Assembly (NCBI GenBank): GCA_918797485.1
Contig: CAKKNE010000005.1
Coordinates: 4,650,001-4,714,000 of the forward strand
Direction: 5' to 3'
DNA length: 64,000 nt
Source of the DNA: Pelagomonas calceolata
Lineage: Eukaryota
The notes beneath the pieces are model-generated. The model searched no databases, was not told the DNA's origin, and was given only the letters and a program-made list of their open reading frames with translations. Below, piece by piece: positions 1 through 64,000 of the stretch (the first letter of the stretch is position 1; every line of letters starts with the position of its first letter). The position numbers and the translations under genes were made by a program.

Positions 1-1
1 G

Positions 2-265
2 GCGGGAGGCTTCTGCCAGCCGTGCAAGCCCGGGGGCGCGCCGCAAAAGCCCAACGTGCTGGGCATGTCCATGCTCGAGCGCGCAGAACGCCGGCAGCAG
101 CAGAGGGCGAAACCGCCGGCCACGAGCATGGCACCGCGCGCCCGCGCGCGAGCGTTCGCCGCGATCGGCGTCGCCGTCCTCGCGGCCGGTTTAGCTTGGC
201 GACCGACCGTCGCCGCCGTCGCGAGTGTGGTGCTCGTGGCCGCGAGCTGTGTCTTTATAACGTAG
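2..265 (+). CDS. 3' end of a hypothetical membrane protein, running in from the left edge
   Basis: The frame is open from position 2 to TAG at 263-265. It has two hydrophobic C-terminal segments (AFAAIGVAVLAAGLAW, VAAVASVVLVAASCVFI) and converges on the V-ATPase gene. Confidence 0.4.
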   Translation, partial: AGGFCQPCKPGGAPQKPNVLGMSMLERAERRQQQRAKPPATSMAPRARARAFAAIGVAVLAAGLAWRPTVAAVASVVLVAASCVFIT

Positions 266-292
266 TGTTTTAGTTAACAGGGGGCGGGGATA

Positions 293-805
293 CTAGGCCG
301 TGCACTCGGCCGACTGCTGCGAGAGGATGAGCGCGACGATCAACCCGTACAGCCCGAGGGCCTCCGCGAAGATGAGGATGAGGATCATGCCGACGAACAG
401 CTTCTCCTGCTGGCCGACCGCGCGCACGCCCGCGTCGCCGACGACGCCGATCGCCATGCCCGCCGCTAATCCAGATAAACCGCAGCAGAGGCCCGCCGAG
501 AGGTAGGCGTAGCCCGAGAAGGAGGAGAACTTGGTCGTGAAGGCGCCGTTCGCCTCCTCCGGCTTCGAAATCGACCCCTGGAGGATGACGGCCACGATGA
601 GCCCGTAGATGCCCAGGACGCCGGCCATGACCACGGGGATGATGTTCCGCATCACTAATCCAGGATTCATGACGCCCATCGACGCGATGCCGACGCCGGA
701 CTTGGCCGTGCCGTAGGCCGCGCCGATGTTCGCGAAGACTAGGGCCGACGTGACGCCCATGAAGCCGAAGAAGGGCGCGCTCGTGGGGCACGTCTCCGTC
801 GACAT
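293..805 (-). CDS. VMA3: V-type H+-ATPase V0 proteolipid subunit c (16 kDa)
   Basis: APFFGFMG...[28 protein letters not shown], and the conserved [20 protein letters not shown] with the essential Glu. Confidence 0.97.
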
Positions 806-1536
806 GGTGCCCTGTTCTTACCGCCGCTTCTCTAGGTGTGGTGTAGACCTGCGCGGAACGCGCTTTGTTTGTCGGGTCGGCTGTGCAGTTTCGTCGAGCA
901 CGTGCGCATGTGTGCTGTGGTTACGGCGGCCGCGGAACGCGCGTCGGGCGGCGGGTCGGCTGCGGCAGTTTCGTCGGGCGAGACTTGCGCACGTGTGCGC
1001 TGTGGTTACGGCGACGTCGCTGCGGGTTCGACGGGCTCGCCGCGGCCGCGCGAGGCGCTCGCGGTCAGCGCGTGTGCTTTTGGGCGGCCTTGCTGAGGAG
1101 GTCACGGCAGCAAGCGCGCTCGCTCGGGAGGCTGTGAACAATGATCTGCGGCACTGCTATCGCACTTCTACGCTTGTAACGCAATCAGGGGCCGCAGCGT
1201 CGGTGATCTAGCAGCGCCGAGGTTGAGTGGTGGGCTGAAAAAAACGGGTTTTCGTCGCGGCAGGGTAGACGCGTCGCTGAAGAGGATGAAGTGGAAGACG
1301 AGACGATGAGTCGTAGGTCGATTTTTGCGTCTGCTGCGCGCCGCCCAGCTCGAGGCTTTGGCCGCATCGCAAATACGCCGCCTACTGCTCCGCATGCCAG
1401 CTTGCAGGCTCTCATCGATCGATGCGCGATAGTTCATGATGCATCTGACCAGCTGCTGTCGCCGGAACCCGTGAAACTTAGCTAGGTGCCTGCACAGGCT
1501 GCATCAAAACTTGAAAAAATTGACGCCGCCGCAGCG

Positions 1537-3111
1537 ATGGCGGACGAGACGCCGGTGCAAAGCCCAACAAGCCGCCGCCGATCCACCAGCGCGATGCTGC
1601 CGCCGCCGACCGAAGGAGAGCCAACGCAGTGCCAAGCGAAGACCACCGGCGCCGGCGCGTCGCTCGCGATGATGGCTACATTGGGCTTCCTCTGGGGCGG
1701 CGCCTGCTTCGGTTTTAATGGGATCAAGACCGTGTTCCTGGACGAGGGCTTATTTGCGGACGCGTGCGACCACGGCGACCGGTGCAAGGCGCAGATCAAT
1801 CAAGTCGACGCCGCCTGGACCTTCGCGTCGGCCATGTTAAATGTCATGGCGCTGGTCAACGGGTCGCTGTCGGACGCGTTGGGGTTGAGAAGGCTGTGCT
1901 TGTTGTCTTCAGCATTGCTCGCTATCTCCACCGGAGCGTTCTACCTCGTCGTCACCAGAAGACGCTACGAGCAGTACCTGTCCTACGTGTACTTTGCGCT
2001 CGTCGAGTCGGGCATGCTCTTGTCGTTTGGCGGTCTCGCATTGCAGGGGGAGAAAGGATCGTTAACGCCGCCGTGCTCGCGGCCGTACGACGTAAGGGTC
2101 GTGGCGGCGCCGACGATGGAGACGGCCTTCGCGCTCGGGACCCTAATCTTTCCCACGTTAAGGTTGATACACGACGGCGTGAGAGGCGCAAACTTGGTAA
2201 CTCTATACTGCTCGTACTTCGCGGCCTGCGCGCTGTTGATACTCTACTGCGCTTGTAGAACGAAGGCGCGACCCTTGAGGCGGCCCGGGAGCGGCGCGCT
2301 GCGGCATGTGGGCTGGCGGCGGCTGTTGTTTGCCTTTTGTGCGGCGCTGGCCGTCGGGGCGAACATCACGCAGCAGGGTTATTACGTCGCGACCTTCGCG
2401 GAGCAGGCGAAGTGGCACGGGCGGTCCGAACTCTTGGGCGACGTCTTGGATTGGGGCTTCCCGCTGATGGCCCTGCCGTCGCTCTACGGGGCGGCTCGCT
2501 TCGAGGAGCACGCGCACGCCGTCGGCTTCGAGAAGGGCGCGTCGCGAGGCTATGTTGTGCTCCTGCTGATGCAGGTGGCCTGGGGCATCCTGTCCACCCA
2601 AAAGCTGTGGTGGCTGCAGATTTTGGCGGTCGCGGTGTTCGTGCCGGCGCGGTTATTGGGTTTCGTGCACCTTTATACATGTGTCGGTGCCTTCTTCCCC
2701 GCGGAGCACTTCGGCATCATGGCGGGGGCCTGCCTGACGCTGGGGGGCCTCTGCGCCATCCCGGCGTCGCAGGCGTTGCGAGCCTGGCTCGTCGCGTCGA
2801 TGGACCCGCGCGGCCCGAACGGGGCGTTGGCGGCGGCGCTCGTGGTGCTCGACGCCTTGGCCGGCGCGGCGTCGCGGATCGTGAAGATAGACCGGCCCGA
2901 TGCCGTCGCGGCGCCGACGACGAGCGCCTACAACCCCATGGCGGCGGACGCCGACGACGAGGCTGCTGTGGAGCTCGCGGAGTTCTTCTCCGAATATGGC
3001 GATGGGGGTGATTCGTCCCCGTCGCCGCTCGTCTCCTACGGGTCGCCCGCGGCGGAGACGAGGAGTCCGGCGCGGGTCGACGACGCCGAGGCGTCTTCTT
3101 CTGTGAATTAG
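1537..3111 (+). CDS. MFS transporter, SLC43/LAT3-like
   Basis: About 12 hydrophobic segments. N-terminal GFLWGGACFGFNGIKTVFLDEGLF..C..C motif typical of SLC43-like MFS, and G-SLSDALGLRR (MFS motif A). First ATG is at 1537. Confidence 0.75.
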   Translation: MADETPVQSPTSRRRSTSAMLPPPTEGEPTQCQAKTTGAGASLAMMATLGFLWGGACFGFNGIKTVFLDEGLFADACDHGDRCKAQINQVDAAWTFASAMLNVMALVNGSLSDALGLRRLCLLSSALLAISTGAFYLVVTRRRYEQYLSYVYFALVESGMLLSFGGLALQGEKGSLTPPCSRPYDVRVVAAPTMETAFALGTLIFPTLRLIHDGVRGANLVTLYCSYFAACALLILYCACRTKARPLRRPGSGALRHVGWRRLLFAFCAALAVGANITQQGYYVATFAEQAKWHGRSELLGDVLDWGFPLMALPSLYGAARFEEHAHAVGFEKGASRGYVVLLLMQVAWGILSTQKLWWLQILAVAVFVPARLLGFVHLYTCVGAFFPAEHFGIMAGACLTLGGLCAIPASQALRAWLVASMDPRGPNGALAAALVVLDALAGAASRIVKIDRPDAVAAPTTSAYNPMAADADDEAAVELAEFFSEYGDGGDSSPSPLVSYGSPAAETRSPARVDDAEASSSVN

Positions 3112-3186
3112 GTGTTTAACTGTGTGATATGCTTCTAAACTGTCACATTCACAAGGCGGAGCAGGGCAGAGCTGGTTGTGCCAATG

Positions 3187-3207
3187 CTAGTGTCTTTACA
3201 GGCTAGC
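3187..3207 (-). promoter_or_regulatory. bipartite GCTAGC...AAGACACTAG motif
   Basis: Minus strand reads GCTAGCCTGTAAAGACACTAG, upstream of the 3353 ORF. Confidence 0.55.
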
Positions 3208-3352
3208 CTATAGGTTATCTTTTTTCTTGCGTGGGAGCACTGAGCCGCGCCCCGGGGGCGCGGTAGGGATTGTCGCGAGATTACCCGTGACTTATCTTCC
3301 GCGAGGCGAGTGATTTCCGCTCGCGCATTGATCAAGAACACAAGTTCCCGCA

Positions 3353-3595
3353 ATGGATGGCCAGAGGCGCCGCTACTCATCGATGCTCGCCGCCAGGGCG
3401 CGGCGAAGAAGGCTTGTCCGACGGCTCGCGATAGTCACCCCGGTCGCCGCGCTGGTTTTTTACCTCGCGGTGAGAACAAGGCCGACGCCGTCGATGCCGT
3501 CAGCGACGCCGACGCTAATTTCGCGGGACGTCGGCTGGTGCTCGGTCGACGGCCAGCTGCAGGACGGGACGGTCTACGGGCACCTGAACTGCTAA
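3353..3595 (+). CDS. small hypothetical single-TM protein (80 aa)
   Basis: ATG ORF with a basic stretch, a TM (LAIVTPVAALVFYLAV) and a C-terminal Cys pair. It fills a gap downstream of a promoter motif and converges on the next gene. Confidence 0.45.
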   Translation: MDGQRRRYSSMLAARARRRRLVRRLAIVTPVAALVFYLAVRTRPTPSMPSATPTLISRDVGWCSVDGQLQDGTVYGHLNC

Positions 3596-3634
3596 GCGCG
3601 CGGACAGCGCGTACTCTAAGTGACACAAATAACC

Positions 3635-3979
3635 TTAGTCCTGCCGCTCGACGTCGTGCGGCTCGAGGGAGTGGCTCACGTAGACCGTGTCGCCGTCCTT
3701 GAGCACATCGCTGATCAAACCGCCCATGTCTATCGGTAAACCTTCCCGGTTCGTGATTTTCGTCGGCACGCCCAGGATCTTCCAGCCCTGGTAGTTCTTC
3801 TCGTCGTAGCGCGCGATGCCGACGTGCCCCAGCCATCGCACTCTTTGCGTGGCGTCGCCGCAAGTGACCTTGATGCACTTGTCGCGCACAACCACGTCCA
3901 GGATCCAGGACGTCTCCTCGCCGTCGCCCGTCGCGCCCGTCTTGGTCGTGCGGCCCGAGGCCACGCTCATGCCGCTCAT
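3635..3979 (-). CDS. small protein with Par3/HAL N-terminal (ubiquitin-like) domain
   Basis: IKVTCGDATQRVRWLGHVGIARY...GLPIDMGGLISDVLKDGDTVYV resembles the Par3_HAL_N_term pattern (VPCGDG...WL...A..RY...D.....DVL.D.D.V). Confidence 0.65.
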   Translation of the reverse strand: MSGMSVASGRTTKTGATGDGEETSWILDVVVRDKCIKVTCGDATQRVRWLGHVGIARYDEKNYQGWKILGVPTKITNREGLPIDMGGLISDVLKDGDTVYVSHSLEPHDVERQD

Positions 3980-4404
3980 GGTCTAGTCCCCACGGTGGTC
4001 AGCAGTGCTTGTGGTCAGCAGCGTCTCCTGTCCTAGCGCACCGAGGCGAGAGGGCACGTACAATTATCGAATACGTGCGAACGAGGCTGCCCGAGCGTGC
4101 GGATTTGAGCTGTCCGAGGCACCGGGAGTTTTGCGGCGCAAATCGAACCCGTTTTTGTTTGAATTTGGAGGATGCCAACCCGAAAGCCTCTCGTTCGCCG
4201 TATGCCGTCCAATAACCTTCTCTAAGGACAGACAAAGGTCGGTTTTTTGCCTCGGTTTAGGAATTTTTAGCAGCTTTTTGTCGATCATCTCCGGCCACGC
4301 GACGCGGCCACGCGACGCGGCTGTTGCAATCGACAAAACAGCATACGTTGCACCGAGAGCTCATATTCGTGTTCCTCTTGACCTGCATCGCATCGGTGTT
4401 TTGC

Positions 4405-5358
4405 ATGCCGCAGCTTGGAGCCACCGCTGTCATTGCTGGCTTTGTTTTAGTCTCCGCAGTCCTGATCAAGAGAGCCATGGCTTCAGAGACCTGCACGAGC
4501 CCCGATTCACGCGTCTCGCTGGGCGACGGCAACTCCATCCCGGCGGTCGGCTTCGGCATGTATTACACGCCGCCCGGCGCCGTGGCATATGATATCGTCA
4601 AGGAAGCAATTAAAATTGGCTACCGACATATTGATACGGCCGGGTTCTACGAGAACGAGGCCGACGTCGGACGCGCGGTCAAGGACTCGGGCGTGCCGCG
4701 CGACCAGATCCACATCACGTCCAAGGTCTGGCCGGAAGCCGAGGGCCGGTGGCAGACCGACGCGTACAACATGGTGCTGGAGCACGTCAAGGCGTCGGTG
4801 GAGAAGCTGGGGACCCATGCTGACTTGTATTTAATCCACTGGCCTGTGAATCCCGAGCAGCGCGTCGACTACTGGCTCGCGCTCGAAGAGGCCCAGAAGC
4901 AGGGCCTCGTGAAGAGCATCGGCGTGTCGAACTTCGGCGTGGCGCACATGCAGAAGTTAATTGATGATCCGCGCACGACGGTCGTGCCGGCGGCGAACGA
5001 AGTAGAACTGCACCCCTTCCTGCGCCAGGACGAGATCGAGGCCTTCTGCAAGCCTCGCGGCATTAGATTGATTGCGTACTCGCCGCTGTCCCGCGCGAAG
5101 CGCCTCGACAACCCCGTGATCCAGGAGGTCGCCAAGGCCCACGGTGCGACGCCGGCCCAGATACATGTCCGCTGGTCCGTGCAACACGGCTACGTGCCGC
5201 TCCCGAAGTCGGTGCGGACCGAGCGCGTCGCGGAGAACATCGACGTCTTCAAGTTCGAGATCACGCCCGCGGAGATGGAGAAGCTCGACGCGCTCGACGA
5301 GCGCCTCTTCACGGAGTGGGAGGAGTGGGGCAACCTCGACCCGACGAAGATGGACTAG
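4405..5358 (+). CDS. aldo/keto reductase (AKR5-like) with hydrophobic N-terminal extension
   Basis: IPAVGFG, GYRHIDTAGFYENE, ITSKVW, DLYLIHWP, KSIGVSNF, NEVELHPF, AYSPL, PLPKS. Confidence 0.93.
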   Translation: MPQLGATAVIAGFVLVSAVLIKRAMASETCTSPDSRVSLGDGNSIPAVGFGMYYTPPGAVAYDIVKEAIKIGYRHIDTAGFYENEADVGRAVKDSGVPRDQIHITSKVWPEAEGRWQTDAYNMVLEHVKASVEKLGTHADLYLIHWPVNPEQRVDYWLALEEAQKQGLVKSIGVSNFGVAHMQKLIDDPRTTVVPAANEVELHPFLRQDEIEAFCKPRGIRLIAYSPLSRAKRLDNPVIQEVAKAHGATPAQIHVRWSVQHGYVPLPKSVRTERVAENIDVFKFEITPAEMEKLDALDERLFTEWEEWGNLDPTKMD

Positions 5359-5499
5359 AAGGGATCTCTAAGTTTACCACAACAGCTAGTTAATTCCTAA
5401 GGTCAGCGCACGCGATCATGATCATGACGCCACGCGTCGATGGCGTGTAGGGGTACGGGTTCGGTTTCCGCGGACCGCGGCGCACCGCGCGCGCGCACG

Positions 5500-8400
5500 T
5501 CAGTCCATCGAAAATACCTGGGCCTGCCGCGGGTCCAGCGCTACATCGAATGCCGCGACGAGGTCATGCTTGGACGAGTACAGCGGCAGGTCGATGCGGT
5601 TGAAGCAGGTATGCGCTCTAGGATAGGCGCATTGCGCCAGCTCGACGGACGTCAGAGTGAAAGGCCGCAAGACCCCATCCCGCCCATGCAATTTCGCAAA
5701 GCCGCCCAAGGGGCACCTTGCGCTTCCGGTGGCCCACTTGAGCAGCTCCGCCTTCTTGGACGCGTTGAGCGTCGTCACGTGCGACCAGAACCACTCCACG
5801 ACCCTGTGCTTCGGAGTGTCCTTGAACTCGCCTCGCAATTGCGTCGCAGCCCGCCAGTCGTCCACATTCAGAGCCTCGACGCCGGCCAAAGCTTCTCGCA
5901 GCTCCTCTGGAGTTTCCAAGAGTAGTAACGTGGCCTCCGGCACGACGTCGCGAAAGCCTCGTACCAGGCACCCGATGCTCTTCGCCTGCTGCCCGCCGAG
6001 GTCCGCCGTCGCTCTTAAACGGGCGAACTCTTGGACGTTCCCCTCGGTGACCTCCTCGCCGCCGTCGCCGCGGAGGGACACGTCCTCGAAGCCGTTCAAT
6101 GTCGGTCTGGCCACCGAAAAGGTCAGCGCCAGGTCAGTCAGTTGCGCCCCGGACATGTCGGCGATGAGTTCCAACGAGCGGCTGATTTCGGCGTCGATCA
6201 GGCACAGGTCGTCTCTCAGGGAGACGGGCAGCGCCATGAGATGCTTCAGCAGGACGCTGTTCCACCCGGCAGGGACGTGGTGGCCCTCAAGCAATGCTTT
6301 TCCCAACAACCTTCCAGCGAACGTGAGGACGCGGTCCTCCGCCCCGTTTAGCGCTCGTTTCACCACGAAATCGTCGTTCGGATAATATGTAGAACCCTCG
6401 ACCACTCGGAAGACGCCCTTGACCGGGTCCAGCAGTTCACTGATGGCCTTGAAGAAGAATTCCCGCGAGACGCCGCCCGCATCGAGGCCCGGCTCGCCGC
6501 GGAACACCACGAAGAACGGCTGGCGCCACCTTTCGACCGGTAGCTCCCCCAACACACTAATAGCGTCGCCGAAGCAGTTCCCGCGCCGCACATTAAACTG
6601 AACGCGACCGACCTCCCAGCTCACGCGCAGCAGATCTAATGACGTCCGCAGCGCCGCGGCCCGCCCTGCGAGGGCGGTCCCCTGGACGCGCTCGAACGCC
6701 TCCCGCTGGGCGGGCGTGCACGGCACGTCGTAGCCGTCCGACGCCGACGCCAGCTCCCAGCGGCCGTCGACGCTGCGGCCCACCAGGTCCTCGGACTTCG
6801 GCCAGTTCACCCTCGCCGTCCCTTCACCAAAAGTAAGGTGCCTCGGAATCACCCTGAGCGAAGCGAGGGCTTTGCCGACGAAGCGGCTGACTCCCCGCAT
6901 GAGGCCCCGCGCGCTGCGCGCACTGCTGGGCGAGGTGAGCGAGGGCCGCGGCGGCGGCGGCGGCGGCAGCTCGGCCGTCTCGGCCGTGGCGGCGCTCGCC
7001 TCGCTCGGACGCGTCGACTCGGGCGGGGATGGCACGTTGTCGCTCGGTCGCGTTGCCGGTGCCTCGACGTCCACCTCCTCGTCGGTCTTCCTGGCGTTCC
7101 TGCGCCGAGAAAGCATGACGCCGGCGGCCAGTAAGAGCACGACGCCCGCCGCCGCGCCGCCGCCGGCGCTCGCCGCCGTCGTGTCGCCGCCCGAGCCCTT
7201 GCCGCTCGACTTGTCGCTCGCCAGCGGCGTCTTTGACGGGCTCGGCGTCGGCGACGTGGTCGGCGACGTGGTCGGCGATGTGGTCGGCGCAGGCGTCGTG
7301 ACGACGAAGACGACCGTGGCCGCCAACAACGCCGCTTTCGTCGCTTCGAGGTCCACCTTCACGGCGGCGAATGCTGCATCCGCTGCCTGCAGCGTGCTTA
7401 AGAAGCTCCCGTCGTCGACAGCTGTCCTCAGGGCCTCCGTAGACTGCTGCAGCAAGTCCGCCGAGTCCGCCTCGGCTGTTTCGGTGTCGTCGACGCGCGC
7501 GACGCCCGTGTAGGAGACGTCGACGCCCGCGCCGTCGTCGAGGCGTCTCCGTTTCCCGGCGGACACGATCCCGGCCGCCTCGATATCAATTACTTCGTCG
7601 AAGGCTCCGTTGGCGCTATCCAGGACGGACTGTGCAAAGGCCGCCTTCATGTCTTCGTCGGCGTTAAACTCGGTGGCGACGATGCCCGCGAGCGTCACCG
7701 AAGAATCGACCTGGACGAGCGTTTGGGCGGGAGTTGGCGCCGGAGTCGGCGGCGGCGTCGGCCGCGGCGTCGGCGTCGCGCTGGGCTTGGGCGTCGGTTT
7801 GTGTGATGGCCGTTGCGTCGGGCTTTCGGGCACCGGCGACGGCTCGGGCGTCGGGCGCGGCGTCGGCGCGCAGGCGCCGTCCCCTTGCTTGACGCCGCAC
7901 GACGTCGACTCGCACGGGGTATCGTCGAACGCGTCGTCCAGGTCCACGTCGTCGTCAACGCACCAGCCGAGGTCCTGGTCGAAGGCCGAGGCGCCCCTGA
8001 ACATGTCCTCCATCGTTGTCACGCCAGAGATGTCCCACTCGCCGATATCCTCGTTGAAGGACGAGGCATCTTCGAACAGCTCCTCCATGTCCGTCACGCC
8101 CCCAGTCGCCCACGTCGAGATGTGGCCGTACGTCGCCTCGGCGGCCGTCGGGTTCGCGAGCCACGCGTCGACGGCCGTTCTGATATTGCTGTCGGTCATA
8201 GTGTAGCCATAAATCGTCGTCGGGCGTAGGCTGGGTGCAGGCGTCGGCCGCCGCGACGGCTCCCACGAGGGACGAGGGGTCGGGCGCGGCGAGGGCTGCG
8301 GCGTCGGCCGCGGCGATGGTCGCCGCGTAGGCATCGGCGACGGTCGGCGCGTGGGCCGCGGCGACGGCGCAGAGATGGGCGCGGCCGTCGGGTCGCCGGG

Positions 8401-9711
8401 TAACGGCGTCGGGGCGGGCGACGGTCTAGGTGTAGGGCGCCGCGATGGCCGAGGGGTCGGCTGCGGCGTCTTTCTTGGAAACGAGGGCATGGGCGTCGGG
8501 CGCGGGCTGGGCGGCGGCGTTGGTCGCGGCATCGGCGCGGCCGAGGGCTTGGGCGTCGGGCGTCCGCTGGGCGTCGACGTTGGCCGTGGCGCCGGGCTAG
8601 GACGCGGCGTCGGGCTCCGGCTGGGTGCATAGGTCGGGCGCTGCGTAGGGCGCCGACTGGGTGTCGGCGTGGGACGCAGCGTCGGGCGCCGGCTGGGAGC
8701 GTAGGTCGGGCTCGGGCAGGCGCCATCGTTGTCCTGTAACTGTACGCCGCACGACGTCGACTCGCACGGGGTGTTGGTGAACGCGTCGGTCAGGTTCAGG
8801 TCGTCCACGCACCAGCCGAGGTCCTGGTCAAAGGCCGAGGCGTGGGCGAACATCCAGCCCATGTCCCCGACGCTGTGGACCGCCCAACCACTAATGTCCT
8901 GGTTGAACGTTGAGGCGCCATCGAACATCTCCTCCATATCGATAACAGCTCCAACGCTCCAGCCTCCAATGTCCTGATTGAAGGAGGATGCGTCCCGAAA
9001 CATCTCCGCCATCGACGTAACGCCCGAGGTGTCCCACGCGCTAATGTCCTCGTTGAACGACGAGGCGCCATCGAACAGCTCCGACATGTCCGTCACCTCC
9101 GATGTCTCCCACGTCGAGATGTGGCCGTACGTCGCCTCGGCGGCCGTCGCGTCCTCGAGCCACGCCGCCACCGCGTCTCTGATGCTGTCGTCGTCCAAGA
9201 CGGAGACAGTGTTGTCGTCATAGTAATAGTACCAGTCATCGTCCTCGACGGCGTCCTCCTCCTCGTCCTCGTTTGCGTCCTCCTCCTCGTCCTGGCCATT
9301 GTCGTCATAGTAATAGTTCAAATTATCGTCTTGGCCATCGTCGTCATAGTAATAGTACCAGTCATCGGCCTGACCAGCGTCGTCATAGTAGTAATCAGAG
9401 TCGACGCACGGCCCGTCGCTGCCGGTGAGGTAGGCCGGGTTGCCGCTCTCGCATTGGCAGGCGCAGTAGCAATACGCATCCGTGTAGCGGCCGCCCGCGC
9501 AGCCATGGCCGCACTGCCACCAGTTCCAGCTCCCGTCGGTCATATCAAACATGCCCGCCGGGCAGTTCGGGCCCGACCCCGGCTGGAGGCGCCGCCGGTC
9601 GGTGCTGTTGCCTGGCGCGGCCGACGGCGCGATGTGGGGCAGCGCCGCGGCGCAGTGCGCGGCCAGCAGGACGCCGACGACCACGCGCGCGACGCCACAC
9701 AGCAAGGCCAT
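5500..9711 (-). CDS. type I membrane protein: signal peptide, Cys-rich and YYYDD region, two DUF285 (BspA-like) repeat blocks, Pro-rich stalks, TM, cytoplasmic HECT E3 ligase
   Basis: Signal MALLCGVARVVVGVLLAAHCAAA. Repeats WDTSGVTSMAEMFRDASSFNQDIGGW. TM GVVLLLAAGVML followed by SRRR. HECT motifs VVFRGEPGLDAGGVSREFF, VVEWFW, LLKWATGS and catalytic PRAHTCFNRIDLPLY. Confidence 0.88.
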   Translation of the reverse strand: MALLCGVARVVVGVLLAAHCAAALPHIAPSAAPGNSTDRRRLQPGSGPNCPAGMFDMTDGSWNWWQCGHGCAGGRYTDAYCYCACQCESGNPAYLTGSDGPCVDSDYYYDDAGQADDWYYYYDDDGQDDNLNYYYDDNGQDEEEDANEDEEEDAVEDDDWYYYYDDNTVSVLDDDSIRDAVAAWLEDATAAEATYGHISTWETSEVTDMSELFDGASSFNEDISAWDTSGVTSMAEMFRDASSFNQDIGGWSVGAVIDMEEMFDGASTFNQDISGWAVHSVGDMGWMFAHASAFDQDLGWCVDDLNLTDAFTNTPCESTSCGVQLQDNDGACPSPTYAPSRRPTLRPTPTPSRRPTQRPTYAPSRSPTPRPSPAPRPTSTPSGRPTPKPSAAPMPRPTPPPSPRPTPMPSFPRKTPQPTPRPSRRPTPRPSPAPTPLPGDPTAAPISAPSPRPTRRPSPMPTRRPSPRPTPQPSPRPTPRPSWEPSRRPTPAPSLRPTTIYGYTMTDSNIRTAVDAWLANPTAAEATYGHISTWATGGVTDMEELFEDASSFNEDIGEWDISGVTTMEDMFRGASAFDQDLGWCVDDDVDLDDAFDDTPCESTSCGVKQGDGACAPTPRPTPEPSPVPESPTQRPSHKPTPKPSATPTPRPTPPPTPAPTPAQTLVQVDSSVTLAGIVATEFNADEDMKAAFAQSVLDSANGAFDEVIDIEAAGIVSAGKRRRLDDGAGVDVSYTGVARVDDTETAEADSADLLQQSTEALRTAVDDGSFLSTLQAADAAFAAVKVDLEATKAALLAATVVFVVTTPAPTTSPTTSPTTSPTPSPSKTPLASDKSSGKGSGGDTTAASAGGGAAAGVVLLLAAGVMLSRRRNARKTDEEVDVEAPATRPSDNVPSPPESTRPSEASAATAETAELPPPPPPRPSLTSPSSARSARGLMRGVSRFVGKALASLRVIPRHLTFGEGTARVNWPKSEDLVGRSVDGRWELASASDGYDVPCTPAQREAFERVQGTALAGRAAALRTSLDLLRVSWEVGRVQFNVRRGNCFGDAISVLGELPVERWRQPFFVVFRGEPGLDAGGVSREFFFKAISELLDPVKGVFRVVEGSTYYPNDDFVVKRALNGAEDRVLTFAGRLLGKALLEGHHVPAGWNSVLLKHLMALPVSLRDDLCLIDAEISRSLELIADMSGAQLTDLALTFSVARPTLNGFEDVSLRGDGGEEVTEGNVQEFARLRATADLGGQQAKSIGCLVRGFRDVVPEATLLLLETPEELREALAGVEALNVDDWRAATQLRGEFKDTPKHRVVEWFWSHVTTLNASKKAELLKWATGSARCPLGGFAKLHGRDGVLRPFTLTSVELAQCAYPRAHTCFNRIDLPLYSSKHDLVAAFDVALDPRQAQVFSMD

Positions 9712-9950
9712 GATGCTGCTCACTGCCAAGACGAGCGCGGCCGTCGCGAGGCGGCAGGCATTGATCGTTCTCGTTTGCGCATGGAACTGGGCTGCCTGCT
9801 GATCGATGCGCGCGTTGCAATCGTTTGAGCTCAGGCGCTGCCGGCCACTTTCACGGCAGTCATGGCGCACCCGCGCGCCGGGCTTCGACGCCCAGGAAAG
9901 GATCAGAGAACGGTGCGCAAGGGACGATTCGCCTCACGATGCTTACTGCT

Positions 9951-9973
9951 GCTAGCGTCTTGTAAGACACTAG
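9951..9973 (+). promoter_or_regulatory. bipartite GCTAGC...AAGACACTAG motif
   Basis: GCTAGCGTCTTGTAAGACACTAG between the divergent HECT and EMG1 genes. Confidence 0.6.
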
Positions 9974-10180
9974 AGCAAGCCTGCCTGAGCTCAGGAGAGC
10001 AAAAACGGGCGAAGCAAGGGCTGTGTGTAATTATTTCTAGCGCGCGTGACTGCTTAATACTTCGTTCGCAGCTGCTGCGACGGAGTGAGCTTCTTCTTGC
10101 ACCGGTGATCCGTAACATAGCGAGAGCCAGCTTGCAGCGGCGCCTGCACGCCATCGGCGCGCAGCGAAACGGCAACACAA

Positions 10181-10846
10181 ATGGCCGAGCTCACTACAAA
10201 TGACGAGCAAACGCCGCCGAAGGTCACCGTCCTCCTCGACCTCGCTTCTTTAGAAATAGTCAAGACTCGCAAGGGCGAGTTCCAGCTACTGAACAGCGAC
10301 GACCACCGTTCCATCCTGTCGAAGCACGGCCGGGACCCCAAAGAATGTAGGCCGGACATCGCCCATCAAGAATTGATGGCGTTATTCGACTCGCCGCTGA
10401 ACAAGGCGGGCCAGCTCCAGGTCTATCTGCGCACCAGACAAAATGTACTGATACAATTTCATCCCTCAGTTAGGATCCCGCGAACGTACAAGCGGTTTGC
10501 CGGGCTCATGGTCCAGCTCCTCCACAAGCTCAAAGTAAGGGCGGCGGACGGCCGGGAAACGCTCCTAAAAGTCGTGAAGAACCCCATCGGGCGCCACTTG
10601 CCCGCGGGCTGCGTCATGTACGGCTTCTCGGTGAAGGGCGATCGCTACACGCCCCAGGCCTTCGCGGCGCAGATGCCGGACAAGCCCGTCTGCTTTGTCA
10701 TCGGCGCGATGGCGGCGGGCCACGTCGACCGCGACGACTTCGAGGCCATGGTCGACTACGTGTCTTTGTCGGAGTACCCGCTGAGCGGTGCGACGGCGAT
10801 CAACCGGCTGCTGGGCGCCATCGAGGCGCACCGGGGGATCTCCTAA
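10181..10846 (+). CDS. EMG1: 18S rRNA pseudouridine-N1 methyltransferase Nep1/Emg1
   Basis: LLNSDDH, RPDIAHQELMALFDSPLNKAG, RIPRTYKRFAGLMVQLLHKL, VIGAMAAG, SEYPLSG. Confidence 0.96.
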   Translation: MAELTTNDEQTPPKVTVLLDLASLEIVKTRKGEFQLLNSDDHRSILSKHGRDPKECRPDIAHQELMALFDSPLNKAGQLQVYLRTRQNVLIQFHPSVRIPRTYKRFAGLMVQLLHKLKVRAADGRETLLKVVKNPIGRHLPAGCVMYGFSVKGDRYTPQAFAAQMPDKPVCFVIGAMAAGHVDRDDFEAMVDYVSLSEYPLSGATAINRLLGAIEAHRGIS

Positions 10847-10856
10847 ACAACAATCA

Positions 10857-11930
10857 CTAGACATTATACATCGCGCGCCGCCGGCGCACGGCCTCTCCAC
10901 AACACGCGTCGAACGCGGCCGCGGCGGCATCGTCGACCACTCGCACCAAGTCGACGGGGCCGAACGCGTCCCACACTTTGAGGTACTCGCCGGCCAGCGA
11001 GCAGCCGAACACTCCCGTATCGTCCGTGCAGATGGCGAGCGGCGGGCTACCTGTCGAGTGAAAGTGGCACCAGAGGCGCGGGTGGTCCTCGAGTCGAGCG
11101 AGGTCCAGCGTCGCCGCGTTCGAGGACGGACACGCCTCTATCAATGAAGCGCAGCCCCGCAGCTCGTCGTCCGAGAACGCCAGCGCGTGGCCGAAGCGTA
11201 CTCGCCGCGGCTTCTCGCGCGCGAACGCGAGGATCTTGGCCGAGTCCCCGTCGCTCCGCGGCGTCTCGCCGACGTGTAGCGCACAACCAAGGCCCCACTG
11301 GTCCCGCACCTCGCGGAACAAGTGCTCGAACGCGTCGAAGCCGTGTTTGGAGGTCGGATTCCCACTAAAGTCGACGCCCACAACAATCCGGTCGACGGTC
11401 GCGTCGGACCGCCGCAGCTGCGCCACCTCCGCGAGCGTCTTCGCGGCCGCTTCCGGGCCGCGCGACCGGTCCACACTCACTAGTAATCTAGCCGTGATGC
11501 CGGACGCCTCGCTCAACACTCTACAAACGGTCCGCACGTAGTCCGCCTCCGTGCGGCCCTGTAACGCGCGCGGCGTCGTCCGCAGCTCCACGTACGCGCA
11601 GCCGTCCGCCCTCAAATCTTCGAGGAACTCGCGCGCGATGACTGCGACAATCTCTAAACTATCGACGCATTTGTGGATGAGCGCGAAGATCTCGAAGCAG
11701 ACCTCCAGCGTCCGCTTCCGGTCGAGGCACGCGGCGTCGAGGCCCCGTTCGGCCGCGAGGCGCTTTAGCGTCGCCGGGCGGATGGATCCGTTTAAATGAG
11801 CGTGCAGCTCGACCTTGGTCATGCGTCGTATGCGGCGGCGGTCCCGCCAGCGTCGCAGGATGTGTGCTGCGACGGCTGCGGCTAAGCCGGTGGCGGCGGC
11901 GCCAAGGAGGCGCTTGTGTTGTGGCTGCAT
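10857..11930 (-). CDS. ADAL: adenosine deaminase-like protein (ADAL/MAPDA family)
   Basis: KVELHAHLNGSI, YVELRTTPR, VGVDFSGNP, LHVGE, RFGHA, IEACPSSN, ICTDDTGVF. Likely ATG at 11930. Confidence 0.88.
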   Translation of the reverse strand: MQPQHKRLLGAAATGLAAAVAAHILRRWRDRRRIRRMTKVELHAHLNGSIRPATLKRLAAERGLDAACLDRKRTLEVCFEIFALIHKCVDSLEIVAVIAREFLEDLRADGCAYVELRTTPRALQGRTEADYVRTVCRVLSEASGITARLLVSVDRSRGPEAAAKTLAEVAQLRRSDATVDRIVVGVDFSGNPTSKHGFDAFEHLFREVRDQWGLGCALHVGETPRSDGDSAKILAFAREKPRRVRFGHALAFSDDELRGCASLIEACPSSNAATLDLARLEDHPRLWCHFHSTGSPPLAICTDDTGVFGCSLAGEYLKVWDAFGPVDLVRVVDDAAAAAFDACCGEAVRRRRAMYNV

Positions 11931-12206
11931 TGCTGCCAGACGGAGCGTTTTCGCCTCACGAGCGTTTTGAATAGGTGCGCCGTGCACGACTGCGATCGCT
12001 GGCGATCGCTGCGGTGGCGTCGTGCGTTGACGGCGTCGCACTGGCTCTATTTGTGCAGCGAGAGGCTCACCACACAAAACAGCTCCATTGACAGCAGCGC
12101 AGTCCGCTGGCCGCAGGCGAATAGAACTGGCACAGGAGCCCTGCGACTGCTAATTTATCACGCCGTCGAGCTCTAATTGCTGCGGACGCGCGGACGCAGG
12201 AGAACC

Positions 12207-14162
12207 ATGCTGAAACTCGTGCTGTGCGCAGCAGCGAGCGCCAGCGCGACGATCGAATGGCGCGGGATCACAGCGACCATAAAGGACCGCTCCATATTGC
12301 GAGCAGTCGGTGGACAAGCGAAAGCCGGCCGGCTCCACGCCATTATGGGTCCTTCCGGATCCGGCAAGACGTCGCTGCTGAGCGCGCTGAGTGGCACGTG
12401 CGATAGGCGGCTGAAGCTGAGCGGCGATCTCCGCGCCGACGGCGTCGCGGTGGACAAGGTCGAAGGCGCCTACGTAAGACAGCAGGACGTCTTCTATCCG
12501 TATTTGACGGTGCGGGAGACGCTGACGTTCGCGGCGACGTTGCGGCTTGGCCCAGACGCAGATGTCCCGACAATCGTCGACTCGATCTTGATGAAGACGG
12601 GCCTCGCGAAAGCCGCGGACACGATCGTCGGCGACGACAAGATCCGGGGCGTGTCGGGCGGCGAGCGGAAGCGATTGGCGATTGCTTGTGAGCTTGTCGA
12701 CGACCCGGACGTGCTATTCCTCGACGAGCCGACGTCCGGGCTCGACTCCTTCGCTGCGCAGCGCGTCGTGGCGAGCCTGCGCACGTTGTGCGACGCGGGG
12801 AAGACGGTGGTATGCGTGATTCACCAGCCGTCCGGCGGCGTTTTTGCCGCCTTCGACGACCTGACGCTGCTTTCGGAGGGCGAATGCATGTATCATGGGC
12901 CGATCTGCGACCTCGACGCGCGGCTGCGCAAGGAGGGCTTCCCGCGGCCGCGGACGGCGGCGCCCGCAGAGCACGCCGTCGAAACGGTCAGTGTCAACTA
13001 CGGCTCGCCGGAGACGGAGGCGTCGTCGCGGGAGGTCTTGGCGAAGCTCTCGGACGCCTGCAAAAAGGCCGAGCGGCCCCTGCCGGCGGCGACTCCGGCG
13101 AAGACGAAGGCGACTGCTAAGGGCCCTCGCCGCCGGCCGCTGGCGGAGTTGCGATTGCTCTACCAGCGCGCCCGACGGGACGTGTCGAGGGCTAAGGCGG
13201 CTACCGCAATAAAAGCAGCGCAGCAGGTTATGACGGCCTTGATCTATGGCGGTATTTATGATCTCGACGACTCGCAGCGGTCGATCCAAGATCGCTTCGG
13301 TTTGTTGAGTCTCTGTGTTATCGGCGCGACGAACCTTGCGATCGCCTCGACGATCCGTGCCTTCCCCAAGGAGAAGACAATCGTCCAGCGGGAGCGGAGC
13401 CCTCGATCCGGCCGGCCGATGTACGGCGCGTTGCCTTATTTGTTCTCCAAGGTTGCCGCGGAACTGCCTCTATCCGTCGGTCTGTCGTGTCTCTTCGGAG
13501 GCATCCTGTATCCGTTGGCCAAGCTAGGTAGGACCACGCGGAAGTTCCGGCGGTTCCTTGGGCTCACCGCATTAAATTCTGTCGCGGCTTCAGCGCTGGG
13601 TTTGCTGGTCGGGGCCGTCGCGCCGTCGACGGACGCCGCGCTGGCCATGTTTCCACCGATAATAGTGCTGATGATCATTTTCAACGGAAGCAACATCAGC
13701 GACGAGTCGACGCCGAAACCCATCAAGTTCCTGCCCAAGCTGTCGCTGGTCCGGTGGGGTTTTGAGGGGCTGGCCGTTAACGAGTTCGAGGGCCTCGAGT
13801 TCAAGCCGTTCACGCAAATCGGCCGGCCCTCTTTAAAGACTGGCGCCGACGCGCTGACGCGTCTGTCGTTCGAGGACTCGACAATAAAGCGGACCGCGGT
13901 CGCGCAGGGCGCCATCCTCGGCGCGTGCTATTTTCAGACCTATCGCGTCCTCAAAAACGCGCGGCCGCGGTACGCGACGCTGAAGCGAGCTACGGTGGTC
14001 GACGATGGCATCCGATGGACCGCGGACGCCGAGGCGCGGCTCCAGAAGATCCCGGGATTCGTCCGAGGACGTGTGAGGGGCGCCGCGGAGAAGTACGCCC
14101 GCGAGAACGGGATCACGACGATTACCGACGAGGTGTTTGTGGCTCTCAAGCCGAAAAAATAA
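12207..14162 (+). CDS. ABCG (White family) half transporter with N-terminal signal and C-terminal PCP_red-like domain
   Basis: Walker A GPSGSGKTS, signature VSGGERKR, LFLDEPTSGLDS, IHQPS, ABC2 membrane domain. The tail is WTADAEARLQKIPGFVRGRVRGAAEKYARENG. Confidence 0.9.
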   Translation: MLKLVLCAAASASATIEWRGITATIKDRSILRAVGGQAKAGRLHAIMGPSGSGKTSLLSALSGTCDRRLKLSGDLRADGVAVDKVEGAYVRQQDVFYPYLTVRETLTFAATLRLGPDADVPTIVDSILMKTGLAKAADTIVGDDKIRGVSGGERKRLAIACELVDDPDVLFLDEPTSGLDSFAAQRVVASLRTLCDAGKTVVCVIHQPSGGVFAAFDDLTLLSEGECMYHGPICDLDARLRKEGFPRPRTAAPAEHAVETVSVNYGSPETEASSREVLAKLSDACKKAERPLPAATPAKTKATAKGPRRRPLAELRLLYQRARRDVSRAKAATAIKAAQQVMTALIYGGIYDLDDSQRSIQDRFGLLSLCVIGATNLAIASTIRAFPKEKTIVQRERSPRSGRPMYGALPYLFSKVAAELPLSVGLSCLFGGILYPLAKLGRTTRKFRRFLGLTALNSVAASALGLLVGAVAPSTDAALAMFPPIIVLMIIFNGSNISDESTPKPIKFLPKLSLVRWGFEGLAVNEFEGLEFKPFTQIGRPSLKTGADALTRLSFEDSTIKRTAVAQGAILGACYFQTYRVLKNARPRYATLKRATVVDDGIRWTADAEARLQKIPGFVRGRVRGAAEKYARENGITTITDEVFVALKPKK

Positions 14163-14188
14163 GTATAACATTGTCTTATCACTACAAT

Positions 14189-16685
14189 TCACGACAGGAG
14201 CCGCTCGAGCGCTCGAGGCACGTCACCGTTCGCCTGCTGGAGGGCTGCGAGGGCACGCTTCCGCGAGAAGCCCATGGACGTAATCTGGGCCACGGCGGGC
14301 TCGTCGACTTGCGTCGGTGGCGGGGCCGCGGGCGCCGGTGCCGGCGCCGCGAGGAAGGCGTCGAGCGTCCGCGGCTTCTTCGGCGGCGGGCGCCGCGCGG
14401 GAGCGCTGCGGCGCGACTTGCGCCACAGCGCGAGTTGCCTTTCGATGTCGGCGCGCACTGCAGGCGGCAGTTCTGAGAGCGTCGCGGGGTCGACGTCGGC
14501 GCCGTCGATGCCCGCGGTCGCCCCGGGCGACGCGGGCGACGCTGGTGCAGGATGCGTGGACCGCGGCGGCGGCGGGCTCACTGGCTTGAACTTGACGTCT
14601 GCCAAGGTCTTCTGCGCCGCCGGCGCCGCGGGTTGCGGCCGCGGCGGACTCGCGGGTTTCATTTTCACGTCTTTCAGGGTCGTCTGACCTCGCGCCAAGG
14701 GCACGTACTGGCCCTCGAAGTCCGAGGACCGCACGCCCATCAATCTAATTTCCAACGGCGTGCCCGCCGCCTCCGCCTCGCCGATGGCCTCGAGGAGCAG
14801 AGGCTTCAACAGTTTGACGATGGCCTTCACCGATCGCACATACTTGTCCTTGCCCGTCTTTTTCGTCGCAGTATCTCTCGTGCTTATTCGGAAGTCCGTC
14901 GTCTTCAGCTTGAGCGTCCATTTAGCAGCCCTCATATCATGCTTTACCAAGCGCTCGGACACGAGGCCGGCGATGCGTACGAGCTTCTCCGTGAGAGCGG
15001 CGACGCCTCGCACGGGCCTGAAGGTCCGCTCGTTTCCTAGACCCTTCCGGCGAATCACGCGTTCGTCGTCCTCCTCACCATCGTCTGTTGGGCCGCCGCA
15101 TTCGCCGCAACCCAACGCGACCTCGTGGAGGAAGCCCATGGCCGCGCTCTTGCCCAGCACGCAGTAGCACTCCGGCAGGTTATCTATCAAATCACCGCAC
15201 GTCCGCACGTTCAGCGCGTCCGCGAGCTTCATCTCGAGGACGCGGCCGATGCCACCGATCTTACGGCACCTGCGCGCGTGTCGGTCAGCGAACGCCATCG
15301 ACGCGATGAAACCGCCTCAAGGACGCCGCGCGCCACGGTAGGTCCCGCAGGAATTCGAGCACGGCCGATTTTCCCGCGCCGACGCGGAATTGTCCATCGG
15401 GTTTCTTCTGGTCCGCCGCGACTTTGGCTAATCGAAAATTCGGCCCGAGGCCGCCCGACAGCGTCAGGCCGCCCGTCGCGTCCCGCACCGTCGCGCGCAT
15501 CTCGTCCAGGACTCGCTCGGCGAGCGCGCCCGCTTTGTCGTCCGCAACAATATCTAGGGCCGGCAGCGCGTCGACTGCGGCACTAATCTCGGCCAGGCGC
15601 TTTTTGACGTGTCGAGCGACGACGTCCATGTCTCCCGACGACACGTCGATGCCGCGGCCCCGCAGTTCCTCGAACGCGCCCGCCGCGTCGTCGACTAGCG
15701 ATCGCGCCCGCGCGAGCTCGGCCTCGAGCGCGGCGATCCGTTCCTCGCGGCTCGGCGGGGGCTCGTCGTCGTCGTCGTCTTCCTCGACCTCGATGACGTC
15801 TTCGTCGTCGCCGGCGGCCCGCAAAGCCTCAAGTTCCGGCTCGAGCTCCTCGACGCGCCGCGCCGCCTCGCGAGCCTCGGCGAGCCGTGACGCGCCGCTC
15901 TCCAGCGCCTCGTCCGCGAGCATGGCTCGCGCCGATGCGTGGTCGCCGCAGGCCACGCGGCATCGAAGGTAGCGCGTCAGGTCGATGTACGCTTCGTCCG
16001 CCGAGTAGGCCCTAAAATGCGGGTCGTATTGCGCGAATATAGCCCGTGCGATGCCCGCGACGCGTTCATACTTGGCGAAGTCGGGCGATACGAAGACAAG
16101 CTCTGTCTTGGGCATGCCGAATTCCGGGCCGCGCCGACACAGCGCCTGGCCAATAAAACCAGGCATGGCGCTGCGCACGCCCCACTTCCTCGCGACGTAG
16201 TTCGCTGTGCTGATCATGCCCTGTGCGCAAGTAAACCAGTGAGTCGCGTCGATGGCGTGTAGCGCTTTGCAATTGATTTCTACGCAGTGCGCGACGATGC
16301 CGCCCACGGCGACCGGCTTGTCCTTGAGCTCCGGCCGGTCCCGAATCTCCACGGCGGCGTAGAACATGTCGAAATCAACCACAGCACAGCACGTCCCGGC
16401 CGCGTCGAGCTCGTGCCGCCGCTTCTCGAACCGCGCCTCGGTTTTGGTCAGGTGGTGTCTTGCTACACTTCTCTGGGTGGCATCAAACGTCGCGAGCTTC
16501 TTGCGCGCCGTGGCGATCCATTCCTGCGAATTGTCCCTTTTTTCCTTCTTCTCGTTCGTATACTTGCTGTCCCCGCTCATCTCGAGGATGATCGCGTTGA
16601 TCTTCTGGCGGTCGACGTCCTGCGTGCCCTTGTCCGCCGCGTAGACGAGGAGGTTTTTTGCGACTTGTTCATCGTTATCCGCCAT
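14189..16685 (-). CDS. POLK: DNA polymerase kappa (Y family, DinB); exons 16685-16296, 16220-15337, 15269-14189
   Basis: N-clasp-like start, VDFDMFYAAVE, STANYVARKWGVRSAMPGF, SADEAYID, LAKVAADQKKPDGQF. Removing two GT-AG introns restores PVAVGGI|GMISTANY and LRDLP|CRKIGGIG. C-terminal UBM-like and UBA motifs. Confidence 0.92.
15270..15336 (-). other. spliceosomal intron (67 bp) in POLK
   Basis: GTGGCG...GCGCAG joins two frames into LPCRKIGGIG. Contains CGCCATCGACGCG. Confidence 0.8.
16221..16295 (-). mobile_element. degenerate introner-derived intron (75 bp, in-frame) in POLK
   Basis: GT plus 6 nt, then TIR-like CTGCGTAGAAATCAA ... TTTACTTGCGCACAG. It interrupts the conserved PVAVGG-GMISTANY motif. 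Confidence 0.7.
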
Positions 16686-16858
16686 CGTAGGCTGCGCTGC
16701 GGATTTTGGATCCAGTAGCAGAGCTCTCCGAGCACCGAGCGTGCCGCCGCGGCCAGTACCGGCCAGAAGGGCTGTCCAGTGAATCGGAGCAGCAGCGCCG
16801 GCGATGCCTGCGCCTCGTACGTCCCTGGGGACTCGTCAAAGCCGCGGCGGCGGAGCGA

Positions 16859-16882
16859 GCTAGCGGCCGTAAGAGACACTAG
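16859..16882 (+). promoter_or_regulatory. bipartite GCTAGC...AGACACTAG motif
   Basis: GCTAGCGGCCGTAAGAGACACTAG between the divergent POLK and SMP-30-like genes. Confidence 0.6.
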
Positions 16883-17129
16883 AAACAAGCTGCGGGATGC
16901 CAAAACGCATCGTCGAGACGTAACAGCGAGCGTTGCGACGCTGTACGACAGCAAGAGATCGACAAAAATACAAGGCTGCAGCTCAGCTGGACGGCTGCGT
17001 GATCTGTAGCCCTGTAGCGCCAGCTGCAAGCAAGGTAGCAAAGCGGCGGGTGAGCCATCGATGCCCAGAACTCGCCCGGGCTTGCAGGACAACGCAAATT
17101 CCACGCCTGCAAATAAACGAGCATCGTCG

Positions 17130-18170
17130 ATGCCCCGCCGCCGCAACACGCCCGGCGGCCCCGCCGCGTTTGCGGCCTACGCGAACGGCCCGGGCGCCGC
17201 GCCGCCGCCGCCGCCGCGGCCGTCCAAGGCCAAGGCCGCCGCCGCGTATGCCTTCCGCTTCGTCAAATCGCCGGACAACTGGTGGCTCCTGCTCCTGCTC
17301 GCGTCCGCGGCGCTCTACGCGCAACTGTTGGACGCGGCCCTCGCCCCGAAGGCGCTGGAGGGCTTCGCCGTCACCGGGGACGCGAAATTCTACCGCGACG
17401 TCGTCGCGCGGCACGCCAAGGCGCGCGTCCTCGTCGACGGCCTCGGCCCGCTGGCGTCGCCGGTCTGGCGCGCGCACGACGACGCGAACGACCTGCTCTT
17501 CGCCGAGGCGCCGGCGCAGCGCGTCTGGCGCCACGAGGACGGCACGGGGCTCGTGCGCGTCGGCGCGAGCGTGTTCCTCGACGCGACGGGCCCGCTCGCC
17601 TGCGTCGCGACGGCCGAGCTCGACGCGCTCGTGCTCTGCGGCGACCAGAACGTAGTGACCGTGGCGGACGACGGGGCGCGAGAAACGCTCTGGGCCGGCG
17701 CGGCGACGGCTATTTCGCGCGGCGCGACGCACGTTGCGGGCGAGCGGAACGGCACGTTCGTCGTCGAGTTCCGCAACGGGACGGCCGTCGCGGCGCTGGC
17801 AGCGGCGCCCCTGGCTCTCGCGTTCTCGCCCGACGCCAAGACGCTCTACGTCCGCACCGTCGATGCCGTCCTCGCGCTCGCTTGTGCCGACTCTTGCGCA
17901 GAGGCACGCGTCTTCCACGAGGCTGACCTTGGTGAAGGCGCGGGCCTCGCCGTCGACGGCGCCGGGCGCGTCTACGCGACGACAGAGAATGGTGTTGCGG
18001 TCCTGGCGGCGCCCGAAGGCGCGCTCCTCGGCACGCTCGAGGTTGACGACACCCCAACGGGCCTGGCGTTAGCGACGGACGCTCACCTCTACGTGACGAC
18101 CGCGGGCGGGCGGCTGCTGCGGGTTCCGGTGCGGCGGGGGGTGCGGCCGGCGGACGTCGTGGCGAGTTAA
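17130..18170 (+). CDS. SMP-30/gluconolactonase-like beta-propeller protein with N-terminal membrane anchor
   Basis: GLGPLASPVW, LAFSPDAKTLYV, GLAVDGAGRVYA, GVAVLAAPEGALLG, PTGLAL...LYVT. TM WWLLLLLASAALY. An alternative ATG is at 17061. Confidence 0.7.
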   Translation: MPRRRNTPGGPAAFAAYANGPGAAPPPPPRPSKAKAAAAYAFRFVKSPDNWWLLLLLASAALYAQLLDAALAPKALEGFAVTGDAKFYRDVVARHAKARVLVDGLGPLASPVWRAHDDANDLLFAEAPAQRVWRHEDGTGLVRVGASVFLDATGPLACVATAELDALVLCGDQNVVTVADDGARETLWAGAATAISRGATHVAGERNGTFVVEFRNGTAVAALAAAPLALAFSPDAKTLYVRTVDAVLALACADSCAEARVFHEADLGEGAGLAVDGAGRVYATTENGVAVLAAPEGALLGTLEVDDTPTGLALATDAHLYVTTAGGRLLRVPVRRGVRPADVVAS

Positions 18171-18201
18171 TAGTGTGTTCTACCTACCTTACTAAATACC
18201 C

Positions 18202-21069
18202 TTATCCCGCGAGCTTCTCGAGGAGCTCGTCGGCGCACCGCTGGCGGTTGTAGAGCGTGTGGCCGTGGAGCCCCTCGCGGCCCGACAGCATCATCGCAAG
18301 GCACAGCTGGAGCTCGCAGACGTGGTGCGTTTCGCGGTCGGTCTTCAGGATGATATTCACCATCACGTCCCGCCACTTCGACGGTGGTGGATGGTTGTGG
18401 CGGTCCTTGACGCGGACGACCGAAATGTCTTTTGCCCGGGCGAGGGATTCTAGGAGATACGTCAAGTCCCCGAGCGTGTCACAGACGAGCATGTCGCGAT
18501 TGACGTCGCAGACCTTCGACGTGTCGTCCGGCGCTTCGGGCTTCAGAGCACATTTTTCGACGATGCGCGCGGCGCCCTTGGGCGGAGGTTTCTTGCGGCT
18601 GACGTTGCTGCCAGCGGCAACCGTGAGTCTTTCAACGAACTTGTCAAACTCTGGCGCCACGTCAAGCGCGTCCGCCAGCAGCGCCGGCGCCGACGCGGCG
18701 CGCTCCAGCGGCGGCGCAGACGAGGCACCCAGCGCCGGCGCCGACTCCGCGCGCTGTAAGCACGTGCCAGACGCGCCGGCCCGGAGAGTCTCTATGGCCT
18801 TGTCGTAGGCGTCTTTTGCCTGCTTGCCCGCCGATTCCAGCGCAGTGTCGTAGATGCTGATGTAAATCTTACTAAAGAAATCCGTCGCCTGGTCGCTGAC
18901 GGCACGCAGGCGTGCCTCCACGCGCTTCGGGTCGCCCGCGAGTTCCTTCTTGATCGCCTCATGGATGCGGCTTTGCAGGAACTTGCATTCGGCCTCGAGT
19001 CGTGCGGCCTCGAGTCGTGCGCGCGTCACGTTCGAGGCTTCGAACTTCGAGCGCTCTTCCGCGTGCAGGCGCTGCGCGCGGTTGGCGAAATAGTAATCAC
19101 CCTTGAGCTCGTCGCGTCCCGCGAACTCGACAAATTCCTTGAGAGGCCCCGGGGGCATTTCCATGCTCTTCTTGGCCTTCTTCTTGCTTGCAAAGTCCGC
19201 GATGATTTGTCGGGCCCTTGCGATGTCTACGTCTTGTCGATCTGCGCCGAGTTCATCCAGCAGCTCGTCGATGCAACCTTCCGTTTTGAGCAGCCACGGG
19301 GGCCATTTTTTGTTTGAGAGGTCTTTTACCGTTACGGCATTACCATCGATCAGGTCCTTCAACTGTTTCATCTTTTTATCCTTCTGTTTCGTTATTTGCT
19401 CCGGCGTCATCGCGTGGACCTTCATTGCGTGGACCTTCCTAGCGAGAGGCCGACGCCATCGGTAGGCTATGGCGGCGGCGCAACACAAAACTAAGGATAT
19501 CACGATGATTGCGACGAGCATTTCCACGCTCGGGCCGGCATCCTTGGAGGTCTTACACTCTTTTAGGATCCAGCAATGAGGTCCGGGTGCCGGTTCCGGA
19601 GGGATCTCGAACACGTAGGCCGAGCCCGCGCCGTCTCGCCGGGTCCCGACCACGACGGTGGTGCCGGCAATCGCCACGGAGATGCCGGCTATATTCGAGT
19701 ACGCTGCTGCGTCGGCTGGCATCAGCTTGGCGATTTGGTTGTACGTAACGACTTCTGGAGACACATAATAAGCGTAGCAGTCTCTCCAAGTCGTGTACGT
19801 GCTGCTTTCGGTCGTGCGAAAGACGTAGACCGCGCCACCGGTGCCAGCGTTGTAGGCTCCGACCACGATAGTGCTGCCGTCGACTGCCACGGACCAGCCG
19901 AAGTGGTCGCCCGCAGCGGCGTCGGTGGCCGTCAGCTTGGCGACTTGGTCGAATTTATAAAACCATGAGTGAGCGCAGAGAGGGGGATCTAGGCGTGGGC
20001 CGAAGTACGTGAGAAAAACGTAGGCCGAGCCCGATTCGTTGTCGTCCCCGGGGGCCCCAACCACGACGGTGTTGCCGTCGATAGCCACGGACCAACCAAA
20101 CCGATCCCCCTCGACGGAATCATCTGCCGTCAGTTTTTCCCACCCCCATTGACTGTAGACGTAGGCAGCTTCGGAAAAGCCCCCGACCACGATCACGGGT
20201 TGCGTGAACTCGGTGGTAGTTAAAACATAGTTCCCACCTGGGTCGTAAGTACCGCCGGTATAAGAGTCAGCGTACTCGAATATCGCCACGGAGTAGCCGA
20301 AGGCGTCGCCCGCCGAGAAAGTGTCGTCAGTGTACGGGTCCCCGGTATTTTGGGACCCCGGTGGCAAGGACGCCGGCACCGAGCCCAAATTGTCCACGTA
20401 GTCCTCGGTGCTTCCATAACCAAGGTCGGGTCTAGTACCTGGCGACCACGTGGCGCCATCGTCACTCGTCTGGTATAGGTAGACAAGTCCCATATCAGCT
20501 CGGGTAATGAGATTTGCCATATCATCCCAGACCGACACGTCCTTGCCGTAGGCTCCGACCGCAACGGTGCCTTGCTTGATCGCCACGGACCAGCCGAAGA
20601 GGTCGTTCGCCGCCGGCGTGGCAGGCCATAGGTTCGCCGCGGCGTCGGCGGCCGTCCGCTTGGCCACCAGCCCATACGTAAGGCCGTCGGTCGTGCGGAA
20701 GACGTAGGCCGAGCCACCAGGGTCGTCGTAGGGAGACCCGACCACGACTGTATCGCCGTCAATCGCCACAGCGATGCCGAACTGGCCGTGCGCCGCAACG
20801 GCCGTCAGCTTGGTCACCTGGGCAAACGTTGCGCCGCCGTCGTCCGTACGGAATATGTAGACAGAGCCCGGCGTCGCCGGTACGGTGTTGTTGCCTGGCA
20901 CCCCGATCACGACGGTGTCACCGTCGATGGCCACGGACCAGCCGAAGTCGCTCGCGGCGTCGCTAGCCACGAGCTCTGCGATCTGGCGATACTGAAGAGG
21001 TGCGCTGTCCGGGGCGGCGGGCGATAGCAGATGCAGCCCGACAATCCAGAACAAATACCCCTGCATCAT
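18202..21069 (-). CDS. type I membrane protein: signal peptide, FG-GAP repeat beta-propeller, TM, coiled coil, RelA/SpoT-synthetase-like nucleotidyltransferase domain
   Basis: About 7 repeats of FGWSVAIDGDTVVVGA...GSAYVF. TM MLVAIIVISLVLCCAAAIAY followed by RWRR. C-terminus PKGAARIVEK..VCDVNRDMLVC..RVKDRHNHPPPSKWRDVMVNI..HVCELQL..HTLY. Confidence 0.82.
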   Translation of the reverse strand: MMQGYLFWIVGLHLLSPAAPDSAPLQYRQIAELVASDAASDFGWSVAIDGDTVVIGVPGNNTVPATPGSVYIFRTDDGGATFAQVTKLTAVAAHGQFGIAVAIDGDTVVVGSPYDDPGGSAYVFRTTDGLTYGLVAKRTAADAAANLWPATPAANDLFGWSVAIKQGTVAVGAYGKDVSVWDDMANLITRADMGLVYLYQTSDDGATWSPGTRPDLGYGSTEDYVDNLGSVPASLPPGSQNTGDPYTDDTFSAGDAFGYSVAIFEYADSYTGGTYDPGGNYVLTTTEFTQPVIVVGGFSEAAYVYSQWGWEKLTADDSVEGDRFGWSVAIDGNTVVVGAPGDDNESGSAYVFLTYFGPRLDPPLCAHSWFYKFDQVAKLTATDAAAGDHFGWSVAVDGSTIVVGAYNAGTGGAVYVFRTTESSTYTTWRDCYAYYVSPEVVTYNQIAKLMPADAAAYSNIAGISVAIAGTTVVVGTRRDGAGSAYVFEIPPEPAPGPHCWILKECKTSKDAGPSVEMLVAIIVISLVLCCAAAIAYRWRRPLARKVHAMKVHAMTPEQITKQKDKKMKQLKDLIDGNAVTVKDLSNKKWPPWLLKTEGCIDELLDELGADRQDVDIARARQIIADFASKKKAKKSMEMPPGPLKEFVEFAGRDELKGDYYFANRAQRLHAEERSKFEASNVTRARLEAARLEAECKFLQSRIHEAIKKELAGDPKRVEARLRAVSDQATDFFSKIYISIYDTALESAGKQAKDAYDKAIETLRAGASGTCLQRAESAPALGASSAPPLERAASAPALLADALDVAPEFDKFVERLTVAAGSNVSRKKPPPKGAARIVEKCALKPEAPDDTSKVCDVNRDMLVCDTLGDLTYLLESLARAKDISVVRVKDRHNHPPPSKWRDVMVNIILKTDRETHHVCELQLCLAMMLSGREGLHGHTLYNRQRCADELLEKLAG

Positions 21070-21205
21070 CGTGACAGCAGGAGCCCAGGGGCAGCCTGTA
21101 GGTCGTGCGATCCGATTAACGCAGCGTAGCGCCGACGCTCCAGAACAAATCAGAAGCCCAGGGGCAGCCACAGACCGCAGATCTGTAACGCCGAATCCAA
21201 ATAAT

Positions 21206-21226
21206 GCTAGCGGTAAGACACACTAG
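21206..21226 (+). promoter_or_regulatory. bipartite GCTAGC...ACACTAG motif
   Basis: GCTAGCGGTAAGACACACTAG between the divergent FG-GAP/RSH and EST1-like genes. Confidence 0.6.
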
Positions 21227-21414
21227 GAAGCTATTATCTCGATGAAGCGCGTGGCCAGCAATATTCCTGGCGTAACTCAACGGCAATATTATCTCTGCGG
21301 CCCCTTCCAGGGCTTCTGCGCGAGCTCATTCGAACGCTGGGCCCAGATTTGCCGAGTTTGGAGCCGCTGCAGCCTTAGACCCAAAATGACAGTCGAGCGC
21401 GACGCGTCGAAGCC

Positions 21415-22101
21415 ATGACGCGCACGCTCCAGCATCAACTCGCGGAAGCGGACGCCGCCGCGCTGGAACGGACCATGGCTTCGGGCGGCACGACGGTCGA
21501 CGTCGACACGCTCGATCGAGCGCTTTGGAAAGCGCTGAAACCGGCGCGCGCGCTGACCGGCCGGACACCGCGGCGTCATCGCCGCATGGCGACGCGTTCG
21601 CGCGCGCGGGCCGCCGACGTGTACGAAGAGCTGCTCGCGAAGTCGGAGGCACGCGACAACGCGGCGTCGAAGCGCGGCCGCTACCGCTGCTTGCTGCGCC
21701 TCGGGGACCTGCGGCGCTACGGCGGCGACGCGAAACGCGCCACGGCCTGGTACGAGCGCGCGCGGCGGGCGGAACCGGGTCGTGGAGAAGCAGAGAACGG
21801 TCTCGGGGCGGTCGCACAGGCCACTGGTCGGCCCGTGACGGCGGCATACCTGTACTGGCGGGGATCTCGTGCGGCGCGGCCGTTCAGACCGGCAGCGCGC
21901 AATTTCAAGGCCATGCTCGAGATTCTGCGGGGCCGCGCCGAAGACGACGAGGCCGCCTCTATCATCGTCCTGGCGTTTGATGGGGACGCGGCGGCGGCGT
22001 CTGCGCGCCTCGCAGACCTCCGGGCCCGGAAGGCGCTTAGCGCGTCGCGGTTGGCGGAGTGCGAGGCGCTGCTGGAGCATGCTGCAAGGCGCGTGCAGTA
22101 G
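21415..22101 (+). CDS. short EST1/SMG5-7-like TPR protein
   Basis: RCLLRLGDLRRY...ATAWYERARRAEPGRGEAENGLGAVA...AAYLYWRG...PFRPAARNF matches the EST1/SMG7 14-3-3-like pattern. Confidence 0.7.
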   Translation: MTRTLQHQLAEADAAALERTMASGGTTVDVDTLDRALWKALKPARALTGRTPRRHRRMATRSRARAADVYEELLAKSEARDNAASKRGRYRCLLRLGDLRRYGGDAKRATAWYERARRAEPGRGEAENGLGAVAQATGRPVTAAYLYWRGSRAARPFRPAARNFKAMLEILRGRAEDDEAASIIVLAFDGDAAAASARLADLRARKALSASRLAECEALLEHAARRVQ

Positions 22102-22147
22102 TTGTTTGTCTAACTTGTTATTAACGTACGGACGACGAGCGGGCGAG

Positions 22148-23050
22148 CTAGGCCTTTCGGCTACGAGTGTCGCGACGAGCGTTGCGGCGACGGAACACCT
22201 TCGTGAGGTAGTCGTGGCCGGCGAACTGGAGCGCCCAGAGCGGTCCCATGTAAGCCGAGCGTTGCGGTAGGCCGGTGTAAAACGTCCGAGGACCCTCGTC
22301 TCGCGCGATGGTAGCGATGCAGTCGCCGACGTTCTTGTAGGGTGGCAAACTAGACGCCGCCTGGGTCATCATGCGGGTCTTCACTACATCTACAGGTTGT
22401 GTCACGACACCCGCCACGAGGGCCGCGGTCACTCCTCGGCCCAGAGATTCGGCGGTGCTCTTGGCCTCACCGCGCCACGCAGACAAAGCGCCATACACCG
22501 TGAAGGTAACGACTACGAACGGCACATTGCGCGCGGCCGTCGGCAACGCGCCCACGAAAAAGCCTCTTGGGCCCTCCGTCCTCGCAATGTTTTTGACAGC
22601 GGCGAAAACGTTGGGGTAAATGCCGGCTACTAATCTTTGTTTCAGGACCTCTTGCGGCACAGTGACGGAGCACGACGCCAGCGCCGCACAAGCCGACGCC
22701 TGGACATCGACCAGCGTCGACGGCGTCTTCGGCTGCCGCCGGGCGATCGCTCGTCTTGCCCTACCTAGCACTGCGAATTGTATCGCGCCCACTGGAAACG
22801 CGAAGCAAGAGGTGAAAACGCAGCCATTCACCAGCGTCTTGGCGCCTAGTTCCGCCAGCGTCTTTGCGCCAGTTCTAGTTTGTGCTAGCGTCCGCAAGGC
22901 ATCAGCGGGGTACATCAATAGCTGCGCCGCGGCTCTGCTGGCGCCACCCGCGACGAGCGTTTGCGTCGTGGTCAGCGGTTGCTGCTTGTTTTTGCCACGC
23001 AGCGCGCTTGCCGTTGTTGCCGCGAGGCATAGTGTCCAGAGCGTCCGCAT
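22148..23050 (-). CDS. mitochondrial carrier family (SLC25, SAM-carrier-like) protein with signal-peptide-like N-terminus, possibly plastid-targeted
   Basis: Three Px[DE]xx[KR] repeats: YPADALRT, VPQEVLKQR, QPVDVVKTRM. N-terminus is MRTLWTLCLAATTASA. Confidence 0.88.
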   Translation of the reverse strand: MRTLWTLCLAATTASALRGKNKQQPLTTTQTLVAGGASRAAAQLLMYPADALRTLAQTRTGAKTLAELGAKTLVNGCVFTSCFAFPVGAIQFAVLGRARRAIARRQPKTPSTLVDVQASACAALASCSVTVPQEVLKQRLVAGIYPNVFAAVKNIARTEGPRGFFVGALPTAARNVPFVVVTFTVYGALSAWRGEAKSTAESLGRGVTAALVAGVVTQPVDVVKTRMMTQAASSLPPYKNVGDCIATIARDEGPRTFYTGLPQRSAYMGPLWALQFAGHDYLTKVFRRRNARRDTRSRKA

Positions 23051-23180
23051 CGTCACGCGGTTGCGGCTTGCAGTGTCAGGCTGCTGCAAGTGTTGGTAGA
23101 GGGTTTGCAAAACAGTGCAATTGCGATCGCTGATGCACGAGCGCACCGGTGATGCGCGTTTGTCGGGCCTGTGAGTGTTC

Positions 23181-23203
23181 CTAGTGTGTTACGTGCCGCT
23201 AGC
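23181..23203 (-). promoter_or_regulatory. bipartite GCTAGC...ACACTAG motif
   Basis: Minus strand reads GCTAGCGGCACGTAACACACTAG, between the divergent carrier and MFS genes. Confidence 0.55.
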
Positions 23204-23396
23204 TCGCATCGTCACGACAACGCGAGCAATTCCCACGCTGCAAGGCATCAAAACTACGTGATAGCGCAAGTTCTTGCAAGCAGACGTGGACAAGCTACGT
23301 TTCCGAATCATCACAAGGCACCGATAGGGCCAGAGGCTGCACATACTTGCACATACTTGCACAGTGCACACATACAAGTAGCACGAAGCAAAAACA

Positions 23397-25278
23397 ATGC
23401 GCGCCGCCCTCGACCACTGCTGCGAGCAGCCTCCACACGAGCAATGGGTCCCGCTCTTCAAGATCCAGGTGTTTTTCTCCTGCGTCTCGTTTAGCATCAT
23501 CGTGCCGTCGCTGGCGAACTACTTGAGGCGCATGGGCGCCGAGGAGTGGGTGCTCGGCGTGGCCGTGGCCGTCTACTCGCTGGGCGAGATGGTCGGCAGC
23601 GCGGTCTTCGGGAAGCTCATGACGAAACGGTTGCGGGAGGCGCCGGCGACGGGGCCCCGGCGCTGTTTGTTGGAGACGATGGTCTTCGGCGTCGTGGGTT
23701 CGATCCTATATGTCGTCGCGGACGACGTCGGCCAGTCTCCTAATCTGCGGAATTGGGCGCCGTGGGTCGTCGTCTGTGTGGAAATCAAAATTTTACGGCA
23801 CGTTCGTCCAGAATCGCCGAGAAATGACTTAGTGAAGAATTATCGGGTGCACCCGCCACACTGGTTGATTTCCACACAGGTCGTCGTAGTTGGAAGATTT
23901 CTGGGAGGGATTTGGACGGGCGGCAAAATGGTCGTGGACTGTGTGGAAATCAAAATTTTACGGCGCGTTCGTGCTGAATCATCGCGTCGTCCTCCACGCC
24001 ATCGACGCGACGCCTGCTCGATGGCGTGGCGATGTCGGTTCCTCACCGCTCGACCGAGCCAGGACGGCCGCGTCATCGCCGAGAAATGACTTAGTGTTGA
24101 ATTCTCGGGTGCACCCGACACACTGGTTGATTTCCACACAGGTCGTGGAGCAGACGTACGTCGGCGTCGCCGCGCGCGAGGACCGCGTGACGCCGCTGAC
24201 GTCGGAGATTGGGGTCTATGCGGTTCTAGGGTTCGTCGCGGGCCCGTCGGTCGGTGCGCTCTTCGCTCCCCTCAACCTGGATTATGGCCGCTGGCGCGTC
24301 GACGAGTTCACGGCGCCGGGCTACTTCGTCGGTCTTTTATGCGTAGCGATGATGGTTGCCTGCTACCTTACTTTCAACCCGTCGGACGCTGTGTGGAAAT
24401 CAAAGACATCGAGCAGGCGTCGCGTCAATGGCTTGGAGGACGATGCGACGATTCAGCACGAACGCGCCGTAAAATTTTGATTTCCACACAGGTCGGACGG
24501 CTACGCCAAGCCCTTCCAGGGCCACAAATTGGAAAGACGCCTCTCCCACAGCCTCGCGTCGCCGTCCATCGGCGCGTCGCCGCGCACGAATGTCGTGAGG
24601 CGAACAACGCAGCGGCGGCCCGACGCCGTCGGATTGGCCGTGTGCCTCGGCGCCTTCTTTGCGCACTTCTACTCCTTCGCCATCCAGGAAACAATAACAA
24701 CACCCTTCGTGACGGCGCGCTACGGCTGGTCGCAGCGTAGGGTGGATACGCTCTTCGCCGGCGTGTCCGTGCTGTCTCTAGTTACGTCCGTGCTGGTCGC
24801 CGAGCTGTCGAACCGCTGGAGCGACTACGATTTGCTCGTGCTGTCGCTGGTTTTGGGGTTTGCGGGGTCGCTCGTATTGTTGGATCCGCCGCTCTGGCCG
24901 GCGCAGCTCGGCGAGGCGCGGTTCCTCGCGGGCTTCGCGTTGATCACGGTCGCGTTTCCCTTCGGGAGGAACGTGGCCCTCGCAACGTTCTCCAAGGTGC
25001 TGGGGCCCTGCGACCAGGGCGAGTGGATGGGTCTGATGTTTGTGGTGGGCGCGCTGCCGCGGTGTCTGGGGCCGTCGTGGTCGCTCTACGCGCTCCAGCT
25101 CGCGTGCGTCTTGTTCCCGCATCCGGCGCCGTGCCCGAAGGGCGGGCGGACGTGCCTCGAATTCGGCATCTCGGCGCTCATCTTCGGCGCGACGCTCGTG
25201 ACCGTGGGCCGCACGCGGCGGCGCCTGCGGCCCTACGACGCGGACGACGAGGGCGGCGAGCGCGTGGGGCTGGTTTGA
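23397..25278 (+). CDS. MFS transporter (MFSD8-like); exons 23397-23765, 23880-23930, 24142-24380, 24492-25278
   Basis: FSIIVPSLANYL, LGVAVAVYSLGEM, VGRFLGGI, LGFVAGPSVGALF, DEFTAPGY, FSKVLGPCDQGEWMG, RCLGP. Removing three introner introns gives one continuous frame. Confidence 0.88.
23774..23879 (+). mobile_element. introner element (106 bp, internally deleted), 8-bp TSD GTCGTCGT; intron 23766-23879
   Basis: TIRs CTGTGTGGAAATCA / TGATTTCCACACAG. Identical direct repeats at 23766-23773 and 23880-23887. Confidence 0.92.
23939..24141 (+). mobile_element. introner element (203 bp, apparently full length), 8-bp TSD GTCGTGGA; intron 23931-24141
   Basis: Same TIRs. Direct repeats at 23931-23938 and 24142-24149. 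Confidence 0.93.
24389..24491 (-). mobile_element. introner element (103 bp, inverted orientation), 8-bp TSD GTCGGACG; intron 24381-24491 on +
   Basis: Same TIRs. The interior is the reverse complement of the left half of the 23939 element. Direct repeats at 24381-24388 and 24492-24499. Confidence 0.92.
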
Positions 25279-25404
25279 CCATTTCTAGTAACGATTAGGT
25301 GTTGTGAAGTTACTATTTACAGACATTGTTGTCGCCCCCGAGCTAACACTCGGGGCGACAGCGTAGCGCGGGGCGGGCGTGCGGTCTAAGCAAAGCAACA
25401 AGGA

Positions 25405-28400
25405 CTAGCTCAGCCGCAGGTCCAAAGTTGTACGGGTAGCGTTCCGCGGCGCCTCGTGCTCCTTCCGCGTTTTCACGACCTCGAGGTGGGGCCGGCCCGC
25501 CGTAAGTTTTGACAAACCGGCGCGCGTCGACTTCTTGATGCGCGTCGGGTCCGAATGTAAGGTCCCGGCCTTCGACTTTTTGGAGCCGCTCTTGACCTCG
25601 CGCTCGGCGAGGGCCGCGCCATACACATCTAAATGGGTCAGGTGCCGGCAGTGGTCCACGAAGGAATGCAAGAACGACGCATCTAATCTTTGACAGTTCG
25701 CGAGCGACGCCACCGCGACCATTGGCAGCGCGCCCGGCTTCAGCGGGACGCTGCGCAGCCGCGTGCAGCCCGAGCAATCTAAATGTGTGGCTCGCGGCGC
25801 TATGACAGATAGGTTACTGAGACCGTCGCACCGCGGCACGGCCAGCGCCAACAACCGCGGTCCATCCAACATAAGCCCGTCGACGTGGCGGCACCCGTCG
25901 AGCTCCAAAGCTTCCAGGTTCTCGAAGCGCAGCGGCGGCCGTGCCCGCCCGCCAAAGTCATTCACATGACTTCGCGGCGACGACGACGACGGCGATGAGT
26001 TAGATACGGACGGCGGGCTCCGCGACAGGCCGTCCGTCGAGTTGTCGTCGGACTCGTCGCCGTTCGACGGCGCCCACCAGTCGCCCTCGCGGTAGGAATC
26101 GACCTCGTCCAGTAAATCCAACAGGGCTCGGACCCGCTTCTTGTTGCCCCCCTGCTGGTGCGCGAACTCGCAGGTCGCCCTTGAACATCTTCCGGCCAAA
26201 AAGCGCGCGCAGACCGGCAGGCCCGTCCGCCGGTCGACGGGTAAGGCGGCGGCGACCTTCGCGAACCGTCTATACTCCGCGCTCCGCGGCTCGGCCAGCC
26301 GCCTTAGGACAGAGGGCGTGCCGCTCCCGCCCGCGTGGCCGCCGACCCAGCACTGCAGCAGCGCATCAAACCGCTCGCCGTTATGTTGCCGCCGCTGGCG
26401 CCGCGGCGGCGTCGCCCGCGCCGGCGACGGCGAGCGCCGCTCAACACGCGGCGGTTCGTCGAAGGCGAGGCGCCGCGACGTCGGACTCGCGAAGGACACG
26501 TTCCGCTCGGGCCGCTCGTCGTCCATCGCGAAGAGCTCGTCGTCGGACTCGGCTTCGGGCCCCTTGACGGGCGTCATCTCGCCGAAGTGGCCGTCCGACG
26601 TGGCCGACAGGCGGCGATCCGACGACGCCACCGGCGGCGGCAGCTGCGTGTCCGAGGCCAGCGTCCCGCGGCAGTTCGCGCAGGCGACGAGCCGCAACCG
26701 CCGCAGCGCGGGACACGCCAGCGGCAGGGCCGCGAAGTGCTTCGCCGTGAAGTCGCGCGCCCGCAACAACTCGAGCGACACCAGCCCATCTAGATGGGGC
26801 GCCTCGTTGCCGAGATACGCTGCTCTAGTAGCCGCTCTGGCTCGCAGCACGCCGCCCAGCGTCGCGCGCGCGGCGTCATCATCATCATTCTCGTGCGAGA
26901 CCATCGCGTCCTCCAGGGTCAGGGACTTCAGGGCCGTGCCGGCTCGCGCGAACGCCGCCGCGAAGGCGTCCGACGGCGCCCTTAATCGCCTCAATGAACG
27001 TAAGCGCTCGGGCGCCGAGCTGTCGACGCCCCGCACGCCGCAGAACGCGCCCGCGCACTGCGCCGCGTTCAGCTCATTTAGTAAAGGCGCCCGCTTCACG
27101 CCGAGTTTTTGGACCGCGCAGCGCGTCAGCCGCAGCACGCGCAGGCGCGGCAGCCGGTCGAGGAGCAACGAACCAAATCTCAAACCCTCCAAGTCGAGCG
27201 TCTCGATGTTCGATTTGAGGGCCGCGTCGCCGACGGCGTTCGCGGACGTCGCCCGCAGCGACGCCGTCTGCAGCGTATCTAGCGTATGCAACAAAGCACC
27301 CACATCTAGGGCCGTCAGCGCGCTGCACGCGATGTCCAGGGCCTTGATGGACGCGAACTTTGAGACGAGAGGCGGCCGGGCGACGACGTGCGCGACGGCG
27401 AAGCCGCCGACCCGTTCCAGATTCGGCAGGATGCCCTGGACGTGCTCGAGCGACGCGGCGAGTGGTCTCACGGAACCATCCCAGCTGCCGCGCACGTCCA
27501 GATCCACCAACGACTTCGGGAGTTTTGCCAGTAACGCCTGGAGCCAGACATCGCGGATTTGAGTATTATCAAAACCGACGAGGGCACACGAGAGGAAGGC
27601 CAGCGACGTCCCGCGCCAGGACGCGTCGAAGGGCGGCAGATCATCTAAAGTCGACGCCGTCGCCGCGTCGAGCGACTCCTCCGAGTCCGACGCGTCCTCG
27701 TCCCGGATGAGGCGCAGCGCCGCCTCGCGCCGCGCGCGCAGTTTTGAAATGCCGCCCCGCCGCAGATCGCAGCGGAGGCGCCTCAAATGAATTCCTAGCG
27801 TCGCGCAGGACCGCCAGCACGCGCCGGCCGCGAGCTTCGGGCACCGGCGACAAGACAGCTCCTCGAGGGCCGAACTCGCGAGGAGCGTATCTAACGCGTC
27901 GTCGTCGAACAGGTCGCAGCCGTCGACCGCGCACCGCCGCAACAAAGCGCAGCCGGATAAGGCTTGGGCGCAGCGCGGGCCGGCGCCCGTCCGCGACACG
28001 TCGGCCGCCTCCAACGTAGACGCGCAGGCCTCGACGAGCGCCGCCGCCGCGTCGTCGGACACGAGCGGCGCGTCGCGGAACCGCAAATCTTTTAGCGCCG
28101 TGTGCTCGCGCAGCGCGTCCGCGAAGCGGCCCTCGGCTTCCCGCGCGCCGGCGATGGACAGCACCTCGAGCCCGCCCTGGTCCGTGGCCGCGCTCCGCAG
28201 CATGGACTTGATGGCGCCGTCCGTGACGTGCAGGAGGCACGCCTCCTCGGAGTGCGCGGCCGCGCGCGCTCTTCCGAGCAACGCCGACGACGGCTTCGGG
28301 GCCGGCCGCTCCTCGGCCGCGTCCTGCTGGCCCGTGCGCGTCCAGTGCGTGGGGACGACGCCGCCCTGGCCGCCGCCGAGGCCCGCCGCGCGCAGCTCCA

Positions 28401-28797
28401 GTTTCAACAGAGGCGTCGCGCCGTCCTTCGAGCGGCTGTAGAGCGCCTGCACGAGCCAATCGCAGGGCCCGAAGTGCGCGGGCCAGCCGACGCGGATGCT
28501 CTGCGTCGCGGGCGGCAGCGCGCGGAGGCCTCTTCTTAACCCTCGTTCCGTCACGCCCAGCGGGACGCGTCCCAGCTCGACCGCGTCCAGCAAACTCTCC
28601 CGATTCAATGCTGCGGCCACTAATGCGTCCGTGAGGCGGTCCGTCTCGGCCGCAAAGGCCCAGAGCCCCTCGAGGGCCGCCGGCGGGAGGTATTGTAATT
28701 GTTCCTGTAAAAAGGTGTCGCCCTGCGAGATGCAGGCGACGACGCGCCTTGCGCACAGCTCTTGCAGGTCTCTTATGCGCCACTGGGGCGTGGTCAT
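25405..28797 (-). CDS. leucine-rich repeat (RNI/FBXL-type) protein with a CCCH zinc finger
   Basis: Many LxxLxLxxC repeats (LEALELDGCRHV, THLDCSGCTRL, LRRLRLVAC). CCCH motif VCARFLAGRCSRATCEFAH. N-terminal LQELCARRV resembles a BC-box. Confidence 0.75.
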   Translation of the reverse strand: MTTPQWRIRDLQELCARRVVACISQGDTFLQEQLQYLPPAALEGLWAFAAETDRLTDALVAAALNRESLLDAVELGRVPLGVTERGLRRGLRALPPATQSIRVGWPAHFGPCDWLVQALYSRSKDGATPLLKLELRAAGLGGGQGGVVPTHWTRTGQQDAAEERPAPKPSSALLGRARAAAHSEEACLLHVTDGAIKSMLRSAATDQGGLEVLSIAGAREAEGRFADALREHTALKDLRFRDAPLVSDDAAAALVEACASTLEAADVSRTGAGPRCAQALSGCALLRRCAVDGCDLFDDDALDTLLASSALEELSCRRCPKLAAGACWRSCATLGIHLRRLRCDLRRGGISKLRARREAALRLIRDEDASDSEESLDAATASTLDDLPPFDASWRGTSLAFLSCALVGFDNTQIRDVWLQALLAKLPKSLVDLDVRGSWDGSVRPLAASLEHVQGILPNLERVGGFAVAHVVARPPLVSKFASIKALDIACSALTALDVGALLHTLDTLQTASLRATSANAVGDAALKSNIETLDLEGLRFGSLLLDRLPRLRVLRLTRCAVQKLGVKRAPLLNELNAAQCAGAFCGVRGVDSSAPERLRSLRRLRAPSDAFAAAFARAGTALKSLTLEDAMVSHENDDDDAARATLGGVLRARAATRAAYLGNEAPHLDGLVSLELLRARDFTAKHFAALPLACPALRRLRLVACANCRGTLASDTQLPPPVASSDRRLSATSDGHFGEMTPVKGPEAESDDELFAMDDERPERNVSFASPTSRRLAFDEPPRVERRSPSPARATPPRRQRRQHNGERFDALLQCWVGGHAGGSGTPSVLRRLAEPRSAEYRRFAKVAAALPVDRRTGLPVCARFLAGRCSRATCEFAHQQGGNKKRVRALLDLLDEVDSYREGDWWAPSNGDESDDNSTDGLSRSPPSVSNSSPSSSSPRSHVNDFGGRARPPLRFENLEALELDGCRHVDGLMLDGPRLLALAVPRCDGLSNLSVIAPRATHLDCSGCTRLRSVPLKPGALPMVAVASLANCQRLDASFLHSFVDHCRHLTHLDVYGAALAEREVKSGSKKSKAGTLHSDPTRIKKSTRAGLSKLTAGRPHLEVVKTRKEHEAPRNATRTTLDLRLS

Positions 28798-29299
28798 TGT
28801 TTTATGCTGTGCTGTTTTATGCTGTGCTGTGCTCTGAGACAGCTGCTCTCGAGGATCACGACGAGTTCAAACAAACAATGATGGCAGCGATCAATGGTGT
28901 TTATGACAGTAGTTTTCAACGCATTTTGCGCAGTGATAAAGGCGTGTGAGGCACGATTAGGACCGCGCAAAACCAGTGTGCTCAAAGCAAATTCAGCGTC
29001 GCATCGACCGGAGAAAGCGCTCGCAAGGCTCATTCGGCGACTATAACTGGTACCGTGAGGCTCTCGACGAGTTTCTGTGAGACGCGTCGACTCGAATCAA
29101 AACGGGTTTTACAACGATTATTTTGCGCGTAATTTGCTGTTTTAGACATCATAGAGACGCCAGACACAGCGCGCGCCGTCGATTTGTCTCCCCTGCACTG
29201 CCGCCGCCGCTTGCTACTTGTTTCCGCGCCTTTCCGCGGCCTCAAATACCGCATTTGCGCTGTCCGCAGCCTCAGCTTAAAATACGAAACACAAACGCC

Positions 29300-30175
29300 A
29301 TGACGATGCGCGCCGTCCTTCTCTACGCCGCCGCGGCGCTGCTCGCCAAGGCCGACGACCCCTGGGGCCTCGAGCACAAAGACGCCTACGACGTGTTGAA
29401 AGTGCCATTCGACGCGTCGCGCGAGCAGATCAAGCAGGCGTACAAGGCGCGGTCGAAGGAGCTGCATCCCGATAAACTGAGGAAAAGCGATAACGAACCA
29501 TTTCGCCAGCTGCGCAAGGCCTATGATATTGTGGGCTTTCCCCGCTCCAAAAAGAAGTACGACAAGGAGGCCCGAAAGAGGCACAAGCACGCGCCGCGGC
29601 GCGCGGAGAACACGCTCGCGGCGGACCTGGCGGGCGACCGCAAGCCCATCAATGTCGTGGTGGGGCGGTTGGAGAGCGGCCGCGCGCTCTTGTTGGACGA
29701 GGCCCTGGTGTCGCGGGACGGCTCGCACGAAGCGCGCTTCGAAGTGGACGGGAATCTGCGGGTGAGGGAAGCCGGTTCTCGCTCCATAGTCTGGCAGACC
29801 TTCGCCAAGCCGACGCGGGCGAAGCACGGCTTCGGCTGGCTCCTGCTGCAGCACGACGGCAACCTCGTGCTTAATAGTGGAGACAAGGGCCACGTCGAGA
29901 GCGTGATCTGGTCTTCCAACTCGGCGGACCCCGGTGCTTCGAAAAGTTATTTGGAGCTCGACGACGACGGCGGGTTGAGGGTGCATCGGAGGACGGCGGA
30001 CAACGCCTACGCGCCGTGCGCGTGGGGCTCGATGGGCTGCGGCGGCGGCCTCGCGCCCGTGCGGAACTCGATTAGGGTGCTGTTGCGGTCCATGTTCTAC
30101 CCGTCGGCGCTGAACCGCAAGAAGGGCGTCCTCTCGTCGCTGGTTGGTTTTCTCAAACGGTGCTTCTTCCTCTAA
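29300..30175 (+). CDS. secretory-pathway J-domain protein fused to a bulb-type (B) lectin-like domain
   Basis: Signal MRAVLLYAAAALLAKA. J domain DAYDVLKV...IKQAYKARSKELHPDK. Lectin repeats FEVDGNLRV..IVWQT, LLLQHDGNLVL..VIWSSNS, LELDDDGGLRVH. Confidence 0.8.
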   Translation: MTMRAVLLYAAAALLAKADDPWGLEHKDAYDVLKVPFDASREQIKQAYKARSKELHPDKLRKSDNEPFRQLRKAYDIVGFPRSKKKYDKEARKRHKHAPRRAENTLAADLAGDRKPINVVVGRLESGRALLLDEALVSRDGSHEARFEVDGNLRVREAGSRSIVWQTFAKPTRAKHGFGWLLLQHDGNLVLNSGDKGHVESVIWSSNSADPGASKSYLELDDDGGLRVHRRTADNAYAPCAWGSMGCGGGLAPVRNSIRVLLRSMFYPSALNRKKGVLSSLVGFLKRCFFL

Positions 30176-30208
30176 GTTGTGTAACAAAATCATTAGTACT
30201 ACAGCCTA

Positions 30209-32706
30209 CTACTTCCACTTGAAGAAGCCCGCCGGCGGCGCCTTGAGCGAGTCGTCCTCGCCCGCGCCCAAAAACATCGTGCGCCACCAGGCCTGCGCCG
30301 CGTCCTGGGCCGTGCCCTTCTCCAAGTTCTGGAACTTGGCGAGCTGCATCACCAAAATAGGCGCCTGGAGCGCGTGGCCTTTAAGGGCGGGCGGCTTGGA
30401 CACGTGCCACACGCTCTCGTCGACGAGCAGCTTTCGGGAAGTCGGGAAATCTAATAAAGTGACCGTGTCCGGCGCGGCGTCGGCGTAAGCATTGTCGTCG
30501 TCCTCCTCCGCCTCCTCCTCCTCTTGAACTGGTTGTAACAGGCGCGCGGCCTCGGCCGTCGACGCCGCCTCGCGGACGTCTATCGTGTCCACGTTCGACG
30601 CGTCCGCCACCACAACTCCATCAGACTCCAAAATCTGGAGCTCGGGCGGGATCGCCGTCTGCGCGAAGATCTGGGCTCTTACGTCTTGCTCAGACACCTC
30701 GAACTCCTTGAGCGCGAGGCCGCCCTCGACCCAGCGCGCCTTGAGCGTCCGCGGCGGCGCCTCGGCGATCGGCGGCAGCTCCTCGACCTCGATGTCATCA
30801 TCATCGCTCAGCGGCAGCTCCTCGACCTCGAGCTCGTCATCGCTCATAGGCAGTTCTTCCACTTCGAGCTCATCATCGGACGCGTGATCATCATCAACAA
30901 CAGGGCGCGCCTTCGCCTTCCTAAAAGCCTCCGCGGCCGACGTCAGTTTAGGTTCGTCCGCGACCTCGTCCAGCGCATCTAAAACATCGTCCTCGTGCTC
31001 ATCAAACGAAGGCGGTTCAGACACAACACCCGGCAGCTGCGGCCCCACATCCACGATCGACGTCCAGGAGTTGCGCTCGTAGGGCCAGACCCGTAAACCA
31101 GTCTTCTTGACCTTGACCGTGATGCGTCTCGGCTTGACTTCCACACAAAGGTCGCGCGCCGAGCACCCGGGCGGCAGCAACACCCGTAACTCAATCTCCC
31201 TGACTCGTTGCCGCCACGAGAAGCCAGGATAGGTGTAGGCCAGGCCCGGCGCGTTGGACGGCGGAAAGGCCCTGATCGCCTCGCTGCCGCGGTCCCACGA
31301 CGCCTCGAGGCAGTCGCTGGCCTGCGCCTCGGCTAATGCTACTAACTCTTTCATATCATCCTGGAGGAAAGTTTGTAAAACGGGTCGGAGCTCCGGTAGT
31401 CGCGCGCACGTCAACAGCGACCGCGGACCCAATCCTTCATCTTCAAATTTCGGCAGCAACGCGTCCCACTTGAGCCTTTCCAAGATCTCCTCGAGTAACA
31501 AATCGTCCTCGTCCTCGTCGTCCTCTTCCTCTAGGCGCGGCAGGTTGTCCGGGCCGTGGAGCTCCTGCGAGACCTCCGCATCATAGGAAACGTCGACGGG
31601 GCAGTCCGGGATGTACCGCTCGAGGTTCGTGTTGTTGACGCAGGTCGGGTGGCCCTGGCCGGCCCACCAGGCCTTCCAGCGGCGCTCCTGTGTTTTTTTT
31701 AGTGTTTGTCGTTTTGTGGCGTGATTTGTTTGTGGGCGTCCGTGTGTCGTCTCTCGGCATCGACGGCCCGCCGCGGCTCTCGCCCTCTCACGCCGACGGC
31801 GTCGAGGCGTGTGCGATCCGCTTCTCTCCGACCGCGTGCCGTCGCCGTGACCCACGCGTCGAACGAGAACGCCGCGAACAGACGTCGGCGGCGACGGCCC
31901 GACGCCATCGCCGCGACGCGCGCGTGTGAAAGAGGGACGCCGACACACACCTCGGGCGTCATTTCCGCGGCCAGGTCGTGCAAGTCGCCCTGGATCGCCC
32001 GCTTGCGCTTCTGCGCTCGCAACGCCCTCTTCGCCTCGACATATTCCGCTCTTAGTGATTTCGAGTTCCGCTCGACCTCCAACCCGGCCCTGCACGCCTC
32101 CAGCGCCTTATCGCAGGCACCTAACAAACGCAGCGCGCGCGCTAATCTCAAATGACCCTTCAGGAAGTCCGGTCTGAGTTTCGTGCACTCCTCGGCGTCG
32201 AGCCGCGCCTTCTCGAAGGCTCCCAATTCCAGAAAGCAGAGCGCCCGGTTCGAATAAAGAGAATGGTCGTAGGGGTCGAGGTCGATGGCCTCTCCATAAA
32301 ACTTGGCGGCATCTCGAAAACGTTTTTTGGCGAACAATGCGTTGCCTTCGACGCGCTTCTCCTCCTTGGCTTGCGCGAGCTCGACGCGCGACGGCGGCGC
32401 GCGCTGCTTGGCGGAGCTTTGCTTCGGGTGCGCGACCTCCTCGACGACGGGCAGGTCATCGTCCTCATCTTCCTCGTCGTCAGAACTACTGTCGGAGCTG
32501 TCGCGCTCGTGCGTGACATCTTCAATAACGACGGCGTCGTCGTCCGAGGCGTCTTCATTGGCTACGGTCGCGTCGGCGATGACGTAGTCGTCCTCCGCGT
32601 GCGAGACGGCCACCTCCTCGACGAGGACGCCCTCGTCGTCGCTCGGCGCGGTGGTGACCTCCTCGACGAGGATGCCGGAGTCGTCCGAGTCGCTGTCGTT
32701 TTCCAT
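30209..32706 (-). CDS. TPR co-chaperone-like protein with acidic tracts and an interrupted CS/NudC (p23-like) domain; exons 32706-31951, 31687-30209
   Basis: STI1-type TPRs (EGNALF...YGEAIDLDP...LYSNRALCFL...KGHLRLARA). A GT-AG intron at 31950-31688 joins the two ORFs in phase 0. CS halves are FSWRQRVREIELRVLLP and LVDESVWHV...LAK...WW. Confidence 0.75.
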
Positions 32707-32920
32707 GCTTTGGCTGCGTTGTCTAGCTCGGATGAGCACGCAAATTATTGCTGTGTGATGTCCACTTGCTAGGTTTGATGAGTTCCACGTATCGTCAGGA
32801 CGCGAGATTTCGGCAGCACTGTCGCACCTCGGGCAGAGTTCAAATCGCGCAGACAACAGAGCGATGGAGGTCGACACCGCTGAGCTAGGCCGTCGCAAAA
32901 GAGCCACTGCGTTTTAGCTA

Positions 32921-32942
32921 GCTAGCGGCCGTAAGACACTAG
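32921..32942 (+). promoter_or_regulatory. bipartite GCTAGC...AAGACACTAG motif
   Basis: GCTAGCGGCCGTAAGACACTAG between the divergent TPR gene and the small membrane gene. Confidence 0.6.
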
Positions 32943-33094
32943 CAATCTAGCTCTGCGGCGAAGCAGACGGTGCGGCCCCCGGGCGAGAGATAGGAGCCGT
33001 CGCCGCGCCGTGCGGACGCCTGGGGCAACCCCGCACAGTCTCGCGGCGGTCACATCGCCGTGCTCCCTGGTTGGAAACGAAACAGCGGGCGGAA

Positions 33095-33758
33095 ATGGCG
33101 GAACCGACGGGAGCCAGCCAGAGCGTGTTCAGCGGGTCCATCTCGGACCTGAAGAAGAAGAAGGTCCCGCCGTAGGGGGCAGCGTCCCCAATTTACTGAA
33201 CAATTGCCATCGCAGAGCAGCACGGCCGCCGGCGCGCCCCCCGACGAACGCTCGAGGCGCGCCGCAAATTAAGGGGCGCCCGGCGCCGCCGCGGCGCGCG
33301 GTCGTGGGCGGCGCACGCGCGCGCGCGCCCGCGGCCGCCGCCGCGCCGCGAAGGCCGGTTCACCCCGGGTCTCGGGGTGGCCCGCGCTTGGAGAATTGAG
33401 GCAGCCTGGCCTCTTCTGGGGCCGCCGGTATCCCATCAAATCCCGTCGCCGCCGCCGCCGCTGAGCAGCGACGCCCGACCGCAGGCACCCGATCATCCAG
33501 TTCTGCTGGGGCCAGGAGCCGCACTGGATGTTCGTCTTCATCCTCTCGCACCTGCTGTTCTGGTACCGCGGCGGCGTCATCCACGGCTTCGCGTTCGAGA
33601 ACCTGTACTCGGACGACAAATTCAACCACGACGGCGGCATCCCCAGCGGGCCGAGCGGCTCCGGCATCTTCCCCATCTCGCTCCTGCTCATGTGCAGCGT
33701 GACCGTGACCGTGCTGGCCAAGATCGCCGTCTTCGTGCCGGAGAAGGCCGAGGAGTAG
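33095..33758 (+). CDS. small hypothetical two-TM protein; tentative exons 33095-33171, 33485-33758
   Basis: The 3' exon has strong GC3 codon usage and two hydrophobic segments. A tentative GT(33172)-AG(33484) intron gives a continuous frame from ATG 33095. Confidence 0.4.
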
Positions 33759-33787
33759 GGGGGTTGTATAAAAGACAGGTTTAAATA

Positions 33788-35689
33788 CTAGTACTCCTTG
33801 GCCACGGCCCAGACGAGAAAAGCCAGATACAAGGCCAGGAACACGATGCCGTGGCCGCGGTGAAGCCTGAAGCCCGTGCACGCGAGGAGGACGAGGAACC
33901 CGACCAGCGCGACCACGAGGACGAGCACTGGGCCCACGATGTCGTCGGCCGGGAGCGAGTGGTACGGGCCGATGACCGCCGTGTAGATGAGCCACGGCAG
34001 GCCCAATCCAATGTAAATGTTGAAGCTGTTCGACCCGAGCGCGTTCGACACGGCCATATTGCCGAGACCGCGCCGCGCGACGCTAATCGACGCGAAGAGG
34101 TTCGGGAGCGACGTCCCCACGGCCGACAGCGTGAGGCCCACGACGGAATCGGGCAGACCGAGGAGCGCGCCCAGCGTCTCGCAGCACCAGACCATGGCGA
34201 GCGAGAGGACGACGAGCCACGCGACGCACTCGAGGCACGCGCGCGGCGCCTGGTCCTTGGCCAATCCAGGATCAGTACGTACGTCGGTGATCGTCACGTG
34301 CAGGAGCCACTTGATCGGGAGCAGCGCGACGTGCAGGCAGGAGCCCAGGCAGGTCGCGTCCTCCGGCCACTCGATCAATGAAGGCTCCATTTCGTCCGTC
34401 GGCGCGTGGCCGTCGACGAATACCGACGCCTGGCGGCGCAGGGGCACGACTTGGCAGGCGGCGTCGGCCGCGGCCGTCAGCCGCTCGAGCGCGGCGTCGA
34501 AAACCGCACCGTTCGGCGCGAGCATCCAGGCGCGCATCGCGACGAGCTCCGACACGTCGTCGAAAGAAGAGCCGAGGGCGTCGGCGGCCGACGAGTAGAT
34601 CGGCGCCAGGTCTAGCGCGAGGACGTGCCGCGGCGCGTCGGCCACGGCCACGCCGCGTAACGCGTACCTCGACGGCCCGCTCGGCGTCCAGAAGGGCTTC
34701 GCGTCGACGTCGTCTTTTTTGCGGTAGAGGCAGACCTCGCCCGGCGAGACCCGGAGCCAACGCAGCTCCCACGCGTGCGTCGACGCGCGGCAGGACAGGT
34801 AGAAACGGTTTGCCTTGAAGACGTAGCAGCCAAACGTGCCGTCCTCGTCCTCGACGTCGCCGAAGTGGGCCTCGTCTCTCGCGAAGCGGAGGAGCCCGAA
34901 GCGGTCGATGAGGTGGCGCGACTCCTCGTTGAACGCCCGGAGGATGGACGTTCGGCGCCGGCGCAGTGAGTGCGACAGCGACTCCCTGGAGCCGAACGAC
35001 TCGTCCGCGTCCTCGTGGAGCGGGTTCGACACGCTGCCGTACGAGCCGTCGAGCTCTTCGGACTGCGCAGGCGTCGTGAAGTTCGCCGCGGGCTCGTCTT
35101 CGTAGATCAACGACGACCGCCGCTCGAGCTTGGCGCCCGCCGGCGGCGGCTGCTCGGCGCGCGGCGCTGGCGCGGCCCCGAGCTTCGCCAATATGAAATC
35201 GTACTTCGCCGCGACGACGACGTACAGCGCGTATACGGCGACGAGCACCGGACCGGCCCACCAGCGGATCACTATGTGGTTATCCCCGTCGTGCTCGCGC
35301 ATCAGCACGTACAAGAGGAGGACGAGGGCGATGGCGTAGAACAAGGTCTCCCGCGCGACGATGGCCTTGTCCAGTACCAGGACGCCGCCCTTGGCGTAAA
35401 AGACCGAGCCGGCGCATATACAGAGGTGGTTGAATATCTCGGAGCCGACGACGGAGCCCACTCCTAGCGCCGAGTGTGTGACGAACAACGCGATGAAACT
35501 GGACACGACCTCGGGGCTACACGCGCCGGCCGCCATGAGCGTCGCTCCTGCCACATCGTCGGGAATCTTGAGCACGTCGCATATCACCGCGAGCGCGGGC
35601 ACGAAGCGCTCCTCGCAGACCACGGAGAGGCACCAGAAGACTATAGCTACGGCGACGACGTTCAATGTGCCCAGCAGTGCATCGTTCAT
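33788..35689 (-). CDS. K+-dependent Na+/Ca2+ exchanger (NCKX/SLC24-like) with a PH-like domain in the central loop
   Basis: Alpha-1 repeat DDVAGATLMAAGACSPE...VGSVVGSEIFN and alpha-2 repeat GLTLSAVGTSLPN...NMAVSNALGSNSFNIYIGLGLPW. Confidence 0.9.
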   Translation of the reverse strand: MNDALLGTLNVVAVAIVFWCLSVVCEERFVPALAVICDVLKIPDDVAGATLMAAGACSPEVVSSFIALFVTHSALGVGSVVGSEIFNHLCICAGSVFYAKGGVLVLDKAIVARETLFYAIALVLLLYVLMREHDGDNHIVIRWWAGPVLVAVYALYVVVAAKYDFILAKLGAAPAPRAEQPPPAGAKLERRSSLIYEDEPAANFTTPAQSEELDGSYGSVSNPLHEDADESFGSRESLSHSLRRRRTSILRAFNEESRHLIDRFGLLRFARDEAHFGDVEDEDGTFGCYVFKANRFYLSCRASTHAWELRWLRVSPGEVCLYRKKDDVDAKPFWTPSGPSRYALRGVAVADAPRHVLALDLAPIYSSAADALGSSFDDVSELVAMRAWMLAPNGAVFDAALERLTAAADAACQVVPLRRQASVFVDGHAPTDEMEPSLIEWPEDATCLGSCLHVALLPIKWLLHVTITDVRTDPGLAKDQAPRACLECVAWLVVLSLAMVWCCETLGALLGLPDSVVGLTLSAVGTSLPNLFASISVARRGLGNMAVSNALGSNSFNIYIGLGLPWLIYTAVIGPYHSLPADDIVGPVLVLVVALVGFLVLLACTGFRLHRGHGIVFLALYLAFLVWAVAKEY

Positions 35690-36058
35690 GGCTGGTGCTT
35701 GGTGTAGGGCTCAATTGACGCGCCGAAAATTTGAGAGCGCTGCACTACGTATAAATGCTTGCTGCGGGTGCAATTTTATCAAACAAAACTGGTGCAAACA
35801 GCTTGAATCACGGTGCATCGCATTTCATTGGTCTGAGAGCTGCCTCTCCGAGGACGGGCCCGAAATTAGCACCGGGACGCCATGGTGTGCTTCTAGCCTT
35901 CCTTGGAGCCCTGGCGCGATTCCAAGGCAAAAAATAATCGACAAAACCTAGCTCATACGCTCTAGGAGCAACTTCAGCCGCGAGCGCCTCGTTCTGGCTT
36001 GAAACCGGGCCTTTCACGGCATCCGGGAGCAAGCGGAGACCCGGGGGAGCACTGTGCC

Positions 36059-37306
36059 ATGGCTCTCGCAAGCAGGGCGGCCGCGCGGCTGCTGCGGCGC
36101 CGTAGCCCCCTCGCATGCCTCCAACAGGGCAAGTCCACTGCGGCCGTCGCCTACGAGGAGGACGAGGACTACGCGCCCGAGATCAACGTCACTAGAACAA
36201 GACCAGAAGCCCCGCAACCGGACCGGAAACCGAAACCCTACCGCTCTGTCGCCGACGACGCGGCCGTGCGGGCGGCGACGCAGGCCTGCTTTCCGACCCG
36301 AAACGACTGGACGCGCGCCGAGGTCCAGGCCGTGTACGATCAACCGTTACTCGAACTTATTCGGGACGCCGGCGCCTGCCACCGCGCGCACTGGGATTCT
36401 AGAGACGTCCAGCAGTGCACTTTATTATCCATCAAGACGGGCGGCTGCACGGAGGACTGCGGCTACTGCTCGCAGAGCGTAAGACACAAGACCCACGTCA
36501 AGCCCACGAAGCAGTTGCCGGTCGACGAAGTTGTAGAAAGTGCGAGAAGGGCAAAAGCCGCCGGGAGCACTCGATTCTGCATGGGCGCCGCGTGGCGGGA
36601 ACTAGGCAACAAGAAGAAGGCATTTAGGGAGATCCTGGAGATGGTGTCGCGCGTCAATGCGGAAGGTTTAGAAGTGTGTGCTACTCTAGGTATGCTCAAT
36701 CCCGAGCAAGCGAAACAATTAAAAGAGGCGGGCCTCCACGCCTACAACCACAACTTGGACACGTCGCGCGAGTTCTATCCCTCCGTGATCAAGACGCGGA
36801 CGTACGATGATCGCCTGAATACCATTCAAAACGTGAAGGAAGCCGGCATCTCGGTCTGTTCGGGCGGCATCCTCGGCTTAGGCGAGGAGGAGAAGGATCG
36901 CATCGGTTTATTACATGAGCTGGCGTCGTTGAAGGGCGGCCACCCCGAATCCGTGCCGATCAACGCGCTCGTCGCCGTCGAGGGCACGCCGATCGGGGAT
37001 TCCGGCAAAGCCAAAAGGGTTGATGTGTTTGAGATGGTGCGCATGATCGCCGCGGCGCGCATCATCCTGCCCAAGACCATGGTGCGCCTGTCTGCTGGAA
37101 GGTTGGAATTTAGTCAAGGAGAACAAGCTCTGATGTTCCTGGCCGGGGCGAACAGCATCTTCAACGGCGACAAGCTATTGACGACGCCGAACCCCGAGTT
37201 CGACTCCGATACGCAGCTGTTCCAGTTGCTGGGGCTGGAGGGCCTCAAGCCGAACCCGCGGCTCGAGCACAAGGCCGAGGGGGGGCACGCCGCGGCGCGC
37301 GCCTAG
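36059..37306 (+). CDS. BIO2: biotin synthase (radical SAM) with mitochondrial transit peptide
   Basis: LLSIKTGGCTEDCGYCSQS (CxxxCxxC), RFCMGAAWR, YNHNLDTSRE, VCSGGILGLGE, PESVPIN, RLSAGR, GANSIFNGDKLLTT. Confidence 0.97.
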   Translation: MALASRAAARLLRRRSPLACLQQGKSTAAVAYEEDEDYAPEINVTRTRPEAPQPDRKPKPYRSVADDAAVRAATQACFPTRNDWTRAEVQAVYDQPLLELIRDAGACHRAHWDSRDVQQCTLLSIKTGGCTEDCGYCSQSVRHKTHVKPTKQLPVDEVVESARRAKAAGSTRFCMGAAWRELGNKKKAFREILEMVSRVNAEGLEVCATLGMLNPEQAKQLKEAGLHAYNHNLDTSREFYPSVIKTRTYDDRLNTIQNVKEAGISVCSGGILGLGEEEKDRIGLLHELASLKGGHPESVPINALVAVEGTPIGDSGKAKRVDVFEMVRMIAAARIILPKTMVRLSAGRLEFSQGEQALMFLAGANSIFNGDKLLTTPNPEFDSDTQLFQLLGLEGLKPNPRLEHKAEGGHAAARA

Positions 37307-37426
37307 GTAACTCTGCCCCCCTCGGGTCGTAACTATCTTTCCAAGGAGGCGCGGCGACGGCGTGCGCGCGACGGCATTCCTGCCCCGGAGTACCGAACTA
37401 TACTTCTAACTATCTTTCAAGGAACG

Positions 37427-39103
37427 TTATCGCTTCTTCTTGCACGTGGGGTAGGGCTCCTTGTCGCCCTTGCTGCACTGCAGCGGCGACACGCAATCGT
37501 CATCAACTCCACATTTCCCGCCGGCCTGGGATTTTTTGATCGTATGGCCCGCGGTCTTGAGGGCCTCGAGTTTCGCGTTCGCGGTCCTGATCGCCTCGGC
37601 TTCCGCGCGCTCGACGCGCTTCGCCTGGGGTGATTTTCCGGCAGCAGCTCGCGCGGATCTCCGTTTTGCGGTCTCGGAATGGGCCGCCTCCGCCTGGGCG
37701 ACTTTCTCGGCCGCGAGCGCGCGGTCCGCCTCGGCTTTTCGCGTCGCGTTTACCTTGGCCTCCTCGGTGAGGCGCTTGGCCTCCGCTGCCTCTGCTGCTG
37801 CCTGTTTTTCAGCTGCGAGGCGTGCGGCTTCCCGCTTCTTCTTGCGTTCGGCTTCCTTCGCAAGTAAGGCCTGTTCCGCAGCGGCTCGTCGCGCGTTCTC
37901 CGCGAGGCGCTGCTTCTCGGCAGCTTTGGCTTTCTCAGCCGCTTCGGCCAAGCGCTGCGCTTGCAGCTTCTTCTTCTCGCTTGCAGCTTCTTCGGCGGCC
38001 TTCTTGACTTCGGCCGCCGCCGCGGCCTCGGCCGCGACGCGCGCGCGTTCCTTCTCGCGCTTCGCCTGGGCGACTCGGGCCGCCTCGGCTTCAGCCTTCT
38101 CTCTAGCTTTAGCCTTCTCTTGCTTCAGAGCATGCTGGCGCGCGGCCTCTTCCGCTTCGGCCAGCAACCGCCGCTGCTCCTTCACTTCTTGCTCGACCTT
38201 CAGAGCTTTCGCTTTGGCCTCTTTCTCCTTCCTCTTCTCCTCTTCCGCACGAGCCCGGACCTTCGCCTCGGCCTCCACGGCGATGCGGTGGTGCTCCTCC
38301 CGCTCCGCATCTTGCTCAGCGACCCACGTGGCGTTGTGCTTTTTGGCTGAGGCATCCGTGACGTTGCTGATGTTGAACGGTACATCAGAGATGATCGGCC
38401 GCGTGTCCGGCGTCTGCGTCACGGTCAGCATGCACTGCTTCTCGCAGCGCTCGGCGTCGCCCGAATAGCCGCCCTCGAAGACATCCTGCTCGTCTAAACC
38501 AGCCGGCGCGAACAAATGACTCGTGCCCGCGGCGGCGTACGCTTTACCGGAAGGAGACTGCGCCTGGGCCCAGGTCCGCGAGCAGTACAAGGGGAAATAG
38601 CCGGAATGCTGGCACGGCTCCTTGTTCGTCCGCCCGAGCGGCGCCGACGGGCCCCCTTCATTGGATGCGCCGTTGAAGACGGTTGGTTTCCACTTGCCCC
38701 ACTTACAACTACGTTCCTGCGTCACGTCCATGCCGATCCGCGCGCACGACGGCGCGTGGCAGTCGAGCTTGCATCGCACCTCGTCCGACTCCTCGATACC
38801 ATGACGGTTGGGGATCCAGATCGACTCGTCGACGGGCGGCGGCTCGTCGAACCAGCCGTCATCCACTCGTTCGTCCCAGAGCTCAGGAACCACTTTATTG
38901 GGGTTGTTCCCTTCCGTCGCGGCCCAGCGCGCGTCGAGGTCCTCGACCAATCGGGCTCGTCGCGCCTCGGCGTTCGTCAAGTCGCCGTTCAGCGCCGCCT
39001 GCTCGTAGAGCTCCAAATTCCCGAAGAGGTCCTCTGCGAAGCTCTCCTCGTACTCCTTCGTCGCGCGCGCGAGGGCGGCGACGACGCAGGCGAGGCGCCG
39101 CAT
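37427..39103 (-). CDS. secreted hypothetical protein with Cys-rich domains and a long Ala/Glu/Lys coiled coil
   Basis: Signal-like MRRLACVVAALARA, a Cys-rich middle, an EAEAARVAQAKREKE-type tract, and C-terminal CGVDDDCVSPLQC. Confidence 0.65.
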   Translation of the reverse strand: MRRLACVVAALARATKEYEESFAEDLFGNLELYEQAALNGDLTNAEARRARLVEDLDARWAATEGNNPNKVVPELWDERVDDGWFDEPPPVDESIWIPNRHGIEESDEVRCKLDCHAPSCARIGMDVTQERSCKWGKWKPTVFNGASNEGGPSAPLGRTNKEPCQHSGYFPLYCSRTWAQAQSPSGKAYAAAGTSHLFAPAGLDEQDVFEGGYSGDAERCEKQCMLTVTQTPDTRPIISDVPFNISNVTDASAKKHNATWVAEQDAEREEHHRIAVEAEAKVRARAEEEKRKEKEAKAKALKVEQEVKEQRRLLAEAEEAARQHALKQEKAKAREKAEAEAARVAQAKREKERARVAAEAAAAAEVKKAAEEAASEKKKLQAQRLAEAAEKAKAAEKQRLAENARRAAAEQALLAKEAERKKKREAARLAAEKQAAAEAAEAKRLTEEAKVNATRKAEADRALAAEKVAQAEAAHSETAKRRSARAAAGKSPQAKRVERAEAEAIRTANAKLEALKTAGHTIKKSQAGGKCGVDDDCVSPLQCSKGDKEPYPTCKKKR

Positions 39104-39420
39104 CGTCGGCGTGCTGCCCCGCGCCCGGCGCTCCTCTGGAAGTGTGTGGGCAGCCCGTCGGCGCTCCGAGCTGAGCTTTGGGTCCCTAGGCGCTGGAGGT
39201 GCTGCCTCTCCCGGGAGTGCGTGGGCTGCCCGGCTTTGTGCCCCTAGGTACCGAAGGAAGCTAATCACTCTCTGAGGCTGTCCGGCGGTCGGTTCTCGTC
39301 GCGTAGTGGCTGGCAGGAGCGGCTCCAGCGGCACTCAGTGTAGACTGTAGTGGGTTTATCTAGGAGAGACCCCGCGACGTAATTTAGCCTGAGCCTGGTG
39401 TGACAAAAGGAACTTAAAGC

Positions 39421-40473
39421 TCAAAGCTGCAACCCCGCCAGGTCGTTCGACGTCGGCTGAAAAGCATTGTGCCGGCTCACCGTCGGCGGCGGCGCCCGCT
39501 TCATGAAGTCCGGCCGCTTCACGGCGAGGCCGTCCTTCCGCTCCGGGATGACGAGGACGTCCTCCGTCACGCGGTCCCGCGCGTTGTAGCCGAAGGCCGT
39601 CTGCACGGGCTTCTTCTTCGGCCGAACGTACCGTCTCTCGCTGAAGCCCGAGCCGCGCTGCGGCGGCAGCTCTGGCCTCATATTTGCACGGGCCTTGCGC
39701 GCCTGAGCACGCTTAACAGACCCATCCGCTTTGCGCAGGTCGCGGCGCACCTTCTTGAGGCACCTGTCGACGTCCTCCCTTAAGGATTTCACGACGTCGG
39801 GGTCCGCGGCCAAATGCTCGTCGCGCGCGACCTCGACGGCCGCCTCGAGGACCTCGGCGAGGTATGGAACATCCCCCAGCTCCGCGCGCAGCCCATCCAA
39901 TGATTCGCCGGACGCCTGGCGCAGCTGCTCCGCGCGGTCGACCGCGTCCTCTAATTTCAAAACGAGCGCCGCGCCTTTTGCGGTGGGGAGCTTATTGCGA
40001 GCCGTATTTTCTTGCTCGATGGTCGTCACGAGCGTCTGGAGGTGCTTCGCGCACTCCCGTAGCGCGACGGCGCGCGGCCTCTGGGGAGCCGCGGGCCCGC
40101 CCGGCGCATCCAGTGGCGGTGGCGTCGGCGAGTCGGAGCCGTCCTCGTCGGCCTCCTCGGGCACCGCAAGCCGCTGGCGGCACCGCTCCGCGCCCAGGGC
40201 CGCGAGCGCGCCCGTCGGTTCCTCCTTTTGCCCGAGCTGGGCCTCGAGGAGCGCCAGCTCGTCCTCGTCAATGTCGTCGTCGGGCACGTCGCCGTCGACC
40301 CGCGACAGCAGAGCCTGGAGCTCGGTGTCGTCCGACTCTTTGACGTCGAGGTGTTGGGCGAGCGTCATGTGCAGCGACTCCGTGGAACTGCGCACGGACT
40401 CGGGCCCCGGGCTCTGGGCCATGGTCGGCGCCACGCGCGCGTCGGGCTGGGCGAAGGCGAAGGAGCCGAGCAT
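39421..40473 (-). CDS. hypothetical protein
   Basis: About 350-aa ORF with typical codon usage and helical/acidic composition. No family recognised. Confidence 0.6.
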   Translation of the reverse strand: MLGSFAFAQPDARVAPTMAQSPGPESVRSSTESLHMTLAQHLDVKESDDTELQALLSRVDGDVPDDDIDEDELALLEAQLGQKEEPTGALAALGAERCRQRLAVPEEADEDGSDSPTPPPLDAPGGPAAPQRPRAVALRECAKHLQTLVTTIEQENTARNKLPTAKGAALVLKLEDAVDRAEQLRQASGESLDGLRAELGDVPYLAEVLEAAVEVARDEHLAADPDVVKSLREDVDRCLKKVRRDLRKADGSVKRAQARKARANMRPELPPQRGSGFSERRYVRPKKKPVQTAFGYNARDRVTEDVLVIPERKDGLAVKRPDFMKRAPPPTVSRHNAFQPTSNDLAGLQL

Positions 40474-40994
40474 GGTTGGTGTCACCCGGGGCCGCGTCGG
40501 CCGCGTGAGGGGTGGTCCTGGATCCTGCCCTTGCTAAACAACTGGGCAGCCTCTACGCGTACGCTGCGTGGAGGGCTGATGAAGCGGGTCTACAGAGGAG
40601 CGAATGAATCACCGTGACCGCTGTTTGCAGCGATACGGCACGCTTTTACGGCCCGGGCAGCCACCCTGCCAAACCGCTTCGCGCGGCCGCCGCCGCGGCG
40701 CGCGAGGCGCGAGTCCGCGGACGCGGGACCTCTCGCCCACCGACCGGAGGACTGCTGGAGAGCTTCAGGACACTCGCGGTTCTCGTGTCGTGCAGGTTTT
40801 GTTGGCGTTGGCAGCACCTAAAAAGGGCTATGGCGCGCCGGGAGCGGGCTGCCCCTTCATTAATTATGGCTACAGCTGCCGCAGACCCGGCCTAGAAGCG
40901 GTCTGTATAATTTTGGGCAGCGGTACGCCGCCGCCGCACCGCACCGACCAGCACTGGCAACCTAGCTCCAGGTAGAGCGCCGCACGACAGCACC

Positions 40995-43900
40995 ATGTAC
41001 GTCTGGAAGAACGTCTCGAAGCGTGATAGACGCACAAGGCCCGTCGCGCCCGCCGAGCTCCACCTGACCAAACAAAAGACCGTGCTCGCCGAGGTCGAGG
41101 GCCGCGCGGCGCGCCAGCGCCGCGAGCTCGAGCAGCAGCGCGCGCTCTACAAGGAGCAGGAGGCCCACGAGGTGGATCTGTTTGGGCGCGAGGTCAAGGA
41201 CATCATGCTAGCTTATTTGGAAACTGATCATGGGAAGCAGGAGTTATCTCGCGTCGTCGCGGCGTTACGGGCCGAGCAAGACTTAGCTGAGGAGCTCCAG
41301 AAGAGGAGGGAAATCGAAACCCTCAAAGAACAGGAGAAGCGCGAGGCTGAAGATCATGCTTTAGGTAAGGCCTACGCTGCTCGAAAAGGTAACCTCGAGG
41401 AGCAGGAACGTAGAGCCGATAAGCTCCGGGAGAAGCTCCGGAGGCAAGGTTTATTAGTTGAGGAGCCGGCCGAGGTCGATCCCAAAGATGTCGGCTGGTG
41501 GGACCTTTTGTTGACCAATCGCTCTAGAGGTTTCCTCAAACGAAGAAAGTTCATCAAGCTGGTTATGACGTTCACTGATTGTAAATGGAAGCAAGCAGCT
41601 AAATTAGTTGATAAATTGCCGTCGCATGTTGTTAGGCGCGTGCGACGACCGCAGGCGGAGCGGTTCCGCGTCGAGCTCGAGAAGCTTGGTGGGAAATGCG
41701 CGCTGGAGCGAGGTGCGGATGAGCCACCCGAGACGCAATTTGACAGAGATGTCAAGTTCCTCGAGAACCAGAAGAAGCAGCGGAGGAGTGAAGGTCTGCG
41801 ACTGCAATCGGTAAATGCCGCGGCCGAAGAGTTGCAAGATAAGGAGTTGCAGCGCGTCATGGACACGTTCAACACCTTCGACGCCGATGGTTCGGGCGCG
41901 ATCGACGTCGACGAGTTGGGCGTACTCCTCAAAGCTTTGTGTGTCCCCCTAAAGAACAAGAAGGAACTGGAAGACCTCATGGAGGACATGGACGACGACG
42001 GTTCGGGAGACATCGACTTCGACGAGTTTTACGCCTGGTACAAGGAGTACGGCAAGCAAAAGCAGGGCGGCTTCTTCGGGAAGATGAGGGTGATGATGCT
42101 CCAGGCGTCGAACGCCGGTGCTGCGGCCGCCGGTGCGGTCCAAGTGGGGGAAGCCAAACGCATCATGTGCGCCTGTGCGGAGGAGGACGCGGCGCGGTAT
42201 GCTAGACTTAAATTCAGGCAGTCGCGACCGAGGCCGTTGGGCGCCGACGAAGACGAGGCTCGAGAGGCCGAGGAGTTTAGAAATGCTGAAAAAAGGTTCA
42301 GCTGCGTGCGATCGGTCGTCGGACGACCGACCGTGTCCGGTGGCGGTCATGATGAACATGGCGAGTTTGCTATATCTGATACGCCGGAGTACGAAGCTAG
42401 GAGATTACGAGCGAATCGGTTGATGTTCCACCCCGTCCTGTGGCCGACGCCGCCGCCCACGCCCAAAGACATACCGCCGCTCTGGATGAACGCGCCGAAC
42501 CCGTCGCTCTCCGATCCGTTGCAGGCTTACAGAGATGCCGAGGCCATGGGCGCGACCGTCGTAGGCGTGGACCCCTGCAAGGGCTGGCGTTCAGCGCCTC
42601 GCTCGATCAAGGGCCTGGCCACGATCGGCTCGAAGCGGTTCCTGAAGGGTCGAGGTAAAGACACTTCATTGGCCGACGCCATCAGTTCATTGAGGAAGGA
42701 CGTCGCGAAGCCTGTCGGTGATGTGCCCGCTGTGTTTACCGTTGACAAAGGAGCACATACGGCCCAAGTTATGTTGAGATGGCGGCCGGAGTTAAAGCCG
42801 AAGCCCCAGTTATCTGTCGGTGTGGAAGGAGAATTCTCGGGATGGGAGTTCGTCCAACTGCAGCCCTCGAAGAAAGTCTATGCGGCCTACGACGCTATGG
42901 TAGCACTACCGCCGGGGTCGTATTCGTATACGTTCAAGATCGACGGCGAGTACCACTTGGACCCGGCCGCGCCGCAGCGCGGCGATCCCCCGAAAAATGT
43001 CATCCACGTCGTCGCCGAGCACGCTGCTACTTCCGTCAAAGATTTGGACATCCGGTTGGACGGCCACGGTTTGAAAGACGACGGCGCCTGGGCCTTGGCT
43101 GGGGCGATTCGCGCGGGCGGCGGCGGCGGCGCTCTGAAGAAATTAAGCTTGGCGTCGAACGGGTTGAGCGGCGACGGTGTTGGAGCTCTCTGCGCGACGC
43201 TGGAACGGGGCGACGCGCCGGGTCTCGAGGTGCTTGATCTCAGTCGGAATCGCATTGGAAGGGACGGCGGCCGCGCCGTCGGGAAGGCACTAGGTACAGA
43301 GAGAAAGGTGCCCGTCGACTCGCCGACGAAAAAGGAAGGGCCCCGCCCCGTCAAGCAGCCCACGGTCCCGGCTCCTTTAGTGCGATGTGTTTTAGCAAGA
43401 TGCGCCTTAGCTGATGACGGTACGGCCCAAGTCGCCATGGGTCTTGTGGGCCACGGCACTTTACAAAGGTTGGATTTGAATGAGAATGCGATTGGAGAAT
43501 ATGGGGCCGCCGCCATAGCGAGAGCTTTGTTGCGAAACGGCGTCCTCACGCACATCTCGTTAGCTGCGAATCGCATCGACGCGAAGGGCTGCGAGCACCT
43601 CTCCGAACCTGTTCGATTGTCGGGAACATTATTACATCTGGAACTGAACGACAACCCGCGCATGGGGTCGTTGGGCGCGTGGTGGCTCGGCGAGGCTTTA
43701 GCTGGAGGTTCAGGAGAACTACGAGACCAGGTCGCTTCGGAAAGAGCCGCCAAGAAGCGGGGCGAGGACCCGAACGGCGGCGCGTTGACTTTGAAGACAT
43801 TAGCCATCGCCGGCGTCGGTTCCGACGAGGAATCGGAAGGCGAAACAGATAAAAAAACTATCAAAGCCGAGGCACCTACTTCATCGGCGATCATGCGCAT

Positions 43901-46900
43901 GGGCGCCACGCTCAAGGCCAAGGCCGTGCAAGCGAAATCAAGGGCCGCGGAGAAAGCAGCCGGTGTGAGGCAGGGGAGTCTGGAACACCTTGGGTTGGGC
44001 GACTGTCAGTTGACCGGCGACGGCACGGACCTGTTGGGTATTACGGCACTGTGCTCCGCCTGCGAGCGCACCAAGAGATTGACATCTTTGGATCTGGCCA
44101 ACAATGCTCTGAGCGATGAAGCCGTGCGGTCCTTAGCCAATGCCTTGGACCGGTCGAAGCCCACGCCCATCAAAACCATGGTGCTCCGCGGGAATAGTTG
44201 CGACGCGAAGTGGCTCTGGCGCGACCACCGCATGCCCGCGAGTGAAGCTGATGAACAATGCGCCAAGACCGCGGCCGTGACGGGCAAACACGTCACGTAC
44301 GTACCTTCCATTGCTACTACGTTGGCCCAATCAAGAAAAGATAGGATCAACGCCGAGCGGGAACGGAAGGGGCGTAAAAGAGCTAGAAAACAAGCCGAAC
44401 TCGACTTGCTACTGAAGGCCATCACCCCGAAGGACGAGACCGACGAGGAAAGAATCAGGAGGGAGGACCGCGGCTCGTCGGACAATTTGCGGGCGAGTCG
44501 CGGTTCCGGTAGTCATGACGCCAAGGTGCTGCGACGGCAGAACGCGCGGGAGCAGACGGAGCTCCGTCGAAAAAGGCGAGAGTACGAGCGCCTCAAGCAG
44601 GAGCTCGAGGACGGCGTGAGTGACGAGGAATTGTCGACGCAGGACGACGCCCACGTCCTGCCGCCGCCGCCCGTGTCGACAGAGACCTGTAAATTGGCCG
44701 GCGAGTGGACGAGTGTCGGCTGGCTGCCGGAACCCGACAAGGTCGCCGCGAGACTTGGGAGGCGCCAGGAGCGCGAGCGCGCCAAGGAAGCCGCCCGGAC
44801 GAAAGACGAGGACGACGCCGTTGAAGCCGCGGGCGCGGCGGCGGCCGCGAAGGCGAACCTCGCGGCCATGCGTGTTCCTGATGGAGTTAGGTTAGCTCGA
44901 GCCGTCTGCGACGAGATGGACGTCGACAAGAAGGCGAAGAAGGCCAAGCGCGAGGCCGCGAAGAAGAAGCGCGAGCAGGAGGCCTTAGATCGGAAGCGCG
45001 AGGACGACGGTCTACAAGGGCGGCGCGCGTCGGACCTCTCGGTCTCGTCCTCGGGCTCGGCCCGGAAGAGGAAGAAGGAGGTGCAGAAGCCGCCCTCGAA
45101 ATGGTGCTGCGGCCGCAAGAAGACCGACGCTCCGGCCAAGGTCAAGCCGCGCAAGTCCAAGGACAAGGACTCGTGGAAGGAGTTCCGGAAGCGACGGCAG
45201 CGGTCTGGAAGTGGAGAGGACATTTATCGGCCGCGCGGTTCGTTTGATGAGATCGGTGAGCAAATGGGAAGGATCGCCGATCCCGTCGGTGATGCTATCA
45301 GGAAGAAGGAGGCGGAGAAGGCCGAGGCGGATCATTTAGCGGAGGTACGCGCTTTACCTACACCGAAAGAACTGAAGGCGATGGAGAAGAAGAAGGCCGA
45401 GGACGAGTGGTGCGTTTATCCGCGTCCTTGTGTGTCCCCATACGCCATCGCCGCGACCTCATACACCTCCACGCCATCGACGCGACCTCGTACACGCCAT
45501 CGACGCGACGCCGTACGCAGGCTGCGCGACACGTTCCAGCGCGTGGACATGGACCACGGCGGGACCGTCGACGCCCACGAGCTCACTGCATTATTGATAA
45601 GGTTGGGCTGGAGCCACTTCACGCGGCAGCAGTTGGCCGAGGTCTACGCCCAATTAGATGAAGATAATTCGGGCGAGATCGACGTCGAAGAATTAATCCT
45701 GTGGTGGACCCAGGGCGGCGGGAAGGAGCGAGTAAGGAGGGAGCGGCGCAAGGTCAATGCCATTCTTCGACGATTACTAGCGAAGCCGAAGCGACTCCTG
45801 CTCGGGCCGCCGAAGGACGCGCGAGGAGGCACGGACGACCCGCGCGTGCAGGACGGCGTGCGATGTTTAGAAGCGGACGCTAGTTGTGAGGCCCAAAGAC
45901 TTGCGAGAGAAGCGTATCGACGACGACGGCCGCCGCGCGACCAGTCCGAGTGCGTCTGTCAAATTTGTGGACTTAGTTTAGTGGACAAGGCGCAGCTTGC
46001 GTTACATATGCGCGACGCGAAGAAGGCCCACCGGAAGTACGAGAAGGCCCAGGTTGCGGAGAAGGAGCGACGGAACATGCTTGAGAGAGCTAGACTAGTT
46101 GTGGCAAATGAATTACGAGCCAAGGAAGGCCGGAAAGCGGCGAAAGCGCAAAAAGGCAAGTTCTGGAAGAAGAAGGAGGACGACGTCCTCCAGAAGCGCA
46201 AAAGGAAGAAGAAGAAGGGCAAGAAGGACCCGCCGCCCTTTCCCGTGCTCCTATGTTTTGATAGTAAGGTGCCGCACCACGCCGAGGTCCAGACCTACGA
46301 CATGCCCGACGAGAAGCACGGGCGGCCGACGGGCGCTATTGGTTTAAAGACGTGCGGCGTCTACTGCGTCGCGGACGGTCTCGGGAATCCGTTGGTCACG
46401 AAGGGGAGCGGCACGGAGTGGCTGAAAGTGGTCTGGCCCTCGTCGTGCATCGGTGGGGGCGGTGCGAAAGCCGCGGCGGCGGCGGCCGACACGATTAGGC
46501 GGGCGATCGCAGCGCAGGCCGGCGGCGCGCCGCTGCCCAAAGATCCGCGGTTGGAGCCTCGGGCGCTCGTGTGGTTGCGAAACCGGCACCCGGAGCACGC
46601 CAAGGGCCAGGCGCCCGTGTTTCGACCGATCCTGGCGGGCGAGACGCCCTACGAGAAGGTGTGTATTGCGGCGTCCCTATTGTACTGAGCGTGTCTTTCT
46701 TCGCGTCGACGCCGTCGGGGCGCCAACGCCACGTCTCCGGCGTTCGTCGCGTCGACAGCGTCGCGGCGACCGGGCATCATATACGCCATCGACGCGACAC
46801 CGTGGCACGCCATCGACGCGACGTCCGCTCGCAGGGCCGCACGCCGGAGGAGCTCAAGCTCATGCAGCTCAACGCCGAGGAGCTCAAGGCGGCCCGCGCG

Positions 46901-47638
46901 AAGCGGAGCCGGCTCCAGAAGTGGATCATCTACCGGAAGAAGGAGGCCATTCGAAAGCAACAGGATCTAGACGAAGCCGAGGAGGTGAAGCGCAAGATGA
47001 TCATGGGCGGCCACATCGAGTTCGCCGTCCTGCCGAAGACGCTGAAGAAGGGTCGGGAGGTCGAGTTGTTCGCGCGGCCGCGGTGGTTCCGGGCGCACCC
47101 CTCTCTCCCCAAATTTTCCAAGATCAAGGTGCGCGTCGTGCCCGAGGTCGGGTCTTATGTGGTCGGGGAATTGCGCTGGGGCCACGCCGTTTTAGCTTAT
47201 GGCAAGGCCGGCCACTGGCTGCTCATCGCGTTCGAGAAGCGGGATAATGCCTGGATCCTGGCCAAGGCCCCCACGCGCGACTTCCTGCAGCAGGTGACGT
47301 CTACCGTGGATATTAGTGATCTGGACGACGGCGTCGTCAGCCCGCAGGAGGTCGAGCCCGGCGCGTGCGAGGAGATCACGGCCAAGGCCCAGCGCACGGT
47401 CGCGGACGAGATCCAGTCTTTGGCTGCCCTCGCGGAGAAGGCCGACGTGTCGGATGCCGAATTGGCGGCGCTCGGCGACGCGCGCTTCGAGACGCCGACG
47501 CCCGTCGCGCCCGAGCCCTCGGGCGCGTCGCCGTCGGCGAACCTGTCGGCCGACGAGCGGTCCCAGGCGACGGGCGCGGAGCGGTCGCAGGTGACCCTGG
47601 AGACCGGTGCGTCGTCGGCCGTGCGGTCGACTGGGTAA
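40995..47638 (+). CDS. about 2118-aa multidomain protein (L7/L12-CTD-like, EF-hands, CBM48/AMPK-beta glycogen-binding, RNI-type LRRs, coiled coil, EF-hands, C2H2 finger, SH3b-like); exons 40995-45409, 45521-46658, 46835-47638
   Basis: EF loops DADGSGAIDVDE, DDDGSGDIDFDE, DMDHGGTVDAHE, DEDNSGEIDVEE. CBM48 VEGEFSGW...LPPGSYSYTFKIDGEY. LRRs LEVLDLSRNRIG. CQICG...LHMRDAKKAH. Two GT-AG introns keep the frame. Confidence 0.8.
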
Positions 47639-47660
47639 ATATTTGAGTGTGTTATTTATG

Positions 47661-48065
47661 CGTTTTCCGAGTCCGCGTTCGTTGTCCTGCGTTCTGCCGT
47701 ATCGCCTCCGTTTTACCTCGTTCTTTGTTTTCTGGAGCCGCTGTGGTCCCCGACGTCCCGCGAGTCACGCCAGCGCCGCGTCTGGTGCCTTTTGGCTGTT
47801 TCCGTTTCCCGCGTTCGTTGTCCCGCGTTCCGTCGTAACTCCGCTGAATCACCCCCGATGGAGCTCATTCTTTGTGTTCCGGAGTCGCCGTGGTCCCAGA
47901 CGGTTCGCGAGCGACGCCGTCTCCGCGTAGGTGCAATTTTGTTGTTTCCGCGTCTCCGCGCGCGGTATCGCGCGGTGTCCATAACTTGGCCCCATTGTGA
48001 CCGTTTGAGCTCGTTGTTGGTTTTTTGGAATCTCCGTTGTCTCATGCGTCCCGCGAGTGCCACGT
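47661..48065. repeat. three degenerate tandem copies of an approximately 146-bp T-rich unit
   Basis: Anchors TTCTTTGTTTTCTGGAGCCGCTGTGGTCCC (47721), TTCTTTGTGTTCCGGAGTCGCCGTGGTCCC (47868) and GAGCTC at 47861/48007. CCGCGTTCGTTGTCC occurs at 47673 and 47809. Confidence 0.6.
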
Positions 48066-49241
48066 TTGGGCACGTTTGGGTAGTTTGGCGGTTTTGTGGT
48101 TGTTCGGGGGCGCCGCAAGCGGCTGAAAAAATTCTAGAACGTACTTGCGTACAATTCTAAGTGCATTGGTATAGTTTTCAACTAGCCTGAGGACCACAGG
48201 ATCCATTTGAGGCAAGAAGAAAGCAACAAGACGCAGATGTCGTACAATGACGCATACTATCGGCGGACAACGTGGTATACCTTGTCCACGGCCGAGACCT
48301 CACTGTACTGCGTAATGCCCATGCGCAAAGATGAGACCCGGGAAATCCGACCGTCCAAGAGCAAGCCATTTTAGTGGCTTGCCCCGGACACCCATGGCGA
48401 AAAATCGTAGATTGCCGAGGCTGCGGCGTCCGTGGGCCCGGCGCGTGATAGAGCACCGCTGGGGCAACTTTTGGGCAGGGTGTGGGGCTGCCCGGTAGTC
48501 CGGGCCCCAACATGTTGTTCAAATGCTGCCAGCTGCCAAACGAGTGGCACTCGCCGTATTCGGCACCGTAGGGAGCGCGGTGGCCACGCCCGCGTGCGCA
48601 CAACCACTGCTTTCGCGCCGCGGCGCCTCGTTTGCCCATCGTTGTCGATCCAGCACTTTGTGCTGCTTGCGTCGCCGCGCCCGCGTCATGCGCAGCGCGC
48701 GGGGCAGCACTGGCCGGGCTCGAGCTGGGATCGAGATACCATCGTATGCGTCGCCCGAACGCAGCGTTGACGCTGCGCACCGATACCGACAGGCGCTGCG
48801 CTTTCGCGCGGCGGACCGTCGGCGTCGACGCGGGCGCCGACGGGACGCGCTTCGGCGCAAACGCCACCGGAGTCCGTGCCTGAGGCACTGGACCTACCCG
48901 GCGCGTGGTTTGCACCCTCGCGCTGGCAGCCCTGCCAAGCCTACCGGTCGCAGGGACCGGCAGGCTTGGAGGCTGTGACCCATGCCCACGCCGGCGCCCG
49001 CGCGTCGTCGCAGCGATGCTGCATGATGACGCGCGGTGCCCTGGGCGTGGGTTCCGAGCCCAGCCGCGTAATTTGGCGCTGCCCCAATGGGGCTGCCGAG
49101 CCGAAGGCTCATGGCCATCGTGGCGGAGAGCATTTTTTTCCCTACGGGCACCATTGCTGCCGCGCTGCTATGTCTGCTGAGTGGTCCCTGGACCAAAATG
49201 GCGGGAAAATTTTTCATCTCTCGCAGAGCAGGGCGCCGCAC

Positions 49242-50411
49242 ATGGCACAGAGGCTGCCCATTGGCCGCACCGGTGCGAGTATGGACGCCGGCTGCTATCG
49301 CCCTGCTTTCTATCATGCGTGTGAGCGGGGCGACCTCGCGGAAATCCGGCGGCATCTCGACGAGGGCGCAAAATTGGAGGGACAGAGCCTGCCTCTGGGA
49401 CGCACCGGAGATGGTCGAGCGGTGTGGTTTCGGGAAGACCTGCCAGGCCTTCGCAACTTCGCAAACGGGAACTTCGACCCGCCCACGTGCACCTTTGAAG
49501 TTGCGGAAGACCATACGCCGCTGCTCGTCGTCGCCCGGCGCGGGAAAGTTGTCGCCACGAGGCTACTCCTGGAACGCGGCGCTGATCCTAATGTGAAGAT
49601 CGCTGTGGAAAGATCGGCGCAGATCCAATACGGGCACATTCCATCATCGGGTCGATCAAACACGTCGCCGGATTGGATCGCCGATGAGTGTACGCCGCTC
49701 CTCCTTGCGTGTAAGGCGGGCCACGCGCAGGTGGCGAGCCTACTTCTCGATTTCGGCGCCGACGTCAACTTTATGACCGTTGATGGTTTTACGGCATTGT
49801 CTTATGCGTGCAAGGCAACCGGAGAACCCGTTGATGTTGTGACTTTACTGCTCGATCGAGGCGCCGACATCACGAAGGGTCGCAGTGAAGGACCGAGGCC
49901 GAACTGCTTTTGCGAAATGACGCCGCTTCGCTATGCTGTCAGGAATCACAAATTGAACATAGTCCGGCTGCTTCTTGCACGCGGTGCTCCAGTCGATCAA
50001 GGGAGCCACACCTTTGACCCTGAGCGAGAGGGATGTGAAGAGGTTTTTGAATCACCACTTTACATGATGTGCAGGCATTGTTCTCATGTACCAAGTCCGG
50101 TCAAATTTGCTGTGGTGCGGCTTCTTCTCGCGCACGGAGCGTCTTTCGAGCTACCGCACCTCACTTTCTGGGAATATGGTAGCGGACCTCTGCCTCCCGA
50201 ATTTACGACGCCGCTCTGGTGTGTTCGGGATGCGGCGCGATGCCGGCTGCCCGGGGCGCCCGAAATGAACGCCCTCTTCGACGACTACCTCAAGAAGTAC
50301 TGGACGTTGCGCTACAAGCTCCGTCTTTTCGGGGACTTGGACGAGTACCTTTCGAACTACCTCGCGTCCTTCATCATCGGCGACGGCGTCATGTCGACGA
50401 AGCGCACGTGA
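49242..50411 (+). CDS. ankyrin repeat protein (start uncertain: 49170, 49242 or 49281)
   Basis: HTPLLVVARRG...LLERGADPN, TPLLLACKAGH...LLDFGADVN, GFTALSYAC, TPLRYAV...LLARGAPVD. Confidence 0.85.
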   Translation: MAQRLPIGRTGASMDAGCYRPAFYHACERGDLAEIRRHLDEGAKLEGQSLPLGRTGDGRAVWFREDLPGLRNFANGNFDPPTCTFEVAEDHTPLLVVARRGKVVATRLLLERGADPNVKIAVERSAQIQYGHIPSSGRSNTSPDWIADECTPLLLACKAGHAQVASLLLDFGADVNFMTVDGFTALSYACKATGEPVDVVTLLLDRGADITKGRSEGPRPNCFCEMTPLRYAVRNHKLNIVRLLLARGAPVDQGSHTFDPEREGCEEVFESPLYMMCRHCSHVPSPVKFAVVRLLLAHGASFELPHLTFWEYGSGPLPPEFTTPLWCVRDAARCRLPGAPEMNALFDDYLKKYWTLRYKLRLFGDLDEYLSNYLASFIIGDGVMSTKRT

Positions 50412-50509
50412 TGATTTGTCCGAGGCCGTGTGCAAACCTGTAAGGAGACTTTGTTTTTTATCGGAGTATAGCTCTCTTCGATTGACGTCTTCCAAAGCCT
50501 CGCGCGTGG

Positions 50510-50528
50510 GCTAGCGTTAAGACACTAG
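50510..50528 (+). promoter_or_regulatory. bipartite GCTAGC...AAGACACTAG motif
   Basis: GCTAGCGTTAAGACACTAG about 155 bp upstream of the amino acid transporter ATG. Confidence 0.6.
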
Positions 50529-50683
50529 CAAGCAGACTTTCAAGCACGTCGTGCGCGGCCAAAACACGCTCGTCGGCGCGTAAAACACAACGCCAAGCGC
50601 ACTTCGCGTCTCAATTGATCAAGTATTAGACGGCTGTGACAGTAGAAGCGACGCCGCCGCGCTAGGTGACCGCACCAAACCAA

Positions 50684-52514
50684 ATGGCTGCACAGCCCCC
50701 GCAAGCCTCCCCGGTCTCCCAGGCCCACGCCACCTACACCCACGGCCAGGACGCCGGGGATTTAGCCGCGCGCGCGCGCGAGCTGGGCCTCGAGCGGCGC
50801 GCGGCGCTGCTGGAGGCGTCGCGGCAGCGGCACTCGTTGTACGGCGGCACGCTCAAGTCGACGCGGCTGCGGCTCGCGGTGCTCGCGTCGTTCGACCCCG
50901 ACCTCGAGGAGGAGGACTGGCAGCGGACGCCGTCGACGCCGACCGCGCGGCGGCCGCTCGACCGGTCGCCGTCGTGGCTCGAGGACGTCGAGGCGCGCCG
51001 CGAGGCGCGCCAGAGCGGCTTCACGCTGCAGCAGGCGTTCCTGGCGACGGTCAAGTCGGCCGTCGGCCCCGCGGTGCTGTACATGCCCCGGGGCTTCGAG
51101 GAGGGCGGCCTCGCGTTTTCGTTAGGCATGCTCGTCCTCAGCTTCGCGCTCTTCGGGCTCGGCGCGACGCGGCTGCTGGAGGCCTGGGCGCTCCACGGCC
51201 GGAGCTACTCCGGGCTCATGGGCAAGGCCTTTGGGCTCAAGGGCGTCTACCTCTGCCGCGTCACGATCGTGCTGCAGCAGTGCGGCATCTGCCTCACGTA
51301 CGTCATCTTCATCGCGACGAACTGCCGCGAGCTCTGGGCCTACTGGACCGGCGCGACGCCGACGCTGGCGACGTGCTGCGCGCTGCAGCTCCTCGTGCTC
51401 GTGCCGCTCTCGTGGATCCGCGACATGCAGACGTTCGCGACGACGAACCTCATCGCGAACGCGCTGATTCTGTACGCGTTGATCGTGCTGGCGCTCCACG
51501 CGACGACGACGATCGCGCACGACCCGCCGGCCTCACTAACGACGCTGCCGCTCTTCAACCGCGAGTCGTTCTATTTGTTTGTTGGGACGTCTGCCTTCGT
51601 CTACGAGGGCTCCGCCGCGCTCGTCGTGCCCCGTGTGAAAATCAACCAGTGCGTCGGGTGCACCCGACAATTCTTCACTAAGTCAATCGGCGATGATGTG
51701 GCCGTGCTGGCCCGGCCGAGCGGCGAGGAACCGGCATCGCCACGCCATCGAGCAGGCGTCGCATCGATGGCGTGGAGGTCGACGCGAAGATTCAGCACGA
51801 ACCCGCCGTAAAATTTTGATTTCCACACAGGTCGTGCCGCTCCAAGAGGCCGTCAAGCCGGACCGGCGCGCCGACTTCTCGAAGATGTACGTGCGGACGT
51901 GCGCGGGTATTATTGCGACCTATATCTTCTTCGGTGCGCTGAACTGGATCGCCTATGGCAAGAGCACGCAGGTCGTCCTCACGCTGAACCTGCCGCGCGG
52001 GCCGTGGAAGGCGTCCGTCCAGCTCGCCTATTCGTTGGCCGTCGTCTTCACGTTCCCGCTGCAGCTCTACCCCGCCGTGCAGATCCTCAAATCGGTGGGC
52101 CGCAAGCTGAAGCGGCTGTCCGTGTCGCGCGTCGGGTACGTGGCCATCGACGACCCGACGACGGTCGAGCCGCCGTCGGAGACGGACACCGAGGCCGACA
52201 CGCCGACGCGCGCGATCAAGCCGCCGCGGCCGCGCACGTCCAAGCTCGAGGGCAACGCCGCGCGGACCGCGGTCGTCGCGGTCCTCGTCGCCGTCGCCAT
52301 CGCCGAGGTCCGGCGCCTCGACAAGATCGTCGCGCTCGTCGGCGGCTTCCTCGGCATCCCGCTCGCCTTCGTCTACCCGCTCGCCGTGCACCTCCGCCTC
52401 GTGCCGAACGCGCCGGCGCGGACGCGCGCGCTGAGCATCGTTGCCATGGGCGTCGGCGCCGTGCTCGGTTTGGTTTGCTCGGCCGTGACTTTGCTGACGT
52501 GGAACCGGTCTTGA
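50684..52514 (+). CDS. amino acid/auxin permease (AAAP; SLC36/Avt3-4-like) transporter; exons 50684-51622, 51831-52514
   Basis: AFLATVKSAVGPAVLYMPRGF..GG, QQCGICLTYVIFIATN, FVGTSAFVYEG, FTFPLQLYPAVQI, LVGGFLGIPLAFVYP. Confidence 0.92.
51631..51830 (-). mobile_element. introner element (200 bp, inverted relative to the 23939 copy), 8-bp TSD GTCGTGCC; intron 51623-51830 on +
   Basis: TIRs CCGTGTGAAAATCA / TGATTTCCACACAG. Direct repeats at 51623-51630 and 51831-51838. The interior is homologous to the reverse complement of 23939-24141. Confidence 0.92.
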
Positions 52515-52805
52515 TTTGATGTCGGGCTTAAGTAGTGTTGTTTATTTCGCGAGCTTTTGACATTTTGTTCGGGTTGCCTGTGCTGTACCTTTTGGGTCAG
52601 GTCTCGGACACCGCCGCAGAGACACCAGCCGCGTCGAACTGGGGGTAGTGTCTGATTCATTTGTGTCACGCGACCACCGCTCAAAGAGCTGCGGCGCGTT
52701 TGACGGCTGGAAGAGCACCTATCAAAGCTTGTGCTCTCCGCAGTGCGTTTCACACCGAGCCTCTGTGGCGCCTTTGACTCCTCGCCAAGCAGCAGGACAA
52801 CCACC

Positions 52806-53567
52806 ATGGCGGAAGAGAATCTCGTAACTAAGGAGGTCGAGGAGAGCCTCCGCAGACTCAAGTCGCTCTTAGACGACGGCATCATCACCGAGAGTGACTT
52901 TGAGGAGAAGAAGAAGCAGCTCCTACGTCTGCCACCCGCGAAGCGCGAGGCGCCGCCGGCCGACGCGGCCGCCACGCCGCCCAAGAAGATGGCCAAGCCG
53001 CCGTCGGCCACGCCGCCGCCCGCGCAGCCGGCGAGCATCGACCTCACGAACGACACCGAGGCCCCTCCGCCGGCGGCCGCCGCCCCACCGGTCGCGCCGC
53101 CGGCCGTCGCGCCGCCGGCCGTCGCGCCTCCGGCCGCCGCGCCGCCGGCCGCGCCGCCGGCGCCGGCGATCGTGCAGCCGCCCAGAGGGATCTCGACGAA
53201 CCGGGCCGCCATGGCCCGCTACAATAGGCACGAGCGCGACCTGCTGCAGGCGAGGGACGACTGGGAGGCCTTCCTATCGGCGGACAACGTGGACAGCGGC
53301 GACGACGACGCGTCGCCAAAGCAGCTGACCGGATATTTCCCTGCTTGGGAGAACGCCAAGTACCTGGAGCTGCTCAACAAGTACGGCGAGCCCAAGAATG
53401 CGAACCCGGAGGCGTTGAGGGCTTTCTCGCAGGAGTTCTGTTATCGAAAGAAGGCGTCGATAACGTCGCACCCCAGCTATTTCAACAAAGGCGCGTACGA
53501 TGCCTGGCGCGCCGCGAACGGCGGCAAGTGGGTCGGCTTCACGTGGACAGCCCCGAACGGACTGTGA
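52806..53567 (+). CDS. hypothetical protein with N-terminal SHOCT-like domain and Pro/Ala linker
   Basis: ESLRRLKSLLDDGIITESDFEEKKKQLL matches the SHOCT pattern, followed by APPAV repeats. Confidence 0.7.
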   Translation: MAEENLVTKEVEESLRRLKSLLDDGIITESDFEEKKKQLLRLPPAKREAPPADAAATPPKKMAKPPSATPPPAQPASIDLTNDTEAPPPAAAAPPVAPPAVAPPAVAPPAAAPPAAPPAPAIVQPPRGISTNRAAMARYNRHERDLLQARDDWEAFLSADNVDSGDDDASPKQLTGYFPAWENAKYLELLNKYGEPKNANPEALRAFSQEFCYRKKASITSHPSYFNKGAYDAWRAANGGKWVGFTWTAPNGL

Positions 53568-53853
53568 GTCTCGGCGCCCGCGGCGCGACGGGGCCGCGCC
53601 GGTCTCGTCGTCGTCGCATCCCCCCTCCCCCCTCCTGGACGCCAGTAAGAGTGAACACATGTCTCTTGGAGAGCTTTGGACCCCTCTCTGGTCAAATCCG
53701 GCTCGCTGGCTTTGTCCTTAATTTTTTGGCAAGGCAGACGTGTGAGCTAAATCGGGAGCGATTTGACGCGTCACGCAACGACGGAGCGTGTGCATAGCGT
53801 CTACGCTGCCAAAAAACATATAGCTGCGCAGCAACGCCAGCTCTCCGACAGCA

Positions 53854-55040
53854 ATGTCGGCCATGGCCAGCTTGCCACCCCTGAAGCCCATAGATCATGG
53901 AAGCGGGTTTGATCGACACATCCTGATCACGGGAGGTGCTGGGTTCATTGCGTCGCACGTCGTCATTCTCCTCTGCAAGAAGTACAGCCTTGCTGCGTGA
54001 AACTCAACCCGCCGCGCCGCAATGTCGCCGCGACGCCGTCGAAGCCAGTGAATCAGTTGCGCGAGACGCCGCCGCCGCGCAGGTACCCGAAGTACAAGAT
54101 CCTGAACTTCGACCGCCTCGACTACTGCTCGTGCCTCGCGAACCTCGAGGAGGTCGCGTCGCTGCCGAACTACAAGTTCGTCAAGGGCGACATCTGCTCG
54201 GCGGACCTCGTCAACTACGTTTTGGAGACGGAGAAGATCGACACGATCATGCACTTCGCGGCGCAGACGCACGTCGACAACTCGTTCGGCAACTCGTTCC
54301 AGTTCACGCGGAACAACATCCTCGGCACGCACGTGCTGCTGGAAGCGGCGAAGGTGCACGACGTCGTGCGCTTCGTCCACGTCTCGACGGACGAGGTCTA
54401 CGGCGAGGGCGAGTCCATGGAGACGGCGCCCATGATCGAGGACCACGTCCTCGAGCCCACGAACCCATACGCGGCGACCAAGGCCGCGGCCGAGTTCCTC
54501 GTGAAGTCCTACCACCGGTCCTTCGGGCTGCCCGTGATCATCACGCGCGGCAACAACGTCTACGGCCCGCACCAGTTCCCCGAGAAGCTGATCCCGAAGT
54601 TCACGAACCAGCTCGCGCGCGGCCGCGCCGTGACGCTGCACGGGACGGGCGAGAACACGCGGAACTTCCTCTTCGTCGAGGACGTGGCGCGCGCCTTCGA
54701 CTGCATCCTCCACAAGGCCGAGATCGGCAAGGTCTACAACATCGGCGGCTCCAACGAGCAGTCGAACCTCGCGGTCGCCAAGCAGCTCATCAAGATCATG
54801 GGCCTCGAGGACCAGGAGGCGTCGCTCATCTCCTTCGTGCCGGACCGCGCGTTCAACGACCTGCGGTACACGATCGACAACTCCGCGCTCGAGGCGCTCG
54901 GCTGGAAGGAGCTCATGCCCTGGGAGGAGGGCCTCAAGCGCACCGTGGAGTGGTACAAAACCTACTCCGTCCGCTACGCGAACATCGAGCAGGCCCTCGT
55001 CGCGCACCCGCGGATCGAGTCCGCGGTGTCGGCTATCTAG
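53854..55040 (+). CDS. NDP-glucose 4,6-dehydratase (RmlB/RHM N-terminal type); exons 53854-53981, 54083-55040
   Basis: ILITGGAGFIASHV lies in exon 1 (absent from the ORF track). HFAAQTHVDNSFGNS, HVSTDEVYG, PTNPYAATKA, TRGNNVYGPHQFPEKLIPKF, DRAFNDLRY. 101-bp GT-AG intron. Confidence 0.93.
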
Positions 55041-55099
55041 TCCAGTCGTCGTTCTATCGCGGGGTTGTGGTTATAAAGTACTCTACTAACTAAACAAAA

Positions 55100-56218
55100 T
55101 TAGGAGAACAGCTCCTCCTCCAGGTCGGCAGCCCATGCGTCTTCATCGTCCTCGACGTCCCCATAGTGCTCGCCGGCGCGGAGCCAAAACGCACAGACAA
55201 TCGCGATCATTTCATTCGGAATGGGAAAGGCGCCGACGCGCTCGAGCATTGCGACGAACGGCGCGCGGCGCGACTCGTCGTATTTCGCGAAGCTTCCCGC
55301 GGCGATGACGTGGAGGAAATAGGTCGAGAGCTCCTCGGCGGCAGCAATGCGAACGTCGGCGGTATCAGGGCCTGTGTAGACATCAAAAATTTCACGGCGC
55401 CATCGTCGCGGCGACCTCCAGAGCACCGGAGACTCTGGTTGATTTCCACACAGAACGGGACGCTCCGTTCGCAAAATATTCAAACTTAAGCGGTCGAGCG
55501 GTCGGCAATGCCACGTTGGAGAGATCGTAGCGCCCGCGCGCAGAAGCATCGGGATGAGTCTTCTGCGCGCACATCTGATTCCAGAGACCGACGATCGGTA
55601 ATCACCGACGATGAACTGAGCCATGCTCAGCGAACTCGTCACGTCAGCACCGGCTTTCAGAAGGGCGGCGACGGCTTCCAGATTCAAGCACTCGATCGCT
55701 TTCGTTAAAGGATCCGGGTGGCCCCCGGCTCGACACAAATAACCATTGGGATTTGCGCCCGCCTGAAGCAGGAGTTCGACGCAACGTAAAGTTCCGTGAA
55801 CTACCGCGCAGGCCAAAGCATTAGGTAGGACTGGATATTGAACGAATGCAAGTGGGGATGGATCAATAGAGTCGTCGTCTTCCGTGTCCATGTCGGACTC
55901 CGTGGGAAGGCTGCGGCAGTAATCGACGTCCGCGCCCCCTTCCAGGAGTGCCGCGACGCTCTCGGCGAACCCATGTGCCGCCGCCACCATGAGAGGCGTC
56001 TGTCTCTTGAATTCTAGCTCGGTGTCCGCGCCGCCGCGGACGAGTAGCCGGATCAAGTCAGGGCGGTGCACGACCTGATGAAGCAACGGCCGTCCGTGCT
56101 GATCCATCGCGTTCACGGGCCCGCCGTCGTCAAGATATTGAGTGATGTTTTCACATGTCGCCACAATTTCGTGTCGCCGCCGCGGCGACGCGAAATGTGG
56201 CGATTGCCGTGTCGCCAT
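55100..56218 (-). CDS. ankyrin repeat protein with a probable in-frame 90-bp intron (55461-55372)
   Basis: QTPLMVAAAHG...LLEGGADVD, LLLQAGANPN, LLKAGADV. C-terminal PIPNEMIAIVCAFW. Confidence 0.8.
   Translation of the reverse strand: MATRQSPHFASPRRRHEIVATCENITQYLDDGGPVNAMDQHGRPLLHQVVHRPDLIRLLVRGGADTELEFKRQTPLMVAAAHGFAESVAALLEGGADVDYCRSLPTESDMDTEDDDSIDPSPLAFVQYPVLPNALACAVVHGTLRCVELLLQAGANPNGYLCRAGGHPDPLTKAIECLNLEAVAALLKAGADVTSSLSMAQFIVGDYRSSVSGIRCARRRLIPMLLRAGATISPTWHCRPLDRLSLNILRTERPVLCGNQPESPVLWRSPRRWRREIFDVYTGPDTADVRIAAAEELSTYFLHVIAAGSFAKYDESRRAPFVAMLERVGAFPIPNEMIAIVCAFWLRAGEHYGDVEDDEDAWAADLEEELFS
55372..55453. mobile_element. short degenerate introner element (82 bp)
   Basis: CTGTGTAGACATCAAAAATTTCACGGCG ... 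CTGGTTGATTTCCACACAG. On the minus strand a GT lies exactly 8 nt before the TIR. The flanking 8-mers match 5/8. Confidence 0.75.
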
Positions 56219-58498
56219 CCCGCCGCAGAGGTGGTGGGCAGTAGAATCTCTGTACGATAGCGCGCGCGCCGGACGCAGGCTGTGTGAGACTGGTCCCCAG
56301 GGGGTCTTGTAACCGTTTTTGGCCCTGTTTACGCGTTTGTCAACGCGACCACAGTTGTGTGGGTCGTGCTCGGTTGCACGATGGCCCAACGCGCCGCTCA
56401 GAGGCCGCGGATAGCACGACGCGCGTTTCGGCGGCGGCGAAACCCGTTTAGTTGCTTTTGCAATTTCCACGCGACGCGACATGCAGCCGATTGAGCATCC
56501 TTTGGTTCGCTAACGGTCCAAAGAGATCGATGGGATACTTCCTGGGGGCCAAAAAAATTATTTTCTGGATGTCGCGATGCTGACGTCTCCACCGTGCGGG
56601 CGCGTCGATGGAATCCTGTCGATTCGTGGCCCTGAGGTCTCCCTGGGGCCGCTTGGGGTCGTTACTAGACATGGTCAATCGCCTACACCGCATGCGTGGG
56701 CGCTCCCATCGGTGGATACATATCAAGACGGGTCCCAGCAGCCTTCGAGCCTCCAGTACAAGTCCCCAGAGTTTTCGATCCAGAGAGCACCAAGCACCGG
56801 CGTATGCGGTCTAGGTGACCACCCGACCCCAGACCTATCCCGGAGCGAGCCCGAGAGCCGATCAGCCCCCGAAAAAAGTGTGCAATTTGGACCCGATGGC
56901 GCCCCGTTCCCGTCAAAAACGTCAATTACCCGAGGCCCCCCAGTAGTCGCCGTAGCGGTCTCGTTGGACCCCATACTACCCCACCGATAGTCAATTACAA
57001 GTATGTGACATCTACATTATAAGAAGGGTACTTTTGGCTGCCCATGCTCGGGACGTGAACATCTTTATCTGGACCGCGCGCAAGTCGGTCGGTCATAAAA
57101 CAAATGATCGCGCCATGGTCCATGGTAATGGTACACGGGCTGATGGCCGCAGATCCGGGTCTGGTGCCCCTTTACGCCATCGACGCGAGCCGCAAGACCA
57201 ACGAGGCGCGGGAGCATTTGGTAATAGGAAATCAAATGTAGTACACGCTCAGGCCGGTTATCTGGCCCGTCCGGTAACCGAAGCGCCTGAAACGCGAATT
57301 TATTTTACAACTCACCGGTCTGGGGCCTTTCCGGTGCCCCGCGTACGCACCGTCGTCCGCGGAGAACGGGCAAGTCGGTCGATTGTGAATAGAACAACGG
57401 CGTTGTGGTCCATCTGGATGGTGCCGTCGCCGATACTCGCGGGTCTAGGTATTGCGCCTTTTTAAAAGTAAACCTGGGGTCGCGAAGACGACGAATCGCG
57501 AGGCTCTAACGGAATATCTAAAATAGCTCAGTGGGCGCTGATGCGGGTTAGATGGACTCTACCACTAAGAAACGGAAGGAAACGAACATAAACTCGGGAG
57601 TTGTCTAGTAGAATTGTGTTCCCGCCCTCCGAGCGCGCGCCGTCGGCTCCGGTTCCGTCGAGTGTGTATGAAAACTGGACTGGAGTTGATATAATGTACT
57701 ATTCGGATGGGGGATGGCGCCGTCAATCGCTGGTGTAAATTGGCAACTCGTAAGACTCATCCGCGAATGTCGGCGCGGGGCTGTGTCTTCCGGGAGCCTC
57801 GAGGGTATGTTGCCGGGGCGCTACCCGTAAACTTTTGGTGTCGGTCAACGGATATGATGAATTGTGAATTTGTGAACCACTTCGTTTGCTCCTTTGGCTC
57901 CTTCTCGTGTTGCGTGTGCGGTGTACGTCGGAGCTCGTTGTTTGTGCGTTAGAATTGCCAGGATCGTCTGCGTCGTAATTCAGCGCGTTTGGACGCGTTG
58001 GGGGGTGCTCCAAAGGAGCGTGAAAAATTGAGACCAGTCTTGCGACTCAATCTACTGAATTGGTGTAGTTTTCCTGCGCACACGCGTGCGTGGGCAAAAG
58101 ACAATCAAACAGCAGACACTGCGTCATGCAACTAGCAATTATTCCTCCTCAATCGAAATTTCACTGGACGGAATCATGCCCTAGCCTGTTTAAAAGTCTG
58201 ACACGTTGTCAAAAACATAAAAACACGCTGGTTGCATCACACAAGAATGCTAGTCAGAAAAATCCAGAGTAAGTGGAGAAGGGGGTGGAGAAGGGGGAGA
58301 AGGGCTGCGGGAGGCGTTTTTCCCATGGACGGCTGAGGTTCGGGTTGTGCGCCAGACGCTGGTGCGCGCGAATAACTTTCATCCAGCCCTACGCGGCCGC
58401 GCGGCCGGCTGCGCAGTAGGAAATACACCTCCATACCTACACCGTGCAGAAGTCTGCGCAATCAACGAGCGCCACAACACCCCACTGCACGCTGCGCC

Positions 58499-60950
58499 AT
58501 GGCAGCTGACCAAATCCAAAGGCGCGCCGCCGACGCCGAACAGCTCGCCGCCGACTGGCGCGCCTGCGAGAAGGCGGCCGCAGCGTTTGATGAGGAAACG
58601 AACACGGGCGGCGACGGCGCCGCCGCCGAGGAGAACGCGCTGCGGAACGTCGACGCGAAGCGCGTCGCGGCGCTGGCCGCGCTCGCGGACCGGCCGGCGC
58701 TGGCGGGCCGCGCGGCGGCGGGCGCCATACAGAGGCGGAAGCGGCGCCTCGCCGACCGCGCCGCGGGCCAGATGCTCTTCGCGCTCGCTCTTAGGGAAGA
58801 CGACGACGGCCCGGACGCGGGCGCCGTCGTGCCGGTCTCGCGGCGCCGCGCGCCGTTCTGCTGGCGCAAGCGCGACGTCGCCGCGGCGGCCACGGCGGCG
58901 GCCGCGCTGCGGAGCCTCGCCGGCGACGCGAGCCTCGCGGACGCCTGGGCCAACGCGGTCCTGGCACGTATTTGTGCGCGCAGCGACGCGCGCCACCGCG
59001 CCCGCGGTTCCAAGCAGTGTCCCGAGTCCGCCGTCGCGTCGATGGCGTCTAGCTCTGGTGAATTCGTCTCACGACGTTGGTGGCGACGGGTCGCGTCGAC
59101 TGGCGTGTCTGTGGAGACACACATGAGTACCGACGTAAGTCGCAAAAACACACGCAGAGAGGCACGAAAAAAAACACGAAAAAAAACAACACAGGCAACA
59201 CCGCCACCACAAAAGACGCCTTCGTCGACGTCGCCGCGAGCGCGCGCGACGTGCTCTGCGCGGCGCGCGGCGGCCGCGGCGAGCTCGGCGTCGCCGCGCG
59301 CGTCGCGAGATCTGCCCGGGCGCCGTTCGCGCCCTTCTGCGCGGCGCTGAGCACGAGGCTCGCGGACGAGCTCCGCGACAAGGCCCACGCCTACTGCGCG
59401 GCGGCCGACTACGCCGACGCCGAGGCGCACCAGGAGGAGGCGGACGCCGTGCCCGAGGCTTATCTCGGTGTCGTCCAGTGCCGTGGAAAGAGAGGTGCCT
59501 TCCTGCCGCATCGACGGCGTCGAGAGGCCGCGTCGATGGCGTGACGGCGTCGAGAGGCCGCCTCGATGGCGTGAAGGCGCAAAAACAGAAACACGACGAC
59601 ACAGGCGCCGTCGCGGGCACGGTCCGCCGCTGTTCCAAGCTCCTGGAGTCGCTCGAGGACGAGCTCCACAAACCAAGCGCGGGCCAGGCCACGGACGACG
59701 CGGGCCGGTCCGAGACGGAGGCGTCGGACGGCGACGATGTGGCACTGGACGATACGCCGCCGCGCCACCTGCCCGAGGGCGTCGTCTACCTCCGAGCCGC
59801 GTTCGACGACGTCATCGAGGCCCTGTCGGCGGCGTACGGCGCGCGCGAACGCGACTGGCTCGAGAATGCGTTGGAGCGCGTCGTCAGGCGCCTCCCGGAA
59901 GGCGACGACTACGCGTCGCTGCTCGAGGGCCCGCTCCAGGGCCGCGCGGTCGCCGAGGCGGCGGGCTGCCTCGAGCGGTCCCTGACGCGGTGCCGCCGCG
60001 TCGCCGCGCCGCGGAGGCCGTGCGGCAGGGTGTCCAGGGCCGTCGTCGACGCCGTGCTCGCTGGAAAGAGCGTCCCGGTCGTCGTCGACGATGACGCAGC
60101 CGCGGACCCGGCGAAGGCGCTCGCAGCGACGGCCGACGATTTTGTGAGGGACCGGCTCCTCGCGCCGGCGCTCGACGCGGCGGCAGCCAGCGTCGCCGAA
60201 CGCCAAACCAAGAGGCGGCCGAGCGTCTTCCAGACGGACGACGGCGGCGACGATGGTCCTCCCCCAGCCTTCTACGACGTCGTGCGCGCGGCGCGCGTCG
60301 CGGCGACGTCGTGGCGCGGCCGGCTCGCGGTTTTAGCGCCGCGGCTCGAGGCGTCCGACGCGGCCGCGGCCGCGGCGGCGCGAGCATTAGATGCCGCGGC
60401 GCAGCGCACGGCCGACGGCTTCGGCGAGGCGCTGGGGCGGGCGCGGCAGAGCGGCGACTACGCGATGCGGGACGAGCCGTCCGTGCTCAAGCCGACGAAG
60501 GCCACCGTGGCGTTCCGCGACGCGCTGCTCCGGCGCGCGGCGGCGGCGGACCACGCGTTCGCGGCGCACGACGATTTACTAGCCACGTGGCGCAAGTCGC
60601 TCGCGGCGCACGCGTCGCGCGCCGTCGAGGCGCATTTGACCTCCGTCAAGGTCTCGCGCGCGGGCGCCTTCGTCCTGGCGCGGGACCTCGACGAGATACG
60701 AAAGGCCGCGGCGCCGCTTGGCTCGAACGAGGCCGACGCGCGGCTCGGGAGATTGAGGGAGGGCGTGGGCGTCTTCGAGCTCGACGCGGAGCAGCTCGCC
60801 TACGTCGCTCTCAAACCAGGCGGCGCCTTCGCGTCGTTGCCGCGCGACGAGCTCGTGCGCCGTATCCTGCGCCGCGCGGACGCCTGGAACTTTCGCGGGA
60901 AGCGGGCGAAGTGGGTCGAGGAGCTGGTCGCGAGCCTGGAGGCGAGCTAG
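58499..60950 (+). CDS. alpha-helical protein, possibly a CATCHR vesicle-tethering subunit (COG4/RINT1-like C-terminus); exons 58499-58967, 59195-59467, 59605-60950
   Basis: Two phase-1 GT-AG introns link three ORFs. C-terminus KVSRAGAFVLARDL...LGRLREGVGVFEL...LPRDELVRRILRRAD resembles CATCHR C-terminal bundles. Confidence 0.55.
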
Positions 60951-61244
60951 GTGGCGTCGTCGTTTTGTGGTGTAAGGAGTTGTTGTGAAAGACATTGTTG
61001 TGGAATCATAATGGCTAATCCCGACGTCTAGACAGAACGATTGGCAGGGTTCGGCCCGGCCTGGGCGTGCGGGTGCGGACATGAGCCTTGTTGCCCCCTC
61101 CTGCCTCCTCCGCACGCTAACGAGCAAGCCGAGGCTGTTGGGGACCCGAGGCGGCTGCCCAACAAGGCCCACGAACCACCAGCGCACGCCGAGACTCATC
61201 GCAGGCCCCCGGACAGACGACGTCCACCCGATAGGACAATCACA

Positions 61245-61943
61245 ATGGACCATGGCCCAGTAGTAGATGAAGGTATCACCGAAGACCTACAGAAACTCCA
61301 GTCGCTCCTCGATGACGGCGTGATCACTGAGAGTGAGTTCACGGAGAAGAAGCGCCAGCTCCTAGATCAACCCGCGACGCGTGCGGCGCCGCCGGGCGAG
61401 ACGCCGCCACCCCCCAAGAAGATTAAGGCCGCGCCGCCGGCCGCGCCACCAGCGAACGAGCCGTCGCTCCCGCTGGGTTACTACGAGCTCCGCGACGCGG
61501 GCGACGACGTGGTCGGCTACCTCGTGCTCTCGGTCTGGAAGAGCAGTGGCGGCTTTTTTGGCATGATGACGTTGACGGACGGTGAGTGGGAAGTTGACGA
61601 TTACGACGGGGACTCGAGAACGCTCCTGCCCGTGATCTCTAGTCGGTCGGGATCTCAACGCTGGAGCTTCGCTGACGGCCAGTTCCGCTTTGATCTCGAG
61701 GAGGACGCGTCCTACAGTGGCACGGTGAGCCTGCGCGTCTTCCCCAACTCCGGCAATCTGGCCGTGACCTGGGAGCTCGAGAGCTGCGACTTAGATTATG
61801 ATTGGAGCCACCGCGGCGAGGCGACGGCGCGCCCGACGGCGGCGGGCGCGGCTCGGCAGGCTTTTCGGATGATCAGCGACACCAGATCTGTGCTGACGGG
61901 CACGGCGACGCGGGAGCACTTCGACAAGGGCCCCTGCACCTAG
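61245..61943 (+). CDS. hypothetical protein with N-terminal SHOCT-like domain and beta-rich C-terminal domain
   Basis: EDLQKLQSLLDDGVITESEFTEKKRQLL. The N-terminus is paralogous to 52806-53567. Confidence 0.7.
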   Translation: MDHGPVVDEGITEDLQKLQSLLDDGVITESEFTEKKRQLLDQPATRAAPPGETPPPPKKIKAAPPAAPPANEPSLPLGYYELRDAGDDVVGYLVLSVWKSSGGFFGMMTLTDGEWEVDDYDGDSRTLLPVISSRSGSQRWSFADGQFRFDLEEDASYSGTVSLRVFPNSGNLAVTWELESCDLDYDWSHRGEATARPTAAGAARQAFRMISDTRSVLTGTATREHFDKGPCT

Positions 61944-62035
61944 GCACACGCGCCCGCTCCTTCCTCCCTTCGCCTGCGTAAATCCTCCCCCGAGATAGGA
62001 TAGACGCCATCGACGCGCGAATACGAAAAAACATT

Positions 62036-62755
62036 TTAGTCACAGAACCACACATATAGATCAAGCACGAGCACGTACAGCTTCTCCGCGAAGGGCACGG
62101 CCTCGTCGCGCTCACCGTTCGCATTTGTGCGCGCGCGGTCCGTCGTTTCGACGCCGCCGGCCGCCACGTCCGGGCGCGGCGCCGCGGAGTATACGCGACC
62201 GAGCGCCCGGTCGGACCACGCCTCGCTGACCTGGACTCGGAGCTTATCGCCATCGAGGGCCGCTCGCGCCGCGAGAGCCGCCAGGACTCCAAAGAACTCG
62301 TCTATGAATGCTTCATCGCCCGACTCTACGACCGCCACACTATCCACGACCCAGCACAACACGCGGCCGCCCCTAGACGATCGTTGCGCGCGCAGCAGAC
62401 TCGTGAGGCCGCCGAGCACGCGGGCTGTGCCCGGTGCTCCGCGCCAGCGCCCTGACGCCGCCGAGAGTCGCTCGCGGGCGGCGCGCACGGCGGACCAGGT
62501 CGTCGGCGGCTCGCTCGCCGGCAGCGCGTCGACGCGAGCCGCGAACGCTGCGGCCCGCTTAGCTTGGAGCTCCGCGTGCGCCTGGCGACGCGCCGCGTCC
62601 TTGAGCTGCAGGTACCGATCGCGCGTCGCGGAGTCTTCGCTTGCTTCGAGTTGCTCCACGACCTTTCTCGCGTCGGCGTCGCCGGTGGCGTAGAAACGGA
62701 GGCATGCGGCGTACCACGTTTGCTCGTCGTCTGTGGTTGGTGCTACGGATGCCAT
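62036..62755 (-). CDS. hypothetical protein (239 aa)
   Basis: ATG ORF with plausible composition, divergent from the VSR gene. Confidence 0.55.
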   Translation of the reverse strand: MASVAPTTDDEQTWYAACLRFYATGDADARKVVEQLEASEDSATRDRYLQLKDAARRQAHAELQAKRAAAFAARVDALPASEPPTTWSAVRAARERLSAASGRWRGAPGTARVLGGLTSLLRAQRSSRGGRVLCWVVDSVAVVESGDEAFIDEFFGVLAALAARAALDGDKLRVQVSEAWSDRALGRVYSAAPRPDVAAGGVETTDRARTNANGERDEAVPFAEKLYVLVLDLYVWFCD

Positions 62756-62959
62756 CCTCTTGGTACACGTATTTAGACGCGGTTTGAGGATGCCTCGCGG
62801 CCTCTTTTTGCTGTGCTCAGGTGAGTGAGCTGAGGAGCTCGCGGATGCAAGTTATTGATGCGCAGTTGCACCCTGGACGATCGCTTGATCACTGTGGAGT
62901 TTCTGCGCTCGCTTTCTAGTGCGTTACTGGCTTTTTTGCGGCGGCGGCTGGGCAGCCAG

Positions 62960-62982
62960 GCTAGCGTAATGAAAGACACTAG
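62960..62982 (+). promoter_or_regulatory. bipartite GCTAGC...AAGACACTAG motif
   Basis: GCTAGCGTAATGAAAGACACTAG between the divergent hypothetical and VSR genes. Confidence 0.6.
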
Positions 62983-63163
62983 GAGCAAGCAAACCAAGAC
63001 ACCAAAAACAGCGCAGGAGGAGAGAGTTCCGCTCTGCGCCGGTGCGAGAGGAGCGCGCTTCAGCAGCCGCCCTCACGCCCCTGTCGTCAGCCTGCGGGGA
63101 CGCCGCCGACTTAGCCCAAGCCAGCTGCTCACTCCCAGGGGCTGACCCCAGCGCTTCTTGACC

Positions 63164-64000
63164 ATGATGATGGGCCGCCTTACCGTCGGCGCGCTCCTCG
63201 TCGGCCTCGCCGCCACGGAGAACTCCGTCTTCCAGATCAACGTCCCCGCCTCGCTCCGCAAGCCCGGCGGATATTCGCACAAAGCCTCGCTCTTCGGACG
63301 ACCATCCTACGCGTCGACGACGCAGCGCCTCTACTACGCCGGCGACGGCGGCGGCGACGGCACGCTCTGCACGTTCGACACGACGAAGACCTACCCCACG
63401 CCCTTCATTTTGATGGTGGATAGAGGAGACTGTACCTTCGTGACCAAAGCTAGAAACGCGCAGCAGATGGGCGCCACGGCGCTGGTGGTCGCGGACAACC
63501 TGTGCGTCTGCGGGTCCGCGTGCTCGCCGCAGGCCGGCTGCCAGTACACGGAGCCCGTGCTGGCCGATGATGGGTCCGGCGCGGACATCGTCATTCCCGC
63601 GGTCATGCTCCCGAAGCAGGAGGCCGACGACATCGTCAACTATTTTAGGTGCGGCAAGCTCCCGATCCAGGGCCGGCCCCAGACCTGTGCTTGGAGCCCA
63701 GATTGGTCGCAGGACGCCACGGTCCAGGCGTCTTTGGAGTACACGGTCCCAAATCCCGACGACCGCGTCGAGTGGGAGCTCTGGACGACGTCTATTGATG
63801 GGGCTTCTTTGGATTTCCTGACGGCGTTCAAGGATACGGTGCTCCAGCTGGGCACGCACCAGCACTTCGCGCCGATGATGTACACGTATAACGGCTCGCA
63901 GTACGGCTGCGACGTCAAGCAGACGGGGTCGGACATGTGCGGGAATTTATGTACGAATGGGGGGTTATATTGTGCGCCGGATCCCGACGGGAGCCAGGAC
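63164..64000 (+). CDS. vacuolar sorting receptor (VSR/BP-80 family, PA domain), 5' part; runs off the right edge
   Basis: My translation (absent from the ORF track): signal MMMGRLTVGALLVGLAA, ASLFGRPSY, FILMVDRGDCTFVTKARNAQQMGATALVVADN, PVLADDGSGADIVIP, PNPDDRVEWELW, LCTNGGLYCAPDPDG. Confidence 0.9.
   Translation, partial: MMMGRLTVGALLVGLAATENSVFQINVPASLRKPGGYSHKASLFGRPSYASTTQRLYYAGDGGGDGTLCTFDTTKTYPTPFILMVDRGDCTFVTKARNAQQMGATALVVADNLCVCGSACSPQAGCQYTEPVLADDGSGADIVIPAVMLPKQEADDIVNYFRCGKLPIQGRPQTCAWSPDWSQDATVQASLEYTVPNPDDRVEWELWTTSIDGASLDFLTAFKDTVLQLGTHQHFAPMMYTYNGSQYGCDVKQTGSDMCGNLCTNGGLYCAPDPDGSQD

Follow-up and report, generated by a model that had tools for sequence, protein, structure and literature searches.

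A signal peptide, a variable ectodomain, one transmembrane helix and a cytosolic enzyme are combined in known receptor enzymes, among them LRR receptor kinases, receptor guanylyl cyclases and TIR receptors. In eukaryotes, alarmone chemistry is generally regarded as limited to plastids, and little is known of the means by which abundant marine protists detect viruses, bacteria and grazers. The accessible parts of two surveys (PMC6881373, PMC3153485) describe the plastid RSH1-4 of plants and algae, which have canonical motifs and hydrolase domains, and 'divRel' orphans in diatoms, fungi and Dictyostelium; in these parts no RSH1-4 enzyme is described as a transmembrane receptor. A preliminary description of the locus studied here stated that characterized eukaryotic RSH enzymes are located in plastids and are not cell-surface receptors. 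A eukaryotic receptor with RSH output nevertheless has some precedent in fungal NLRs that carry N-terminal predicted RelA_SpoT effector domains, according to the accessible part of PMC4986451. On that source, these NLRs are the nearest precedent, with a eukaryotic sensor, RSH as predicted output and combinatorial domain assortment; however, they are cytosolic NACHT proteins and not membrane receptors.

Among bacterial proteins, the RSH fold is found in RelP/RelQ (6FGK, 6EWZ, 5DED), in long RSH, and in Tas1/Apk1 (a Pseudomonas type VI effector, PDB 6OX6), Apk2 and SaEAS (8VX3). The accessible text of PMC12226406 states that S-x-H recognises guanosine, that the Apk type carries GxN, and that motif swaps failed to convert Apk2. 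(p)ppGpp is the sole product of VpEAS and AaEAS, whereas SaEAS makes both kinds of product (PMC12691689); PMC6793942 yielded nothing on base specificity.

Results

A single reading frame encodes a predicted receptor-like protein

The window, a 64,000-nucleotide stretch of Pelagomonas calceolata DNA, contains the gene detailed in Table 1. The single ORF with signal peptide, FG-GAP ectodomain, one transmembrane segment and RWRR reported in the preliminary description was recovered in full, and the protein sequence is also present in NCBI, UniRef and nr. Other assemblies supply three metagenomic proteins in which the architecture is intact at 85-87% identity (P0004, P0005 and the 939-aa ORF of contig L001), and the signal-peptide region is kept in P0003, P0004 and P0005. 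The neighbors among the flanking ORFs are housekeeping genes, with no defence cluster.

Table 1. Layout of the gene and its predicted parts; positions are those of the window.
Feature	Position	Strand	Basis
One 955-aa ORF, predicted to encode a type I membrane protein	18202..21069	-	ORF list, database entries, RNA, metagenome counterpart
Signal peptide (predicted), ending at about aa 22, with its hydrophobic core at aa 5-16	21004..21069	-	Hydropathy; cleavage site inferred
Ectodomain of seven FG-GAP repeats, predicted to form a beta-propeller, aa 29-490	19600..20985	-	Pfam, motif scan, model
Variable indel-rich inserts of blades 3-4 (aa 141-312), a candidate surface for ligand binding	20134..20649	-	Comparison with L001
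Transmembrane helix aa 517-537, then RWRR aa 537-540	19459..19521	-	Hydropathy, flank charge
Juxtamembrane helices, aa 541-637, close clade only	19159..19449	-	Model; strong matches to 5 close relatives only
Family-associated helical bundle, aa 638-765; candidate regulatory/autoinhibitory part	18775..19158	-	Model, family homology; role inferred
Disordered linker, duplicated RAxSAPAL unit, aa 766-793	18691..18774	-	Sequence; low pLDDT
RSH synthetase-fold domain, Tas1/Apk1 type (by sequence), aa 794-955	18205..18690	-	Profiles, alignments, model, selection

In the stranded RNA run X24, all 17 bins of the gene had sense-strand depth, and no splice joint separates the ectodomain from the tail. 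Contigs from RNA runs X4 (18708-19700) and X2 (18229-19063) overlap without joints, and RNA-run contigs cross the transmembrane segment with 0-1 differences. Coverage was sparse in X21 and X22 (empty bins) and in X23 (4 reads), and no single read or molecule in the RNA runs examined covered the whole gene. Within the reach of short reads and contigs, ectodomain and tail lie on one transcript, as had been presumed. Contig depth was higher in X4 (128-166 versus 4-10), which was not taken as induction. The numerous FG-GAP paralogues attract cross-mapping reads.

Ectodomain and membrane topology

Pfam FG-GAP_2 (PF14312) matched the ectodomain in six stretches (E 2.4e-75), and a motif scan placed seven repeat starts (aa 42, 97, 158, 256, 324, 390 and 461), in line with the roughly seven repeats counted before. 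A model of low confidence resembled propellers (Z 21.6-25.0) and compared with FG-GAP clusters in the Atlas at TM 0.65-0.71. Relative to L001, the inserts of blades 3-4 showed 70% amino acid identity and 23 gap codons, the remaining blades 95-97% identity. Their dN/dS of 1.25 was not significantly above 1 (p 0.5); the whole-gene value, from a single pair with patchy dS, was 0.75. These inserts are candidates for the ligand-binding surface.

Only one segment (aa 517-537, mean 3.01) exceeded the hydropathy threshold, with six K/R after and three before it. By hydropathy and charge only, a type I single-pass topology with signal peptide, one transmembrane helix and a positive-inside flank is predicted, in agreement with the preliminary description, and the K/R excess lies on the enzyme side in 12 of 14 transmembrane forms examined in the family. 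A reading as an exported synthetase with the domain outside was rejected because of the domain order and charge. The Phe-type residue of the plastid-targeting motif is absent from the likely cleavage site.

The part following the membrane helix, reported earlier as a coiled coil, was modeled as a multi-helix bundle (pLDDT 88-98 by blocks of ten at aa 638-765). Family homology extends up to about aa 638 (19158), and pLDDT falls below 50 in the linker at aa 773-783. A SAM domain in aa 541-650 was rejected, as the stretch had no match to the SAM_2 region of P0055; Cry6Aa and designed bundles also matched the bundle, but these similarities were regarded as generic to helical proteins. A homodimer prediction for aa 630-955 scored 0.00 and was used neither way. 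Sequences L003-L006 showed 32-36% identity in the helical parts only.

Fold, site residues and selection in the C-terminal domain

The model of aa 630-955 reached pLDDT 92 and pTM 0.88. All 25 PDB matches listed by Foldseek were RSH synthetases (best E 5.3e-6), and the best 10 rows of a VIA structure search were all RSH, among them RelP (Z 12.0, rmsd 3.0, 149 aligned), CapRel (10.7) and Tas1 (8.8). The tail is predicted on this basis to adopt the RSH synthetase (SYNTH) fold, as originally proposed; the domain had been located at about 18210-18620, where it is present, with a start nearer aa 794 (18690). All of the proposed ordered synthetase motifs were found, the first being K-xxx-R and not K-xx-R: K831-xxx-R835-xx-E838-K839; C854-D855-V-N-R858; R886-V-K888-D889-R890; W899-R-D901-V-M-V-N905; C918-E919-L-Q921; and G936-H937-xx-Y940. 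By alignment, the catalytic Asp (syn2), E-x-Q (syn4), the ATP-binding lysines and the base-stacking aromatic correspond to D855, E919 and Q921, K831/K839 and W899, and the metal-binding Asp (D855) and Glu (E919) are kept as claimed.

The family headed by this domain comprises 1,088 clusters, and its site residues are near-invariant. Conservation across 172 aligned domains was 97% for K831, 99% for R835, 97% for K839, 99% for D855, 99% for R858, 98% for K888, 96% for W899, 99% for D901, 100% for E919, 98% for Q921 and 98% for H937; 137 of the 148 full-length domains retained all 11 site residues (Tyr allowed for Trp). Acceptor-side residues R890, D901, N905, H916-x-C918 and R931 are near-invariant in the family and absent from characterized enzymes, and the query clade deviates from the family consensus at P830, N857, H891, K898 and L924. 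Purifying selection acts on the synthetase domain (dN/dS 0.33, Fisher p 1.7e-4). Against a family profile of 149 rows, the domain's close relatives left out, it scored 192 bits, the best of 500 shuffles 6.0. Pfam RelA_SpoT (PF04607) remained below the gathering cut-off of 27 (22.4 bits, E 1.5e-4); the relatives P0007 (29.8) and P0008 (29.6) passed, and 5 of 97 family matches pass. An NCBIfam search with the domain gave nothing, and no Pfam match to HD, TGS or ACT domains was found in the protein.

Relationship to characterized synthetases

In sequence, the family profile aligned to P-I-K-xxx-R-xx-Q-K and D-L-A-R of Tas1 (E 0.072); the RelP and RelQ motifs R-x-K-xxx-S and D-I-A-G-I-R differ from the domain. 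Two likely bacterial relatives provide a link to Tas1 at E about 2e-10. P0096, which matches the query at E 2.1e-17 (HH probability 98.7), matched Tas1 at E 1.9e-10 versus 1.2 for RelP; the values for P0021 were 2.5e-10 and 0.67. A domain-only profile gave RelP as best match (E 1.1e-4), with Tas1 absent among the 13 matches listed, and structure searches placed RelP/RelQ at or above Tas1. Judged by sequence, the nearest characterized type appears to be Tas1/Apk1 and not RelA/SpoT or RelP/RelQ; the RelA/SpoT parallel drawn earlier stands for fold and site residues but not for nearest type.

With Tas1/Apk1, Apk2 and SaEAS the domain shares the RSH fold (Z 8.8 and 9.2), P-x-K-xxx-R-xx-[EQ]K, D-xx-R (ATP site), E-x-Q and G-H-xx-Y. 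Unlike these proteins (about 18% identity), it is eukaryotic and placed behind a transmembrane helix and propeller, not secreted; an Apk-type PAAR/MuF delivery domain is absent from the protein by Pfam, and an adjacent immunity gene is absent among the flanking ORFs. In fold, the closest matches are RelP/RelQ and long RSH (E 5.3e-6 in Foldseek; Z 12.0), and the positions of the Mg-binding Asp and Glu, of Gln and of His are common to this group and the algal domain; in contrast to these enzymes, the algal protein lacks R-x-K-xxx-S, D-xxxx-R, S-x-H, hydrolase, TGS and ACT and has a receptor architecture instead. With plastid RSH1-4 and divRel, as far as the accessible parts of the surveys go, it shares a nuclear-encoded RSH synthetase domain in algae, but it has no hydrolase domain, and propeller and transmembrane helix precede the synthetase domain.

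RelP-type enzymes have a Glu preceding the last His; the algal residue there, G936 (92% in the family), parallels the Tas1 G-H. The canonical syn1 R-x-K-xxx-S is replaced by P829-x-K831-xxx-R835, so that the Arg two residues ahead of K831 is missing (P829), and the canonical Arg at +5 from the syn2 Asp is absent (D855-xx-R858). Tas1-type syn1 and the Apk-type syn2 Arg at Asp+3 are present, the latter likewise occurring in SaEAS (D121/R124; PMC12691689). In syn3, D901-V-M903 stands in place of both the canonical S-x-H guanosine motif and the Apk-type G-x-N, with an Asn two residues further at 905; the acceptor strand reads W-R-D-x-M-x-N versus Y-x-G-x-N in the Tas1/Apk1, Apk2 and SaEAS group. 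The earlier statement that GY.S.H is altered to KWRD..VN holds as to the change, but Met903, not Asn, occupies the His place, and Asp901/Asn905 are family-specific; the doubt cast on GTP/GDP as acceptor is borne out by the lack of SxH. Because W-R-D-x-M-x-N departs from the signatures of both ppGpp and ppApp synthesis, the product is not assignable from the acceptor strand. Kinship also leaves it unfixed, since VpEAS and AaEAS make only (p)ppGpp, SaEAS makes both, and Apk2 was not converted. The altered strand may reveal new RSH chemistry.

Proposed function and alternative explanations

Because a predicted outer propeller with variable loops is joined to a predicted inner alarmone-synthetase fold, the protein is likely a receptor that would switch such an enzyme on. 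We tentatively favor, at somewhat under even chances, a single-pass receptor enzyme whose propeller binds a ligand and whose cytosolic RSH-fold domain makes a (p)ppApp-like product. On binding of a non-self or environmental ligand by the predicted outer propeller, the predicted cytosolic domain would move pyrophosphate from ATP to a nucleotide 3'-OH, the acceptor most probably being an adenine nucleotide. The helical bundle might serve as the gate, keeping a potentially toxic enzyme inactive, and the product could serve a non-self response as second messenger or growth-arrest effector. As in known receptor enzymes, surface sensors and cytosolic LRR/ankyrin sensors make use of the same shuffled output domain; unlike in these, the output is a predicted RSH pyrophosphokinase fold, and no report of such a role was found in the literature.

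It is unlikely that the domain only binds nucleotides or acts as a scaffold, or that the protein is an adhesion, ER or endomembrane protein with an enzyme uncontrolled by the ectodomain. The Pfam score below cut-off and the five consensus deviations of the clade fit such a role, and signal peptide plus transmembrane helix are no proof of plasma-membrane location; however, 11 of 11 site residues are kept, the domain is under purifying selection, and the Mg- and ATP-site positions, near-invariant across the family, would be difficult to account for in the absence of catalysis. CapRel and FaRel2 pyrophosphorylate tRNA or other RNA 3' ends, and a receptor enzyme acting on such a macromolecule, or on another unusual acceptor or nucleotide, is less likely still. 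This reading draws on the second place of CapRel in VIA, on the near-invariant acceptor-side residues absent from characterized enzymes and on the N-terminal bundle, which could hold a large substrate, compared with the FaRel2 N-terminal helices in the accessible part of PMC11782079; against it, the FaRel2 ATP-site motifs given there (R64, S70, R95) are canonical and not of Tas1 type, and P0096 and P0021 point to Tas1. Lower again we place the receptor enzyme as proposed with cytosolic (p)ppGpp as product. The Gly936 at the RelP-type Glu position, as in Tas1, speaks against it, as does D-x-M in place of the guanosine-recognising SxH (accessible text of PMC12226406), whereas RelP/RelQ are the best structural and domain-profile matches, aromatic W899 is retained at the base-stacking position, and some exported synthetases yield (p)ppGpp alone (PMC12691689). 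An artefact in which an FG-GAP gene and a distinct RSH-like gene were joined by chance or by misassembly is highly improbable and largely refuted: cross-mapping paralogues and the lack of a gene-spanning read would allow it, but the three proteins from other assemblies share the intact architecture, and the RNA-run contigs pass through the transmembrane segment.

Domain partners and distribution of the family

The same domain occurs behind other ectodomains, a search for which the preliminary description had suggested, and the finding extends beyond what was first described. The domain is found behind LRR, NHL, EPTP, Cys-rich or FG-GAP ectodomains and is also fused to LRR, ankyrin, DUF285, TIR and WD40. 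Repeats of the LRR, DUF285, ankyrin or HEAT kind were present in 36 of the 97 family matches scanned, Ephrin_rec_like in 5 and TIR in 2; NACHT or NB-ARC occurred neither in these nor in the query protein (P0001). This large family in single-celled eukaryotes is apparently undescribed: no description was found in the literature searched, and a tree-of-life RSH census gives zero RSH for a genome that contains a member. Pattern matches in viral contigs (17) and, with the P0096 domain as query, in GTDB genome contigs (51) gave none confirmed, both scans seeing close relatives only. With tblastn, the domain reached no better than E 0.1-0.2 against phages (1 record) and plasmids (4 records), and of 38 members run through PADLOC, 1 gave a single weak match.

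The shuffling of a conserved and seemingly intact pyrophosphokinase domain among surface receptors and cytosolic repeat sensors suggests an overlooked signaling or cell-arrest pathway. It is conceivable, if doubtful, that a Tas1-like bacterial toxin domain was domesticated as output of receptor systems in pelagophytes, haptophytes, cryptophytes, dinoflagellates and probably diatoms, with a 3'-pyrophosphorylated nucleotide as messenger. If so, surface receptors (FG-GAP, LRR, NHL, EPTP, Cys-rich) and cytosolic sensors (LRR, ankyrin, WD40) would share one such signal, a messenger new to the eukaryotic cytosol and a plankton-immunity counterpart of TIR and cGAS signaling.

A first tree with 16 transmembrane changes was not used, since fragments make up many of its 'no TM' rows. 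On a 52-row tree (50 hand-chosen proteins of callable architecture and 2 outgroup rows), receptor and cytosolic forms interleave; no more than 2 label changes are required by its strongly supported branches, the full tree needs 8, and 0% of bootstrap trees allow 1.

Gene architecture and transcription

The gene under study (protein P0001) is one uninterrupted ORF, as the preliminary description had proposed. The gene lies on a 5.29-Mb contig, the identical protein sequence is present in NCBI, UniRef and nr, and family matches assigned the ORFs on either side to housekeeping families (EMG1, adenosine deaminase, ABC transporter, IMS polymerase, SGL, Est1, mitochondrial carrier, MFS, DnaJ with lectin). 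GC3 of the gene parts was 0.66–0.82, near the 0.70–0.88 of five neighbours. Hydropathy and motif scans gave one N-terminal hydrophobic stretch, one strong hydrophobic segment and seven FG-GAP motif starts (Pfam FG-GAP_2, E 2.4e-75), in line with the predicted signal peptide, approximately seven repeats and single TM. The full-length model was uneven (mean pLDDT 68.5, ectodomain mostly 30–75); its N-terminal part matched beta-propellers in 50 of 50 matches listed (Z 21.6–25.0). The modelled TM helix extends into the cytoplasmic side, followed by confident helices.

Positions of features in the window, P0001 and contig L002
Feature	Position	Observation
Gene under study	21069..18202, minus strand	955 aa
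N-terminal hydrophobic stretch	aa 5-16	
TM segment	aa 517-537	
Modelled C-terminal part	aa 630-955	
TM-bridging contig, run X1	18958-20136	
TM-bridging contig, run X4	18708-19700	shares 356 bases with X2 contig
TM-bridging contig, run X7	18822-19585	
Contig, run X2	18229-19063	
Divergent reads	18256-18261	a few reads with two differences, one contig departing from the sequence at 18261; suggests that the RSH domain has a paralogue, transcribed and with a different 3' end
FG-GAP repeats	19610-20990	many loose ends and repeat-to-repeat joints; summed contig depth very high across the motifs; a large FG-GAP gene family in Pelagomonas calceolata is indicated
ABC-2 transporter	12177-14162	PCP_red domain at C-terminus
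IMS-family (Pol kappa-like) polymerase	14189-16685	two ORFs; introns probably split the gene
Bulb-type lectin domain joined to DnaJ domain	29123-30175	
WD40 paralogue	L002:1544-4433	seven WD40 repeats; same helical and RSH module, 68% identity

In the poly(A), stranded run X24, reads in minus-strand-RNA orientation gave depth in all 17 bins from 18218 to 21175, and plus-strand neighbours showed reads in the opposite orientation. Empty bins over the gene numbered two in X21 and three in X22, and X23 contributed four reads only. Contigs from three runs presumed to be RNA bridge the TM. Joints (15 of 18 inspected) all fell among the FG-GAP repeats, and 0 of 15 had the ends of an intron; their origin in paralogous repeat genes is shown by loose ends. 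None of the joints listed lay within 18150-19700. Both domains are placed on one transcript in a reconstruction from short reads and overlapping contigs with no single molecule covering the whole gene.

The same intact architecture occurs three times in metagenomes (P0004, P0005 and a 939-aa ORF on contig L001, where sequence 3' of the ORF matches the same neighbour gene). Synonymous divergence from L001 is uneven along the gene (0.03–0.25); the pair is therefore mosaic and the following dN/dS ratios are rough: 0.33 for the enzyme domain (p 1.7e-4) and 1.25 for blades 3-4 (p 0.5; 70% identical, 23 gap codons). The remaining blades are 95–97% identical. P0001 is a real protein of receptor type, transcribed and conserved, and its RSH synthetase-fold domain looks intact.

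Fold of the C-terminal domain

Pfam RelA_SpoT matched the C-terminal domain below its cut-off (22.4 versus 27 bits), which relatives at 67–69% identity passed. A model built from an 86-row alignment (pLDDT 92, pTM 0.88) retrieved 44 PDB chains at E ≤0.001 with Foldseek, and all 25 matches listed were RSH enzymes (best E 5.3e-6). Structure comparison with VIA gave RelP Z 12.0 (rmsd 3.0, 149 aligned), CapRel 10.7, SaEAS 9.2 and Tas1 8.8; the best 10 rows were RSH, with unrelated proteins from Z 7.5 down. Among viral models, a phage protein named RelA/SpoT ranked first (E 8.5e-8) and one named Tas1 third (E 1.3e-5). Atlas comparison gave TM 0.68 to a GTP pyrophosphokinase cluster and 0.75–0.77 to five unnamed clusters and a bacterial one with 31% PF04607. 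The C-terminal domain as modelled is an RSH synthetase fold, which bears out the proposed RelA/SpoT likeness. Giant-virus proteins of Fadolivirus (named nucleotidyltransferase relA/spot, E 3.7e-3) and Hyperionvirus (E 8e-3) matched the model weakly.

ATP site and acceptor strand

Alignment to FaRel2, numbered as in the accessible part of PMC11782079, placed K66, K74, D90, Y128, E145 and Q147 at K831, K839, D855, W899, E919 and Q921, and R64, S70 and R95 at P829, R835 and M860, an Arg sitting at 858 instead. Tas1 has the same ATP-site residue pattern as P0001, and SaEAS has D121 and R124 (accessible part of PMC12691689). Two family matches of likely bacterial make-up connect the family to Tas1 by sequence: P0096, which carries an eCIS_core domain, was matched by the query at E 2.1e-17 and itself matches Tas1 at E 1.9e-10 and RelP at E 1.2, and P0021 (Tas1 E 2.5e-10, RelP E 0.67). 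However, the domain-only profile matched RelP (E 1.1e-4) with Tas1 absent among the matches listed, and the fold scored higher for RelP. Beside eCIS_core, P0096 (3,127 aa, likely bacterial) has a tandem pair of Tas1-like domains and a peptidase of calpain type; it and P0021 are the likely bacterial proteins that link most closely to the eukaryotic family.

The acceptor strand, with D901 (99%), M903 and N905 (88%) in the family alignment, fits neither of the signatures in the accessible part of PMC12226406, SxH of ppGpp synthetases or GxN of ppApp synthetases (Apk), and the product is therefore not readable from sequence. Doubt about GTP/GDP as substrate was well placed, SxH being lost at D901-V-M903. 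Loss of the guanosine motif, together with an Apk-type ATP site, leads us to infer that an adenine nucleotide is the favoured acceptor.

Proposed mechanism and alternatives

P0001 resembles receptor enzymes by architecture and Tas1/Apk1 in its ATP-site motifs. A ligand would meet the variable propeller loops and cause the TM and juxtamembrane helices to shift or cluster; the restraint of the family helical bundle would be relieved, and the cytosolic domain would pyrophosphorylate a nucleotide, most likely adenylate, yielding a messenger or arrest signal. We put this reading forward tentatively. The receptor might act on another or a macromolecular acceptor, compatible with a strand of neither published type and set against the Apk-type ATP site; we regard this as rather unlikely. 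Production of (p)ppGpp, with the RelP scores on its side and the missing SxH against it, is unlikely to a slightly greater degree. An active receptor pyrophosphokinase, whatever its product, is probable.

That P0001 is not a regulated enzyme is a minority reading, with the Pfam score below its cut-off on one side and the retained ATP-site residues and constrained enzyme domain on the other. An artefact, given the composite transcript but also the TM-bridging contigs and metagenomic counterparts, is highly improbable.

Family, domain partners and earlier descriptions

Literature searches, with subscription papers outside their coverage, yielded no paper that describes the family or any transmembrane receptor with an RSH domain. 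Accessible parts of published sources report toxin domains resembling RelA/SpoT, both in polymorphic toxins of bacteria (PMC3482391) and in polyvalent proteins of phages (PMC5512222), the Apk1 and Apk2 precedent (PMC10083569), orphan divRel in diatoms, fungi and Dictyostelium (PMC3153485), plastid RSH in diatoms (PMC6881373) and RelA_SpoT as effector in fungal NLRs (PMC4986451). An RSH census, in its accessible part (PMC7229694; methods in preprint 10.1101/575399), lists for the pelagophyte Aureococcus no types but Rsh1 and Rel, and 0 RSH for Guillardia theta, of which XP_005840511.1 has two copies of the P0001-type domain; that part of the census therefore at least partly missed the family.

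A phmmer search of 1.84 billion representatives with the 182-aa domain gave 1,088 clusters at E ≤0.001 and 310 at 1e-10; the RSH-fold domain belongs to a large unannotated eukaryotic family. The few named taxa are Haptolina brevifila, Guillardia theta and a dinoflagellate; Atlas clusters (3-4 records each) are most often diatom. A domain scan of 97 proteins of at least 330 aa, from 149 new ones among the matches listed, found repeats in 36 (LRR 19, DUF285 11, ankyrin 5, HEAT 1), decapeptide repeats in 6, Ephrin_rec_like in 5, EF-hand in 3, TIR in 2, and single fusions to ART, SAM, GBP-PH-FYVE, TRP and 5'-nucleotidase; RelA_SpoT was present at E ≤0.001 in 24, and 33 had no family.

In 22 of 168 proteins the core is preceded by a hydrophobic segment, likely a floor because many rows look like fragments. 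The domain is also fused to other ectodomains, receptor forms including signal-LRR-TM (P0120), signal-NHL-Cys-rich-TM (P0121), EPTP-Cys-rich-multi-TM (P0118) and DUF285-TM (P0136); K/R excess lay on the enzyme side in 12 of 14 TM forms examined. Even members of the close clade differ in what precedes this tail: FG-GAP, Cys-rich repeats (P0006), or seven WD40 repeats with no signal peptide (L002). A tree was built from 18 receptor, 32 cytosolic and 2 outgroup domains; on it the receptor/cytosolic label requires 8 changes (bootstrap 7-8), two of them forced by strongly supported branches.

The L002 paralogue starts with MGGG, a possible myristoylation motif, and its contig has a frame change between its two ORFs. 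P0105 (Haptolina brevifila) and P0173 combine ankyrin repeats, ADP-ribosyltransferase and an RSH-like domain in one chain, by sequence a eukaryotic sensor with two predicted toxin-type enzyme domains. Fusions of the domain with TIR, and with PH, FYVE and guanylate-binding protein domains, occur in P0033, P0085 and P0158.
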